A DNA stretch of 64,000 bases from Octopus sinensis (taxonomy: Eukaryota): the NCBI RefSeq assembly GCF_006345805.1, contig NC_042999.1:44888001-44952000 (forward strand). The letters run 5' to 3'. The translations under genes and the position numbers were made by a program. The notes beneath the pieces were generated by a model. It made no database searches and had not been told where the DNA came from. It saw nothing but the letters and a program-made list of their open reading frames with translations. Position 1 is the stretch's first letter, and each line of letters begins with the position of its first letter. This document shows, one piece after another, positions 1-64,000 of the stretch.

Positions 1-514
1 TGTAAGGTTTGAATTCAGAACAAAGAGTTTACATAATAAATTACTTTCTGCTAATTAACTAGAGATGCACTAAGTTGGGTTGATTGAAATATATGTTTGT
101 ACAATTATACTTAACATTGTGTGTGCTCAAATGTATAAAGACTTTTGCTGCAGAAATTGTCAGAGAGAGAAATTCTCCTTATATACAATGTGTGTGAAAA
201 ACACTGCTGAGCTACAGACGGCATCATCAGACTATAGAACATGTGTTACTGCATAATTATGCCTCATCAGCTACAGGACACTGAATCTGCTACTTACATC
301 CCTCTAAGAACTACTGCTCTTATATGTAAATAGGAAATAATAAATTTTCTGATGTGCACAAAGTTTTATTAAGCTGGAATTAATTAACAAGAGGTGCACA
401 ACATTTCTATGTAACTAGTTTGTGTACAGTCAAATGTAGACAAACCTTCGCAGTGGAAATTGCCTCGGGAAACAAAAAGTCCTTAGTCTTCATTACGAAA
501 GCAACATGTACATG

Positions 515-1060
515 TAGATTGTTACTGTTACCTAGGTGACCTAATTTGCAGTGGAGGTGGATGCAATCAAAGGATAGTTGCTAGAATAAGAACTGGTTGG
601 AGAACGTTCTGAGAACTATTACCTCAGTTAATAACAGAAGGTTTCTCTATCAAAGTGAAAGGCAGATTGTACAATGTCTGTCTATGAACTGCAATGCTAC
701 ATGGCTGTGAAGGTTGGGTTGTGAAAGCAGATGACATGCAAAGACTTGAAAGAAATGGAAGTAGCTTACTCCAACAGATGTGCAATGCCATTGTGCATTG
801 TGCATGCATGACTGTATGGCTAAGTATATGTTGGGCATAAGAAGCATTGGATGTGATGTACTGGAGAGAAGACTGCTGGCATGGTCATGTGATGTGGATG
901 GATGAGGACAGCTGTATGAAGAGTGCTGGTTGCTAAACATGAAAGGAACCTGTGAAATAGGGAAACTCAGGAAGATGTAGGATGAAGTGGTGAAGACTGG
1001 CTTCAAGTTGTTGAATCTCTTGATGGAGGTGAGGGTATATTGAGATGAATGGCAATATGT
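515..1060 (+). mobile_element. RTE-clade LINE, 3' ORF fragment (decayed)
   Basis: Translates as VDCYCYLGDLICSGGGC..IVARIRTGWRTF*ELLP..GFSIKVKGRLYNVCL*TAMLHGCEGW, the post-RT region of RTE elements. Contains stops. Homologous to 40070-40560 and 49775-50180. Confidence 0.85.
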
Positions 1061-1504
1061 TGTGCTTTAGAAGACTCATCTATCTCAGCAAGCCTCCCTT
1101 CACAGTTCTTCTTCTAACACCCAATCACCTATTAGTTCCCTGTGATGCTCTATTTCTGTCCTTCACTTCTTTTGCCCTGAACTGATATACTCTGTGTTCA
1201 TCTCATTCCCTACTGCTAATCACCTGTCATACTATTTTCACTCTTGAGCACTTACCTATCCCCATTATTTCTATTCCTCTATGTGTGAAGTAGTGTACAA
1301 GATGATACTATCACAAAATTTACGAAATATTTTTTAAAAAATTAACTATTTAAAATTTTATCTGGCATACAAAATGTCACCAACTGTTGGGGAATAAGTT
1401 TTCATATAATGTGCATTTTATGTGTAAGTGCTTTCATTGTTCAACTTTTCAACTCACATGTTCCGAGCTAAAACATATAGGGGAAGTTGTTTTTAGTAAT
1501 GATG

Positions 1505-1959
1505 TTAATTGTTTCTGGTTTAGTTTTGGATTTAGAATTCTTATAAAGTATTATTCTTTTGCCTTTTGTAGTTGATTATTTCTTTTATTTTGTGAAAAGG
1601 AAATATTCTGAATTTTCCATTTGCACAAATATCTAAAAGTTTACTGCTTGGAACACTTCTGAGAAATGAAATTTTAATTTGCTGCTTGTCCATGTTCACA
1701 CAGCTAGTTAGTTTTGTTCCTGTTCCTCCAATGTAATTTTCATTTCATTGTGGGCATGTGATGCTGTAAGATAAGATTTTTTGTTTTGAAATTCATGTTT
1801 GCATTCACTTTCAGTTCTTTCCCATCCTTGAACCTTTTGATCACTCCTTATTCAATTATTTCACATGTCCCACAACGAGGATCTGTAAAGAATTTTTTGA
1901 TAGTTAATAACTTTAAAAAAATCTTTATTTTAGCATCATTTTCTGCCTTGACTTTTTCC

Positions 1960-1960
<1 letters not shown>
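1505..1960 (-). mobile_element. Penelope-like element GIY-YIG endonuclease fossil (Neptune-like Cys-rich linker)
   Basis: Minus strand, across frameshifts and stops: DPRCGTCEII..FKDGKELKVNANMNFKTKNLI/YSITCPQ*NENYIGGTGT/KL..KQQI..LLDICANGKFRIFPFHK..KE*YFIRILNPKLN. This matches the NLIY..C..C..YIG..E..FI..L.P.LN pattern of PLE endonucleases. Confidence 0.8.
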
Positions 1961-2520
<560 letters not shown>

Positions 2521-3381
2521 ATTAGTATAACCCCACCACCTACCACACTCAGATTAATCTATAATGCATTTGCAGACCTTGTTAACACAGCAAAGATAAG
2601 ACTAAAATGGGCTATAAAGATGTTACAATGTTTATGTCAGCGAAGGCTAACGACAAGCTGTAATTTATTATAAGAAAACCCAATAAACTGTTTTCTTCTT
2701 GAAGATATTAAGATATATATAGTTTTTAGCCAGCAGGTGCTGAATACATCTCAACATGTTTTAATGTAAGGTAAATCATTTTAAAGCATTTAGAATTAAT
2801 AAAATGGAGTTAAATAGCTAGTCCTTTCTAATGGTATTAAAATGAAGATATGATGTATTTCCAGTTAGGAGACAATAAATATAACACCTCTTTGAAGAAG
2901 GAAAGTTGGTTAAAAGAATATTAATCATTAATATCATTGTGCTGTTTAAGAGGAGGTAACAGCTGTTTGTCTTCTTCTTTGTTCATGCTGGAGAGTTGAT
3001 AGGACGTTTGCAAAATGCTGATTGGTTCGGTTCATTTCTTTATTCAAGTAAGTTTAGGGTGGCAAAATAATTATTAAACGAGTAAGGATATTGATAGTTG
3101 ATTTTAATTATCTGTAGACCTTGCTAACTACACACACACACACACATAATGTAAAAAAAAGAAAATGATCAAAGAGCTTTATCATGGAAAACAGAATGAC
3201 AGCATTTACATTTTAATTAACCTGCTACCAGTTTCAATCGCTATAAGATGACCTAGTTATGCTGAAATAAAAGATACATCATACTTCTATATGAGAGGAC
3301 CACTTACGATGAACACCCTAGTATTTGGAATTTTAACAACACATCTATTGATTGGTTATTAATACTGCTTCTATCACTCTA

Positions 3382-3775
3382 CTCTCTTTTACTCTTTTAC
3401 TTGTTTCAGTGGTCATGTTGGAGCACTGCCTTTAGTCAAGTAAATCGACCCCAGGACTTATTCTTTATAAGCCTGGTACTTATTCTATCGGTCTCTTTTG
3501 CTGAACTGCTAAGTTACGGGGACATAAACACACCATCATCGGTTGTCAAGTGATGTTGGAGAGACAAACACTGAGACACAAACACACACACACACACACA
3601 CATATATATACATATATACGACAGGTTTCTTTCAGTTTCCATCTACCAAATCCACTCACAAGGCTTTGGTCAGCCCAAGGCTATAGTAGAAAACACTTGC
3701 CCAAGATGCCACACAGTGGGACTGAACCCGGAACCATGTGGTTGGTAAGCAAGCTACTTACCACACAGCCACTCA
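3382..3775 (-). mobile_element. tRNA-derived SINE family A (internal CA/TA microsatellite)
   Basis: Minus strand begins agtggctgtgtggtaag (A-box-like) ... gggttcagtccc (B-box-like), then ttgggcaagtgt, and ends gactgaaacaagtaaaagag. More than 15 copies in the window. Confidence 0.9.
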
Positions 3776-4420
3776 CTGGTATTTATTTTTTAAGAAGACT
3801 TCTGGTTATCTGTGATATCAGTGACTGAAAAGACACTGATATTCTATATATTGTGGTAGCAAGAATTTGCTGGTATGCAGTGACTGAACACTTGCCTCTG
3901 ACAAATCACAATAGGCTGAAATCATGTGATCTGGCAGTTCCAGTGCCAATGCCAGATGATTCTTTGTCTGTTACAATGTGTAACTGTGCTTTTATGCATC
4001 ATGCATCTATATGAAATAACCTCTCAAGTCAAATACCACAGTATACAATGTTCTAATGATACATCTACATTAAGCTGGAAGTGAAGATTATCTTTTTGTA
4101 TTGATACTACTTCTGTCACTAATATTTATTTCTTGAATTGAAGTAAATTAAAGTAAATTCATCCTTCATAATACTGGTTCTGGAGGTTCACATGTTTTTC
4201 TTAGAGATCACATGGTGCCATATTTCATTTCCTTCTGATTGTTGCTACTTGGCAGTGGCTGCTGGCTAATGTATATATCATTATTATATATCATATATCA
4301 TTATGTGTATCATGATTATTATCTATCATTATCATTCCTCACAGTAATATCAACTAATTCACCTGGCATTAATAATATATATTATTTTTATATATTTATA
4401 TATGATACATCATTATACAC

Positions 4421-4421
4421 A

Positions 4422-4472
<51 letters not shown>
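4421..4472. repeat. (ATT)n microsatellite at the 3' end of the R4/Dong element
   Basis: Pure ATT run. Confidence 0.95.
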
Positions 4473-4476
<4 letters not shown>

Positions 4477-5465
4477 TAGTCTTATTTTTATCACGTGCTT
4501 TCACTGCACTACTGAGTGCAGTTCTGTGTGCCTTGTGGTTTGTTGTGATGCTCTTATGGTTACTGTATCAATACATAAGTGTTTTATGAAGGATGTGTGC
4601 AGTGCCTGATAGTGCTATTTTCTGTACGTTATATATACCTGTTAGTCCTGGTGTTTTTGTCATGCATTTGTCTGAATGTTTTTTTTTATCATACCTAATG
4701 CACCTACTATAATAGGAATTGTTTCTGTTTTTAGATTCCACATTCGAGTTACCTCTGTTTCCAAGTCTTTGTATTTTGAAAGTTTCTCCATTTCTTTTAG
4801 AGTAACATTGTCATCTGTTGGTATTGATACATCAATTAGAAAGCATTTTTCTTCATGATCTCTAACAACTATATCTGGCCTATTGGCCTTAATTTATCTA
4901 TCAGTATGTATTGGCATATCCCATAGTATGGTTGCTTTCTAATTTTCTGTGACCTTCTGTGGCATGTGCCTATTCAACCTTTTTTCTGTTGTTATTCCAT
5001 AATGTTGGCATAGCTTCCAGTGTATATAGATCCTAACTCTGTCATGTCTGTGAATATATTCCTTCTTAGTCAGGACTGGGCAGCCAGAGACAATATGGTT
5101 TATTGTTTCTTGTCCATCTCTACATATTCTGCAGTTACTTATTATGTTTCTTTTCATTATATGTTTATGGTAATTTCTGGTAGAGAGGTTTTGGTCTTGT
5201 GCTGCAGTTAAAAATCCTTCAGTCTCTACTTTGAGTTCTGAGCTTCTCTGCTGTTGCAGGGATTTTGCTTTGTCTATTTCTTTTGTGTTTAGTTTAATCC
5301 AGTAATTGCCATGAAGGGGCTTTTCTTGTCATCATTTTATCATGATCCATTGCTGTTCCTGCTTTAGTTTGGATTTCTGTTGTCATACAGCTTTTGTTGT
5401 TTCTTCATTTTCTTCATAGTTGTTAGGTACTATGACTTCTTTTTTGTATTTGTCAGTTTCCTTAA
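4473..5465 (-). mobile_element. R4/Dong-clade non-LTR retrotransposon, 3' fragment (CCHC knuckle + restriction-like endonuclease)
   Basis: ETEGFLTAAQDQ, CRICRDGQETINHIVSGCPVL..EYIHRHD, WDMPIHTDR..ANRPDIVV..CFLIDVSIP..EKLSKYKDL..IPIIVGALG. 5'-truncated and disrupted. Confidence 0.88.
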
Positions 5466-5469
5466 AGAC

Positions 5470-5598
5470 TAGAGAGAGCAGTGCATGCCATCAAAGTGAC
5501 ACTGGGGTAAAATATACGAAGCCCAGTATACCCATTATGACTACCTGTCTGATGAGGGTACTCCAGGCACATGCATCACAACCATATCTGCACAACAT
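5470..5598. repeat. Partial inverted copy of the (AAT)n-flanked repeat at 49059-49607
   Basis: agagagcagtgcatgccatcaaagtgacactggggtaaaatatacgaagccc is the reverse complement of about 49550-49600. Confidence 0.85.
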
Positions 5599-5774
5599 TA
5601 TTATTATTACCATTATTATTATTAGCATTAGAAAAGAAGGGAATTAGAAAATATGGTGGAGTGACACAAACAGGTTGCTGGAATTAAACAGTTAAGTTAT
5701 TATTATTTTTAATGCAGTGAGCTTTGAGAAAAGAATTGGAAATAATTATATGATGAAGAGGTAATATTCATTTC

Positions 5775-5975
5775 AAATTTTGGCACAAGGCCAGCGATTT
5801 AGGAGGAGAGGGTAAGTTGATTACATCACCCCCAGTACTCAACTAATACTTATATTATCAACCCTGAAAGGATGAAAGGCAAAACCGATCTTGGCAGAAT
5901 TTGAACTCAGAATGTAAAGATTAATGAAATGCAGTTCACTTGGCATGGTAATGATTCTGCCAGCTCACCACCTTA
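5775..5975 (-). mobile_element. tRNA-derived SINE family B (Meta-domain-like)
   Basis: Reverse complement of gagctggcagaatc..gagttcaaattc..gcctttcatcctttc.gggt.gataa.ataagta. Confidence 0.8.
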
Positions 5976-6023
5976 AAGAAAAGCAATAATATCAATCAAT
6001 GATTAATATTTTAATGAAGTCAA

Positions 6024-6238
6024 AGGAGGCAAGCTGGCAGAATCGTTAGCACACTGGGCAAACTGCTTAACAGCATTTTGTTTGTCTTCATGTTATAAGT
6101 TCAAATTCCACTGAGGGTCAACTTTGCCTTCCATCTTTTCGGGATCAATAAAATAAGTACCAATTGAGCACTGGGGTTAAAGCAATTGACTTACCTCCTT
6201 CCCAGAATTGCTGGCCTTGTGCCAAAATTTGAAATCAA
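6024..6238 (+). mobile_element. SINE family B with TSD
   Basis: A/B-box head plus gccttccatcttttcgggatcaataaaataagtacc. Flanked by ttaatgaagtcaa on both sides. Confidence 0.85.
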
Positions 6239-8199
6239 TATCTTAATGAAGTCAATATTTATGAAAGGAAACTCTGTTGTATTTGACCACCAGAGTGAAG
6301 CATAAATTTCACTGATTTTGTCAAAGTTGTAACAAGAGAATCATTAAGTAAATGTATAACACATTTCTGTCTCAATAGGCATCACTAGCACAGCGGTTGT
6401 CCTACACTGACTCCAATATGTGTAAGACTTAGACATAAGCAAAGAGTAGAAAATATTTATGACCTCATGTAATTTAAATAATTTAAACAAAAATGAGCCA
6501 AGAGAAATAACTCAGTGTAGCCAGGGGTATGAATATGGACAATAAAGATGAATAAAGGTATATTAAATACCATACAAGAAAAATTTTTGATTTATTGAAA
6601 TTATTTCCCTTTGACAGAAAAGTAAACTAGTAACCTCATAGCAATTGCAACCAGTTCTAAATGAGAAGGGGAGGTGATCTCAACAATCAAGGATTCTCCA
6701 GAACTGGTATGCCATTAAGGAAAAGATAATCTGATTGCCTGGAGATAAGAAAAAGCTGTGAGCATGTCTTTCTGCAGAAATAGGTTGATTTTTCTCTTTC
6801 TCTTTCTGTTTGCTTGTCTTTCAGAAATCAGCTGTGATTAGACCTGGAAGGTGAGGTGTTTGGTCAGGTCAACAAATATCCAAGCTAAACTGTATACCAC
6901 TACAGGGCCTCTACACTTCCATTAAGGAGTTGCATGCTGAGGGCAAAATAAGACATTGCTTAAAGTGCTAAAAAGTGTTATGGGATACGATTACTTTTCA
7001 AAGGATTATGTAAAAAAAATAAAGAAACTGTTAAAATTTCTTTAAAATAGAGATGGACATACACATTGCATTTTTTCTCAAAGGAAATCACAATTTCTGG
7101 TGTGATGCATGAAAAAAATATGCAAGCTTTCTAAACATCCTGACATTTTCTGACTCACCTCAAAGACTTGTGGCACACAGGTGTGCTGTGGAACAATGAT
7201 TGATATCACCTGCTCTTATGGCTTATTAGAGGTAGTAGATACTCTCTATTGATTAATTGCTATAATTCATTCTGGAAGGGAAGCTAACTGCTGTTGATGC
7301 TTAACCCCAGAACAACTGTAATGAAGAATGTTCTCCAACATGATTTATCTTCCATCTCCCACACTGTGTATGCTATATTATAGACACAATGCGATTATAA
7401 ACAGCAAATAGTTGAGCCAATCAAGAAGCCTCTATGTGGTCATTTGGTCTGTTAGAAATAGCAGCTAAATCTCCTTCAAATAAGATAAAATTAATCTTTA
7501 AAAAAATGATGCATTAGATAATGTAGCCATAGGTTTCCTGGATATGAGTAAAAGACGAGATGGTTGCAACCAAAATGACTTTGATCAAAGGCCTGCTTCA
7601 TTAAGTTTGACCTGGGATTAAACAACAACATGTACTATTTATTAACTTAGTCAGTTGAACTAGAACTTAAGTCTTTCATAAGGTTAAAAGTTTATTCTTT
7701 TCAACTATTTCATGACCATATTTCTTTTGAAATTCACTACTAATGGTGTCTTCATTAATTTTGAAAATAATCAAGAATCTGATGGGATTTAGCCAATTAA
7801 TTAAGTTTTAGATTTACTTCAATATCAAATTGGTGCTTAGAATGTAACTTACAAGAAGGTTCTTATATAAAATTATGAGAGAAAGATTTAAATTAGACAT
7901 GACTACTTTAAAACAGTCAGTTTTGTATCAAAGAACCAGGGTAAGTCTCATATGGATCGGTGTCAAAAGGGACAAAGATTAAATGTATTTCAGAATGAAA
8001 GGGTGTTGGTAGAGGGGAATTTCAGTTTGTGCTTCTATTCTTTTTGTGAAATTAATCTTAATCAAGTAGAAATAGAGAAACTAACTGGAAAATTCTTCAA
8101 TGAAGAAATTATGAATTCAACAATTTGTTGAGTACAAATTCAGCTAATAATGGCTCTGTCTAGTTTTGAACTTAGTAATTTAAGTCATCCATGACAAGC

Positions 8200-8500
8200 T
8201 GCAGTTCTTGTTGTGATGTGGTGGCATGAGTGCCTGAGAGCTGTGCCTGTTGAGTGCAAACTCCTTGTAGAGCCTTCAATGCTGGACAGGTTAAAGGATA
8301 GATGCCGAACTAATATGGACCACCTGTTTCTAGAAGTAAAACTGGGTTTGCATAGGGCCAACACCCTTGCCTTGAAACCAACAAGGCCTGGGAGAGGAAG
8401 CAGAAAAGACAGCCCAGGGTTGAGAACATTGGAGAAAAGTAGTCAATGGCTGTGCTCCCAAGGGGACGAGTGCTTAAATGCTTAAATAAGTAAGTAAGAA
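8200..8500 (+). mobile_element. Non-autonomous RTE-derived element (5'-like + 3' end, (TAAG)n tail)
   Basis: Ends tggagaaaagtagtcaatggctgtgctccc...taagtaagtaag (WRKVVNG-type RTE terminus). Confidence 0.5.
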
Positions 8501-10816
8501 AGTATGTAGACAAGTAATTTAAGTTATAAAACTTAAATATATAGCTGACATTGTATCAAAATTTAAGGTGTTTACTAAACTCTCTGATATTGATAAGGGA
8601 ATGGCTAGGGACTACATGCTAAATGATACAAGGTATCATAGATAAATTAGCACAAATGAAATTAGGGGAATAAGAGATTGACAGTTGGACAATATGAGAG
8701 GTTACAATAGGTAGAAAAAAACATTCAAAAGGTGGTGGATATGATGTAAACATGAAAACAAAATTAACATAATTTTACACCATGGAAAAAGAAGGGAAAA
8801 GTAGACTACAGTTTCTGGTGAATCCTTTACCAAAGTAAAGTAAGAAAGAAACATGCAAGAAAAAAAGAAACAAGGAAAGAAATGAAACCTATTTGAAGCA
8901 CATTTATTTATGTGAAGCATTAGTAGAGTCATCAGAGTATCACATGGAATAGTATATGACAATTGTTGTGACTTTCTGCACATTGAGTTCAAATTCAGTT
9001 AAGGTCAACTTTGCCTTTCATTTTTTTTTTCAGGATCAATAAAGTGCCACTTCAGCACTGAGGGTGATTCTTTTCCTGTCTCCCTTTCTTACTTTCACTT
9101 TCTTTTTTCTAGAATAAATTTACTATACTCATTTCTTGGAGAGGGATGGCTTAAACCTCTGGGACATTCTGCATGTCATAATAGTGTTCCTTTGACTTCA
9201 ATAAGGAGTTCAAGTTTGCTGCTATAATTATTTATTTGCCTAGTAGGATTGCATGATTTTATAGACGCTAATGACAGAGTCTACATATGGTTACCCATTA
9301 TCCTAGATGTCCAACAATAATATCTTAAGCAAGACAGTGCACAATAGAAAATGTAGTCCTTGGGACATTATGCCCAAGAAAAAAGTCTATGATGGTGATA
9401 ACTGAAACTCCTGTGGTCTTAGGTCTCCACAATTAGAGCTGTCATGGGATTAAACAATAATAACATCTACAGGTTGATTGACACATAGAGAAATAGAACT
9501 GGAATCAACTACAACAACAAAATAATAAAGAATATAAAATCTTAAATGGTGAGTCCAAATATCAGAATATTAGGTCTCAAAGACAAATCACAAAGGATGA
9601 AGATGACTAGTGATTCTCCATACTGTGAACCAGTTCAAACCTTGTTATATATCTAGCTCCAACTAAAATGACATTCTGTATTCAGAAAGAAAGTATCTTT
9701 ATTAGCTAATAGCTCAGATATTTTAGGTGCAATACCGAAATACTACTAATTACTGTTATAAGATGGTTAAAGTTTATATTCCCATACTGTAAGTTTACAT
9801 TTAATGAGTTTGTGATACAGACAATACAGTCTAGTATCTAGATCTAATGTTACACCCAGAAAGTGTGCTACTTTACAGTAATGCACTAAAGAAACAGAAA
9901 GTCCTGTGTTTTTAAAGAATTTTCTCAGTTTTTTTCCTATTTCTCTCTAGTATTATGTTACTGCATTTATAGAAAGTGAACAAAGCATCATCCTTATAAA
10001 AACTGCCCTCCATTTCCGGTAACTCCTATTTGATGTAATGTAAAATGTAAATACTTATGAGACCAGTAAACTGTACTGCAATACTTAGAGGTATCTATTT
10101 GTGTAAATTTAATATGTACTTTCTTGATGTATCCTTAGACCAATCAATTACTTCAAAAGTGTTTGACTGCAAGCTGAGTTCTATTTTCCTGTTAAGTATA
10201 AAAAAAAATACAGTTGATTCTTTTTATTTACTTATCTTTTTTATGTCAGACTTTGACAGACAAATGAGTCTAATTTTATTTTAGTTTCTTTCAAATCTCT
10301 TCTCTGTATCAACTTTTCTTTATCCTGTTTTTAGCATTCAGATTACTCTGTCTAGGGCAATGCTTATATAATCAGATCATTTTGAATCAATCATGCATTA
10401 ACTTCAAGATATCAAGAATGTGGTTCTTTATTTTTAGAATGACATTGTAGGATAGGTGTGAGAGGCCAGATCAGGTTGATTTGAACATAAAACAGGTAGA
10501 ATATTTGAACCGGATATGGCTGGCTTAAATGCTAAAGAATTGTACTACTCCTCCATTACAGGCATTTTCGTGGTTGTTGTAGTAAGCTGCTATTTCTCTG
10601 TATTTAGCAGATTCTTTTCTAAATAGACTTGATAACCTCCTTACCTGTCAGGAGCCTATGTGCTGGTGGTGTTTGTACTAAATCAAAGAAAGTAATCTGA
10701 TATATTCCTTACCTGCATAGTCCATCTCCTGAAATATCTGGAATGAGATTGGTACCCACTGGTTAATTTACAACTCTGATACTCTGCAAACTAACATCCC
10801 TCATCATCATAAACAC

Positions 10817-11006
10817 AACACACACACACACATATATATATATGATGGGCTTCTTTCAGTTTCCATCTACCAAATCCACTCACAAGGCTTTGGTCGGCCT
10901 GAGGCTATAATAGAAGACATTTGCCTATAGTGCCACACAATGGGAATAAACCTGGAACTATGTGGTTGGTAAGCAAGCTACTTACCACACAGCCACTGCT
11001 GTGCCT
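10817..11006 (-). mobile_element. SINE family A, 5' half
   Basis: Same head as 3382-3775. Confidence 0.85.
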
Positions 11007-11027
11007 AAAAGCAGACCAGCCACCGGA

Positions 11028-11100
11028 TGCCAAAACCCAGGATTGAACAAGTGGCCTTTAGATCTTCAGTCTAATGCTCTCCCATCTGAGCTATTCCAGC
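11028..11100 (-). pseudogene. tRNA-Phe(GAA) pseudogene
   Basis: 73 nt: GCTGGAATAGCTCAGATGGGAGAGCATTAGACTGAAGATCTAAAGGCCACTTGTTCAATCCTGGGTTTTGGCA. Collinear with metazoan tRNA-Phe. D and anticodon arms are intact, the T-stem is broken and the acceptor stem has three G-U pairs. Confidence 0.85.
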
Positions 11101-11107
11101 TCACTTG

Positions 11108-11300
11108 TTAAAAGTTATGACTGGTCATAGAGTGAGCATTGGTTTTGCACCCATAAAGCACTTAGCAGTTAAGGTGACTTGTCAGGCTCAAATGGCTGAA
11201 GGTGACACCATCAGCCATTTGAGTTTGATGAGTCACCTATCCTGCTAAGCGCTTTATAGGTGTGAAACCAATGGTCACTATCACTGGCCATAACTTTTAA
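11108..11300. mobile_element. Fold-back (palindromic) MITE with TTAA ends, Kolobok-like
   Basis: ttaa-aagttatg...cataactt-ttaa. About 90 bp imperfect inverted arms with an 11 nt loop. Confidence 0.7.
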
Positions 11301-11369
11301 TTTCCTAAAAAATACATAACTGTGTAATGCTTTACAGTATGCTTCCTTTTTGGATATATGAATTATTAG

Positions 11370-11510
11370 TGAGTGGTTGGCATTAGGAAGGGCATCCAGC
11401 TATAGTAACTTTGCCAGATTGGATTGGAGCCTGGTGCAGCCTTCTTTCTTGCCAACCCTCAGTCAAACCGTCCAGCCCATGCCAGCATGGAAAACAGACA
11501 TTAAACGATG
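11370..11510 (+). mobile_element. Repeat family C (RTE-associated 3' tail, ends in gttaaa(c)gatgat)
   Basis: gagtggttggcattaggaagggcatccagc...cccatgccagcatggaaa; many copies in the window. Confidence 0.8.
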
Positions 11511-11523
11511 GGGACAATATATA

Positions 11524-11983
11524 CAAGTCGTTTTTGACTTATGACCACAATTGGTTCTGACTGACTGGTCATAAGTCGATTTGGTTGTAAGTTGGCCTAT
11601 AGACCTACATTGCTTTGTTTTATATTCTTACATTCTTAAGGTAAATTCCCAGGTAAAAGTCACACACAAAATTCTGTCTTATACTACAGGAATGTTATTT
11701 GTTCACAGAAAAGTACCAAAGAATGAAAATACAAGAAATATATAATGTAGTGTAAGAAACAGTTGTAAAACTTATATAAAAAATTATTGTAGATTGGCGC
11801 TTGGCTGTGGATCTTCGATGTTGATTGTTAGCTGACATCATCTGTAGATGGGTTAATTTCTAAGAAATTAAACCCACTAGATTTCAACTAGGCTATTTAT
11901 TATTGCTGCTGGGAGCTGGTGTGCCAATCGCTGTAAAGTCGATCAGTCATAAGCCAAATAGGTCATAAGTTTATGACAACCTG
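11524..11983. mobile_element. pogo/Tigger-like MITE
   Basis: TA|caagtcgtttttgacttatgacc ... ggtcataagtttatgacaacctg|TA, with subterminal gtcataagt repeats. Confidence 0.65.
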
Positions 11984-13801
11984 TACATATAGTTGGGCTT
12001 CTATTTAGTATTCATCTGTCAAATTTCACTCACAAAGTATTGTGAGTGAAATTTGACAGATGAAAGCATTGATTGACTGAAGACTCAAGCACAAGACACT
12101 TTTCCAATTGCCAAAGATGCTATGCAGTGGGATCAAACATGAGACCAAGTGGTTGCAGAACAAACTTGCTAACCACAGAAGACTGCAATTACACTTGAAG
12201 GAATAAATTTACCATTTGTAGATGTTGTTCCTCAATTTTGGTGCGGGTGAACTAAGGTGATTGTAGTACAAGTAAGTAAATATATAAGTAAAGTTAGTCT
12301 AACAAAAATAAAATAAAAATAATAACCCTTCCCTTGATAAAGAATGTTGTGACTATATTTAGCTGTTTTATAAAGTGTATATAGTTATCAAAGCAAATGG
12401 AAGTTGTTTGTTGTTATAGTTATTGAAATAGTTATTGAAACAATTTTGGATGAATAAGAATACAGTTCAATAAGGCAACTTGGCCTCTTAACTTTATCAC
12501 ATTCTCTCCCTTTATCTCTCTATTCATCTCTCTCTTCTTGCTCTCTATGTTTCTCTCTCTCTTTATCTTTTTTAAATGTTGGTTTGTATTTGTGTTGAAG
12601 TATCAACTGATAAATCAATGTAAACTACAAAATCCTAATATGTGATATCTAATAATATCCAAATATTTGGTAACTAATCACATATCTATTAAATCAATAA
12701 TCAATGTCCAATTAACTGTGACATTATGTTCATGTATACATCCCTCCTTTATTGGTTTTCAATAATTCTTCCCCCAAAACTGTACCAGCCTTTTAGGTGC
12801 CATATCAATTTAATTTATCAACACTTAAACATTGTAGCTATGATAAGAGAGGTGCTTAATTAATTCATCAATCAATCAATTGATTTCTAAGTCAATTCAA
12901 TGCTGTATATAAATTTTTTGTAGAAAGTGTTTCTATTTAATTAAAAAAAAATTAACAAACCATAAAACAAAACAATAATCAACAAAAAATATAATTAAAT
13001 CATTGTTAGAACTGACAAAAAGAAAAAAAGAAAAGAAATCTTCCTCTTGTTTTATAGTTTTTGAGATGAGAATTTTTTAAAGCAAATATTTAGGCCATTG
13101 ATTTCTTGATTTCTTTTAGTTGAGTTGCACCATAGCCACTTTATAAGTCCTAAAGTATTCATTTATTTCAACATCTGACAAAACAATGAAACAAAACTGA
13201 ATAATTTGTTCAGGAAGGAAAGAGGATGTTAGTTGGTTATATCATTGTTAAATAAATAAAACGTTGGAGTCTAAACATACAAATATAGAACTTCTGTTTT
13301 GTGACTACAACTAGCACCAACTGAAACTAAAATTCCTATAAATAAATCACTCTAAATATCAATGGTAAATAAGATATTTTTTTCTTGAATGCTTTGAAAG
13401 ATATGATCAGTTGATTGCAAAACTGCAAATATATTCTCTTTTTTTCAATTTGTATTTTTGTTTGAAGTTACCTCAGAGGAAATGAACTTTTGAAGAAAGT
13501 GAGAATATATTCTAATTCTATAACGACTACATTATTGCTTTCCAGATGTGACAATTCGAAAACAGTGTCTGTATAACAGATAATTAAATGTACATGCAAA
13601 ACTAGACAAAATTACGTAAAGTTATTCTTATAAAATAAAAGTCTTTGAACTATGTCTCTTTCATAAAGCTATCATGTTTTATACCTTTCTATTTTACATT
13701 CAGGTAAGCAAAATTTTACAGTTCTGTATTTAAGAGATGAGGAGGAATTATGTATATTATTTACATTTGACGGATACTTGTCCTCATCTTGTTTGTTGTT
13801 A

Positions 13802-13846
13802 ATGCAACATTTCAGCTGATATACCCTCCAGCCTTCGTCAGGTGTC
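13802..13846 (-). ncRNA. Minimal type I hammerhead ribozyme motif
   Basis: gacac-CTGACGA-a-GGCTG-gagggtatat-CAGCT-GAAA-tgtt. Confidence 0.7.
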
Positions 13847-13891
13847 TTGGGGAAATTTCGAACCTGGGTTCTCATTCCTAAGGTACTTTTC

Positions 13892-13965
13892 GGGCACATG
13901 GCGTAGTGTTTAAGAGCACAGGTTACTAACCCCAAAATTCTGAGTTCAATTCCAGGCAGTGACCT
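13892..13965 (+). promoter_or_regulatory. tRNA-like Pol III head (A and B boxes)
   Basis: GGGCACA-TGGCGTAGTGTT-taagagc..-GAGTTCAATTCC-aggcagtgacc; tRNA-length unit. Confidence 0.75.
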
Positions 13966-14053
13966 GAATAATAATAATAATAATAACAACAACAACAACA
14001 ACAACATTAAAAAAGACTTTAGGAATGAGAACCCAGGTTCGAAATTTCCCCAA

Positions 14054-14098
14054 GAGACCTGATGAAGGCTGGAGTGTATATCAGCCAAAACATGTTAA
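14054..14098 (+). ncRNA. Hammerhead motif, GAAA mutated to AAAA
   Basis: gagac-CTGATGA-a-GGCTG-gagtgtatat-CAGCC-aaaa-catgtt. Confidence 0.6.
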
Positions 14099-14452
14099 CA
14101 ACAAACAAGATGAGGACAAATACCCATCAAATGTAAATAATGAAGCAAAATTTTGCTATAACAATTTAATATTAAAAGAATATAGCAAAATATATTTCAG
14201 TTATATATTTTTAAGAAAATAAAAAGCAAATCATTTTCTAATTAGCTCTTGTTCCATAGCTGTAGCATTATAATTTTATCTTCTAATTTATTCCCCAGAA
14301 AGTTATCCCTTCCACTACTTTGATTTCACCATATCTTTCTTACACTTTTTCAACATTATGCTAACTTAAATTAACCTCAGGAAATACAGTGGTCACCTCT
14401 CTTCCCACTCCTTCTTCTCTTGAAGATCCTCTAAAACAATGATTTCAAATGG

Positions 14453-14825
14453 GGGACTATAGTATAATTCTACAAATGTCATGAAGACAATATTCTAGAC
14501 TATATTCAGAGAAAGGTTATTTGACTGATTAAAAGGGTAATTTTAATTCGGTGATGAATGACCATGGAATTACACAAGTCCAGATAAGGTTGTTTATGAA
14601 AGACCAGCAGTTGTCCATGCAAATGAGGGACTATAGTATAATTCTACAAATGTCATGAAGACAATATTCAAAGACTATATTCAGAGAAAGGTTATTTGAC
14701 TGAAAAAAAAAAGGTAAAAACCTCCTTCAGTGATGAATGACCATGGAATTGCACTTAGAAAGTTACCCTCTGAGGCACAAGTCCAGGTAAGGTTGTTTAT
14801 GAAAGACCAGCAGTTGTCCATGCAT
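14453..14825. repeat. Local tandem duplication, about 175 bp unit
   Basis: gggactatagtataattctacaaatgtcatgaagacaatattc... occurs at about 14453 and 14627. Confidence 0.85.
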
Positions 14826-15136
14826 ACTAGCCTCCCTTCTCCATGCCGCCAATGTTATCCAAGAGAAAGGCAAAGCCAATGCAGTTTGGCACCAGTGATG
14901 GCACAACTGGAGCAACATGAAAGAAAGTGCTTTGCTCAAGAACACAATACACAACCTGGTCTAGGAATCGAACTCACTACCTCCTGATTGCGAGCCATTC
15001 ATAGTCATGGTCCACAGGTGTGCTGTCTCATCTCCCTGTCTTTTCTATCACTGCTATGATGGGCTCTCCTTCACAGAGCTGGCTAGTCTCATACCTCCTC
15101 TACACAGGAGTGCCTCTTATTTCTTTTATTTCTTTT

Positions 15137-15764
15137 CTTTTACTTGTTTCAGTCATTTGACTGTGGTCATGCTGGAGCACTGCCTTTAGTCGAACAAATC
15201 GACCCCAGGACTTATTCTTTGTTAGCCTAGTTCTTATTCTATCGGTCCAATTTGCCGAACTGCTAAGTTATGGGGACATAAACACACCAGCATCGGTTGT
15301 CAAGCAATGTTGGGGGTGGGGGACAAACACACACACACACAAACGCACACACACACACACACATACACACAAACACACATATACACACGATGGGCTTCTT
15401 TCAGTTTCCATCTACCAAATCCACTCACAAGGCTTTGGTTGGCCTGAGGCTATAGTAGAAGACACTTGCCCAAGTGTCTTTTACTATAGCCCCAAGCAGA
15501 CCGAAGCCTTGTGAGTGGATTTGGTAGACAGACACTGAAAGAAGCCCATTGTATATATGTATATATATATATGTGTTTGTCCCCCCAACATCACTTGACA
15601 ACTGATGCTGGTGTGTTTACGTCCCTGTAACTTAGTGGTTCAGCAAAAAAAAAAACCGATAGAATAAGTACTAGGCTTACAAAGAATAAATCCTGGGGTC
15701 GATTTGCTCGACTAAAGGCGGTGCTCCAGAATGGCTGCAGTCAAATGACTGAAACAAGTAAAAG
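15137..15764. mobile_element. Two headless SINE-A copies fused as a palindrome
   Basis: A minus copy (15137-15474) and a plus copy (15471-15764) meet at aagacacttg-cc-caagtgtctt. Confidence 0.88.
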
Positions 15765-16413
15765 AGTGAAGAATTTTGCCCAGTGGGCTAACAATTCTGC
15801 CAACTTGCCACCTTAGAAAAAAAAAAAAGTGAAAAACTTATAGAATATTGATATAAAATGTTCATAAATATGTTATACAATAATCCACAGACATAAGGAC
15901 TACACTACAACATTAAAGACATTATTAAAAGATGCTGTTATAGAAGATTATTGACTTAGCAATTAGATTTCATTGTGAAAGCATGTGACCTAGTGATTAG
16001 GGCATTGAAGATCATGGTTTCAATTTCTAGACTGTTTTCTTGAGCAAATACTTCATTTTATGTTGCTCCCGTCTGCTTAGCTGTAAATGGGTTCTGGCAA
16101 TAACTGGGAAGTTAACCACATGACAGATCAGCGTCCAGTTCAGGAGAGAGTGTTGTAGTCTCAATCAATTACACACTGGAAAATAAGGTTAAATTTGGAC
16201 CCTGTGAATCAGTGTTAAAAGATTAAGAATTGTTGCCCCACACATCAAATGTGGAAACTCATCATCTCCAGAAATCATATTTGGAAACTGATGGGCTTAA
16301 TGGAACTAAGGCACCTTCAAGAATACTTTATATTAATTTCATTACTTTTTGTTTTAGTATAAAATGTCTTTGATTCTAAAAAGTTGCTGATTTAAAGAAA
16401 ATGTCTTTTTTTT

Positions 16414-16665
16414 AACAATTGCAGCATGGAAGGTGTTTATAAGTCATTTAAAAACACACAAAGATGCAGCACGGAATTTTTTCAGTGAACAGGTCACGAT
16501 TTCAAAACAACGAAAATATTTTGGCAAATAAAATTTAAATGTTGAAGTGAATCTAATGTTTTTTGTGTGTTTTTAAATGGCTTATTAACACCTTCCATGC
16601 TGCAATTGTTTTTGTTTCAACACACTATCTCAGATCAAGTCACTTGCTATGCAAGTACATCTCTA
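16414..16665. mobile_element. Inverted-repeat plus one-sided tail insertion (Penelope-like architecture)
   Basis: About 50 bp arms aacaattgcagcatggaaggtgtt..aaacacacaaa and tttgtgtgttt..aacaccttccatgctgcaattgtt, followed by a ~55 nt extension. tc(t)7-8aa lies on both flanks. Confidence 0.55.
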
Positions 16666-17704
16666 TCTTTTTTTAAAATTTGTACTATTAAAGAACCAAG
16701 TTTCCATAACTGTAATGGTGTGCTATTTTAGCCTAAAACATCATTTAATGAATTCAGCTGGTATCGTTTATCTTGTATCTTTTACTTGTTTCAGACATTA
16801 GACTGTGTCCATGCTGGGGCATTGCCTTCAAGAATTCTTTCGTCAAATGAATTGATCCTAATACCTATTATTTTAAAGCCTGGTATTTTTCTATTGGTCT
16901 CTTCTGCTGAACCACTGGGTTACAGGGAGATAAATACACCAACACTGGTTCTCAAGTGGTGGTGGGTGACAAGCACCAACACAAAGACACTCACACATAC
17001 ACATAGATATAAGCTTCTCTCAGTTTCTGTTTACTAAATCCACTCACAAAGCTTTGGTTGACCCAAAGCTATAGTAGAAGATGCTTGCCCAAGTGTCACA
17101 CCCTGGTGACTGAACCTGATATGTGAATCTATTTTCACGAACTCTTGTTGATTGTTACCTCAATGGTGTAATTTTATCCTTTTTTTAAAAATCCTTCTTA
17201 TTCTCTTTATTCCTCAGAAAAAATGGAAAAAAAACATATGTTCCATAAATTGCTTCCAGACTAATTATTTCCCAACTATTAGAAGTATCTCACTTCATAA
17301 AATTTTTAATTATTACACCTAAGTTATGTCATGCTGAAGATTTCTAAAAAGAATGAAATAGTGTTATGCATGAATATCACTGAATAGAAATTTTAAGAAC
17401 TTCATAATAAGTAAGCAACAATAATATCCATTTCCATATTCCTTAATTTCAAATTCAAACTTCTAATTCTCTCAAGTGTTATGGAGAAATTATTATTTCT
17501 CTTGTATTAACTGTCTTTTATACTGAACTCTATTATTTTGAACTGAACTGGACTGGAGTTTCATGGCTAATTGATAAAAAAAAAAGAATTTTTCGATGTT
17601 CATTTTAGAAACAAGGCTTTCTGAAATATTTAAGCTTTGTTCCCAACATAAATGAGTCTTGGCACTTTAATGTTTGCATATACTTTTGTAAGCATACAAG
17701 TAGA

Positions 17705-18845
<1,141 letters not shown>

Positions 18846-19259
18846 ACACTAAAAGAATATATTTTGCCTTGTTTATTAGTGGTTCAATATGATTATTTCT
18901 GCAGTTGCTGGAGAAGGGTTAATTATGATGGAGGATAGCTGTGAATATGTCCCAAAAGTTTTTATAGACACAGAGACAGATTCAATCAAAAATATAAATA
19001 TAAAAGTCAATCAAACAAACAGTTGCAGGCATAAACACAAGCAATTACGATTTGAGAATGAAGAAAGGGAAAAAAGAGGAAAAGGTTATGAAAACCTGTA
19101 TTTTAAATGATAATAACAAAATCACAAAAACATAATGCCACCCCACCACCACAATCATTACCCCCCCCCCCCCCGGCTTTCATTGCTGCCTCCACCACTG
19201 CATGCTGTTTAAATTAAAAAACAGCTCTTCAAGAATGGAAGTGACAAGAAATATTTGTT

Positions 19260-20211
19260 TTGACTAAGGAAATGAAGCTTTCAGTGTCCAGTCATGTCCA
19301 CAATGATTTGACTGGTTTTGTTTGGAAAATTTTTCTCTTGTAGATTTCCCTCGATCTGAACAAGTAAGTTCTATCAATACTGAGCTTCTGGATACTGTAG
19401 TTGAGGAAAATCCAAAGCAAACTGTACGAGAATTAGCAAAGTACTTCAATACAACTTGCACTTCGATCATAAAGCACCTTCATGAATTAGGAAAACTGTT
19501 TATAATTGGTTAGGGGATCTTAATTGAAGAGTTGAAAAATAGACTTGTTAGCGAACTTTTCCTGGGTAAAACCATCACAAATGATGAAAAGTGGGTTCTT
19601 TATAATCATATCATATCAAAACAAAAATGGTTATCATCCAATAAAAAAGAACCTATCTACAAACCAGGACTACACCTGAAAACCTTTATACTCTATGTTT
19701 GGTGTGATATGAAGGGTATCATCTATCATAAAGTATTAAACTAAAACAAAACAGCTAATGTGAAGTATTGTCACCAACTAGAAGCATTGCACAAAAATTT
19801 GTAGATAAAGCACCTATCATTGGTCAGCCATAAGAAGGTATTGGTCTTACAAATGTAAGAACATAAATTACTCAAGTCACTCAAGAACAGGTCATGGTAC
19901 TAAATATGGAAGTTTTGCCTCATCTTTCTTACTCTCCTGACCTTGCTTCATCTTTTCACATCATTGCAATGCTATTTGGAAGGAAAACAGTTTATTAATT
20001 GTGAAGAGATTAAAAATGTTATTGACTGTTTTTTACTTTGAAACTTGAAGAATTTTGCACCCAAGAAATCAACAGTTTGCCAAATAGATGGGAAAAGGTT
20101 ATCAGTAATGAGAGGGAAATAATATCTTGATTAAATATATTAATTAAGACCATGGAAGCATTTGTTTCTTTCTCATTTTGAAGTGCAATAAGACTTTCTT
20201 TCAACGTAATA
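19260..20211 (+). mobile_element. mariner transposon fossil (old, 5'-truncated)
   Basis: TVRELAKYFN..KHLHELGK, ITNDEKWVLY, VWCDMKGII, HLSYSPDLAS, LPNRWEKVI; many disruptions. Confidence 0.85.
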
Positions 20212-20873
20212 TTTTCTGAGGTATGAAAGTGAATTTAACAGTTTTTGAGTGCTTTTAGAAGGCTAGAATGGCTTTTCCGCAATGTAACTTCAGATGCTTA
20301 ATGTGATTAAGAAAGCATCAGTGTCACACAGTCTCATTTACTTTCCCTCTCTCTTGTAAATCTGTGGTAGGCGGCATACTTTTGTAAGAAACCAATAATG
20401 TTATGGTTAACCAGAAAAATTCTGATAGTAATGCAAATAAACATAGTGACAGCAAAGTTCATGTTGACAGAAAGGAATAAAGCATTTCCTTAATAAGAGA
20501 AGAATAAAGGATTCCCTTAAAGGAAAAGGGTTAAAAAAAATGGGAGGAGAATATAAAAATAGAAATTATTTTTCTAATTAAGTAACAAAAAAAGAAACAA
20601 CAACTTCAAGATGGAGAACAACTAATCAAAAGATCAATAAACTTAATTCTATCAAAATCATATTAAGTCCTTGGTGATTAAATTGGCAGCAAAGGAAAAA
20701 AATTAACAAAGTAACCATTCACAAAGTCAGCGCATATTTCCAAATACTCTGCTGTGTCAATCAAATTCTTAATTAAATGTTGTAAGGTCCTGACAGATTA
20801 TATTTAAGTTGCCATTTAATTCTTTTTACCCAATATTCTTTTACTGTTTTAGAATGTCAGCTTACATATATAT

Positions 20874-20922
<49 letters not shown>

Positions 20923-21884
20923 ATATATATAAATATATGTATGTATGTACGTATGTATGTATGTATGTATGTATGTAAAATGTGTGTGTGTGTGTTTCTG
21001 TGTGGTGTGTATGAAAGTGAATCCTGAAATGCTATGAATTACAAACTGTCACACTGAGCAGAAATAATTCAGTTTTATATTGTGATTTAGATATTGCTTG
21101 TTGTTGACAATCTGCTGCATCGGTTCACCAATAATGTACTATGGAGCACTGGTGTCCTGCAGAGTGCAACTAGGTGCACTGCAAAAGTAAATCATTTCTA
21201 ACACAGGCATAGGGTGAAGAATCTAGAAAGCGGTGTCAGTCGATGAAATTCATTCCAGCACTTGACTTGTGTTTTATTTTTCACCGTTCTCAGAAGGATG
21301 GAAACAAGACTGAACTCGGCTGGATTTGAACTCTGAATGCGAATGGCTGTAACTAAATACCACAAAGCATTTTGTGCTCTGATGACTCTACCAATTCAGC
21401 ACCCTTGTATTGTGGAAGTAAAAATGTAAATTATGAAAAAATGCTAACATACAAGTTGAAATTCTAAATATAAAATGTAAAGATTATTTGCCAACATAAC
21501 ATGGCAGCCCTGGTTAGGACAAATGTTACTGCTATTTAGCCCCAGGAAATATCGTTTCCAGCTGGCTATACAACACGTTATCTATGTCCTTATATTTTTG
21601 AACAAGGAAGTTTAGCATCCCCACTCAACACAAAACAATATCTGTGTATTGCAATTTCTGGATTATTTTCCTTCATCTGCACAGAATAACTGTTCGGCTA
21701 AATTCTTGTTCGAAATATATAGTTTTCAAAGTGACACACAGTCACTGGTTTAAAAAATAGAAAATTACTATTTGTAAATTTGAGAGATTTATAAATAGTA
21801 ATTTTCTATTTTAAATATAAAATCTTGCTAGCAATGGCTAACCCTTTAGTATTCAAATTACCATGAATGCTTATAATTCTTTTA

Positions 21885-22275
21885 TTCTTTTACTTGTTTC
21901 AGTCATTTGACTGTGGCCATGCTGGAGCACCACATTAAAGGGTTTTAGTCTAACAAATCAACCCCAGGACTTATTTTTTAAAAACCCTAGTATCCATTCT
22001 ATTGGTCTCTTTTGCTAAACTTCTAAGTTATGGGGTCATAAACGTACCAATATTGGTTGTCAAGCGGAGGGGGGGGGCACAGACACAGAGACACACACGT
22101 ATTGATACACACACACACAATGGACTTTTTTCATTTTCTGTCTATCAAATACACTGACAAGGTTTTAGTCTGCCTGAGATTAAAGTAGAAGACACTTGCC
22201 CAAAGTGCCAATGCAGTGGGACTGAACCCAGAACCATGTGGTTGGGAAGTAAGCTTCTTACCAAACAGTTATGCC
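21885..22275 (-). mobile_element. SINE family A
   Basis: Homology to 3382-3775. Confidence 0.85.
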
Positions 22276-22787
22276 TGTTGTTGTGAATTAACCATGTATT
22301 ATCTCATAGCCTCAAGATTTTGATGATGTGATTCTTTATTTTTAGAATGACATTGCAGGTTAGGTATGAGGGGCATAATCTGGCTAATTTCAACATAAAA
22401 CTGGTAGAATTTAGAAAGTGGTGTCAGTCGATTAAGTTTACTCCAGCACTTGGCTTGTGCTTTAATTTTCATCATTCCTAGAAGGATGGAAAGAAGGCTG
22501 AACTCAGCTGGACTTGAACTCTGAATGTCAATGTCTGGATTTAGTTAGTTTTAAGTGACAAAAAACTCTCAAGCAGAAGGTCTTCAGAGAAGAAACCCCA
22601 CACAGGCAAGTGTTTCAGCCTTTAACTTCTTACACTTTAAGGAAGCTGGGTTGCATCCAAGTCATGATTCCTGGATACCCATCTGCTGACACTTTCAAGC
22701 CACTTGGATATTAGAAACTTGTGCATTTAAACCACTTGAAAATTTCATTTAGTTCACTATTGACTCAGCTTTCAAACTTATACTTAA

Positions 22788-23011
22788 CCCATTAATTTCC
22801 CACTGTCCTATGAATAGGACACTAAATGAGAACATTAAATAAGCTATATCACATTGTCTCATTGTCCTATTTATAGGACACTGATTATTTCCATTTCTAC
22901 TTGAAGTAAAGGAGTTTTAATAATTATTGTTTTCCTTTTAACCAATTTCCAATCATCTGCAAAAATTTAAAAGTAATATTCAGAAATTTAAGTACTCTGG
23001 GACTTAATGGG
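22788..23011. mobile_element. piggyBac-type MITE
   Basis: TTAA|cccattaatttccca ... tgggacttaatggg|TAAA, with internal gtcctat..ataggacac repeats. Confidence 0.65.
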
Positions 23012-23127
23012 TAAAAGCAGAAATAAAGTTGGTTGTCATGGTAGCAGTGAAACATTAGTGCCATCACAATGACTCAGAATTACTTCCCTTAGCATTAAAA
23101 TACAAATACAAAAATATTCTTTTCTAC

Positions 23128-23325
23128 AATAGGTACAAGGCCAAATTTTTTGGGGAGGGGAGCAGTCGATTAGATTGACCTCAGTATGCAACTAGTAATT
23201 AATTTATTGACCCTGAAAGGATAAGTCAACCTCAGCAGAATTTGAACTCAGAACGTAAAGACAAACAAAATACTCGATAAATGTTTTGCCTGGCGTGCTA
23301 ATGTTTCTGTCAGCTTGCCACCTTA
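23128..23325 (-). mobile_element. SINE family B
   Basis: Reverse complement of the family B head and body. Confidence 0.8.
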
Positions 23326-23351
23326 CATATATGAATACAAAAATATTGCTT

Positions 23352-23697
23352 TCAAATGGTACGGAGGTCGTTTTTGTTCCTCCTTGACCAAATCCAGCTG
23401 GAACACCTTGCCACTGTCTCTGATATTGCCTTTAAGGCTTTGGTCCTGTTCTTCCCAGAGACTGAGAGTTGTTTCATTAGATCGTAAACAGAATTGTCCA
23501 CAAAATCTCTGGCTTCAACCTCTACAGTGAGTACTTTGACCAAGAAGTTGGCTTCCCTCGGGCTGTTGGCCAGACTGGTGTATTTTTCAAACTTGAACAC
23601 ATGTGCTTTTTCAATTCTAAGGTCAAACAGCATGGTGAGTTTAATCGAAATCAGTTGCTTTGATGAACTGGAATGGAATATATCTAAAGGGTTAACT
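23352..23697 (-). mobile_element. HERO/R2-superfamily retrotransposon C-terminal restriction-like endonuclease fragment
   Basis: PLDIFHSSSSKQLISIKLTMLFDLRIEKAHVFKFEKYTSL..VEVEARDFV..KAISETVARCSSWIWSRR resembles the RPD..IELTVP..E.AH..K..KY..VEVG.RGF..S.WIW.RR pattern. Confidence 0.7.
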
Positions 23698-23717
23698 TAA
23701 ACTTATAACTGAGATGC

Positions 23718-23909
23718 AGTTCTATATTTAAGAGATGAGGAATCATGTACATTATTTACATTTGATGGATATTTGTCCTCATCTTGTTTGTTGTTAACAC
23801 AATGTTTAACACCTGACACCTGAAGAAGGCTGGAGGGTATATCAACTGAAACGTGTTAACAACAAACAAGATGAGGACAAATATCTGTCGAATGTAAATA
23901 ATGTAAATA
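23718..23909 (+). mobile_element. Second copy of the hammerhead-bearing inverted-repeat element (headless)
   Basis: Same left terminus agttctatatttaagagatgagga. Motif gacac-CTGAAGA-a-ggctg..caact-GAAA-cgtgtt at 23815-23857. Perfect 13 bp TSD ataactgagatgc at 23705-23717 and 23910-23922. Confidence 0.82.
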
Positions 23910-26900
23910 ATAACTGAGATGCTTTTCCCCATTCTGTGCTATAGACTTCTGTCTCTCATTAGATCAGTTTCATGTTGAATGTCCCTGTCAATGAAATTCA
24001 CTCACAAGACATTAGCCACCCAGGGACTGCACTTGTGCAAGTTACTATGCAGTGGTGCTGAACAAGAAACAACATGGTTGAGAAATAAACTTCTTAAACA
24101 ATATAACCAGGCCTGTATGTGTTAGGTATTTTACAGCAGAATATGTCTTAAAATATTACCTCAGATGACAACAAGAAGACTCTCTTTTTGGACAATGGTT
24201 CGATTGTACAATGTTTGTGTCGAAACTACGATTTTGTATGGTAGAAAATTATGGGGCCTAAATGCTTTGTGTGTGCCAATGATGGGGAAAAACTGAAGCA
24301 AGGATGATCCATTAGATGGGTAATATCACTGTATATAAATGATGAGGTACAAATGAGCTGATATAAAAATCTAAAGCATGTGGTTAGTTCAGTCGGATAT
24401 AAAGTGTCTTACTTCTATTCCTATTCTTTTGTTTTTTTACTTAGCTAGGGAGAAAGGGAGTATCCATGACCCTCTGCCAGGCCCTGGAAACTGATGTAAA
24501 GGAAATAGGAAGGTATTCTCAAAGTGAAGCTCTGACCTGAATGCTTGCAGCAGAGTAGGCTTCTCCAGTAAAGGCACCCAAATAGGCCACAGTGAGATGC
24601 ATTTGAACTCAGAACAGATAAGTTTTTGACAGACCACTGTATTAGTACAGATATGTAATGCATAAGGACGATTCTTGTTGAGTAAAAAAAAATGGCAAGG
24701 GATCCATATAGAAGGAAACTGTAGGAAAGGACGACATAGTCAGAAGTAGCGAAAGTTGATCTCAAGATGTTGAACCTCAAAGGAATACGAGTAACAGGTT
24801 TTGTTGGAGAGGATGTACCTAAACCAGCAAGCATGGAAAAGTAAATACAAAAATGATGATGATGGCAATGGTGATGATGATGATGATGATGACTATATAT
24901 ATAGATATTTGAAGCAAGAATATTTTCTGATTTACTGTGATGCATATTACAAATGGTTAAGATTTTCATTCCTCATAAGATGGAATCACATATGTACTTG
25001 TACTCAAACCCTGATTGAACTGCAAACCATTAGTTCAGGCAGGTTCCAATATACTATTTATTATACTACAGACCAGTATGTGATGCATGTAAATACCCTC
25101 TGAGGCCCCAAAAGACTTCTTAAGAGTCAGGCTCTGGGTTTTGCATAAAAAGTAGATGAGGGTCAACTTTTTTACTGGATACAAATGTAAAGAAGACAAC
25201 ATTTTTCAGTGATGTCTCCTACGGTCATATGTACAACACAGTTTTGCTTTACAATAACAACATTACAAATCAACCTGAACAATATTACTAAACAAAGACC
25301 TAAAGAAGATCAATATCACTGAATGAAGATATATGCCATGACACAAATCACTGAGTGTGTTAGGGGAAAAATTGTCGGTAAGACTACAAACTATGAGACA
25401 CTTCTGTTAGCTGATAAAGGTGGAAAACGAAGTGACTTGATCGTGTAACAACACTGTTTTGCATAAATGTTCATGCATGGATAAGTCTTAATGAAAGAAA
25501 TTGTATATATGATGATCATAAATGGAGAGGTTGAGCAACCTCACAGAATAGACAGGAAAACATAAGTTGGCTGATGACCAGGAAAGACAGAGGGAAGAGG
25601 ATGTGTCTGTTGTTGTGTATCTAAGGTCTCCCTAGGTTTCAGAAATCGATAATTTGATTGATAGGTGGCTTTTAGCAAGTTCTCCCCCACCAAGTAGTAG
25701 TAATTATTTCTAATGTAGACACAAGGCCATTAATTTTAGAGAGAGATGGGGAGCACTCGATTATATTAACTCCAGTACTTGACAGGTAGTTTATATTATC
25801 ATCCCTAGAGGGATGAAGGGCAAAATTGACTTCGATAGGGTTCGAACTCAGAAAGTAAAGAGCTGGAACTAATACTGCAGGGTATTTTTTCTATTTTTTA
25901 ATGATTCTGTCACATCCCCCATCTCCCACACAAGTGTTAATAATTAAAAAGAAGTACTGCGTCTGGTTAGTTCAGTGGGATATAAAGAGTCTTACTACTG
26001 TTTTTTTATTTTATTATTTTTGTTGTTGCTTAGCCAGGGTAAAGACCCTATGCTGAGCCTTGGAAACTGATATAAAGGAAGAAGGTTTCCTCAAACTGGA
26101 GACATGACTTGGATGCCTGCTGCAACAGAGTAAGTTTCTCTAGTAAAGGAACCCAAAGAGTTGGTGGATTAAATCTACTGTCAAAATAAGCCTAGACTTC
26201 AAAGCTTTCAGATTTTGGCACAAGGCCAGCAATTTTTGGAGAGGGTGTAAGTCAATTAAATTGACCTCTATGTTCAACTGGTATTTGTTTTATCAACTCT
26301 GCAATGATGGAAGGTAAAGTGGACCCTGGCAGAATTTGAACTAAGAATGTGAAGATGGATGAAATGCCACTGAGCATTTTATCTGGCATACTCTTTCACT
26401 CTTTTACTTGTTTCAGTCATTTGACTGTGGCCATGCTGGAGCACCGCCTTTAGTTGAACAAATCGACCCCTGGACTTATTCTTTGTAATAACTTCATTTG
26501 ATTGTAAACCCTGGAGTTAAGCTCATTCATGGGTCCTAGCTATCAGACAGGCAGTAATCCATTGACTATTTTATCAAACACATACCTGAAAGTCCACAAA
26601 TATTTGCTGAGGCTTCACAATTATAAACAAAGAGAATGGAGCAAGCAACTTTTATACATAATTCTGAAGAGTGGAATTGTGAAATGTGACAATGACGCTT
26701 CGTGAATAAATACTTACATATGTTATTGTATTATATAGCAAATTTATTGTTTTTACATGAATTCCATATGATTACAATTGTTTCATAATCTTCTCTATGT
26801 AGTATTATTAATTTCAACATTCCAAGTCATATACAAATCATATGCATTCAAATCATATACATTCATTTTTCCTCGATATACATACATAATACAACTGTAT

Positions 26901-27693
26901 ATTCACATAGTGATGTATATAAGAGAAAACTAACTCATCTGTTCATATATACTGGAACATCATTGATACATCCACTATTTAACTCTGTTACACAAACAAG
27001 ACTCACTCACTTTATACAAAATGTATGGAAAACCAAAATTGGAGGTAGATACAATAATTCGCTTTATATAAGAAACAATTATTGAAAAAAAACAGTAAAT
27101 AGTCCTGCTAAGTGACATTTTTCCCCAAATGAGCCCTCTTAAACATGGCCTTACTGGAAACAAACAAAAAGAATTACAGATATTTTACTATGCAAAGCAA
27201 ACATGACAAAAATATACCATGGCAAGTTAATTGATGCCAATCATTAAAAACAAAACCAAAACAAAATTCCTCATACCAAAAACATGATTGGAAACCACAG
27301 CAATCAAAGTTTATAGGATTATCATTAAATTGCAGATGGAGACAGTCAAATGCTGAAGTCAACCAGAAAATTGTAATTGATAGTTATGGATGGTCCTTTG
27401 CAGACAGATTGACAGAACAAAAGTGAGATAGACTTGAAAAATTTATGCATGAATACGTACATATATATCATCGTTTAATGTCTGATTTCCATGTTGGCAT
27501 AGGTTGGACAGTTTGATAGAAAACTGGTAAGCCAGGGAGCTGCACCAGGTTCCAATCTGATTTGGCAAGGTTTCTATGGCTGGATGCCCTTTCTAACACC
27601 AATCATTCCATGAGTGTAGTGGGTGTTTTTTATGTGCCACCAGCACAGGTACCATTGGTCTGACACCAGTACCAGCCACGTATATATATATAT

Positions 27694-28105
27694 AGGTGCA
27701 GGAGTGGCTGTGTGGTAAGTAGCTTGCTAACCAACCACATGGTTCCGGGTTCAGTCCCACTGCGTGGCATCTTGGGCAAGTGTCTTCTGCTATAGCCCCA
27801 GGCCGACCAATGCCTTGTGAGTGGATTTGGTAGATGGAAACTGAAAAGAAGCCTGTCGTATATATGTATATATATATATGTATGTGTGTGTGTTTGTGTG
27901 TCTGTCTTTGTTCCCCTAGCATTGCTTGACAACCGATGCTGGTGTGTTTACGTCCCCGTCACTTAGTGGTTCGGCAAAAAGAGACCGATAGAATAAGTAC
28001 TGGGCTTACAAAAAGAATAAGTCCCGGGGTCGAGTTGCTCGACTAAAGGCGATGCTCCAGCATGGCCACAGTCAAATGACTGAAACAAGTAAAAGAGTAA
28101 AGAAA
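27694..28105 (+). mobile_element. SINE family A, young full-length copy
   Basis: CpG-rich, intact head and tail. Confidence 0.9.
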
Positions 28106-28254
28106 AAAAAGAGTATATATATATATATATATATACACATGCATATATAGGTACAGGATGTCACCAATGGTGCAACTAACATGAAATACGTAAACAATGA
28201 GGGAAAAATTTAGTGAAATACATAAATATGTATATATATGTATATATGATTCCA

Positions 28255-28660
28255 GAACATCCCGCTGTGCTTGAGGAGACCTATTGAGTCAAGTGCACGA
28301 ACATTGAAATAAATATCAATGGAAATAGTAGTTGTGATACCTGTGCCGGTGGCACATAAAAAGCACCATCCAAACGTGGCCGATGCCAGTGCCGCCCCGA
28401 CAGGCTTCTGTGCCGGTGGCACGTTAAAAGCACCAACCGATTGTGGTCACTGCTAGACTCCCCTGGCACCTATGCCTGTGGCACGTAAAAAGCACCCACT
28501 ACACTCGCGGAGTGGCTGGTGTTAGGAAGGGCATCAAGCTGTAGAAACACTGCCAGATCAGACTGGAGCCTGGTGCAGCCCCTGGCTTCCCAGACCCCGG
28601 TCGAACCGTCCAACCCATGCTAGCGCGGAAAACGGACGTTAACCGATGATGATGATGATG
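28255..28660 (+). mobile_element. Repeat family C with tandem gtgccggtggcacg.aaaagcacc subunits
   Basis: Three subunits, then the family C tail and (GAT)n. Confidence 0.8.
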
Positions 28661-29677
28661 ATATATATATATATAAATAATATATATATATCTGTGTGTA
28701 TATATATGTGTGTGTGTGTGTGTATATATATATACACACACATATATTTATATGTGAGTGTGTCTTTGTGTTCCTGCCACCATTGCTTGACAGCTGATGT
28801 TGGTGTGTTTATGTCCCTGTAGCTTAGCAGAAAGACCAACAAAATAAGTACTAGGTTTACAAAGAATAAGTTGTGGGGTTGATTTCTTTGACTTAAAACC
28901 CCTTTGAGGTGGTGCTCCAGCATGGACGCAGTCAAATGACTGAAACAAGTAAAAGACTAAAAGAATATATGTGTGTGTGCGTGCGTGTAAGTGAAAGTTG
29001 TGACTTCTGTTTATTGCGTGAGATAAAGATATGAATATATATAAAAAATTAATAAATAGCATTGTTATGTTTACATTCCAAGTAAACATTACCACCTGTA
29101 GTTCATCACTTTTGAAGTAACGGAATAAAAAAAAATCCTGCACTTGTAAAACAGATAAACAGATAACAGGTTGGGGACCGGAAGAGCAATCACACTGTAA
29201 AATACCACCTCAAATAAGTCTTTGTCCAATAGATGGTAGCACAGGAAAAAAAAAAAGCACGTGTAAAATGAATGACTGGATAAGTGAACAATATCCAGAG
29301 CATGAAAAAGAGAGAAAGAGATAGTTATAGACAGAGAGAGATATGTAGACAGAGTGCGAGAGTGAGAAAGAGCGAGAGAGCAAATTTCTTGTTTAAAACA
29401 ATTGTATTCATCAGTACCAGTGACCATATTTGGCTACTGCTAACTTTGAAATCACGACAACTCTCTATATATTATTTACAGCACACAGTCTCTGTAGTAT
29501 GTGCTGCAGTGGAAAAAGATTGCAGTTGATCATTGATTAAATAATTAGCTATTACCAATATAAATAAATAAATAGATAAATAAATAAATAAATAAACTGA
29601 AAATGAGAAAAAAATCAAAAATACAAATTGAAACAAAAATAAAAACACCACCACCACCACCACCACCATCATTATTA

Positions 29678-29720
<43 letters not shown>

Positions 29721-29914
29721 CATTAATTGCTTATTTAATTATTTTTGTATTTTTGATTTCTATTCTTTTAAGCAGTACTCTAATGATAGCCACCCGTATT
29801 GAAATTGGATACATTTTAATCGATTTATCATTGCTTTCAAAACTACTTACCTAGAATATCTAACTTCGATTAAAATGGCATTAAATCTTCAGAATATATC
29901 ATTCACAACACTGA

Positions 29915-29967
<53 letters not shown>

Positions 29968-30401
29968 AATACACACACACATACATACATACATGCATAT
30001 ATATATGCCCGTGAGCTGAAACTAGAATCAATCAATCAATCATATATATATATATGTATATATATCTATATATATATATATTATATAATATATATCTATA
30101 TCTATCTATCTATCTATATATATATATATATACACCGCTCCCCCATGCACACAGACATATATGTGTATATAGTTGGTTGGTTGATTTCTCCAGTAACACT
30201 TTACAATGTCTCAAGAGATGGGAAGGTGTGAAAGAAAAATACCAAGGAAGTTAACATAAGACGTGCACAATGAGTGTACTTATTAGGCTTGATGGCAGAA
30301 AATGAGTAAATGAAAGCTTCAACACTCACACAAACGCTGAAAGAGAAAGAATCGTTGAGAGAGAGAGCGAGAGATTAATGTGTGTGTGTGTGTGTCTGTG
30401 T

Positions 30402-30725
30402 GAAGGTGCATAGGTCAGTGGTTAGAGTGTCAGTCTCACAATCATGAGGTAGAGAGTTCAATTCCTGAACCAGGCTGTGTGTTGTGTTCTTGAGCAAGAG
30501 ACTTTATTTTACATTGCTGCAGTTAACTCAGCTGTAAAAATGAATTGCAATGTTACTGGTTCCAAGCTCTATTGGCCTTTGCCTTTCCCTTGAATAACAT
30601 CGGTAGCATGGAGAGGAGAGGCTGGTATGCTTGGGTGACTGCTGGTCTTCCAGACTTGTACCTCAGAGGGGAACTTTCTAGGTGCAATCCCATAATTATT
30701 TATGACCGAAGGGGGTCTTTACCTT
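30402..30725 (+). mobile_element. tRNA-derived SINE family D
   Basis: gaaggtgcataggtcagtggttagag..gagttcaattcc..gtgttcttgagcaagagacttt; related to 43250-43575. Confidence 0.75.
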
Positions 30726-30793
30726 ATGTGTATATATATAAATATATATATATATGTGCGTGTGTGTGTGTGTGTGTGTGTGTTGTGTGTGTG

Positions 30794-30836
<43 letters not shown>

Positions 30837-30847
30837 ATATGCACACA

Positions 30848-31400
30848 TCATCGTCATCATCATCATCATCATCATTTAATGTCCGCTTTCCATGCTAGCA
30901 TGGGTTGGACGATTTGACTGAGGACTGGCGAACCAGATGGCTGCACCAGGCTTCAATCTGGTCTGGCAGATTTTCTACAGCTGGATGCCCTTCCTAATGC
31001 CAACCACTCTGAGAGTCTAGTAGGTGCTTTTATGTGCCACCAGCATGAGGGCCAGTCAGGAGGTACTGGCAATGGCCACGCTCAAATGGTGTTTTTTACA
31101 TGCCACCTGTACAAAAGCCAGTCCAGGTACTGGCAACCGCCACACTCAAATGGTGTTTTTTATGTGCCACCTGCACAGGAGCCAGTCTAACGGCACTGGC
31201 AACGATCTCATTCAAATGTTTTTTCACGTGCCACCGGCACAAGTGCTAGTAAGGCGAGGCTGGTAACGATCACGCTAAAATGGTGCTTTTTACGTGCCAC
31301 CAGCATGGAAGCCAGTTTGCTGCTCTGGCAATGATCATGCTCGGATGGTGCTTTTAGTGCTCCACTAGCACGGTTACCAGTCATCGAATTTGATTTCGAT
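30848..31400 (-). mobile_element. Repeat family C with about 7 tandem subunits
   Basis: ggtgctttt(t)a(c/t)gtgccacc repeated about every 50 bp. Confidence 0.8.
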
Positions 31401-31450
31401 ATATATATATATATATAAATAGAGAGAGAGAGAGAAAGAGAGAGAGAGAA

Positions 31451-31484
<34 letters not shown>

Positions 31485-31667
31485 TGTGTGTGTGTGTGTG
31501 TTTGTACTTCTATAACATATTGTTATTCACTTCACTATTTTGTAAAAGCATATAATTGCATATATGTCATATTTCCTGATATTGTCCATGTTGACAAAAG
31601 TATACTTCCAAAGTTATCAATCCATTGACGGGCGACACTCATCTCTGTTTAATAATAGCCAATACTA

Positions 31668-32055
31668 AGGCGGTGAATTGGCAGAAGTGTTAGCATGCCA
31701 GGCAAAATGCTTAGTGGTATTTCGTCTCTCTTTACGTTCTGAGTTCAAATTCTGCTGAGGTCGACTTTGCCTTTCATCCTTTCAGGGTCAATGAATTAAA
31801 TACCAGTTGCGTACTAGGGTCGATCTAATCGACTGGTCTAGAGTGGAAAAGAATAACAGGTGATGAACTGGCTGAATCATTAATATGTTGGGCAAAATAC
31901 TTTGTGACATTTTGCTTGTCTTTATGTTGACTTTGCTGTTCACCCTTTCAGTGTTGATAAAATAAGTACCAGTTGAATACTGGGGTTGATGTAATTGACT
32001 TACCCCACTTCCCACCAAAAAAATTGCTGGCGTTGTGCCAAAACGTGAAATCAAT
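31668..32055 (+). mobile_element. Two tandem SINE family B copies
   Basis: Heads at about 31668 and 31858; aataatagc(c/t)aat on both flanks. Confidence 0.8.
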
Positions 32056-33540
32056 AATAGCTAATGTAAATGGCAGTTGGTCAATTGGTTGGTCAATTTC
32101 TCCAGCTATGCTTTATATGCAGTGTGAGTGCACATACTAGGCTTGGTGGCTGGCAATGAGTAAAGGAAATTTACGTACATACAGAAAAACAAGAGGAGGA
32201 GGAGGAGGAGAGAAAAACAGGAAATGAATGGTGAAATAGTTATGGGAGGAGTTATACAAATAAAAAATAATTTGTTTTATGTAATTTTATTTTAAGATAT
32301 TTGATATCTTTTTTTTAAAATTTGCATTAATTGCACCAAGAAATTTGATAGAAGTCGAATTATAATTATTTCATGAATAGTCATATTTCTGACATTATTC
32401 ATGGTGGCAGAAGAATTCAACCAAAATTACCTGTCATATAACAAGTAATATTATATTAATAATACGTATGATTTTCATCACTCAAAGTTAGTGATATGAT
32501 GCTTTGTCCAGACTTTACATGTGTAGCATCATCACCATCACCATCTCATCATCATCATCATCATCATCTGGAGATGAATTTGTTTTCTTGAGTTTTAGAA
32601 AGAGGATGTTTCAGGAGCAGTTGGGATGTTCTTTGTTACTTTGAATCTGTATGTGTGTGTATATATGTGAGTGTATTTATGTGTGTATGTATATGTGTGT
32701 GGTGAATTTTTGGAGGCCTCGTTAGAGAGAGAAAAAAGAAAGAAAAACAGGAAAAAAGAAAGAGGAAAGGAAAACAAAAGAAAGGGAGGGGTGTTTTTCT
32801 GGGATGGTTGATATTGATGACGGGTCAAAAAGTCAAATTTGTCAGTCAGTCAAATTTGTGTGACTGATATTATTTTCGATCAGTTATCATATTATCCAAC
32901 TGTAGAAAATAGAATCTACTAAATTGTTTTGGAAAGTTTTTAAGAGAGAAAGAGAGAGAGAGAGTATTGGTTGGTTAAGAGTATGTTTAAGAGTATATTT
33001 AAGAGTATGTGTATGACAGAGTGTACGTTGGTTGGTTAAGTGAATTTTTCTAGTTATTTTAGTAGCAGTAATGAGAACATTATTAATAATAATATTCAGT
33101 GGTAATCTGATTTGGTTCATCTGGAAGATAAATTTTTTTAACAAGGATTTCTCATGTGCTTAAAAATATATTTTTTATATGTTTAATTTAGGTAAAAAAA
33201 TTTCTATAAAATGTAGTTCCATTGCCTTCCGATACTTTGGATCATCCCTTGGGCATTTTTAGAAAGGAAATATCGTGAATCTGCTGTTTCCGCATATTTC
33301 CAGATGCTTAGTCAGCAGAATCTTATGTAATTCTTTTTGTCTGATGATATGTTGCTACAGGGTGATGCACAAGCAGTTAGCTCTGGGTGTATTGCATCTT
33401 ATAGAAGAAACAAGTGTAATAATGAAATTTATTGCATTATTTATTGTTCCTTGTCATTTATTTAATTTCATATTCATGCTCAGTACTCAACTAATTTATT
33501 CCGAAGCCTATGTACATTGAGTTCTGACACCAGGGTATTA

Positions 33541-33925
33541 CCATATATACCCATGGCTAGGCCGCACCAGTGGATAGGTCACACCAGTGGATAGGTCACA
33601 CCAGTGGATAGGTCGTACCAGTGGAGAGGTCTCACCCTTAGTTAGGAGTTGTCAAAGTAGATATTTCTGGTTGACTCACTGATAGAATGCCCTATAATCT
33701 GAGGAGTTACGTGGCCCTTTTATATTGTAATTATTTAGGCATAGGAGTGGCTGTGTGATAAGTAGCTTGCCTACCAACCACATGGTTCCAGGTTCAGTCC
33801 CACTGCGTGGCACCTTGGGCAGGTGTCTTCTACTATAGCCTTGGGCTGACCAAAGCCTTGTGAGTGGATTTGGTAGACAGAAACTGAAAGAGGCCCATTG
33901 TATGTATGTATATATATATATATAC

Positions 33926-34000
<75 letters not shown>

Positions 34001-34450
34001 TTGTGTGTCTGTGTTTGTCCCCCCAACATTGCTTGACAACCGATGCTGGTGTGTTTACGTCCCCTGTAACTTAGCGGTTCAGCAAAATAGACCAATAGAA
34101 TAAGTACTAGGCTTACAAAGAATAAGTCCTGGGGGTCGATTTGCTCGACTAAAGGCGATGATCCAGCATGGCTACAGTCAAATGACTGAAACAAGTAAAA
34201 GAGTAAAAGAGATTTGATAATATTTGTTTATCAAATATTCACCTTCATTTCAAAACTTTACTTATAAATATTAAGACATTTTTGCAGAAGTGACTTTATG
34301 AAAGTAGTCTAATTGATAATCAGCTCAACTACTGATATGCCACCTTTTACTTCAGATCCTTACGTGATGTCAAGTGGATAGGTCACACACCTGATTTTTA
34401 TTGAAATTTTCGGTAAATCAAAGCGGGACCTATCTGCGAGTATGTAAGAA
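33541..34450. mobile_element. Tc2/pogo-like MITE with 17 bp subterminal repeats, interrupted by SINE A (33737-34210)
   Basis: ta|ccatatatacccatggctaggccgcacc, then (caccagtggataggtca)x4; right end gggacctatctgcgagtatgta. Confidence 0.5.
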
Positions 34451-34992
34451 CGTCCTGAAAATTTTTATAGTCCCAGATATCATGATACAAATGTTTCTTA
34501 GAATAAAAATAAATAAAACAAATTTCTTGTATCACTCCTCCCATCACTACTTTGTTATTTATTCTCTCTCTCTCTCTCATCTGCTCTCTCTCGCTCTTTC
34601 TCTCTCTCTCTCTCTCTGCTTCTGTCCTGTTTCCATGATTCTTTCTCTTTTACTCTCTGCATGTGTGTATGTAATGTTCCCTTACCCCTGCTCATCTTAT
34701 GTTAACTTTCTCTACAAGTGGATCCTCTGGGTGTTTTTCTCATTGCAACAGCACAAGTGAAGGTGCCATGTACCTTGCAAGACCATGGATTTCAAGTAAT
34801 GCAGCTTTGTGCTAGGAAATGGAGGGTTAAAACATGATATGCTATCATTTTCAGCATGGTGTAAGTGGAAAGTTAACAGTGAGTAGTATTTCATTGAACC
34901 TGATATGAATATAATAGTAATTGTGAAGCATTGAACTATCCAATAACATCAATAGCAAATGTCTACACATTCACACACACATGTATATATAT

Positions 34993-35200
34993 ATATAACG
35001 GGAAGCTTTATGAAAATAAACAAAAGACGAAGGCAGGTGGAATACAAACAAACAATTGTATTAGTATGGTGCTCAGGAATATAAATAAAACAAGTCTTTT
35101 ACGTTTCGAGCCTACGCTCAACAGAAAGATACACAAAAAAGAAACACGGAAAGAAACAAGGAGAGAGAAAAAATGCATGCAGAAGCTAGCGAATCAACAT
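34993..35200 (-). mobile_element. Penelope pseudo-LTR-like fragment with a damaged hammerhead (35096-35128)
   Basis: cttt-CTGTT-GAGC-gtag-GCTC-GAAA-cgta-aaag, inside (TA)n. A related fragment lies at 48452-48531. Confidence 0.5.
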
Positions 35201-35462
35201 GGATATATATATATATATATATAAAATTATAAATTAGGGTATCTACGACATACCACCATGCTGAAAATAGCAGCCATGATCTGACTCTAAAACCACCTTA
35301 AGTGTTCATATAGCAACATGGAGAGAAGACGAAAAGACAAGATGAAAACTAGTAAAAAAATTACTGGATTTTTATAATTTTAATAATTATTACCTTTGAA
35401 GGTTATTTTTTCCATGCTGGCCACTTGATAAGATCGTTATTTTTTTAAATTAACGATCTTAT

Positions 35463-35534
<72 letters not shown>

Positions 35535-36250
35535 TTATTTATATAAGTATGCATTATGTATGTGTATATCTATACCTATCTCTTTCTCCCTCTCTCTCCC
35601 TCATTCTCAATATATCACTACCCCCTCTCTCTGTCTCTCTGTCTCTGTCTCTGTCTCTGCCTCTGTCTGTCTGTCTCTCTCCCCATATATATATATATAT
35701 ATAGAAACAAACTTACTTAGAAATGGATGCATAAAACATATGCATATATACATACATATATGTACATACCTACATCTACATGTATATATACATGCATATA
35801 AACAGTCTGTGTTACTGTTATTCTCCTTGTCCTGTCTTTTACTGTTTATATTTTGTACTGTCTTTACTGTCCTGTTTTTGTTACCATTTTTACCCCTCCG
35901 CAAAAAAATCTCAAATTTTATTTAATTTGCCTTTTGCAGGAAGGAATGTTTCACCGAAGTCGTGTCTCGCCTTTACCTTCGAAACGCAGAGTAGATGAAA
36001 CTGAGACGACTGAAGAAGGGGAATTTTCCTTGTGTTCTATGTCCTGTACTCTATTTTTTCGTTGTTTAAGAAAAATGTCCATTTCCTTGGTTTTGTGTTT
36101 ATGTTTTTGTTTCTCATTGTGTTCGACGTTTTTTGGTGTCCTGTACCCATATATGCATGTATATATACATGAAAATGTAGGTACACACATATATGTTTGT
36201 ATATATGCATATGTTTTATTTATCAATTTGTTTATATATATATATATATA

Positions 36251-37309
36251 TCAGGCTGAGTAAAGAGTAAGCAGCATCTTGAAACGTGAAATTTATCACA
36301 ATGTATTTCAACAATATGAAAATTTTATTCATCAAAGTAAATACCATTACAATCAACACATTTTTGTCAACGAATTACAAGTTTGTTTATTCCGGTAACA
36401 AGTTCTGGAGCTGATGAATTCTTTGAACGCACTTTCAGCATCAGTTTGATTTTTTAACTCTGTCTCACAGGAAACCATCAAGGTGATTGAAAAAGTGGTA
36501 GTCGATAGGAGAAAGGTCTAGGGAATAAGCTGGGTGGAGAACTTCGTCGCCAAGTTCCCTCATAACCTTCTTTTTGAAGAGCTTGGGTTTAGGGAAGGTT
36601 TTCAGTGCTTCATTTTAGTCCAACCACTGAGAAAGTATGTTTTCGATATTGTACAGAATCCACTTTTCATCACAGGTTACAATATGGGCGAGAAATGGAT
36701 CAGTCTGATTGTGGAGAAGAAGTGACAAGCAAATTTCATATTTGTGCATTTTCTGATTTTCATTCAAATAGTGTGGTACCCATTTGTCGATCATTTTTAA
36801 TTTTCTGATTGCATGCAAATGGTTGCACGCCGTTTTCTGGTTAACTCGAAGTTCTTTTGCCAGTTCTCAAGTGGTTTTACATGGATCTTTCTCAATGATG
36901 GTCTTTAATTGCCTGTCATTGATGACAGATGGACGTCCACTATGCTCACAATCTTCAAGGATCAGGTCTCTACTGTGAAATCGTTTAAGCCATTTTCAAA
37001 TTGACCTCTCACTGGTCATTTCTTCACCAAACATTTCATTGATATTGCGAGCAGTTTCAGCTGCTTTATGTCATTTTTTGAAGTTGAATAGCAAAATTGC
37101 TTGAACATCACACTTTGACAGTTCAATTTCAGATAATTATAACAATGGTGAAAAAAATATCAATGTTAATTTATTGATGCATTTGGGTAAGTCTATGTCT
37201 GTATTATCAGACAGTTTCAAAAAATGTTTTAAAAAATTTCAAAACTCTGCAAAAATTTGGTACAAATTCTTCATGGTTCAGAAGGTTGCTTACTTTTTAC
37301 TCAACTTGA
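36251..37309 (-). mobile_element. mariner transposon, internally deleted, both TIRs present
   Basis: TA|tcaggctgagtaaagagtaagcagc ... gttgcttactttttactcaacttga|TA. Motifs WVPHYL, VTCDEKW, AYSLDLSPIDYHFF, GIYFDE*. Confidence 0.92.
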
Positions 37310-37478
37310 TAGAAATATCTATACCTATCTCTCTCTCTCTCTCTCTCTCTCGCTCTCTCTCTCTATCTATCTATATATATATATATATATATATATAATA
37401 TGTATATATATACATACACACACGCACAAATATATATATATACACACACACATATGTATATGTATGTGTGTGTGTGTG

Positions 37479-37531
<53 letters not shown>

Positions 37532-37964
37532 TATATATATATAATATATATATATATACATACATATTTAGATATATAAATATAGGTATACATCAAATAG
37601 ATAGATAAATAGATTGATAGTTAGATATATACATTGATGTATACACACACACAGACACAGACACACACTCACACACATGTACACCCACACACAATCATAT
37701 ACAAATTTGTATAATGTTATTTAAATTGCTTGACATTTAAAACTCAATGTACATCCTTATGCACTGAAAGAGAAAACAGTAAAAGAGAAGCTGTGTTTTA
37801 TAGTCCAAATTTCTTTTCACTGGTTTCTATTGTTACAAAGATGACAGAGTACATATAGGAAAAAAAAACAAAACTGGAGCATTAGTTCATAATTAAATAT
37901 TTTATGAATCAACCCTCCAGCTTCATTTTTTCTTTTTCTTTTGCATACGTAAATACATTTATAT

Positions 37965-38450
37965 TCATACATACATACATACATACATACATACATCATA
38001 CATACATACATACATACATGCATACATACATACATACATACATACATGCATACATACATACATACATACGTACATGCATACATACATACATACATACATA
38101 CATGCATACATACATACATACATACATACATGCATACATGCATACATACGCATGTACTTACATACTTACATACATACGTACATGCATACATACATACACG
38201 GTTTTATAAATATATATGTATACACACATATATATATATATGGTACCTGCACACAAACATACATACATGTATATATGTATACATACATACATACACACAT
38301 GCACATATACATACACAAGTATGTGTATATGTATACACACTCAAGAACACACACATATATACAGACACACAATCGTACAGACATACACACACACACACAC
38401 ACACAGACAGAGACACAGACACAGACACACCACACACACACACACACAGA
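37965..38450. repeat. (TACA)n/(CA)n microsatellite
   Basis: Directly visible. Confidence 0.95.
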
Positions 38451-38643
38451 GGCTGACAGAAGCAGCAAGCTGAGACCGAAGTCACTGCTAATTTTTTCCT
38501 TGTAAAAGTTTAATTAGCTTGTACTCTACTAAAAATATTTCTATATATTAGTGTACGCATCTTTCAGCTTAATTTGGTTTTATATATGACTTGACATAAA
38601 AACAAGCATTAATATATCTATCTATAGACTTGCATACAGAGAC

Positions 38644-39285
38644 GCAGGAGTGGCTGTGTGATAAGTAGCTTGCTAACCAATCACATGGTTCCGGGTTCAG
38701 TCCTACTGCATGGCACCTTGGGCAAGTGTCCTCCACTATAGCCTTGGAACGACCAAAGCCTTGTGAGTGGATTTGGTAGACAGAAACTGAAAGAAGCCTA
38801 AGGCGGTGAGCTGGCAGAAACGTTAGCATGCAGGGCGAAAAGCATAGTGGTATTTCGTCTGCCACTATGTTTTGAGTTCAAATTCTGCGGAGGTCGACTT
38901 TGTCTTTCATCCTTTTGGGGTCGATTAAATAAGTACCAGTTATGCACTGGGGTCAATATAATCGACTTGATCCATTTGTTTGTCCTTGTTTGTCCCCTCT
39001 GTGTGTAGCTCCTTGTGGGCAGCAAAGAAATAAGAAACTGAAAGAAGCCTGTCATATATATATATATATGTGTGTATATGTTTGTGTGCCTGAGTTTGTC
39101 CCCCCATCATCGCTTGACAACGGATGTTGGTGTGGTTACGTCCCTGTCACTTAGTGGTTTGGCAATAAGAGACCGATAGAACCAGTACTAGGCTTACAAA
39201 GAATAAGTCCTTGGGTTAATTTGTTCGACTAAAGATGGTGCTCCAGCATGGCCACAGTCAAATGACTGAAACAAAATAATAAAAG
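38644..39285 (+). mobile_element. SINE A containing a nested SINE B (38800-39032)
   Basis: 18 bp TSD agaaactgaaagaagcct at 38782-38799 and 39033-39050. Confidence 0.9.
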
Positions 39286-39572
39286 AATACATGCATATAT
39301 AGATATATACATACATATATATATATATATTCCGTGCCGGTGGCACCAACTGTTCTGGCTGTTGCCAGCTTCCCCTGACACCTGTGCCAGTGGCACATAA
39401 AAAGCACTCACTACACTCACGGAGTGGTTGGTGTTAGGAAGGACATCTAGCTGACACTGCCAGATCAGATTGGAGCCTGGTTCAGCCTCCTGGCTTCCCA
39501 GACCCCGGTTGAACCGTCCAACCCATGCTATCATGGAAAACGGATGTTAAATGACGATGATAATGATGATGA

Positions 39573-39619
<47 letters not shown>

Positions 39620-40069
39620 GACACACACACATATATATCTGCATACACACACATATAGATACACAGACACTCAAACACACACACACATGCACACACACGT
39701 ATAATAGTAGTGAACATTGAAAATGAGAAGTGAACACTACCTTAGTAGATTAAAGTTTTTTATATTATTAGACTTTGTGTCTAACCTTAAGTTTCGTGCA
39801 CTGGATCTTGCAATTTTCAAATGCCCCATTTCAAAAATGGTGGTTAAACCATTTCAACTTTGGATTTGGCTATGTGTGATTCTGAAAGACTTCAATTGTT
39901 ATTAAGTGGCATAACTTTGGAACAAAAAATCTTAATTTGAAAAGAGATAAGAGTATTCAGTCTTAAATGCCATATGAACTATCTTCCCATCCAAATCCAT
40001 GCTAGCATGGAGAAAATAAACTGAGAAAAATAATGGAAGGAGATGCATGTTAAAGAAGCAAATGAACAG

Positions 40070-40560
40070 ATATGGTAGGTGTTATGAAGTAGTTGATAGT
40101 TTTTGTTATCTAAGTAATCTAAAGTGTAGTGGAGGTTGTTCTGAATTCATAGCAGCCAGGGTAAGAAGCAAGTGGAAATGCTTCAGAGAAATAATACCTC
40201 TGCTGGCACCAAAAGCATTCTCTCTTCAAGTGAATGGTACATTGTATGATGCTTGAATGTATAGTGGGCGTTTGATGTAGAGCATGTATGAAGGCTGGAA
40301 ATAAATAAAGTGAACAGCCTCTGTTGGACGTGTAATATTATTGTGAATGGAATGATGGAAAACAAATGGGCCGAGACAAAGAATTAGATATAGTGTGTAA
40401 TAGAGAAGACTGTGCTGGTATAGACAATGATGAGAAATGGATAAATAATTGCCAAGTAGTCCAAATGGAAGGAGCTAGTGAAAAAGAAAGACATGAGAAG
40501 CGATGGAGGCTCATCAAGAAGAGTAAACCTCATTATGGAGATAATGAAGTGGCAAGACTC
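40070..40560 (+). mobile_element. RTE LINE 3' fragment (old)
   Basis: YEVVDSFCYLS..SGGCSEFIAARVRSKWKCFREIIPLL..SLQVNGTLYDA. Confidence 0.8.
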
Positions 40561-40744
40561 TATGTTGGAGGAGAGTTTTCCAACCCAAATAAGTATCAAA
40601 AAGTGGATGTAAATGAAGACAATGATGATACATATTTGTGCATGTGCACACAGGCAAATCCATCCATCCATCCATCCATCCATACACACATACATGCATG
40701 TATACATATATGCAGGCATGCATACATACATACATACTCTTGTA

Positions 40745-41158
40745 CTCTCTTTACTCTTTTACTTGTTTCAGTCATTTGACTGTGGCCATGCTGGAGCACC
40801 GCCATTAGTCGAGCAAACTGACCCCAGGGCATATTCTTTGTAAGCCTAGTACTTATTCTATCGGTCTCTTTTGCCAAACCACTAAGTTACGGGGACGTAA
40901 ACACACCATCATCGGTTGTCAAGCAATGTTGGGGGGGACAAACATAGATACACAAACATATACACACACACACATACATACATATATACACACACATATA
41001 TACGACAAACTTCTTTCAGTTTCCGTCTACCAAATCCACTCACAAGGCTTTGGTTGGCCCGGGGCTATAGAAGAAGACACTTGCCTAAGGTGCCATGCAG
41101 TGGGACTGAACCCGGAACTATGTGGCTGGTAAGCAAGCTACTTACCACACAGCCACTC
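40745..41158 (-). mobile_element. SINE family A
   Basis: Full-length homology. Confidence 0.9.
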
Positions 41159-41479
41159 ATCATCATAGGTGTATTAGGCTAAGTACTTAAAAAAAAATTT
41201 ACCTGAAAACCTAGAAATACTATGTTTCTCAAAGAATTAGCAAAAGAAACTGATGTGGATTCTCCACATCCAATCTATTAGTGTCACAGTGAAGATTTGT
41301 AAAACATTCCAAAGAATATCCGTCTGGGATCCTTTAGATAAATAGATGCACACACATCGGTGTGTGCACCGATAGCTCAACCAACTTACAAACTTAACCA
41401 CATATTTACAAATACTGGGAGCTCTCTTAACTCATTAAATTTTGTCCCTTTTGTTAGTGACTGGCTTGAGCTCTCTTAA

Positions 41480-41700
41480 CCCTTTTGTTACCAACCTGGC
41501 TGAAACCAGCTCTGGCTCTGAGTACAAATGTCTTGTTTTCGTAAGTTTTGAATTAAAATCTTCCACCAAATCTTAGTCACAATTTATGTTCTTAACACTA
41601 GCTGAATGATAACTAAGTTATTTTACTAAATTCTTTGCTATATTTAAAGTAATTGAAAGAAACACAGAGCATCTCAAAATAAAATACAGTAACGAAAGGG
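41480..41700. mobile_element. piggyBac-type MITE
   Basis: TTAA|cccttttgttacc ... gtaacgaaaggg|TTAA. Confidence 0.85.
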
Positions 41701-41751
41701 TTAAGAAGAACTGAAATAAAACATTTACATGGATAAATACATACATACATA

Positions 41752-42205
41752 CAAGGTGGCTGCCCCCTCGTTATCGAGTATGGCCATTGCACGAAGCTTA
41801 ATCAATGTTGTTATCGTGCAATGCCTGTGCAAGAAGATTTTTTTTAAAGTGAGGAAAGGCTGTGCACTGAGTCAATCCCACTCACTAAGCAACAGCAGCC
41901 ATAATCCGAAAAGAAGAACAAGTCAACATCATCGGTAACCACTGAGCCGCAGGTTTTATGTCGGAGTTATCCTAGTTACCTGAGTTACCTTCTCCTAGAA
42001 GGATGCCCTAACAAAGGCTAGGAGTCCTTCACCCCCAATGGTTTAACCGCGCGATCAGGTATTTAGTCCGATTATTTCTATGTCCCCGCGCATGATACAT
42101 CCTTAAGACATTTATTGGATGGCTGCTGACTCTCAAGAGTTCCTCCGCCCTTTGATGGGTTTTGTTTTTCATCCCGCAGGGTGTCCAATAAACACCCTCC
42201 TCACC
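41752..42205 (-). mobile_element. RTE-derived non-autonomous element embedded in (TACA)n
   Basis: Minus strand ctagcctttgttagggcatccttctaggagaaggtaactc (RTE 5'-like). High-identity inverted copy at 60885-61205. Confidence 0.65.
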
Positions 42206-42270
42206 AAGCATACATACATACACACACACATACACACGTATATACATACATACATACATACATACATACA

Positions 42271-42301
<31 letters not shown>

Positions 42302-43152
42302 CACGATATCTTGGACTACAAAAATCAGCAAGACCATTTTCAAGATTTAAAGGATGATGGACAAAACAAGATGCTTTCCTTCATAACCTTGCAACTAAGC
42401 AGGTACCTGGTCAAAATTTATTCCAAAATAAAAGGAGAAAAAGAATATACATACATGTGTGAGTGTGTGTGTTGAGCGTGTGTCTTTGCATGTGTGTGAG
42501 TGTGTGTGTGAGTGTGTGTGTGTGTGTGTGCATGTGTGTGCACTTGTGTATGTATCTGTATGTATAAGAATGCTAATGTTTTACGTGAAAAACCAGGCAA
42601 ATGCTGGAGACAAGGCCATCTAGTAGTAAGACGATAGCTTAAAGAAGCCTCCGTCCAACCCATACTAGCACAGCAAAATAGATGTTAAATTAACAAACAA
42701 TCAAGTAAACGAAACGAATGATGAACATCTGTGCCTCATTCTGTTTTTGTAATTAAACAGATTTGTTATCATCACGATTATTGAAAAGCATTGTACTAAG
42801 TTTTTTTTCCAGCTTAAAGAACTGTTTCAACTATAGTTATCATTCATCTCAGACTGGATATTATTCTTTCTTGAGATATCAATTCTCTTTTGTTAGCAAA
42901 ATCTTGACACATGTGTAAATCCCTTGGGCATTTTCTTTTATATGATTTTGTCTGAATTCGTTTTCTTGTTTCCTTCTTTGTTCTCCAGCTTAAACATGTT
43001 CTGATTTTCAAGTACTGTGTTGACAAATTAATATACACACTTCAGGCTAGAATCTTCTACTATATAGCCCAGAGTTGACCAATACTTTGTGAAGGAACTG
43101 ACCAACACTTTCTGAATTTGGTAGAAGGAAACTGTGCAAAAGCTCACCATGA

Positions 43153-43202
<50 letters not shown>

Positions 43203-43249
43203 ATCTGGGTTTTACAGCATAAAAACTGATATTGTTCACGTGTTTTTGT

Positions 43250-43575
43250 GAAGGCGCGTGGCTTAGTGGTTAGGGCATTCAGCTCATGATCGTAAGGTCG
43301 TGAGTTCGATTCTCAGCGATGTGTTGTGTCCTTGAGCAAGACACTTTATTTCACGTTGCTCCAGTCCACTCAGCTGGCAAAAATGAGTAGTAACTGTCTT
43401 TCAAAAAGGGCCAGCCTTGTCATGCTCTGTGTCACGCTGAATCTCCCTGAGAACTACATTAGTGGTACACGTGTCTGTGGATTGCTCAGTCACTTGCATG
43501 TTAATTTCACGAGCAGGCTGTTCCGTTGATCGTATCAGATGGGACCCTCGTCGTCGTAATCGACGGAGTGCTCCT
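43250..43575 (+). mobile_element. tRNA-derived SINE family D
   Basis: ggcgcgtggcttagtggttaggg..gagttcgattctc..gtgtccttgagcaagacacttt. Confidence 0.8.
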
Positions 43576-43954
43576 ATCACTTGTTTTACTTTATGTATCC
43601 CATAACTTTCTGATTCAATAAACAGAAATCAATGAAATAAATGCTAAATGGAAATAAGGAGTGGGAGCAATATTATCATTGACTAAAGCCCTGAAAGTGA
43701 TATCCAAGTTTGAAATGAGTAAAAAAGGTAAAAGAGAACAGAGAAAGAGAGAGAAAGAGTAGGTAAAAAAAAATAGTTTGTTATAAGATGTAAAAACAAG
43801 TATAAATCAGACAAGAAAGAAATGGCATCATTAAGATTATTATTATTGTTTTCCTTTTGGTAGTAAAACAACCACCGGGGTTTAAATACCCTAATACAAC
43901 TTAAAAAAGGGAGTTAAATGGGAGCAAATTGTTACAGCATCAGAACAAATGTCC

Positions 43955-44365
43955 TCTTTTACTCTTTTTTTATTTGTTTTAGTCATTTGACTGTGGCCAT
44001 GCTGGAGCACCGCCTTTAGTCAAGCAAATCGACCCCAGGACTTATTCTTTGGAAGCCCAGTACTTATTCTATCAGTCTCTTTTGCCAAACTGCTAAGTTA
44101 TGGGGACTTAAACACACCAGCATCAGTTGTCAAGGGATGCTGGGGGGGGGGGACAAACACAGACGCACAAACATATACACACACATACACATATACATAT
44201 ATACGACGGGCTGCTTTCAGTTTCTGTCAACCAAATCCACTCACAAGGCTTTGGTCAGCCCGAGACTATAGTATAAGACACTTGCCCAAGGTGCCATGCA
44301 GTGGGAATGAACCCGGAGCCATGTGGTTGGTAAGCAAGCTACTTACCACACAGCCACTTCTGTGC
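43955..44365 (-). mobile_element. SINE family A
   Basis: Full-length homology. Confidence 0.9.
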
Positions 44366-44635
44366 CTTTCATAATTTTCCTGGCTCATTACTTTATTTTT
44401 CTTTTGTAGTAAAACAACTAATGGTGGTTCAAAGAACCTAATATAACATTAAAAAAAAGGAATTTAATTAGGAGCTAATTGTTACAATGTCAGAACAAAT
44501 GTCCTTCATAATTTCTTTTCTGGCTCTTTACTATATGACTTTCAATACCATTGAGATCAATTTTGCTTCTGCTGATCCCTTCATACATAGTAACATTCAG
44601 TGGCTTATGTTTACCTCATTTCTTTTCAATCTTTA

Positions 44636-45115
44636 AGGTGGCGAGCTAGCAGAATCGTTAGCACGTCGAGTGAAATGCTTAGTGGTATTTCGTCTGCCGC
44701 TACGTTATGAGTTCAAATTCCGCTGAGGTCGACTATGCCTTTCATCCTTTTGGGGTCGATTAAATAAGTACCTATTTCTTTACTACACACAAGGGGCTAA
44801 ACACAGAGAGGACAAACAAGGACAGACAAATGGATTAAGTCGATTACATCAACCCCAGTGCGTAACTGGTACTTAATTCATTGACCCCGAAAGGATGAAA
44901 GGCAAAGTCGACCTGGCAGAATTTGAACTCAGAACGTAATGGCGGACGAAATATGGCTACACATTTCGCTGGGCGTGCTAACGTTTCTGCCAGCTCGCTG
45001 GGGTCAATTAAATAAGTACCAGTTACGCACTGGGTCGATGTAATCAACTTCATCCCTTCGTCTGTCCTTGTTTGTTCCCTCTATGTTTAGTCCCCCTATG
45101 GACAATAAAGAAATA
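44636..45115. mobile_element. Cluster of SINE B copies (+, -, +)
   Basis: A plus copy (44636-44772) is interrupted by a minus copy (44775-44998) and resumes at about 45000. Confidence 0.8.
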
Positions 45116-45184
45116 AACCTTTATACACTCTCTGCATTTAGTGCCAATCATGCACATCAAAGTATGTATACAAGCATAGTACAA

Positions 45185-45556
45185 CCTACCCATCACTCAG
45201 AGAGGGAATCCTCTTGATGTTAGCAGAGGTAATAGCTCCCAGAAATGGTATGTAAAAAGCACCATCCAACCATGGCCGTTGCCAGCGCGGCCCCGACTGG
45301 CCTCCATGCCGGTGGCATGTAAAAAGCACCATCCATCCGTGGCTGTTTGCCAGCCCCGTCTGGCGCCTGTGCCGGTGGCACGTAAAAAGCACCCACTACA
45401 CTAACAGAGTGGTTGGAGTTAGGAAGGGCATCCAGCCGTAGAAACTTTGCCAGATCAGACTGGGCCTGGTGCAGCCTTCTGGCTTCCCAGACCCTTGTTG
45501 AACCGTTCAACCCATGCTAGTATGGAAAGCGGACGCTAAATGATGATGATGATGAT
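45185..45556 (+). mobile_element. Repeat family C
   Basis: Tandem subunits, tail and (GAT)n. Confidence 0.8.
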
Positions 45557-45613
45557 TCTAATTCTGGCCATTATGTTACCAATACACCATTACCTATCGC
45601 TGATTAAGTCATC

Positions 45614-46139
45614 GGCCATCTTTCGTTTTGAGTAGACAACTGTCAACAATCTTGTTTGGCAGTTTCCGTGAGCATGTGTTGTTTTGTCAACTGTATGCTT
45701 GCTCTGTTTGATGCGTTGAAATGGAAGATGAAGCTAATGGGTTGTACGTCTGTCTGTGCATGCTTGTTCTTGTGTGAGTGTGTGTGCGTGTGCATGCTTG
45801 CTTGTTTTGTATGTGTATGTGTATGTGTCTGTGTGTGCATGTGTGTGCTTGTTCTTGTGTGTGTACGAGTACGTGCTTGTTCTTGTGTGTGTGTGTGTGT
45901 GTGCAAGTATGTGCTTTTCCTCGTGTGTGCGTGTGTGTGTGTGCGTGCTTGTTATGTATGTGTATGTGTGTGTGTCTGTGCATGTGTGTGCTTATTCTTG
46001 TGTGTGTGTGTGTGTACGAGTACGTGCTTGTTCTTGTGTGTGTGTGTGTGTGTGCTTGTTCTTGTATGTGTGTGTGCTTGTTCTTTTGTGTGTGTGTGTA
46101 TACATGCTTGTTCTTGTGTGTGTGCATGCTTGTTCTTGT

Positions 46140-46180
<41 letters not shown>

Positions 46181-46977
46181 ATGTGTGTTTCTTCTGTTTT
46201 CATGTATTTATGTGTGTGGAATGTAGATATAATAAAAACAATGTCGCATTTTAAACTTGGAGAAAAATGCCTTGCATATTTACTTTTACTTTTACTTGTT
46301 TCAGTCATTTGACTGTGGCCATGCTGGGGCACTGCCTTTAGTCGAGCAAATTGACCCTAGGACTTATTCTTTGGAAGCCTAGAACTTATTCTATTGGTCT
46401 CTTTTGCCAAACTGCAAAGTTACGGGGATGTAAACACACCACCATCAGTTGTCAAGCGATGTTGGGGGACAAACACAGACACACAAACACACACACACAC
46501 ACACGCACACACATACATATATACGACAGGTTTATTTCTGTTTCCGAGGCTATAGTAGAAGACACTTGCCCAAGGTGCTACACAGTGGGAATGAACCTGG
46601 AACCATGTGGTTTGTAAGCAAGCTACTTACCACACAGCCACTCCTGCACCATACCTGCTTCATATGTGTATGTAAAATCTGTAAACAAGCACACACAGAC
46701 ATGCACACACATACACACACACATACACACACACACACAAGAACAAGCACGCTCACACACACACACACACACACACACCACACACACACAAGAGCAAGCA
46801 TGCATGCACACATACACACACGCAAGAAAAAGAACACACAGACGTACAACCCATTAGTTTCCTCTTCCACTTTGTTACGTCAAACAGAACAAACATGCAG
46901 CTGACAAGACAATACATGTTCACGGAAACTGCCCAACAAGATTGTTGACAGTTGTCTACTCAAAACGAAAGATGGCC
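45614..46977. mobile_element. Non-autonomous DNA transposon with long TIRs (Merlin/Mutator-like), SINE A nested at 46282-46648
   Basis: ggccatctttcgttttgagtagacaactgtcaacaatcttg... at both ends, inverted. Flanks aagtcatc / aagtcgcc (8 bp, 2 mismatches). Confidence 0.8.
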
Positions 46978-47346
46978 AAGTCGCCTCAATAACAGAAGTA
47001 ATCAACTATTACAGAACCCTTTCAACATTGCAATGAGCTTACTTTACTGTATTGAGGGCTCAATACTGCTCTATTCCTACCATAAGCAAAGCCCCGATTC
47101 ATGGCCAACCTCTATTCACTCACTACCAGTCATCAGATATGACACCTTCTTGTATAACTTCATTGTCAATACTTGAATGGTGGATCTACAGGTTTCCTTG
47201 ACTTCATATACTTAATACTCATTTTAACCATATATTTATCTACCTCAGTTGCTGGTAACCTCAACAGGGTAAATTTTGGGAAGATCCTCTTCTACACTTT
47301 TTCGCATTCAACAATATCTCAGAGCACGTGTATGTATATATCTATG

Positions 47347-47742
47347 CTCTTTTTTACTCTTTTACTTGTTTCAGTCATTTGACTGCGGCCATGCTGGAGC
47401 ACCGCCTTTAATCGAGCAACTCGACCCCGGGACTTATTCTTTGTAAGCCCAGTACTTATTCTATCGGTCCCTTTTGCCGAACCACTAAGTGACGGGGACA
47501 AAAACACACCAGCATCGGTTATCAAGCAATGCTAGGGGGACAAACACAAACATACACGCACACACACATATACATATATAAGACGGGCTTCTTTCAGTTT
47601 CCGTCTACCAAATCCACTCACAAGGCTTTGGTCGGCCTGAGGCTATAGTAGAAGACACTTGCCTAAGGTGCCACGCAGTGGGACTGAACCTGGTACCATG
47701 TGGCTGGTAAACAAGCTACTTACCACACAGCCACTCCTGCAC
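47347..47742 (-). mobile_element. SINE family A, young copy
   Basis: CpG-rich, full length. Confidence 0.9.
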
Positions 47743-47743
47743 C

Positions 47744-47774
<31 letters not shown>

Positions 47775-48064
47775 TGTATGTATGTATGTATGTATGTATG
47801 CTTACATGTATGCAAATACATACACAGACACATGTACACACACACACATACGCACACACACACACATCCGTGTGTATCTGTGAGTGTGCATGTATAAATG
47901 TATGTGGGAGTATCTATCCATCCATCCATCTATCCATCTATGTATGTATGTATCTAGCTATCCATCCCCCCCTCCATCCATCCATCCATCCATCTATCTA
48001 TCTATCTGTCTGTCTGTCTGTCTGTCTACCTGCCTGTCTGTCTGTGTGTCTGTGTGTGTGTCTG

Positions 48065-48103
<39 letters not shown>

Positions 48104-48402
48104 GTCTATCTATCTTTCTATCTATCTATTTGTATTATCAACATTATTTTAGAGCAAGTTTAAGAATAATGATTGTATATTTAACGACAGCGTGACTGAG
48201 TGCACATATTATAATTGTAAAAATTGGTTGTAAAAAGAATCAAGTTGACTGAGGCTTCAAGTTTTGTCTATTGCTTTGATCAACTGGTTGAACAAGCCAA
48301 TAGGTGTAAGTCTATCAGCTTGGGCTTCACAAACAGTATATATTTAATCTTTTATGTGTTGCAGCCCAGAGACACACACATATATATATATATGTATGCA
48401 TA

Positions 48403-48455
<53 letters not shown>

Positions 48456-49058
48456 AAGTTAATCCAAACATGAAAACACAAAAAGAAAACAGAACAACGA
48501 GAGGACGTGGAACAAATATAGTATTATTGGATGTGTGTGCGTGTGTGTGGGTGTGTGTGCATGTGTGTGGGTGTGTGTGCGTGTGTGTGGGTGTGTGTGC
48601 GTGTGTGTGTGTGTATCATCATCATCATTATCAGCTCTTTTGACATCCCTTTTCCATGCTATCATGGGGGTTGGGCAGTTTGACAGGAGCTGGCAAGCCA
48701 GAAGACGGCACCACCGGGCTTCAATCATCTAGTCATGATTTTTATGACCAGATGCCCTTCCTAACACCACCCACATTATAGAGTGGACTGAGTGCATTTT
48801 ATGTGGCACCAGCATACATATATGTGTATGTGTGCGTGCGTGTGCATGTGTGTTTGTGTGTGTGTCTGTGTGTGTGTATTATTTGCAAACAACTTACAGA
48901 TAAAAGTACCCCCAGTTGAAAACTCTGCATACTGGACCCAGGTTAACACCAGAGAATGTGTGCCATTTTGGTGCCTTCCTTTCGATGGCTACCTTCCTCA
49001 CTGAAATGAGTTCTCCATCTACTAGATCAACAACTTAAATAATAATAATAATAATAAT

Positions 49059-49605
49059 ATGCAGTACCAGGCAGTGGCTCTCATGGCTTCTGATCTTAAC
49101 TGATTGGAAGTGTTATCATGTACATTGTTTTGTCTTGGTATAAAAGATGGGCTACAGCAAATATTCTGCTCAATACCACAGATTTGCTTGTCAGTTGTTT
49201 GACCTTAACCAGTTGAGCATGTCCCTTAGTGGCTGACGATATGTGCATCTCTGATCATAAGCAGAAGTAGTGGGGGAGCATCATAGCCATGTGTTGATAA
49301 GAATACTTTGGGGTTTGAATAATTCACCTCTGGAAACATGGGTGGTTCTTTCAACACCCTTAAACAACCCTTATTCAGGGACCTTTTGAGCGGAATGGGC
49401 TACTCGACCTGAAGAAAATTCTAACTGGGCCCCACCTGCAAGGTATGTGCTGTTTATCTTGATATGAGATCACCATGTCGCGCACATATGGTTGTGATGC
49501 ATGTGCCTGGTGTACCTTTATCAGACAGGTAGTCATGATGGGTATATTGGGCTTCGTATATTTTACCCCAGTGTCACTTTGATGGCATGCACTGCTCTCT
49601 CACTC

Positions 49606-49607
<2 letters not shown>
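49059..49607. repeat. Unclassified ~550 bp interspersed repeat between (AAT)n tracts
   Basis: (AAT)n on both sides; partial inverted copy at 5470-5598. Confidence 0.7.
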
Positions 49608-49641
<34 letters not shown>

Positions 49642-49644
<3 letters not shown>

Positions 49645-49753
49645 TGTATACAGTGCTCAGGTGCACCACAACTTGTCAAAAGTGTGTATAAAGCATATGC
49701 AGTAATGTACAAATGTCTGGGAAGTGAACAGTGTATGAGTCAGATACATGCTT
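49642..49753 (-). mobile_element. CR1-like LINE 3' UTR tip
   Basis: Reverse complement of 53527-53638. Confidence 0.75.
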
Positions 49754-49774
49754 CCGTGTGTATGGAGGAGAGAA

Positions 49775-50180
49775 AACCAGGTGTAATGTTGGCAAATCTC
49801 AGTGTAAGCTATGGACACATAAGAGGTGCAGTAATATCAAAGGGAGGCTAACGGGGAAGATAGTTTTTGTATGTGGCAGATGCTCGGGAGCAATAAACAC
49901 TGAAAATGTGCAGAGACCAACTTCCACCACATTCCAGGGAGAAAAACTAGAAGTAGTTGATAGCTTCCGTTACCTAGGGGACCAAGTCAGTAGTGGAGGT
50001 GGGTGTGCTGAAAGTGTAGCTGCTAGAATAAGAATAGCTTGGGCAAAGTTCAGAGAGCTCTTACCTCTGCTGGTGACAAAGCGCCTCTTGCTCAGAGTAA
50101 AAGGTAGACTGTATGACGCTTGGGTATGAACAGCCATGCTACATGGCAGTGAAACATGGGCTGTGACTGCTGAGGACATA
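49775..50180 (+). mobile_element. RTE LINE ORF fragment with a Cys/His insert
   Basis: QCKLWTHKRCSNIKGRL..FVCGRC..LEVVDSFRYLGDQVSSGGGCAESVAARIRIAWAKFRELLPLL..KGRLYDA..AMLHGSETW. Confidence 0.88.
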
Positions 50181-50199
50181 ATCTCATGGCCTATGCCAG

Positions 50200-50866
50200 G
50201 GGCGTAATCAGCCCACTTATGCATACCTTTTCCTTCTTTGGACACTAAAAATCTGCTTGCGAAGACCTGTTGGGGCAAGTGAAATCAATCAATCAAAAGC
50301 AAAATCAAAATCAAGTTCAATGACTGGCGTCCGTGCTAGCAGGGTGCAAAGAGCACCATACGAGCGTGATCATTGACAGAGCAGCTAACCAGCTTCCATG
50401 CCAGTGGCACTTAAAGAGCACCATTATAGCGTGATCATTACCAGCGTCGCCTTACTGGCACTTGTGCCCGTGCTAGTAGGGTGCCAAGAGCACCATCCGA
50501 GCGTGATTGTTGCCAGAGAAGCCAACTGGCTTCCGTGCCAGTGGCACGTAAAAGGGTACCATTCGAGCGTGATCGTTACCAAAGTCACCTTACTGGCACC
50601 TGTGCTGGTGGCATGTGTAAAAGGACTCAAGCGAGGTCATTACCAGTACCACCTGACTGGCCCCCGAGCTGGTGGCACGTAAAGAGCATCCACTACACTC
50701 TCGGAGTGGTTGGCATTAGGAAGGGCATCCAGCTGTAGAAACTCTGCCAAATCAAGATTGGAGCCTGGTGAAGCCATCTGGTTTGCTAGCCCTCAGTCAA
50801 AATCGTCCAACCCATGCTAGTATGGAAAGCGGACGTTAATCGATGATGATGACGATGATGATGATG
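50200..50866 (+). mobile_element. Repeat family C, long variant with tandem subunits
   Basis: gagcacca..gagcgtgatc.ttg/a repeats, family C tail and (GAT)n. Confidence 0.75.
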
Positions 50867-50867
50867 C

Positions 50868-50900
<33 letters not shown>

Positions 50901-51256
50901 ATGTATATAAAGCCTAGCTATATCAAATTGAGATTATTTTAGTCTTTTAAAAGTACAGATTTCAACTTTAGCTTAATTTTTTTTAAATCACTAACATCCA
51001 TGAAATCGTTATACCATATTTAGTTTAAAGGAAAAACTTAAAATCAATAACCATGGAAATATCAAAATTTTAGATATTCAGTAAATCTCAGCATTACTTT
51101 TGAATAATTCAAATGTAGTAAAAAATAAATAAATAATAACTAACCAGAATTTTCCTAAGTATTATATATATATATATACATGTATATATATGTGTGTGTG
51201 TGTGTATATATATACACACATATATATGTGCGTGTGTATATGTATGTGCATGAATA

Positions 51257-51300
<44 letters not shown>

Positions 51301-51355
51301 AATATATATATATATATATTATATATATATTATATTATATATATATATATTATAT

Positions 51356-51386
<31 letters not shown>

Positions 51387-51462
51387 CTCTATATCTCTCT
51401 ATATATATATCTATATATATATATATATTATATATATACACATATATATATGTATATATATA

Positions 51463-51505
<43 letters not shown>

Positions 51506-51719
51506 TATATATATATAGTAAGAAAAGCTAATTATTTTCTTTTATCTTAAAAAGGGAAGAACACATTAAACAAAATATCCTCCATCAGTTACTTGGCATA
51601 TCTTGAATGTATTGCTTCTCTGGGCTTTGCCACTCCAAAGAGTTGATTTCTAACAGCTGACTTGTTAGAAGCTCACAAGACAACCATCTTTCCAGCAACT
51701 TGTCTCCATGACTGAACTG

Positions 51720-52735
51720 CAGTCATGGATCAAAAAGAGACCAAGGAAGGGCGAATGGCACTGCAAGTGTTGCATTGCTCTCAAGCAACTATGCTGTCCC
51801 GGGTCGACCTTGAGCGACTTCAACACAGCCAAAGCATTCTATAGGGGAGGTACAACGATGATCTCAGGATGAACCTGGGCATCAATGAGGATTACCTGAC
51901 CCGCCTGTTCAAGACGACTTTCGGGCCAGGACTTATGGACAACTTCCAGAGATCCCTGGCCTGGCAGTGCTTCCGAGATGCACTACCCATTTGGGATAAG
52001 CTCTACAGACATGGCTCGAGTAACACGGGGGTGACCTACCCGAGATGTGGTCGGAGCGACGAAACCTTTCTGCATGCACTTGTACAGTGTCCAACCATTT
52101 CCGACTTGTGGGCTTATGTCGAACAACTGCTGTCACGTGTGGGATGAGTCGGTTTATCAGCCAAATCTATTGTCAATATCATCACGCCTCCTTCCTTCAA
52201 ACGGGAAGAAAGAGCTATTTTCATCATACTTGTGGCTATGGCAAAAGAATGTATCTGGTGGACGTGTCTGAAAGGATTAGAGACAAACACCTTCCTCTCT
52301 GGTCAATCTCTCATCAACTTCTTCAAGTATCACTTGAAAAGGAAAGTGAGAGTAGAGAGGCAAGTTTTGTCTAGCGAATGTTTCAAAAAAAGATGGGTGT
52401 ATGTAGCAAGGCTGGCATGTATGAATGATGAAGCCACTTTGAGCATAATCCTATGAACCCGGAAAAAATTTAAAACAGAGAGTTACTTACTTGCAAAGAC
52501 CGAGGTTACCGTGGTCTTTTCCGTAGGCTTATCTTTCCATGGATAAACCTTATCTGTTTCCCCCTTTACACTTTACATCATGACATTTCTGTGATACATG
52601 AACCCTATTGATGTTTTTTTTTTACGATCCCTTTTGATCGAAAACCTCCCCCTTTTTTTTTCTTCCCAAAAAGAAAAGCTCTACTTTGTAATTTGTCCCC
52701 TCTGTGTTCAGCCCTGTGTGGCTAATAAAGAAACA
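51720..52735 (+). mobile_element. L1/Tx1-clade LINE 3' end (zf-RVT-like CCHC) with 3' UTR
   Basis: AWQCFRDALPIWDKLYRHG..YPRCGRSDETFLHALVQCPTISDLW..KECIWW..FKKRW. AATAAA at about 52724. Confidence 0.85.
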
Positions 52736-53369
52736 TTTCTTTCTAGCAATAACTTTGGTCTCCTTTTCGAATTCAATAGCTTTTAAGACTTATGGACATG
52801 TTTATAAAACCAAAAGAACAGCACAGCACTCATGACTTTTCAAAACATTTTTTGAAGTTCAGAATTTTTAAAACTTAAAATAAACTATATTGTGTGTCCA
52901 TATTAACTTGTAGCAACACAAGCAGTCCGTGCCATATTGGATGAGATCTCACAGCAGCCATTGCCATCTCCAAGACTGGAGTGAGACCTCACCTGCATCC
53001 ATTTGCCATTCATAAGATCACAATGAGGTTCGTGATGGCAAACTGGATATAAGGGCCCAACAAAACAGACTCGATCTCTTTTCACCGCAAGTGCATGCAG
53101 AACACACTTCGCTGGCTGAGTCTCCAGCCTAGTCTGGTCTACATGTCATATCTCACAGCTTGAGATAGTATGCTGAGAGCAACACACTTCACCTATTCTG
53201 TGAAACTTGTAAATAAACTGGTTGTGAATTGCATTTGTACTTAAGACTTCTTTCCTCACCTGCTGGAGCCTGAGCTACACAAAGAACTATTTTAATGGGA
53301 GAAGGCGATATTCACCCAATATCATAAACCTTGCCTCCCATTATAAACTGTTAGGACATTGCATCCCAC

Positions 53370-53640
53370 AAAAATTCCTTGCTTCCTGGAATTCGGAGTT
53401 GCTGAAGCATGGAACAAATTGCTGGCATCAGTTGTTAGTTGTCGGAGCACTGCATCCTTCAAAGCTTCCATGCTTCCTGAGATTCACCAACACTACACCT
53501 GATTTTCTCCCCTCCATACACACGCAAGCATGTATCTGACTCATACACTGTTCACTTCCCAGACATTTGTACATTACTGCATATACTTTATACGCACTTT
53601 TGACAAGTTGTGGTGCACCTGAGCACTGTATACAATAATT
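53370..53640 (+). mobile_element. CR1-like LINE 3' end
   Basis: RVAEAWNKLLASVVSCRSTASFKAS (the RV..WN.LP..VV...S...FK terminus) plus UTR. Confidence 0.75.
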
Positions 53641-54360
53641 TCAGTATATTATATTATATATAGTCCTGATGTGTTTGCTTATGCAGCCTTATTTTTTCTA
53701 CTTCTCTACCTCTGTGTTTTACTGTATATGTACTTCTAGCTTTCATTGCTGTCTTTTTTTAACCTCCTTCATTTCATTAATTGCAGGAGAGGTTGTTTGT
53801 TGAGAATGAGCCAGGACACTTAGCATCTATTGACCTGTAATATGGTAGTTTCTAACAAAACTGGGTGTCAATAGAGCTGGGCATGGGATGGACAGGATGC
53901 TGTCAGCAGGGTGAGAGCAGCAAAACCCTGTTAAAAATTTAGTATACTGGCAGGGCAAGCAAAGCCTTGTGAATGGATTTGGGAAATGGAAACAGAGAGA
54001 AGCCTGTTGTATATCTCTCTCTCTTTCCCTCACTATGTGTGTATGTGTGTGTGTGTGTATAACTGTGTATATGTGTGTGTGATTGAGTGTGACAGTGTGT
54101 GTGTGTGTGTTTGTGTGTGTGCATGTATGTGTTGCATCGCCTTGTCTTGGTATCATGTGATAGTCGTAAAAGAGCATTACTGCTATACAGGCAGTGTCAT
54201 TCATTTCCAATATTCTGCAGAAACATGTCTGACTGTTGGGGAAATATTACCTTACTTGGAGACAGGTGACAGTTGGCAACAAGAAGACCACCTGGCTGTA
54301 GAAAACTCTACTTCAATAAATTCATCTGACACCATTCCAGTATGGAAAAGTGAATGTTAA

Positions 54361-54771
54361 AACAATGATGATATTGACGACGACGACGATGATGATGATT
54401 ATGATGATGATGATGCTGATGAGGATGATGATGCAGATGATGATGATGATGCAGATGATGATGATGATGCAGATGATGATGATGAGGATGATGATGCAGA
54501 TGATGATGATGATGCAGATGATGATGATGACGCAGATGATGATGATGATGCAGATGATGACGACACTTATAATATTGATGATGATGATGATGATGGTGAT
54601 GATGGTACAGATGAGGATGATGATGCTGATGAGGATGATGATGCAGATGATGATGACGATGAGGATGATGATGCAGATGATGATGATGATGCAGATGATG
54701 ATGACGCAGATGATGATGATGACGCAGATGATGATGATGATGATGATGCAGATGATGACGACACTTATAAT

Positions 54772-54820
<49 letters not shown>

Positions 54821-54930
54821 CAATGATGATGATGATGACGACGGTGACGGTGATGATGGCGCTGGTGATGATGATGATGATGACACAGATAATATTGATG
54901 ATGATGACAATGATGATGATAATATTAATA
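54361..54930. repeat. Compound (GAT)n expansion with a ~200 bp higher-order duplication
   Basis: It grows from a retroelement tail (gttaaaac). gacgacacttataatat occurs twice. Confidence 0.9.
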
Positions 54931-54947
54931 ACGAATGATTTAAATGC

Positions 54948-55090
54948 CCATCAAGACTCAAGTTCTCGGGACCGTTTTGTCTTATTATAGTTCTCAACGC
55001 TTTAATAGATAAGTTCAAGACTGAATGTCTGTGGCAAGTTCCTGTATGATGACAACCTAGTTATTATAACCGAAAGCGAAAAACAGACTG
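54948..55090 (+). mobile_element. RTE reverse transcriptase micro-fragment
   Basis: HQDS..VL..IIVLNALIDKFKTECLW/FLYDDNLVIITESE resembles HQGSVLSP..W.LLYADDLV..ES. Confidence 0.55.
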
Positions 55091-55643
55091 TCCATGGCCA
55101 CATGTTTTTTTTTGTTTTTTTTGCTTTTGCTTTTTGTTTTTACTTCAATAAACTATTCTATCAAACAGTACGCAAACGGTTGCCACCCATATGGAAATAA
55201 GATAGTTTCTAATTGATTTAACATCACTTTCTAACTACTTACCTAGAATATCCGACTTTGATTAAAATTACATTAAATCTTCAGTATATATCATTTACAT
55301 CACAGACACTTTGCATATATATATTGATTAGCCATATGCGAGCTATGTTTACGAAGGAGAATCGGTAAACTGCAGGAGGAGAGTAATATTCGTTCTCAAA
55401 GGCAACGAGCTGATACTTTGTCCAGATTTTATGTGCTACAACAACAACAACAGCAGCAGCAGTAGCAGCAGCAGCAGTAGCAGCCGTAGCAGTGGCAGCA
55501 GTGTTATCAATATTGGTGATGTTAACGATGATGATTTATGATGCCAGTGTTGCATCTGCATATATTCATATACATGTAGTATATGCATATATGCATATAT
55601 GTGTATATATGCATATATGAATGTATGTATGTGTGTGTATATA

Positions 55644-55700
<57 letters not shown>

Positions 55701-56061
55701 TTGTGTGTGTATATATATATATATATATGTATGTATACATGTATGTATATATGTATGTGTGTGTGTGTGTGGTTGTAAATATCTATATATGTATATATAT
55801 ATGTGCATACACACACACATATGCATACAGACTGCAGCTGCATGGCTAAACTGGATAAAGGAAATAAAAGAAACGTTGTGCTTTGTGAATGTATCTAAAT
55901 TCTAACTGTTTATATCATGTAAATGTGTATATATTTTAGTGCATATGTATATGTGCATGCATGTGTATATATGTGTGGGCATGTGTACATATGCATGTGT
56001 GCATATGTGTGCATGTATGTATGCATATATATATATACATATTCACATATATATATATATT

Positions 56062-56100
<39 letters not shown>

Positions 56101-56667
56101 TATATATATATATATTATATATATATATATTCACACACACACACACACAACACACACATATATATATATATATATATATTCACATATATATATATAATGT
56201 CTCATCTTTGTCTGTTTTGTGATAAAGTATTTCTTTTTATCCTCATGATAATTGAAAAGCATTGCTGTGCAGATTTTTTTCAATGCTGAGAAATATTTCA
56301 GCTTATTGTTATAACTTTTGGATTCATTATTTAAATTTTTCGAATCATTTTTATCATTATATTATAATTTCTTGAGATACTTCTTCTTCCCTCCTGTTAG
56401 TTAAATCTTGACACATGTTCATCATTTGAGCATTTTAACTTATACAATTCTGTCTTAATTCATTTTTTTTGTTTTCTCATTTATCCTCCATCGCTAACAT
56501 GCAGGTGGAGACTTTGAAAAGTCTAATTTATATATATAGATATACATATATACATACATGCATACATCTTCCTACATCTATCTGTCTGTCTGTCTGCCTG
56601 CCTGCCCGTCCGTCTATCTGTCAGTCTGTCTGTCTCTCCCCGCTTCTCTCTCTTCACTGTATGTATA

Positions 56668-57030
56668 TGGTTATGTGGTAAAAAGCTTGCTTCCTAACTC
56701 CTTGGTTCTCTGTTCAGTCCTACTATGTGGCACCTCAGACAAGTGTCTTTTACTACAGCCTTGAGCTGACCAAAGCCTTGTGAGTGGATTTGGTAGATTG
56801 AAACTGAAAGAAGCCCATACTATATGTATGTATATATATATCTGTGCCAGTGCCATGTAAAAAGCACCAACTACACTCTTGAAGTGGTTGGCATTAGGAA
56901 GGGCATCCAGCTGTAGAAACTCTGCCAGATCAGATTGGAACCTAGTGCAGCTGCTAGCCCTCCAGACCTCAGTCAAACCGTCCAACCCATGCCAGCAAGG
57001 AAAACGGACGTTAATCGATGATGATGATGA

Positions 57031-57068
<38 letters not shown>

Positions 57069-57250
57069 TTACAAATGTGTGTCTGTGTCTTTGTGTCTGT
57101 ATCTGTCCCCCTACCACAACTTGTCTACCTGTTTTGGGGTGTTTACATCCCTGTAACTTAGTGGTTCAGCAAAAGAGACCGATAGAATAAGTACTTGACT
57201 AAAGGCGGTGCTCCAGCATGGCTGCAGTCAAATGACTGAAACAAATAAAA
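56668..57250 (+). mobile_element. SINE A with a nested family C copy (56842-57032)
   Basis: Head, insertion in the microsatellite, tail. Confidence 0.8.
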
Positions 57251-57789
57251 AAATGTAAAAAAGAGAGAGTGAGAGGAAATCAGAAATTACTCATTTTGCC
57301 CCGGATGCCAGTTTTGCTCAACCACCCTATGCAAGTTCATATGCATTATGTATCTGATTTCTAAATAGGACATGGATGACTGAATCTTTACTTACTAAAA
57401 TCACTGAACTGGATGCCCCCCCCCCCCTAAACAATCACCAAATCTCAAAATAATGGAACATTGATGTGTATTTTTTTTTTCAGAAATAGCAAATACAGAC
57501 CCACCACACTCTGCAACTGTTGCTGAATATGATAAAGTAGGTCTTACTTGAGGAAAGGCCCAAGATTCCTCTAACAACTGTTCAGTACTTGTATGAGTCA
57601 GTTCTTTGATATAACAAACCTGTGATTACTGCCAAAGTGGATCAACACTGAATAATACAACCTTCATTTAATTTCCATTATTTTGTTACAACCTCTGTAC
57701 ACACACACACTCACACACACAGACACACAAACACATGTACACAAATATACACACATATATATACTTTCGTATATATATGTATAATATTT

Positions 57790-57980
57790 AAAGGTAGAAT
57801 TGTTAGCCTGCTGGGAAAAATTCTTAGGGCATTTCGTCCATCTTTACACTCTGAATTCAAATTCTGCCTGGGTCAACTTTGCCTTTCGATAAAATAAGTA
57901 CCAGTTGAATACTGGGGTTGATGTAATTGACTTACCTGCTCCCCAAAATTGCTGACCTTGTGCTAAAATTTGAAATCAAT
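57790..57980 (+). mobile_element. SINE family B
   Basis: gaattcaaattc..gcctttcgataaaataagtaccag. Confidence 0.75.
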
Positions 57981-58369
57981 ATACATAGTATTTTAATATG
58001 AGCTATTAATAGTTTCATGTTGTGGAAGTACAATAATTTGCCAGATTTATATCTCATGCCTTGTGCCTCTAAGTGATCACTCAGGGTCAAACATACAACA
58101 TAGCTGGTCTTATTTCAAGGAAAAAAAAAAAGCTGACCATGTTATGTCGTCAACCTTGAAGGATCACCTTGGAGATGCGAGGCATGATACATTAATCTGA
58201 TGATTTATTGCTCTCACAGCATGAAGCTATAAGTAACTCATGTTTAAATACCATGTATATTAAATAATATTTAACTCCCACTGGGTGGTGTACGTTCTTG
58301 TTGATCCTACAAATAATCTAATAATGGAACAATATACTATATATGTGTGTGTATGTGTATATATATATG

Positions 58370-58428
<59 letters not shown>

Positions 58429-58445
58429 ATATATATATATGTATG

Positions 58446-58506
<61 letters not shown>

Positions 58507-58804
58507 TATATATACATATATACACACATATATATATATATGCCTCGATATACATAAATATATTAATCAAAGTGTGCAATATTATATATCCATTTACGGC
58601 TGATCCTACCAATTGGTTTTCCCACTAGGGGTTCAACAGTCTGATTATGTAACTCTGCACTCACGCACACTCACACACTCACACACACACACACATGCAC
58701 ACATATGTACATACATATATAGGGTGTATATGGATACGTTCATTTATAAAGAAATATATGTAAAGTAAGATATATAATATAATATAATAATATAATATAG
58801 CATA

Positions 58805-59200
58805 TAGGTGCAGTTGTGGCTTCACAATCACATGGTTTCTGGTTCAGTCCCACAGCATAGCATCTTGGGCAAGTGTCTTCTACTATAGCCTCGGGCCGAC
58901 CAAAGCCTTGTGAGTGGATTTGGTAGCTGGAAACGGAGAGAAACTCATCGTATACACACATGTATATATATATGTATTTATGTGCATGTATGTGTGGGTG
59001 TGTATTCTGTCTATATATGTGTACGTGCCTCTGTGTCTATGTTTGTCCTCTGCCACTGTTTAATAACTGGTGTTGGTGTATCTATGTTTCTGTAACTGAG
59101 TGGTTTGGCAAAAGACACCAATGGAATAAGTACCAGGCTAAAAATTCTTAGAGGAGGTGCTCCAGCATAGCCACAGTCTAATGACTGAAACAAATAAAAA
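58805..59200 (+). mobile_element. SINE family A
   Basis: Homology to the other copies. Confidence 0.85.
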
Positions 59201-59410
59201 GATACAAAAAAGATAATATAATATAATATAATATAATATAATATAATATAATATAATATATTATATATATATATATATATATTATATGATGCATACACAC
59301 ACAAAGACATATGTATGTATGCATGCATGTTTGTATGTATGTATGTATGTCATTATTCAGTTTTATTTCAAAATTTCTTGCTAATAGAGAAAGAACCAGT
59401 TTCTAAACTA

Positions 59411-60688
59411 TTAGGTTGTTCCGAAAATAATGGCTGCTCTAAATGTTGTGTTTTGAAACGCAATTTTATCATAGTTTTTTAATTATATTTTAAGTGAATT
59501 TCAACAAACTTAATAATTGATGTAGGCTCTTTAATAATTTTCTACAAATTTCAGACAGAAAATATTCTTGAAGCACAGGCGCCCTTAATTATGAACATGA
59601 CAAAAAGGGACCTTTGATTACTTTTCTTGCATGATTTCAAGCTTGGGCACAATACCTCCCAAACTGCTGCCAATATCAACAGAGCATGGAGAGAGGAGTA
59701 CACAAGTGATCACACAGTACGAAGGTGGTTTCAGAAATTCCATAGTTGTGATGAGAGCCTTGAAGATGAAGATAGAGGGGAGTCATGCAGTCTTGACAAC
59801 GAACAATTGAAAGCAATTGTTGAAAAAAAACCCACATCAAAGAAATGTCTCAGGCACTTGGGGTTAGTACTGCAATGGCCTCATGCAATCTGCAGAAGAT
59901 TGGTAAGGTGAAAAAGCTTGATAAATGGGTACTGCATGAGCTCAATGAAAATAAAAAAGTTCGGTGTTTTGAAGTATGCTTGAAGCTCTTTCTGCAAAAC
60001 ACCAATGATCCTTTTCTTGACCAAATAGTCACTTGTGATGAAAAGTGGATCTTTTATGATAACCATAAATAACCAGCTCAATGGCTTGTTTGTGATGAGT
60101 CCCCCAAACATTTTCCAAAGCCAAAGTTGCATCAGCAAAAGATTATGGTGACTGTCTGGTGGTCTGCAATTGGTGTTGTCCATTATAGCTTTCTGGAAGC
60201 CAATCAGAGCATTACAGCAGAGGTTTACTACAATCAACTTGCTGAAATGCATGCTCACTTTCAAAAAATGAGACCTGCATTGGTGAATTGGTGACCTGCA
60301 TTAGTAAATTCTACTCCACGATAATGCAAAGTCACATGTTGCAAAAATGATGCTGCAGAAACTCACAGACTTGGGATACAAGACTTTACCACATCCTCCA
60401 TATTCTCCTGATCTTTCACCCGCTGACTACCATTTTTTAAAGCATTTAAACACGTTTTTAAGTGATAAAACTTTCAGGTGCAAACCAGAGGTGGTATCGG
60501 CTTTCAAAGATTTCTTAGCATCAAAGTCAATAAGTTTTTATCAACGAGGTTTAAATAATCTCGTTGATCAATGGTAGAGATGCATAAATGTTCATGGCTC
60601 ATACTTTGACTAATCAAAACATTTCTATTGTTAATTTTTCCAGAATAAAATTATGTTTCTGAAATTGGCCATTATTTTCAGAACCAAA
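59411..60688 (+). mobile_element. Full-length mariner (DD34D) transposon with pseudogenised transposase
   Basis: TA|ttaggttgttccgaaaataatggc ... gccattattttcagaaccaaa|TA. Motifs TVRRWFQKF, WVLHEL, VTCDEKW, HDNA, HPPYSPDLSPADYH, GSYFD*; stops and frameshifts present. Confidence 0.95.
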
Positions 60689-60884
60689 TAGATCTAAAGC
60701 TCCTTCATTGGAACTTCAACAGGGTATTTTTGTATGTATGTATGTATGTATGTATGTATGTATGTATGTATGTATGTATGTATGTATGTATGTATGTATG
60801 TATGTATGTATGTGTGTATGTATGTATATGTCAGGTCACTTTCAAGGGCTACTGGTAACATGTAACCCAGTACAACCTGTTGCA

Positions 60885-61205
60885 TGGTCGGACTAAATAC
60901 CCAATCGCGTGGTTAAACCATTGGGAGTGAAGGACTCCTAGCCTTTGTTAGGGCATCCTTCTAGGAGAAGGTAACTCAGGTAACTGGGATAACTCCGACA
61001 CAAAACCTGCAGCTCAGTGGTTACCGATGATGTTGACTTGTTCTTCTTTTCAGAGTATGGCTGCTGTTGCTTAGTGAGTGGGATTGACTCAGTGCACAGC
61101 CTTTGCTCACTTTAAAAAAAATCTTCTTGCACAGGCATTGCACAATAATAACATTGATTAAGCTTCGTACAATGGCCATACTCGATAATGAGGGGGCAGC
61201 CACCA
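60885..61205 (+). mobile_element. Second copy of the (TACA)n-associated RTE-derived element
   Basis: Reverse complement of 41752-42070; ends in (GTAT)n. Confidence 0.75.
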
Positions 61206-61211
61206 TGTATG

Positions 61212-61245
<34 letters not shown>

Positions 61246-61926
61246 TGTATGTATGTATGTATGTATGTATGTTTGCATGTATGTATGTATTATGTATACA
61301 TGCAAATTTGTATGTTTTGTTTTATGCATGTATTCTCACTCATATAGTTGCATGTCTAGACATGCTCATATATACTTACATGACAAACTTCTGGAATATT
61401 TTGCAGATTTCTACAGTTCCAGTAATGGTTTGGATCAGTAGTCTTCAAATCAGCTTTCTCCTTTCTGGTTTTGAGAAGCCTAATTTCTCAAGATTGGTAT
61501 TTATGCAGTGTGTTACACATCCAAGAGCCCCAAATGGTTACAGGTATAAATGTACATACGTATGTATGTATGTATGTATGTATGTATGTATGTATGTATG
61601 TGTGTATGTGTGTATGTATGTATGTATGTATGTATGTATGTATGTACATACGTATGTATGTATTTATGCATCTATGACCATAAATATACATGTGCCTTTC
61701 TGTCATGGAATGGGTTAGATGGTTGTCACAGTCTGAATCAATTCTTATTCAAAGTTATAGCTCTTCATATTAGGTCAGGGGTCATGTCTTGCTCATCTGT
61801 TCCATTTTTGATAGAGTTTTCACAGTTGGATACCCTTCCTGTCACTAATCCCTTTACAGAGTCTACAAAGTGAATTTTACCGTGGTACTGGCACTAGTAG
61901 TGCCACAGCAAGGAAAAGGAGTTATG

Positions 61927-62236
61927 ATTCTAAGTCTTTATTCATTCTAAGTCTTTATTCATTCTAAGTCTTTATTCGTTCTAAGTCTTTATTCATTCTA
62001 AGTCTTTATTCATTCTAAGTCTTTATTCGTTCTAAGTCTTTATTCGTTCTAAGTCTTTATTCATTCTAAGTCTTTATTCGTTCTAAGTCTTTATTCGTTC
62101 TAAGTCTTTATTCATTCTAAGTCTTTATTCGTTCTAAGTCTTTATTCGTTCTAAGTCTTTATTCGTTCTAAGTCTTTATTCATTCTAAGTCTTTATTCAT
62201 TCTAAGTCTTTATTCGTTCTAAGTCTTTATTCATTC
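61927..62236. repeat. 17 bp minisatellite (a/g)ttctaagtctttattc, about 18 copies
   Basis: Perfect units differing only at one A/G position. Confidence 0.95.
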
Positions 62237-62624
62237 ACTAGAATCTAGAAGGGTGTCTGTCTGATCCTTGACAAGACCAGTCGAAAGAGAATCATCACTC
62301 ACTTGTTTTGTTTCTGTTTGTTCATACTTTTCTTTGTATGTGGATATGTAAAAACAGGTCATTTTCTATAACGTCCCCAGCCGTTGCAGAGACAGGCTTG
62401 CCTGTTATTAGGCTAGAGCCCCCGTTTTTTTGCACTGATGTGGGCTAAAGTACCTCCTCCACTTTTTCTAGTGTTTTTTGTTAAAGCTCATCGGTCAGCA
62501 TGTTAGTTTTATGTCCCAGCAGAGTGGGTAGCCATTCAGAGGTTCATAGTAACAGTATAGACAGCTGGGTATAAAGGTTATCTCTTTCCTAGCCCTCAGG
62601 GGGTAACTTGAGCCTAGTAACCCG

Positions 62625-62775
62625 GCTGTGTGGTAAGTAGGTTGCTTACGAACTACATGGTTCCAGGTTCAGTCCCACTGCGTGACACATTGTCTTCTAC
62701 TATAGCCTCGGGCCTACCAAAGCCTTGTGAGTGGATTTGGTAGACGGAAACTGAAAGAAGCTCGTCGTATATATG

Positions 62776-62860
<85 letters not shown>

Positions 62861-63078
62861 CGTTTGTGTGTATACGTTTGTGTGTCTGTGTTTGTCCCCC
62901 CTACATCGCTTGACAACCGATGTTGGTGTGTTTATGTTTCCGTAACTTAGCGGTTCGCCAAAAGAGACTGATAGAATAAGTACTAGGCTTACAAAGAATA
63001 AGTCCTGGGGTCGATTTGCTCGACTAAAGGCGGTGCTCCAGCATAGCCACTGTCAGATGACTGAAACAAGTAAGAGAG
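62625..63078 (+). mobile_element. SINE family A
   Basis: Homology to the other copies. Confidence 0.88.
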
Positions 63079-63946
63079 TCATATGTGTCTGTATCTGGGT
63101 TAATGTTTACTGTTTTCAAACCAGTGTTGTTTATGTTTCTGCCTTGCTTCTCAGTGGATTAGCAAACAGGATTTGGCAAAATAAGTACCAGATAGAAATA
63201 AATATAATGGGTCGATATGATTGAATAAACCTTCGAATATAGAGCTCCAGTATGGCACCAGGGGACACAGCCATATTGTCAGAAGAAAATACAGGATCAG
63301 GGGTTAAAAAAAGCATACAAACAAGGGGAGACAAAGAAGAGGTAAGAAAAGCAGAATGTTTTGCCGTGTTAATGCAAAAAAACAAACTTGAATATGATAA
63401 AACAGAAATAATATTTTTGTATCATCAAAAACGTTTTTTTGTTTTTCGTAGTACACCAAGTACTACAGTTTAAAGATCCCCACTTCAGTATAACTCTGAT
63501 GCCCTGAAGTAGGATGAATTATTTCAATGCTTTCAAAAATAGTTTTCCAGATCAAAACAAGTTTAACCTAAATGTTTTTATTCACTTACATTCATGAAAT
63601 CATAATATCAATTTTAGTCTAAGAAAAAAACTTTGAATCAATAAGTATGGCAATATTAAAATTTTAAATTTTCAGTAGATTTCAATTTTTCTTTTGAATA
63701 ATTCAAAAGTAGTTGCAAAAAAAATATGAAAAATATATAAAATAAAAAATTTTCATTATTAGGTATTAAAACCCAATTGATTAGGTGAAAGATTTTTTTA
63801 ATGTCTATTTTTAAACCCTGCTGCATACCTACAAGCAAATACGTATACATACACATGTAAATACACACTTACATATACATGTCTATCTATACATATACAT
63901 TCATATATGGATGTACACACATACATACATTTACACGTATACACAT

Positions 63947-64000
<54 letters not shown>

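What the first reader, a model, noticed from the sequence alone, without database searches (positions are those of the whole stretch)
23705..23922. Second independent insertion of the hammerhead element with a perfect 13 bp TSD
Seen: the same left terminus (agttct(a/g)tatttaagagatgagga) and nearly the same right stop point (aatgtaaataatg) as the 13.7 kb copy, but a different internal inversion junction, which here falls at the ribozyme (aacacaatgttt|aacacctgacacctgaaga), and a different TSD (ataactgagatgc). The three cores read CTGACGA, CTGATGA and CTGAAGA, so they differ only at position 7, the unconstrained position of the hammerhead core (C>T could also be CpG decay). Inference: fixed ends with a variable inversion point indicate a reproducible integration mechanism, not a chance hairpin.
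Basis: partly seen in the sequence, partly recalled or inferred. Interest (0 to 1): 0.75.

Follow-up and report, generated by a model that had tools for sequence, protein, structure and literature searches.

The report
Inverted Penelope retrotransposon end, ribozyme scar
This is one of thousands of short back-to-back copies of the end of a Penelope-type jumping gene, laid down in the pattern already known for these elements; the new detail is a small deletion at the predicted self-cutting site that one arm often has and the other lacks, which likely means each arm was copied separately from the element's RNA.

Summary
The 13-bp target-site duplication (TSD), the shared ends and the three core variants are real. 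The insert is a 5'-truncated, head-to-head fragment of the pseudo-LTR of a high-copy Penelope/Poseidon-type retrotransposon (5,631 exact tail matches; RT plus GIY-YIG-type ORF upstream in long copies). Fixed ends, a ~30-nt tail on one arm, a variable inversion point and a TSD are the published architecture of these elements. In 100 sampled loci, 28 of 52 complete inverted copies have a 9-17 bp TSD. CpG decay at core position 7 is not supported. This copy's ribozyme is broken.

New here: the two arms of an insertion share their subfamily marker (67 of 72 pairs) but not a 3-nt deletion at the predicted cleavage site. About 8-15% of arms carry it, this copy's short arm among them, and it shows no age trend. 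That favours two separate cDNAs over fold-back copying, and may be a trace of the ribozyme on the template RNA; DNA-level slippage is not excluded. Earlier scan notes already filed what reads as the same family, with its tRNA-like head, at other loci of this genome. No empty site was found.

The parts
23705..23717 (+). left copy of the 13-bp target-site duplication
23718..23807 (-). long arm: 3' end of the pseudo-LTR including the ~30-nt tail; stops about 6 nt 5' of the predicted cleavage site; open reading frame matching the start of the element's ORF
   Evidence: tail continues into the ORF in near-full-length L162
23808..23814 (+). 7-nt junction filler AACACCT; reads as a slipped re-copy of the long arm's AACAC, joined through the ACAC shared with stem I of the short arm, with ACACCTG duplicated (inferred)
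   Evidence: sequence; junction table
23815..23909 (+). short arm: pseudo-LTR from stem I of the hammerhead to the internal end site, no tail
23815..23857 (+). decayed minimal type I hammerhead: stem I 23815-23819, core CTGAAGA 23820-23826, stem II 23828-23832 with 23843-23847 (two changes), GAAAC 23848-23852, 3-nt deletion at the cleavage triplet, stem I 3' strand 23853-23857
23891..23909 (+). two AATGTAAAT units at the short end; unit number varies from arm to arm in the family
23910..23922 (+). right copy of the 13-bp target-site duplication
13718..14142 (.). sister insertion of the same family: long arm 13718-13890 (minus), short arm 13891-14142 (plus) that also lacks 3 nt at the cleavage site; 12-bp TSD at 13706-13717 and 14143-14154
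13892..13966 (+). tRNA-like head of the pseudo-LTR (A-box-like and B-box-like motifs, judged by eye) followed by an (AAT/AAC)n run; absent from the 23.7 kb copy
   Evidence: not called by ARAGORN or Rfam

Best explanation
The insert is a 5'-truncated, head-to-head copy of the end repeat (pseudo-LTR) of an abundant Penelope/Poseidon-type retrotransposon, flanked by a 13-bp duplication, and it was likely made by two separate target-primed reverse transcription events on RNA from one source element. Inferred steps: the element's GIY-YIG-type nuclease nicks both strands about 9-17 nt apart. One nick primes at the tail end and the other at an internal site about 30 nt upstream. The two truncated cDNAs are joined at their far ends through a few complementary bases, here those of ribozyme stem I, and filling the gaps gives the TSD. 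The reverse transcriptase likely skips 3 (or 5) nt at the hammerhead cleavage site in roughly one pass in eight, independently on each arm. The copy is a decayed remnant with no predicted function.
For: Shown: 5,631 exact tail matches, reversed control 0. Long copies run from RT and nuclease-type ORF pieces straight into head, ribozyme and tail (RVT_1 E 1e-9; 18 longer relatives, 14 with PF00078 and all with PF26215). The tail continues into the ORF N-terminus in L162. Of 100 tail loci, 52 are complete inverted, 15 partly inverted, 33 direct within 1.5 kb; TSDs in 28 of 52 (mismatched-pair control 1 of 260), 2 of 33 direct, 0 of 15 partial. Junctions vary from about -874 to -22 and many overlap by 1-6 nt. 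Same source for both arms: position 7 agrees in 67 of 72 pairs (shuffled mean 48.8); 29 of 340 derived bases are shared against 3.0% for random pairs. Separate copying: deletion state agrees in 47 of 82 pairs (shuffled 46.6); of 19 deletion-anchored arms whose partner covers the site, 5 partners share it. Deletion counts in the genome: 892 against 4,984 intact and 164 for a control deletion in the neighbouring AAC repeat. No age trend (median divergence 0.037 in 24 arms vs 0.038 in 139, p=0.17). From papers: two adjacent RT start sites and cleavage plus extension of both strands by a PLE protein in vitro (PMC11167929).
Against: No empty site was seen, so single-copy origin of this TSD is not shown. 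24 of 52 complete inverted copies gave no TSD call. No excess of 5' ends at the cleavage site (2 of 115 arms), which a cleaved template should give. The older family C, with the canonical GUA triplet, has the 3-nt deletion in only 2 of 99 matches. The deletion is somewhat commoner where both arms span the site (19 of 79 vs 9 of 73, p=0.09; anchored arms partnered 24 of 30 vs 12 of 29, p=0.003), which also fits a DNA hairpin process after insertion. Among symmetric junctions, 3 of 8 deletion-bearing pairs share the deletion against 4 of 34 asymmetric ones (p=0.11), so some copies may be fold-backs. 5 of 72 pairs disagree at position 7. Pfam gave no GIY-YIG hit. RNA reads show no pile-up of molecule ends.
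Confidence: 0.72

Rival explanations
1. Same element, but the second arm is made by self-priming (fold-back) and copies the first, as proposed for Penelope in PMC3846280; the cleavage-site deletion then arises later in the DNA, by slippage in the GTTGTGTT tract or during hairpin extrusion of the inverted arms.
For: Arms share source markers. 14 of 82 scored pairs have symmetric, palindromic junctions at the tRNA-like head. The deletion is enriched in partnered arms.
Against: Most junctions are asymmetric (68 of 82). The deletion shows no age trend, is about 5 times commoner than deletion in the better tandem repeat next to it, and is rare in the older family C, which has the same GT-N-GT microhomology. 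Solo arms carry it too (6 of 43).
Confidence: 0.18
2. The short copies come from a separate non-autonomous, SINE-like RNA started by RNA polymerase III at the tRNA-like head and moved in trans by the Penelope protein. This concerns the source RNA and is compatible with the best explanation.
For: 66 of 83 arms that reach -266 stop between -295 and -266, where the head starts (32 of 42 in tail-selected loci alone). 3,897 exact head matches. The head is also present in the older family C. Marker frequencies differ between head-start and ORF-bearing arms (G at -212 in 75 of 117 vs 14 of 41).
Against: The head lies inside the pseudo-LTR of ORF-bearing copies, both classes carry both alleles, and a hairpin at the same place could stall the RT. 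ARAGORN and Rfam do not call the head. No read starts there in three RNA-seq runs of one study. The 23.7 kb copy itself does not reach the head.
Confidence: 0.45
3. A MITE-like DNA transposon or a chance hairpin.
For: Inverted arms flanked by a TSD.
Against: The arms end at different element positions, TSD length varies from 9 to 17 bp, copies are 5'-truncated, and the sequence is the end of an RT-encoding element.
Confidence: 0.02

Closest known systems
EN+ Penelope elements of Adineta vaga (PMC3846280; passages read)
   Same: Adjacent inverted pLTR, 8-10 bp TSDs, a 31-bp tail on one arm only, pLTR and tail covering the first codons of the ORF, palindromes at some junctions.
   Different: Thousands of copies here, TSDs of 9-17 bp, mostly tiny pLTR-only inserts. 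That paper favours self-priming; the arm comparison here favours two cDNAs for most copies.
Poseidon of Anolis, PAc (PMC11167929; abstract, main text and start of methods read)
   Same: Hammerhead overlapping the ORF start, two RT start sites that bound the tail, AT-rich targets, both strands nicked and extended.
   Different: A tRNA-like head and an (AAT)n run precede the ribozyme here. That paper found no RNA-seq reads ending at the cleavage site and, in the parts I read, reports no deletions there.
Minimal type I hammerheads of metazoan PLEs (PMC4209133; parts 1-2 of 4 read)
   Same: 5-bp helix I, an extra base between 9 and 10.1, G10.1-C11.1, palindromic ACGU in place of helix III; opposite-strand pairs 100-700 bp apart were already noted in Schistosoma.
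   Different: The triplet is GUU in families A and B here (GUA in family C). The 23.7 kb copy has lost the triplet.
Schistosome SINE-like repeats with a Pol III promoter and hammerhead, and animal non-LTR retrozymes (PMC6765202, passages; bioRxiv 10.64898/2026.07.22.740005, part 1 of 5)
   Same: Promoter-like head followed by a type I hammerhead; link to PLE pLTRs.
   Different: Those are mostly tandem, non-coding units. Here the head sits in the pLTR of a protein-coding PLE and copies are head-to-head.

Membership tests
EN+ Penelope-like element, Penelope/Poseidon type | RT domain with upstream DKG motif | tested here: met
   RVT_1 E 1.2e-9 on L159; DKG in L135 and L157 pieces; motif named in PMC8557442
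EN+ Penelope-like element, Penelope/Poseidon type | [quoted passage not shown] | tested here: met
   By motif inspection only: VYSIPCSCGRLYKGET, then R..EH, H..H, KLKEA, HNN in L154 against the description in PMC8557442. Pfam gave no GIY-YIG hit and PDB no real hit.
EN+ Penelope-like element, Penelope/Poseidon type | No extra Zn-finger in the RT-EN linker (separates it from Neptune and Nematis) | tested here: met
   No CX2-5CxxC in the linker of L154 or of relative P0010, by eye. No tree was built.
EN+ Penelope-like element, Penelope/Poseidon type | pLTR with hammerhead covering the ORF start, and a 30-40 bp optional tail | tested here: met
   Tail reads into the ORF in L162 (E 3e-22, 90 E 6e-5); short arms end about 20-40 nt before the tail end. 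The window's own short peptides match P0010 only weakly (E 0.04 and worse).
EN+ Penelope-like element, Penelope/Poseidon type | 5' truncation, inverted arm, TSD of variable length | tested here: met
EN+ Penelope-like element, Penelope/Poseidon type | TSD sequence present once at the empty site | tested here: inconclusive
   No bridging contig among the joints shown for four DNA runs (85 more joints not shown); paralogous repeats stop about 25 nt short of the site
Minimal type I hammerhead | CUGANGA, GAAA and UH core with helices I and II (family level) | tested here: met
   Majority states, fold of L016; core kept in families A, B and C while loop II, N7 and N17 differ. The region also codes for protein, so the conservation has two possible causes. 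No Rfam hammerhead match among the 150 of 190 rows shown.
Minimal type I hammerhead | Intact motif in the 23.7 kb copy | tested here: not met
   Cleavage triplet deleted, stem II mutated, hammerhead fold not predicted
Minimal type I hammerhead | Self-cleavage, as a dimer | not testable with these tools
   Needs an in vitro assay
tRNA-derived SINE | tRNA-related head with A and B boxes | tested here: inconclusive
   Boxes seen by eye, motifs recalled; no ARAGORN call in 11 loci, no Rfam tRNA hit in L173
tRNA-derived SINE | Pol III transcript starting at the head | tested here: inconclusive
   5' ends pile up there in the genome; no start pile-up in RNA-seq reads
tRNA-derived SINE | Lineage separate from the coding element | tested here: inconclusive
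   Allele frequencies differ but no marker is exclusive

The most novel reading that the evidence does not exclude
The 3- and 5-nt deletions are fossil scars of hammerhead self-cleavage in vivo. Two element RNAs held in a dimeric RT particle activate the dimer-dependent minimal ribozyme, and the telomerase-like RT jumps the cut using 2-3 nt of microhomology, separately on each arm. Thousands of genomic copies would then record ribozyme activity and the two-cDNA mechanism behind the inverted structure of Penelope insertions.
Probability: 0.25. Interest if true: 0.75.

Novelty: new member of a known kind. Interest (0 to 1): 0.4.

Why it matters
The insertion itself is ordinary. The family is useful because two questions about Penelope-like elements are open in the papers read: how the head-to-head structure forms (self-priming proposed in PMC3846280; later steps unvalidated in PMC11167929) and whether their minimal hammerheads act in vivo (no in vivo evidence in PMC4209133; no read ends in PMC11167929).

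Tried and rejected
CpG decay at position 7: rejected. Stronger conservation of the core than of flanks among copies: not seen. The deletion as a subfamily marker: rejected, it is unlinked to position 7 (8 of 48 A arms, 14 of 136 T arms) and discordant between arms. Truncation peak at the cleavage site: not seen. Empty site: four DNA runs labelled as other organisms showed no bridging contig among the joints listed; the old repeat left of the site has paralogs, but they end before the TSD. Expression: the run search listed no holder on record as RNA. Three raw RNA-seq runs of one study, about 6% read, cover the family on both strands equally, show no molecule ends, and carry the deletion in 11-13% of reads, like the genome; this looks like passive transcription of copies and decides nothing. 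Rfam on the window gave mostly microsatellite matches to miRNA models. Fold z-scores were not significant (-1.2 to 0). Pfam and PDB did not name the nuclease. The protein atlas gave no answer. No structure prediction, tree or covariance model was run. Literature: a search for hammerhead, retrotransposon, cleavage site, deletion, template jump and Penelope gave 0 papers. Most subscription papers are not searched, PMC5785218 (dimer cleavage of PLE hammerheads) was not held, and no supplements were read; Repbase or Dfam may already list this family.

Full report
Observation. The 13-bp repeat is exact at 23705-23717 and 23910-23922 and occurs only twice in the window. Between the copies lie a 90-nt arm on the minus strand, a 7-nt filler and a 95-nt arm on the plus strand. 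BLAST of the window finds the family only here and at 13.7 kb. Position 7 is T in 142, A in 49 and C in 6 of 201 arms, and G8 shows no CpG-type decay (7 of 202), so the CpG remark fails. The short arm here, like the short arm at 13.7 kb, lacks 3 nt at the predicted cleavage triplet. It does not fold as a hammerhead; the intact copy L016 does form stems I and II.

What the element is. A 23-nt tail pattern has 5,631 exact matches in the 2.7-Gb genome, control 0; an open pattern across the ribozyme end has 10,218. Thirty loci fetched with the sequence upstream of one long copy carry ORF pieces with DKG, RT motifs and a C-terminal nuclease motif with two internal cysteines, and run on into a tRNA-like head, an (AAT)n run, the hammerhead and the tail. 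One piece hits RVT_1. The nuclease piece finds 18 longer relatives among 403 candidates, the longest 847 aa. In the near-full-length locus L162 an inverted short arm is followed by the tail, which reads on into the ORF N-terminus. This is the layout described for Penelope/Poseidon elements (PMC3846280, passages; PMC8557442, passages; PMC11167929, main text). Clade placement rests on motifs seen by eye; no tree was built.

Architecture in a sample. I took the first 100 listed tail matches of contig C1. They include four near-identical loci (L080, L081, L083, L084) and one overlapping pair, which were kept in this count. 52 have a complete inverted short arm, 15 a partial one and 33 none within 1.5 kb. 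A TSD scoring 9 or more was found in 28 of 52 (9-17 bp, mode 12; control 1 of 260), in 2 of 33 direct copies and in 0 of 15 partial ones (p=5e-6). Some direct copies may have a partner beyond the fetched stretch. Tail ends fall within about 5 nt and short ends inside a 9-nt repeat some 20-40 nt upstream. Junctions range over 850 nt and many overlap by 1-6 nt. In this copy the filler can be read as a slip back over AACAC and a join through the ACAC of ribozyme stem I (inference from the sequence).

Conservation. With loci chosen on the ribozyme or on the 13.7 kb copy left out, substitutions are 50 of 1350 in the core, 89 of 1257 in loop II, 78 of 1391 in stem II and 344 of 7784 in flanks. The core beats the loop (p=1.6e-4) but not the flanks (p=0.25), as expected for copies that decay after insertion. 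Two related families in the genome (B and C) keep CTGANGA and GAAACGT while loop II, position 7 and position 17 differ. The stretch is also coding, so this has two possible causes.

Arm-against-arm test. In 123 unique long/short pairs, position 7 agrees in 67 of the 72 scorable pairs (shuffled mean 48.8; 31 of 36 vs 22.9 in loci not chosen on the site). Arms share 29 of 340 derived bases against 3.0% for random pairs, and 10 of 118 in pairs that differ at the cleavage site. So both arms usually come from one source element. The state of the cleavage site agrees no better than chance: 47 of 82 vs 46.6, and 23 of 40 vs 23.5. Of 30 arms fetched for carrying the 3-nt deletion, 19 have a partner that covers the site: 13 intact, 5 with the same deletion, 1 with a 5-nt deletion. 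That fits independence at 15% (p=0.14) and not inheritance at 93% (p=6e-13). Genome counts are 892 deleted, 4,984 intact and 164 for the control deletion in the adjacent AAC repeat. In the first 100 open-pattern matches I counted by hand 8 with 3 nt, 3 with 5 nt and 2 with 2 nt missing. Deleted arms are not older. Family B, with the same local sequence, shows it in 5 of 29 unique best hits; family C in 2 of 99 matches, counted by hand.

Reading of the deletion. Both the 3-nt and the 5-nt deletion can be placed with one edge on the predicted cut, using 2 or 3 nt of microhomology, as an RT jump would leave. Against a cleavage scar: there is no peak of 5' ends at the site (2 of 115), the family with the canonical GUA triplet has few such deletions, and RNA-seq shows no ends. 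The deletion is commoner in partnered arms, which fits either dimer-dependent cleavage or a DNA hairpin process. My odds: 0.25 cleavage and jump, about 0.45 RT slip at the folded or GU-rich site without cleavage, about 0.3 later DNA slippage. The number of 9-nt units at the short start site also varies by arm (3 or 4 units in 26 of 86 long arms). This recalls telomerase-like realignment, but I did not test it against age.

The tRNA-like head. 66 of 83 arms that reach -266 stop within -295 to -266, and the head is already present in family C. A Pol III start would explain this; so would an RT stall at the hairpin there. ARAGORN and Rfam do not call the head. I noted this before looking at earlier findings. 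Four earlier, unreviewed notes on other loci of this genome report the same reading, so it is not new to the scan; a look-up for the arm-discordant deletion returned nothing.

Limits. No empty site. Samples favour well-preserved copies and contig C1. Arm boundaries come from BLAST ends and are good to a few bases. Tests on the deletion were chosen after seeing it in the first loci, although the anchored sets and genome counts were fetched afterwards. Earlier notes call the organism an octopus; I did not test that.

Verdict. A real, ordinary insertion of a known kind of element, with one testable mechanistic lead. Interest 0.4.

Noticed in passing
window 23334-23680 (minus): Old, degenerate repeat with about 40 paralogs at 70-81% identity; its translation resembles the restriction-like endonuclease end of a non-LTR retrotransposon (motif recalled, no Pfam support). 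It ends about 25 nt left of the TSD.
   Followed up: partly
window 11028-11100 (minus): tRNA-Phe(GAA) called by ARAGORN and Rfam at 45.4 bits; gene or pseudogene not decided.
   Followed up: no
L257-L285 and L286-L315: Two related PLE families: B (same ribozyme end, different upstream sequence) and an older family C with a GUA triplet and a tRNA-like head directly before the ribozyme, without the (AAT)n run.
   Followed up: partly
L046 and L075, about 440-480 nt upstream of the tail end: Another abundant repeat sits inside the 9-nt repeat of the element in at least two loci, splitting the tail from the rest of the arm.
   Followed up: no
3' ends of arms, e.g. window 23891-23909, L093, L113, L254: The 9-nt unit at the short RT start site is present 1-4 times and often differs between the arms of one insertion; gains outnumber losses.
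   Followed up: partly
L219, L224: Head-to-head pairs in which both arms carry the tail.
   Followed up: no
L080, L081, L083, L084; L135, L150-L152: Near-identical insertions with shared flanks: duplicated segments or redundant assembly contigs.
   Followed up: no
window 3411-3775, 15119-15544, 40738-41159, 43949-44360, 47341-47737; 61860-62318; 54276-54749: Several copies of other interspersed repeats, a 17-bp tandem array and a 9-nt-period array.
   Followed up: no
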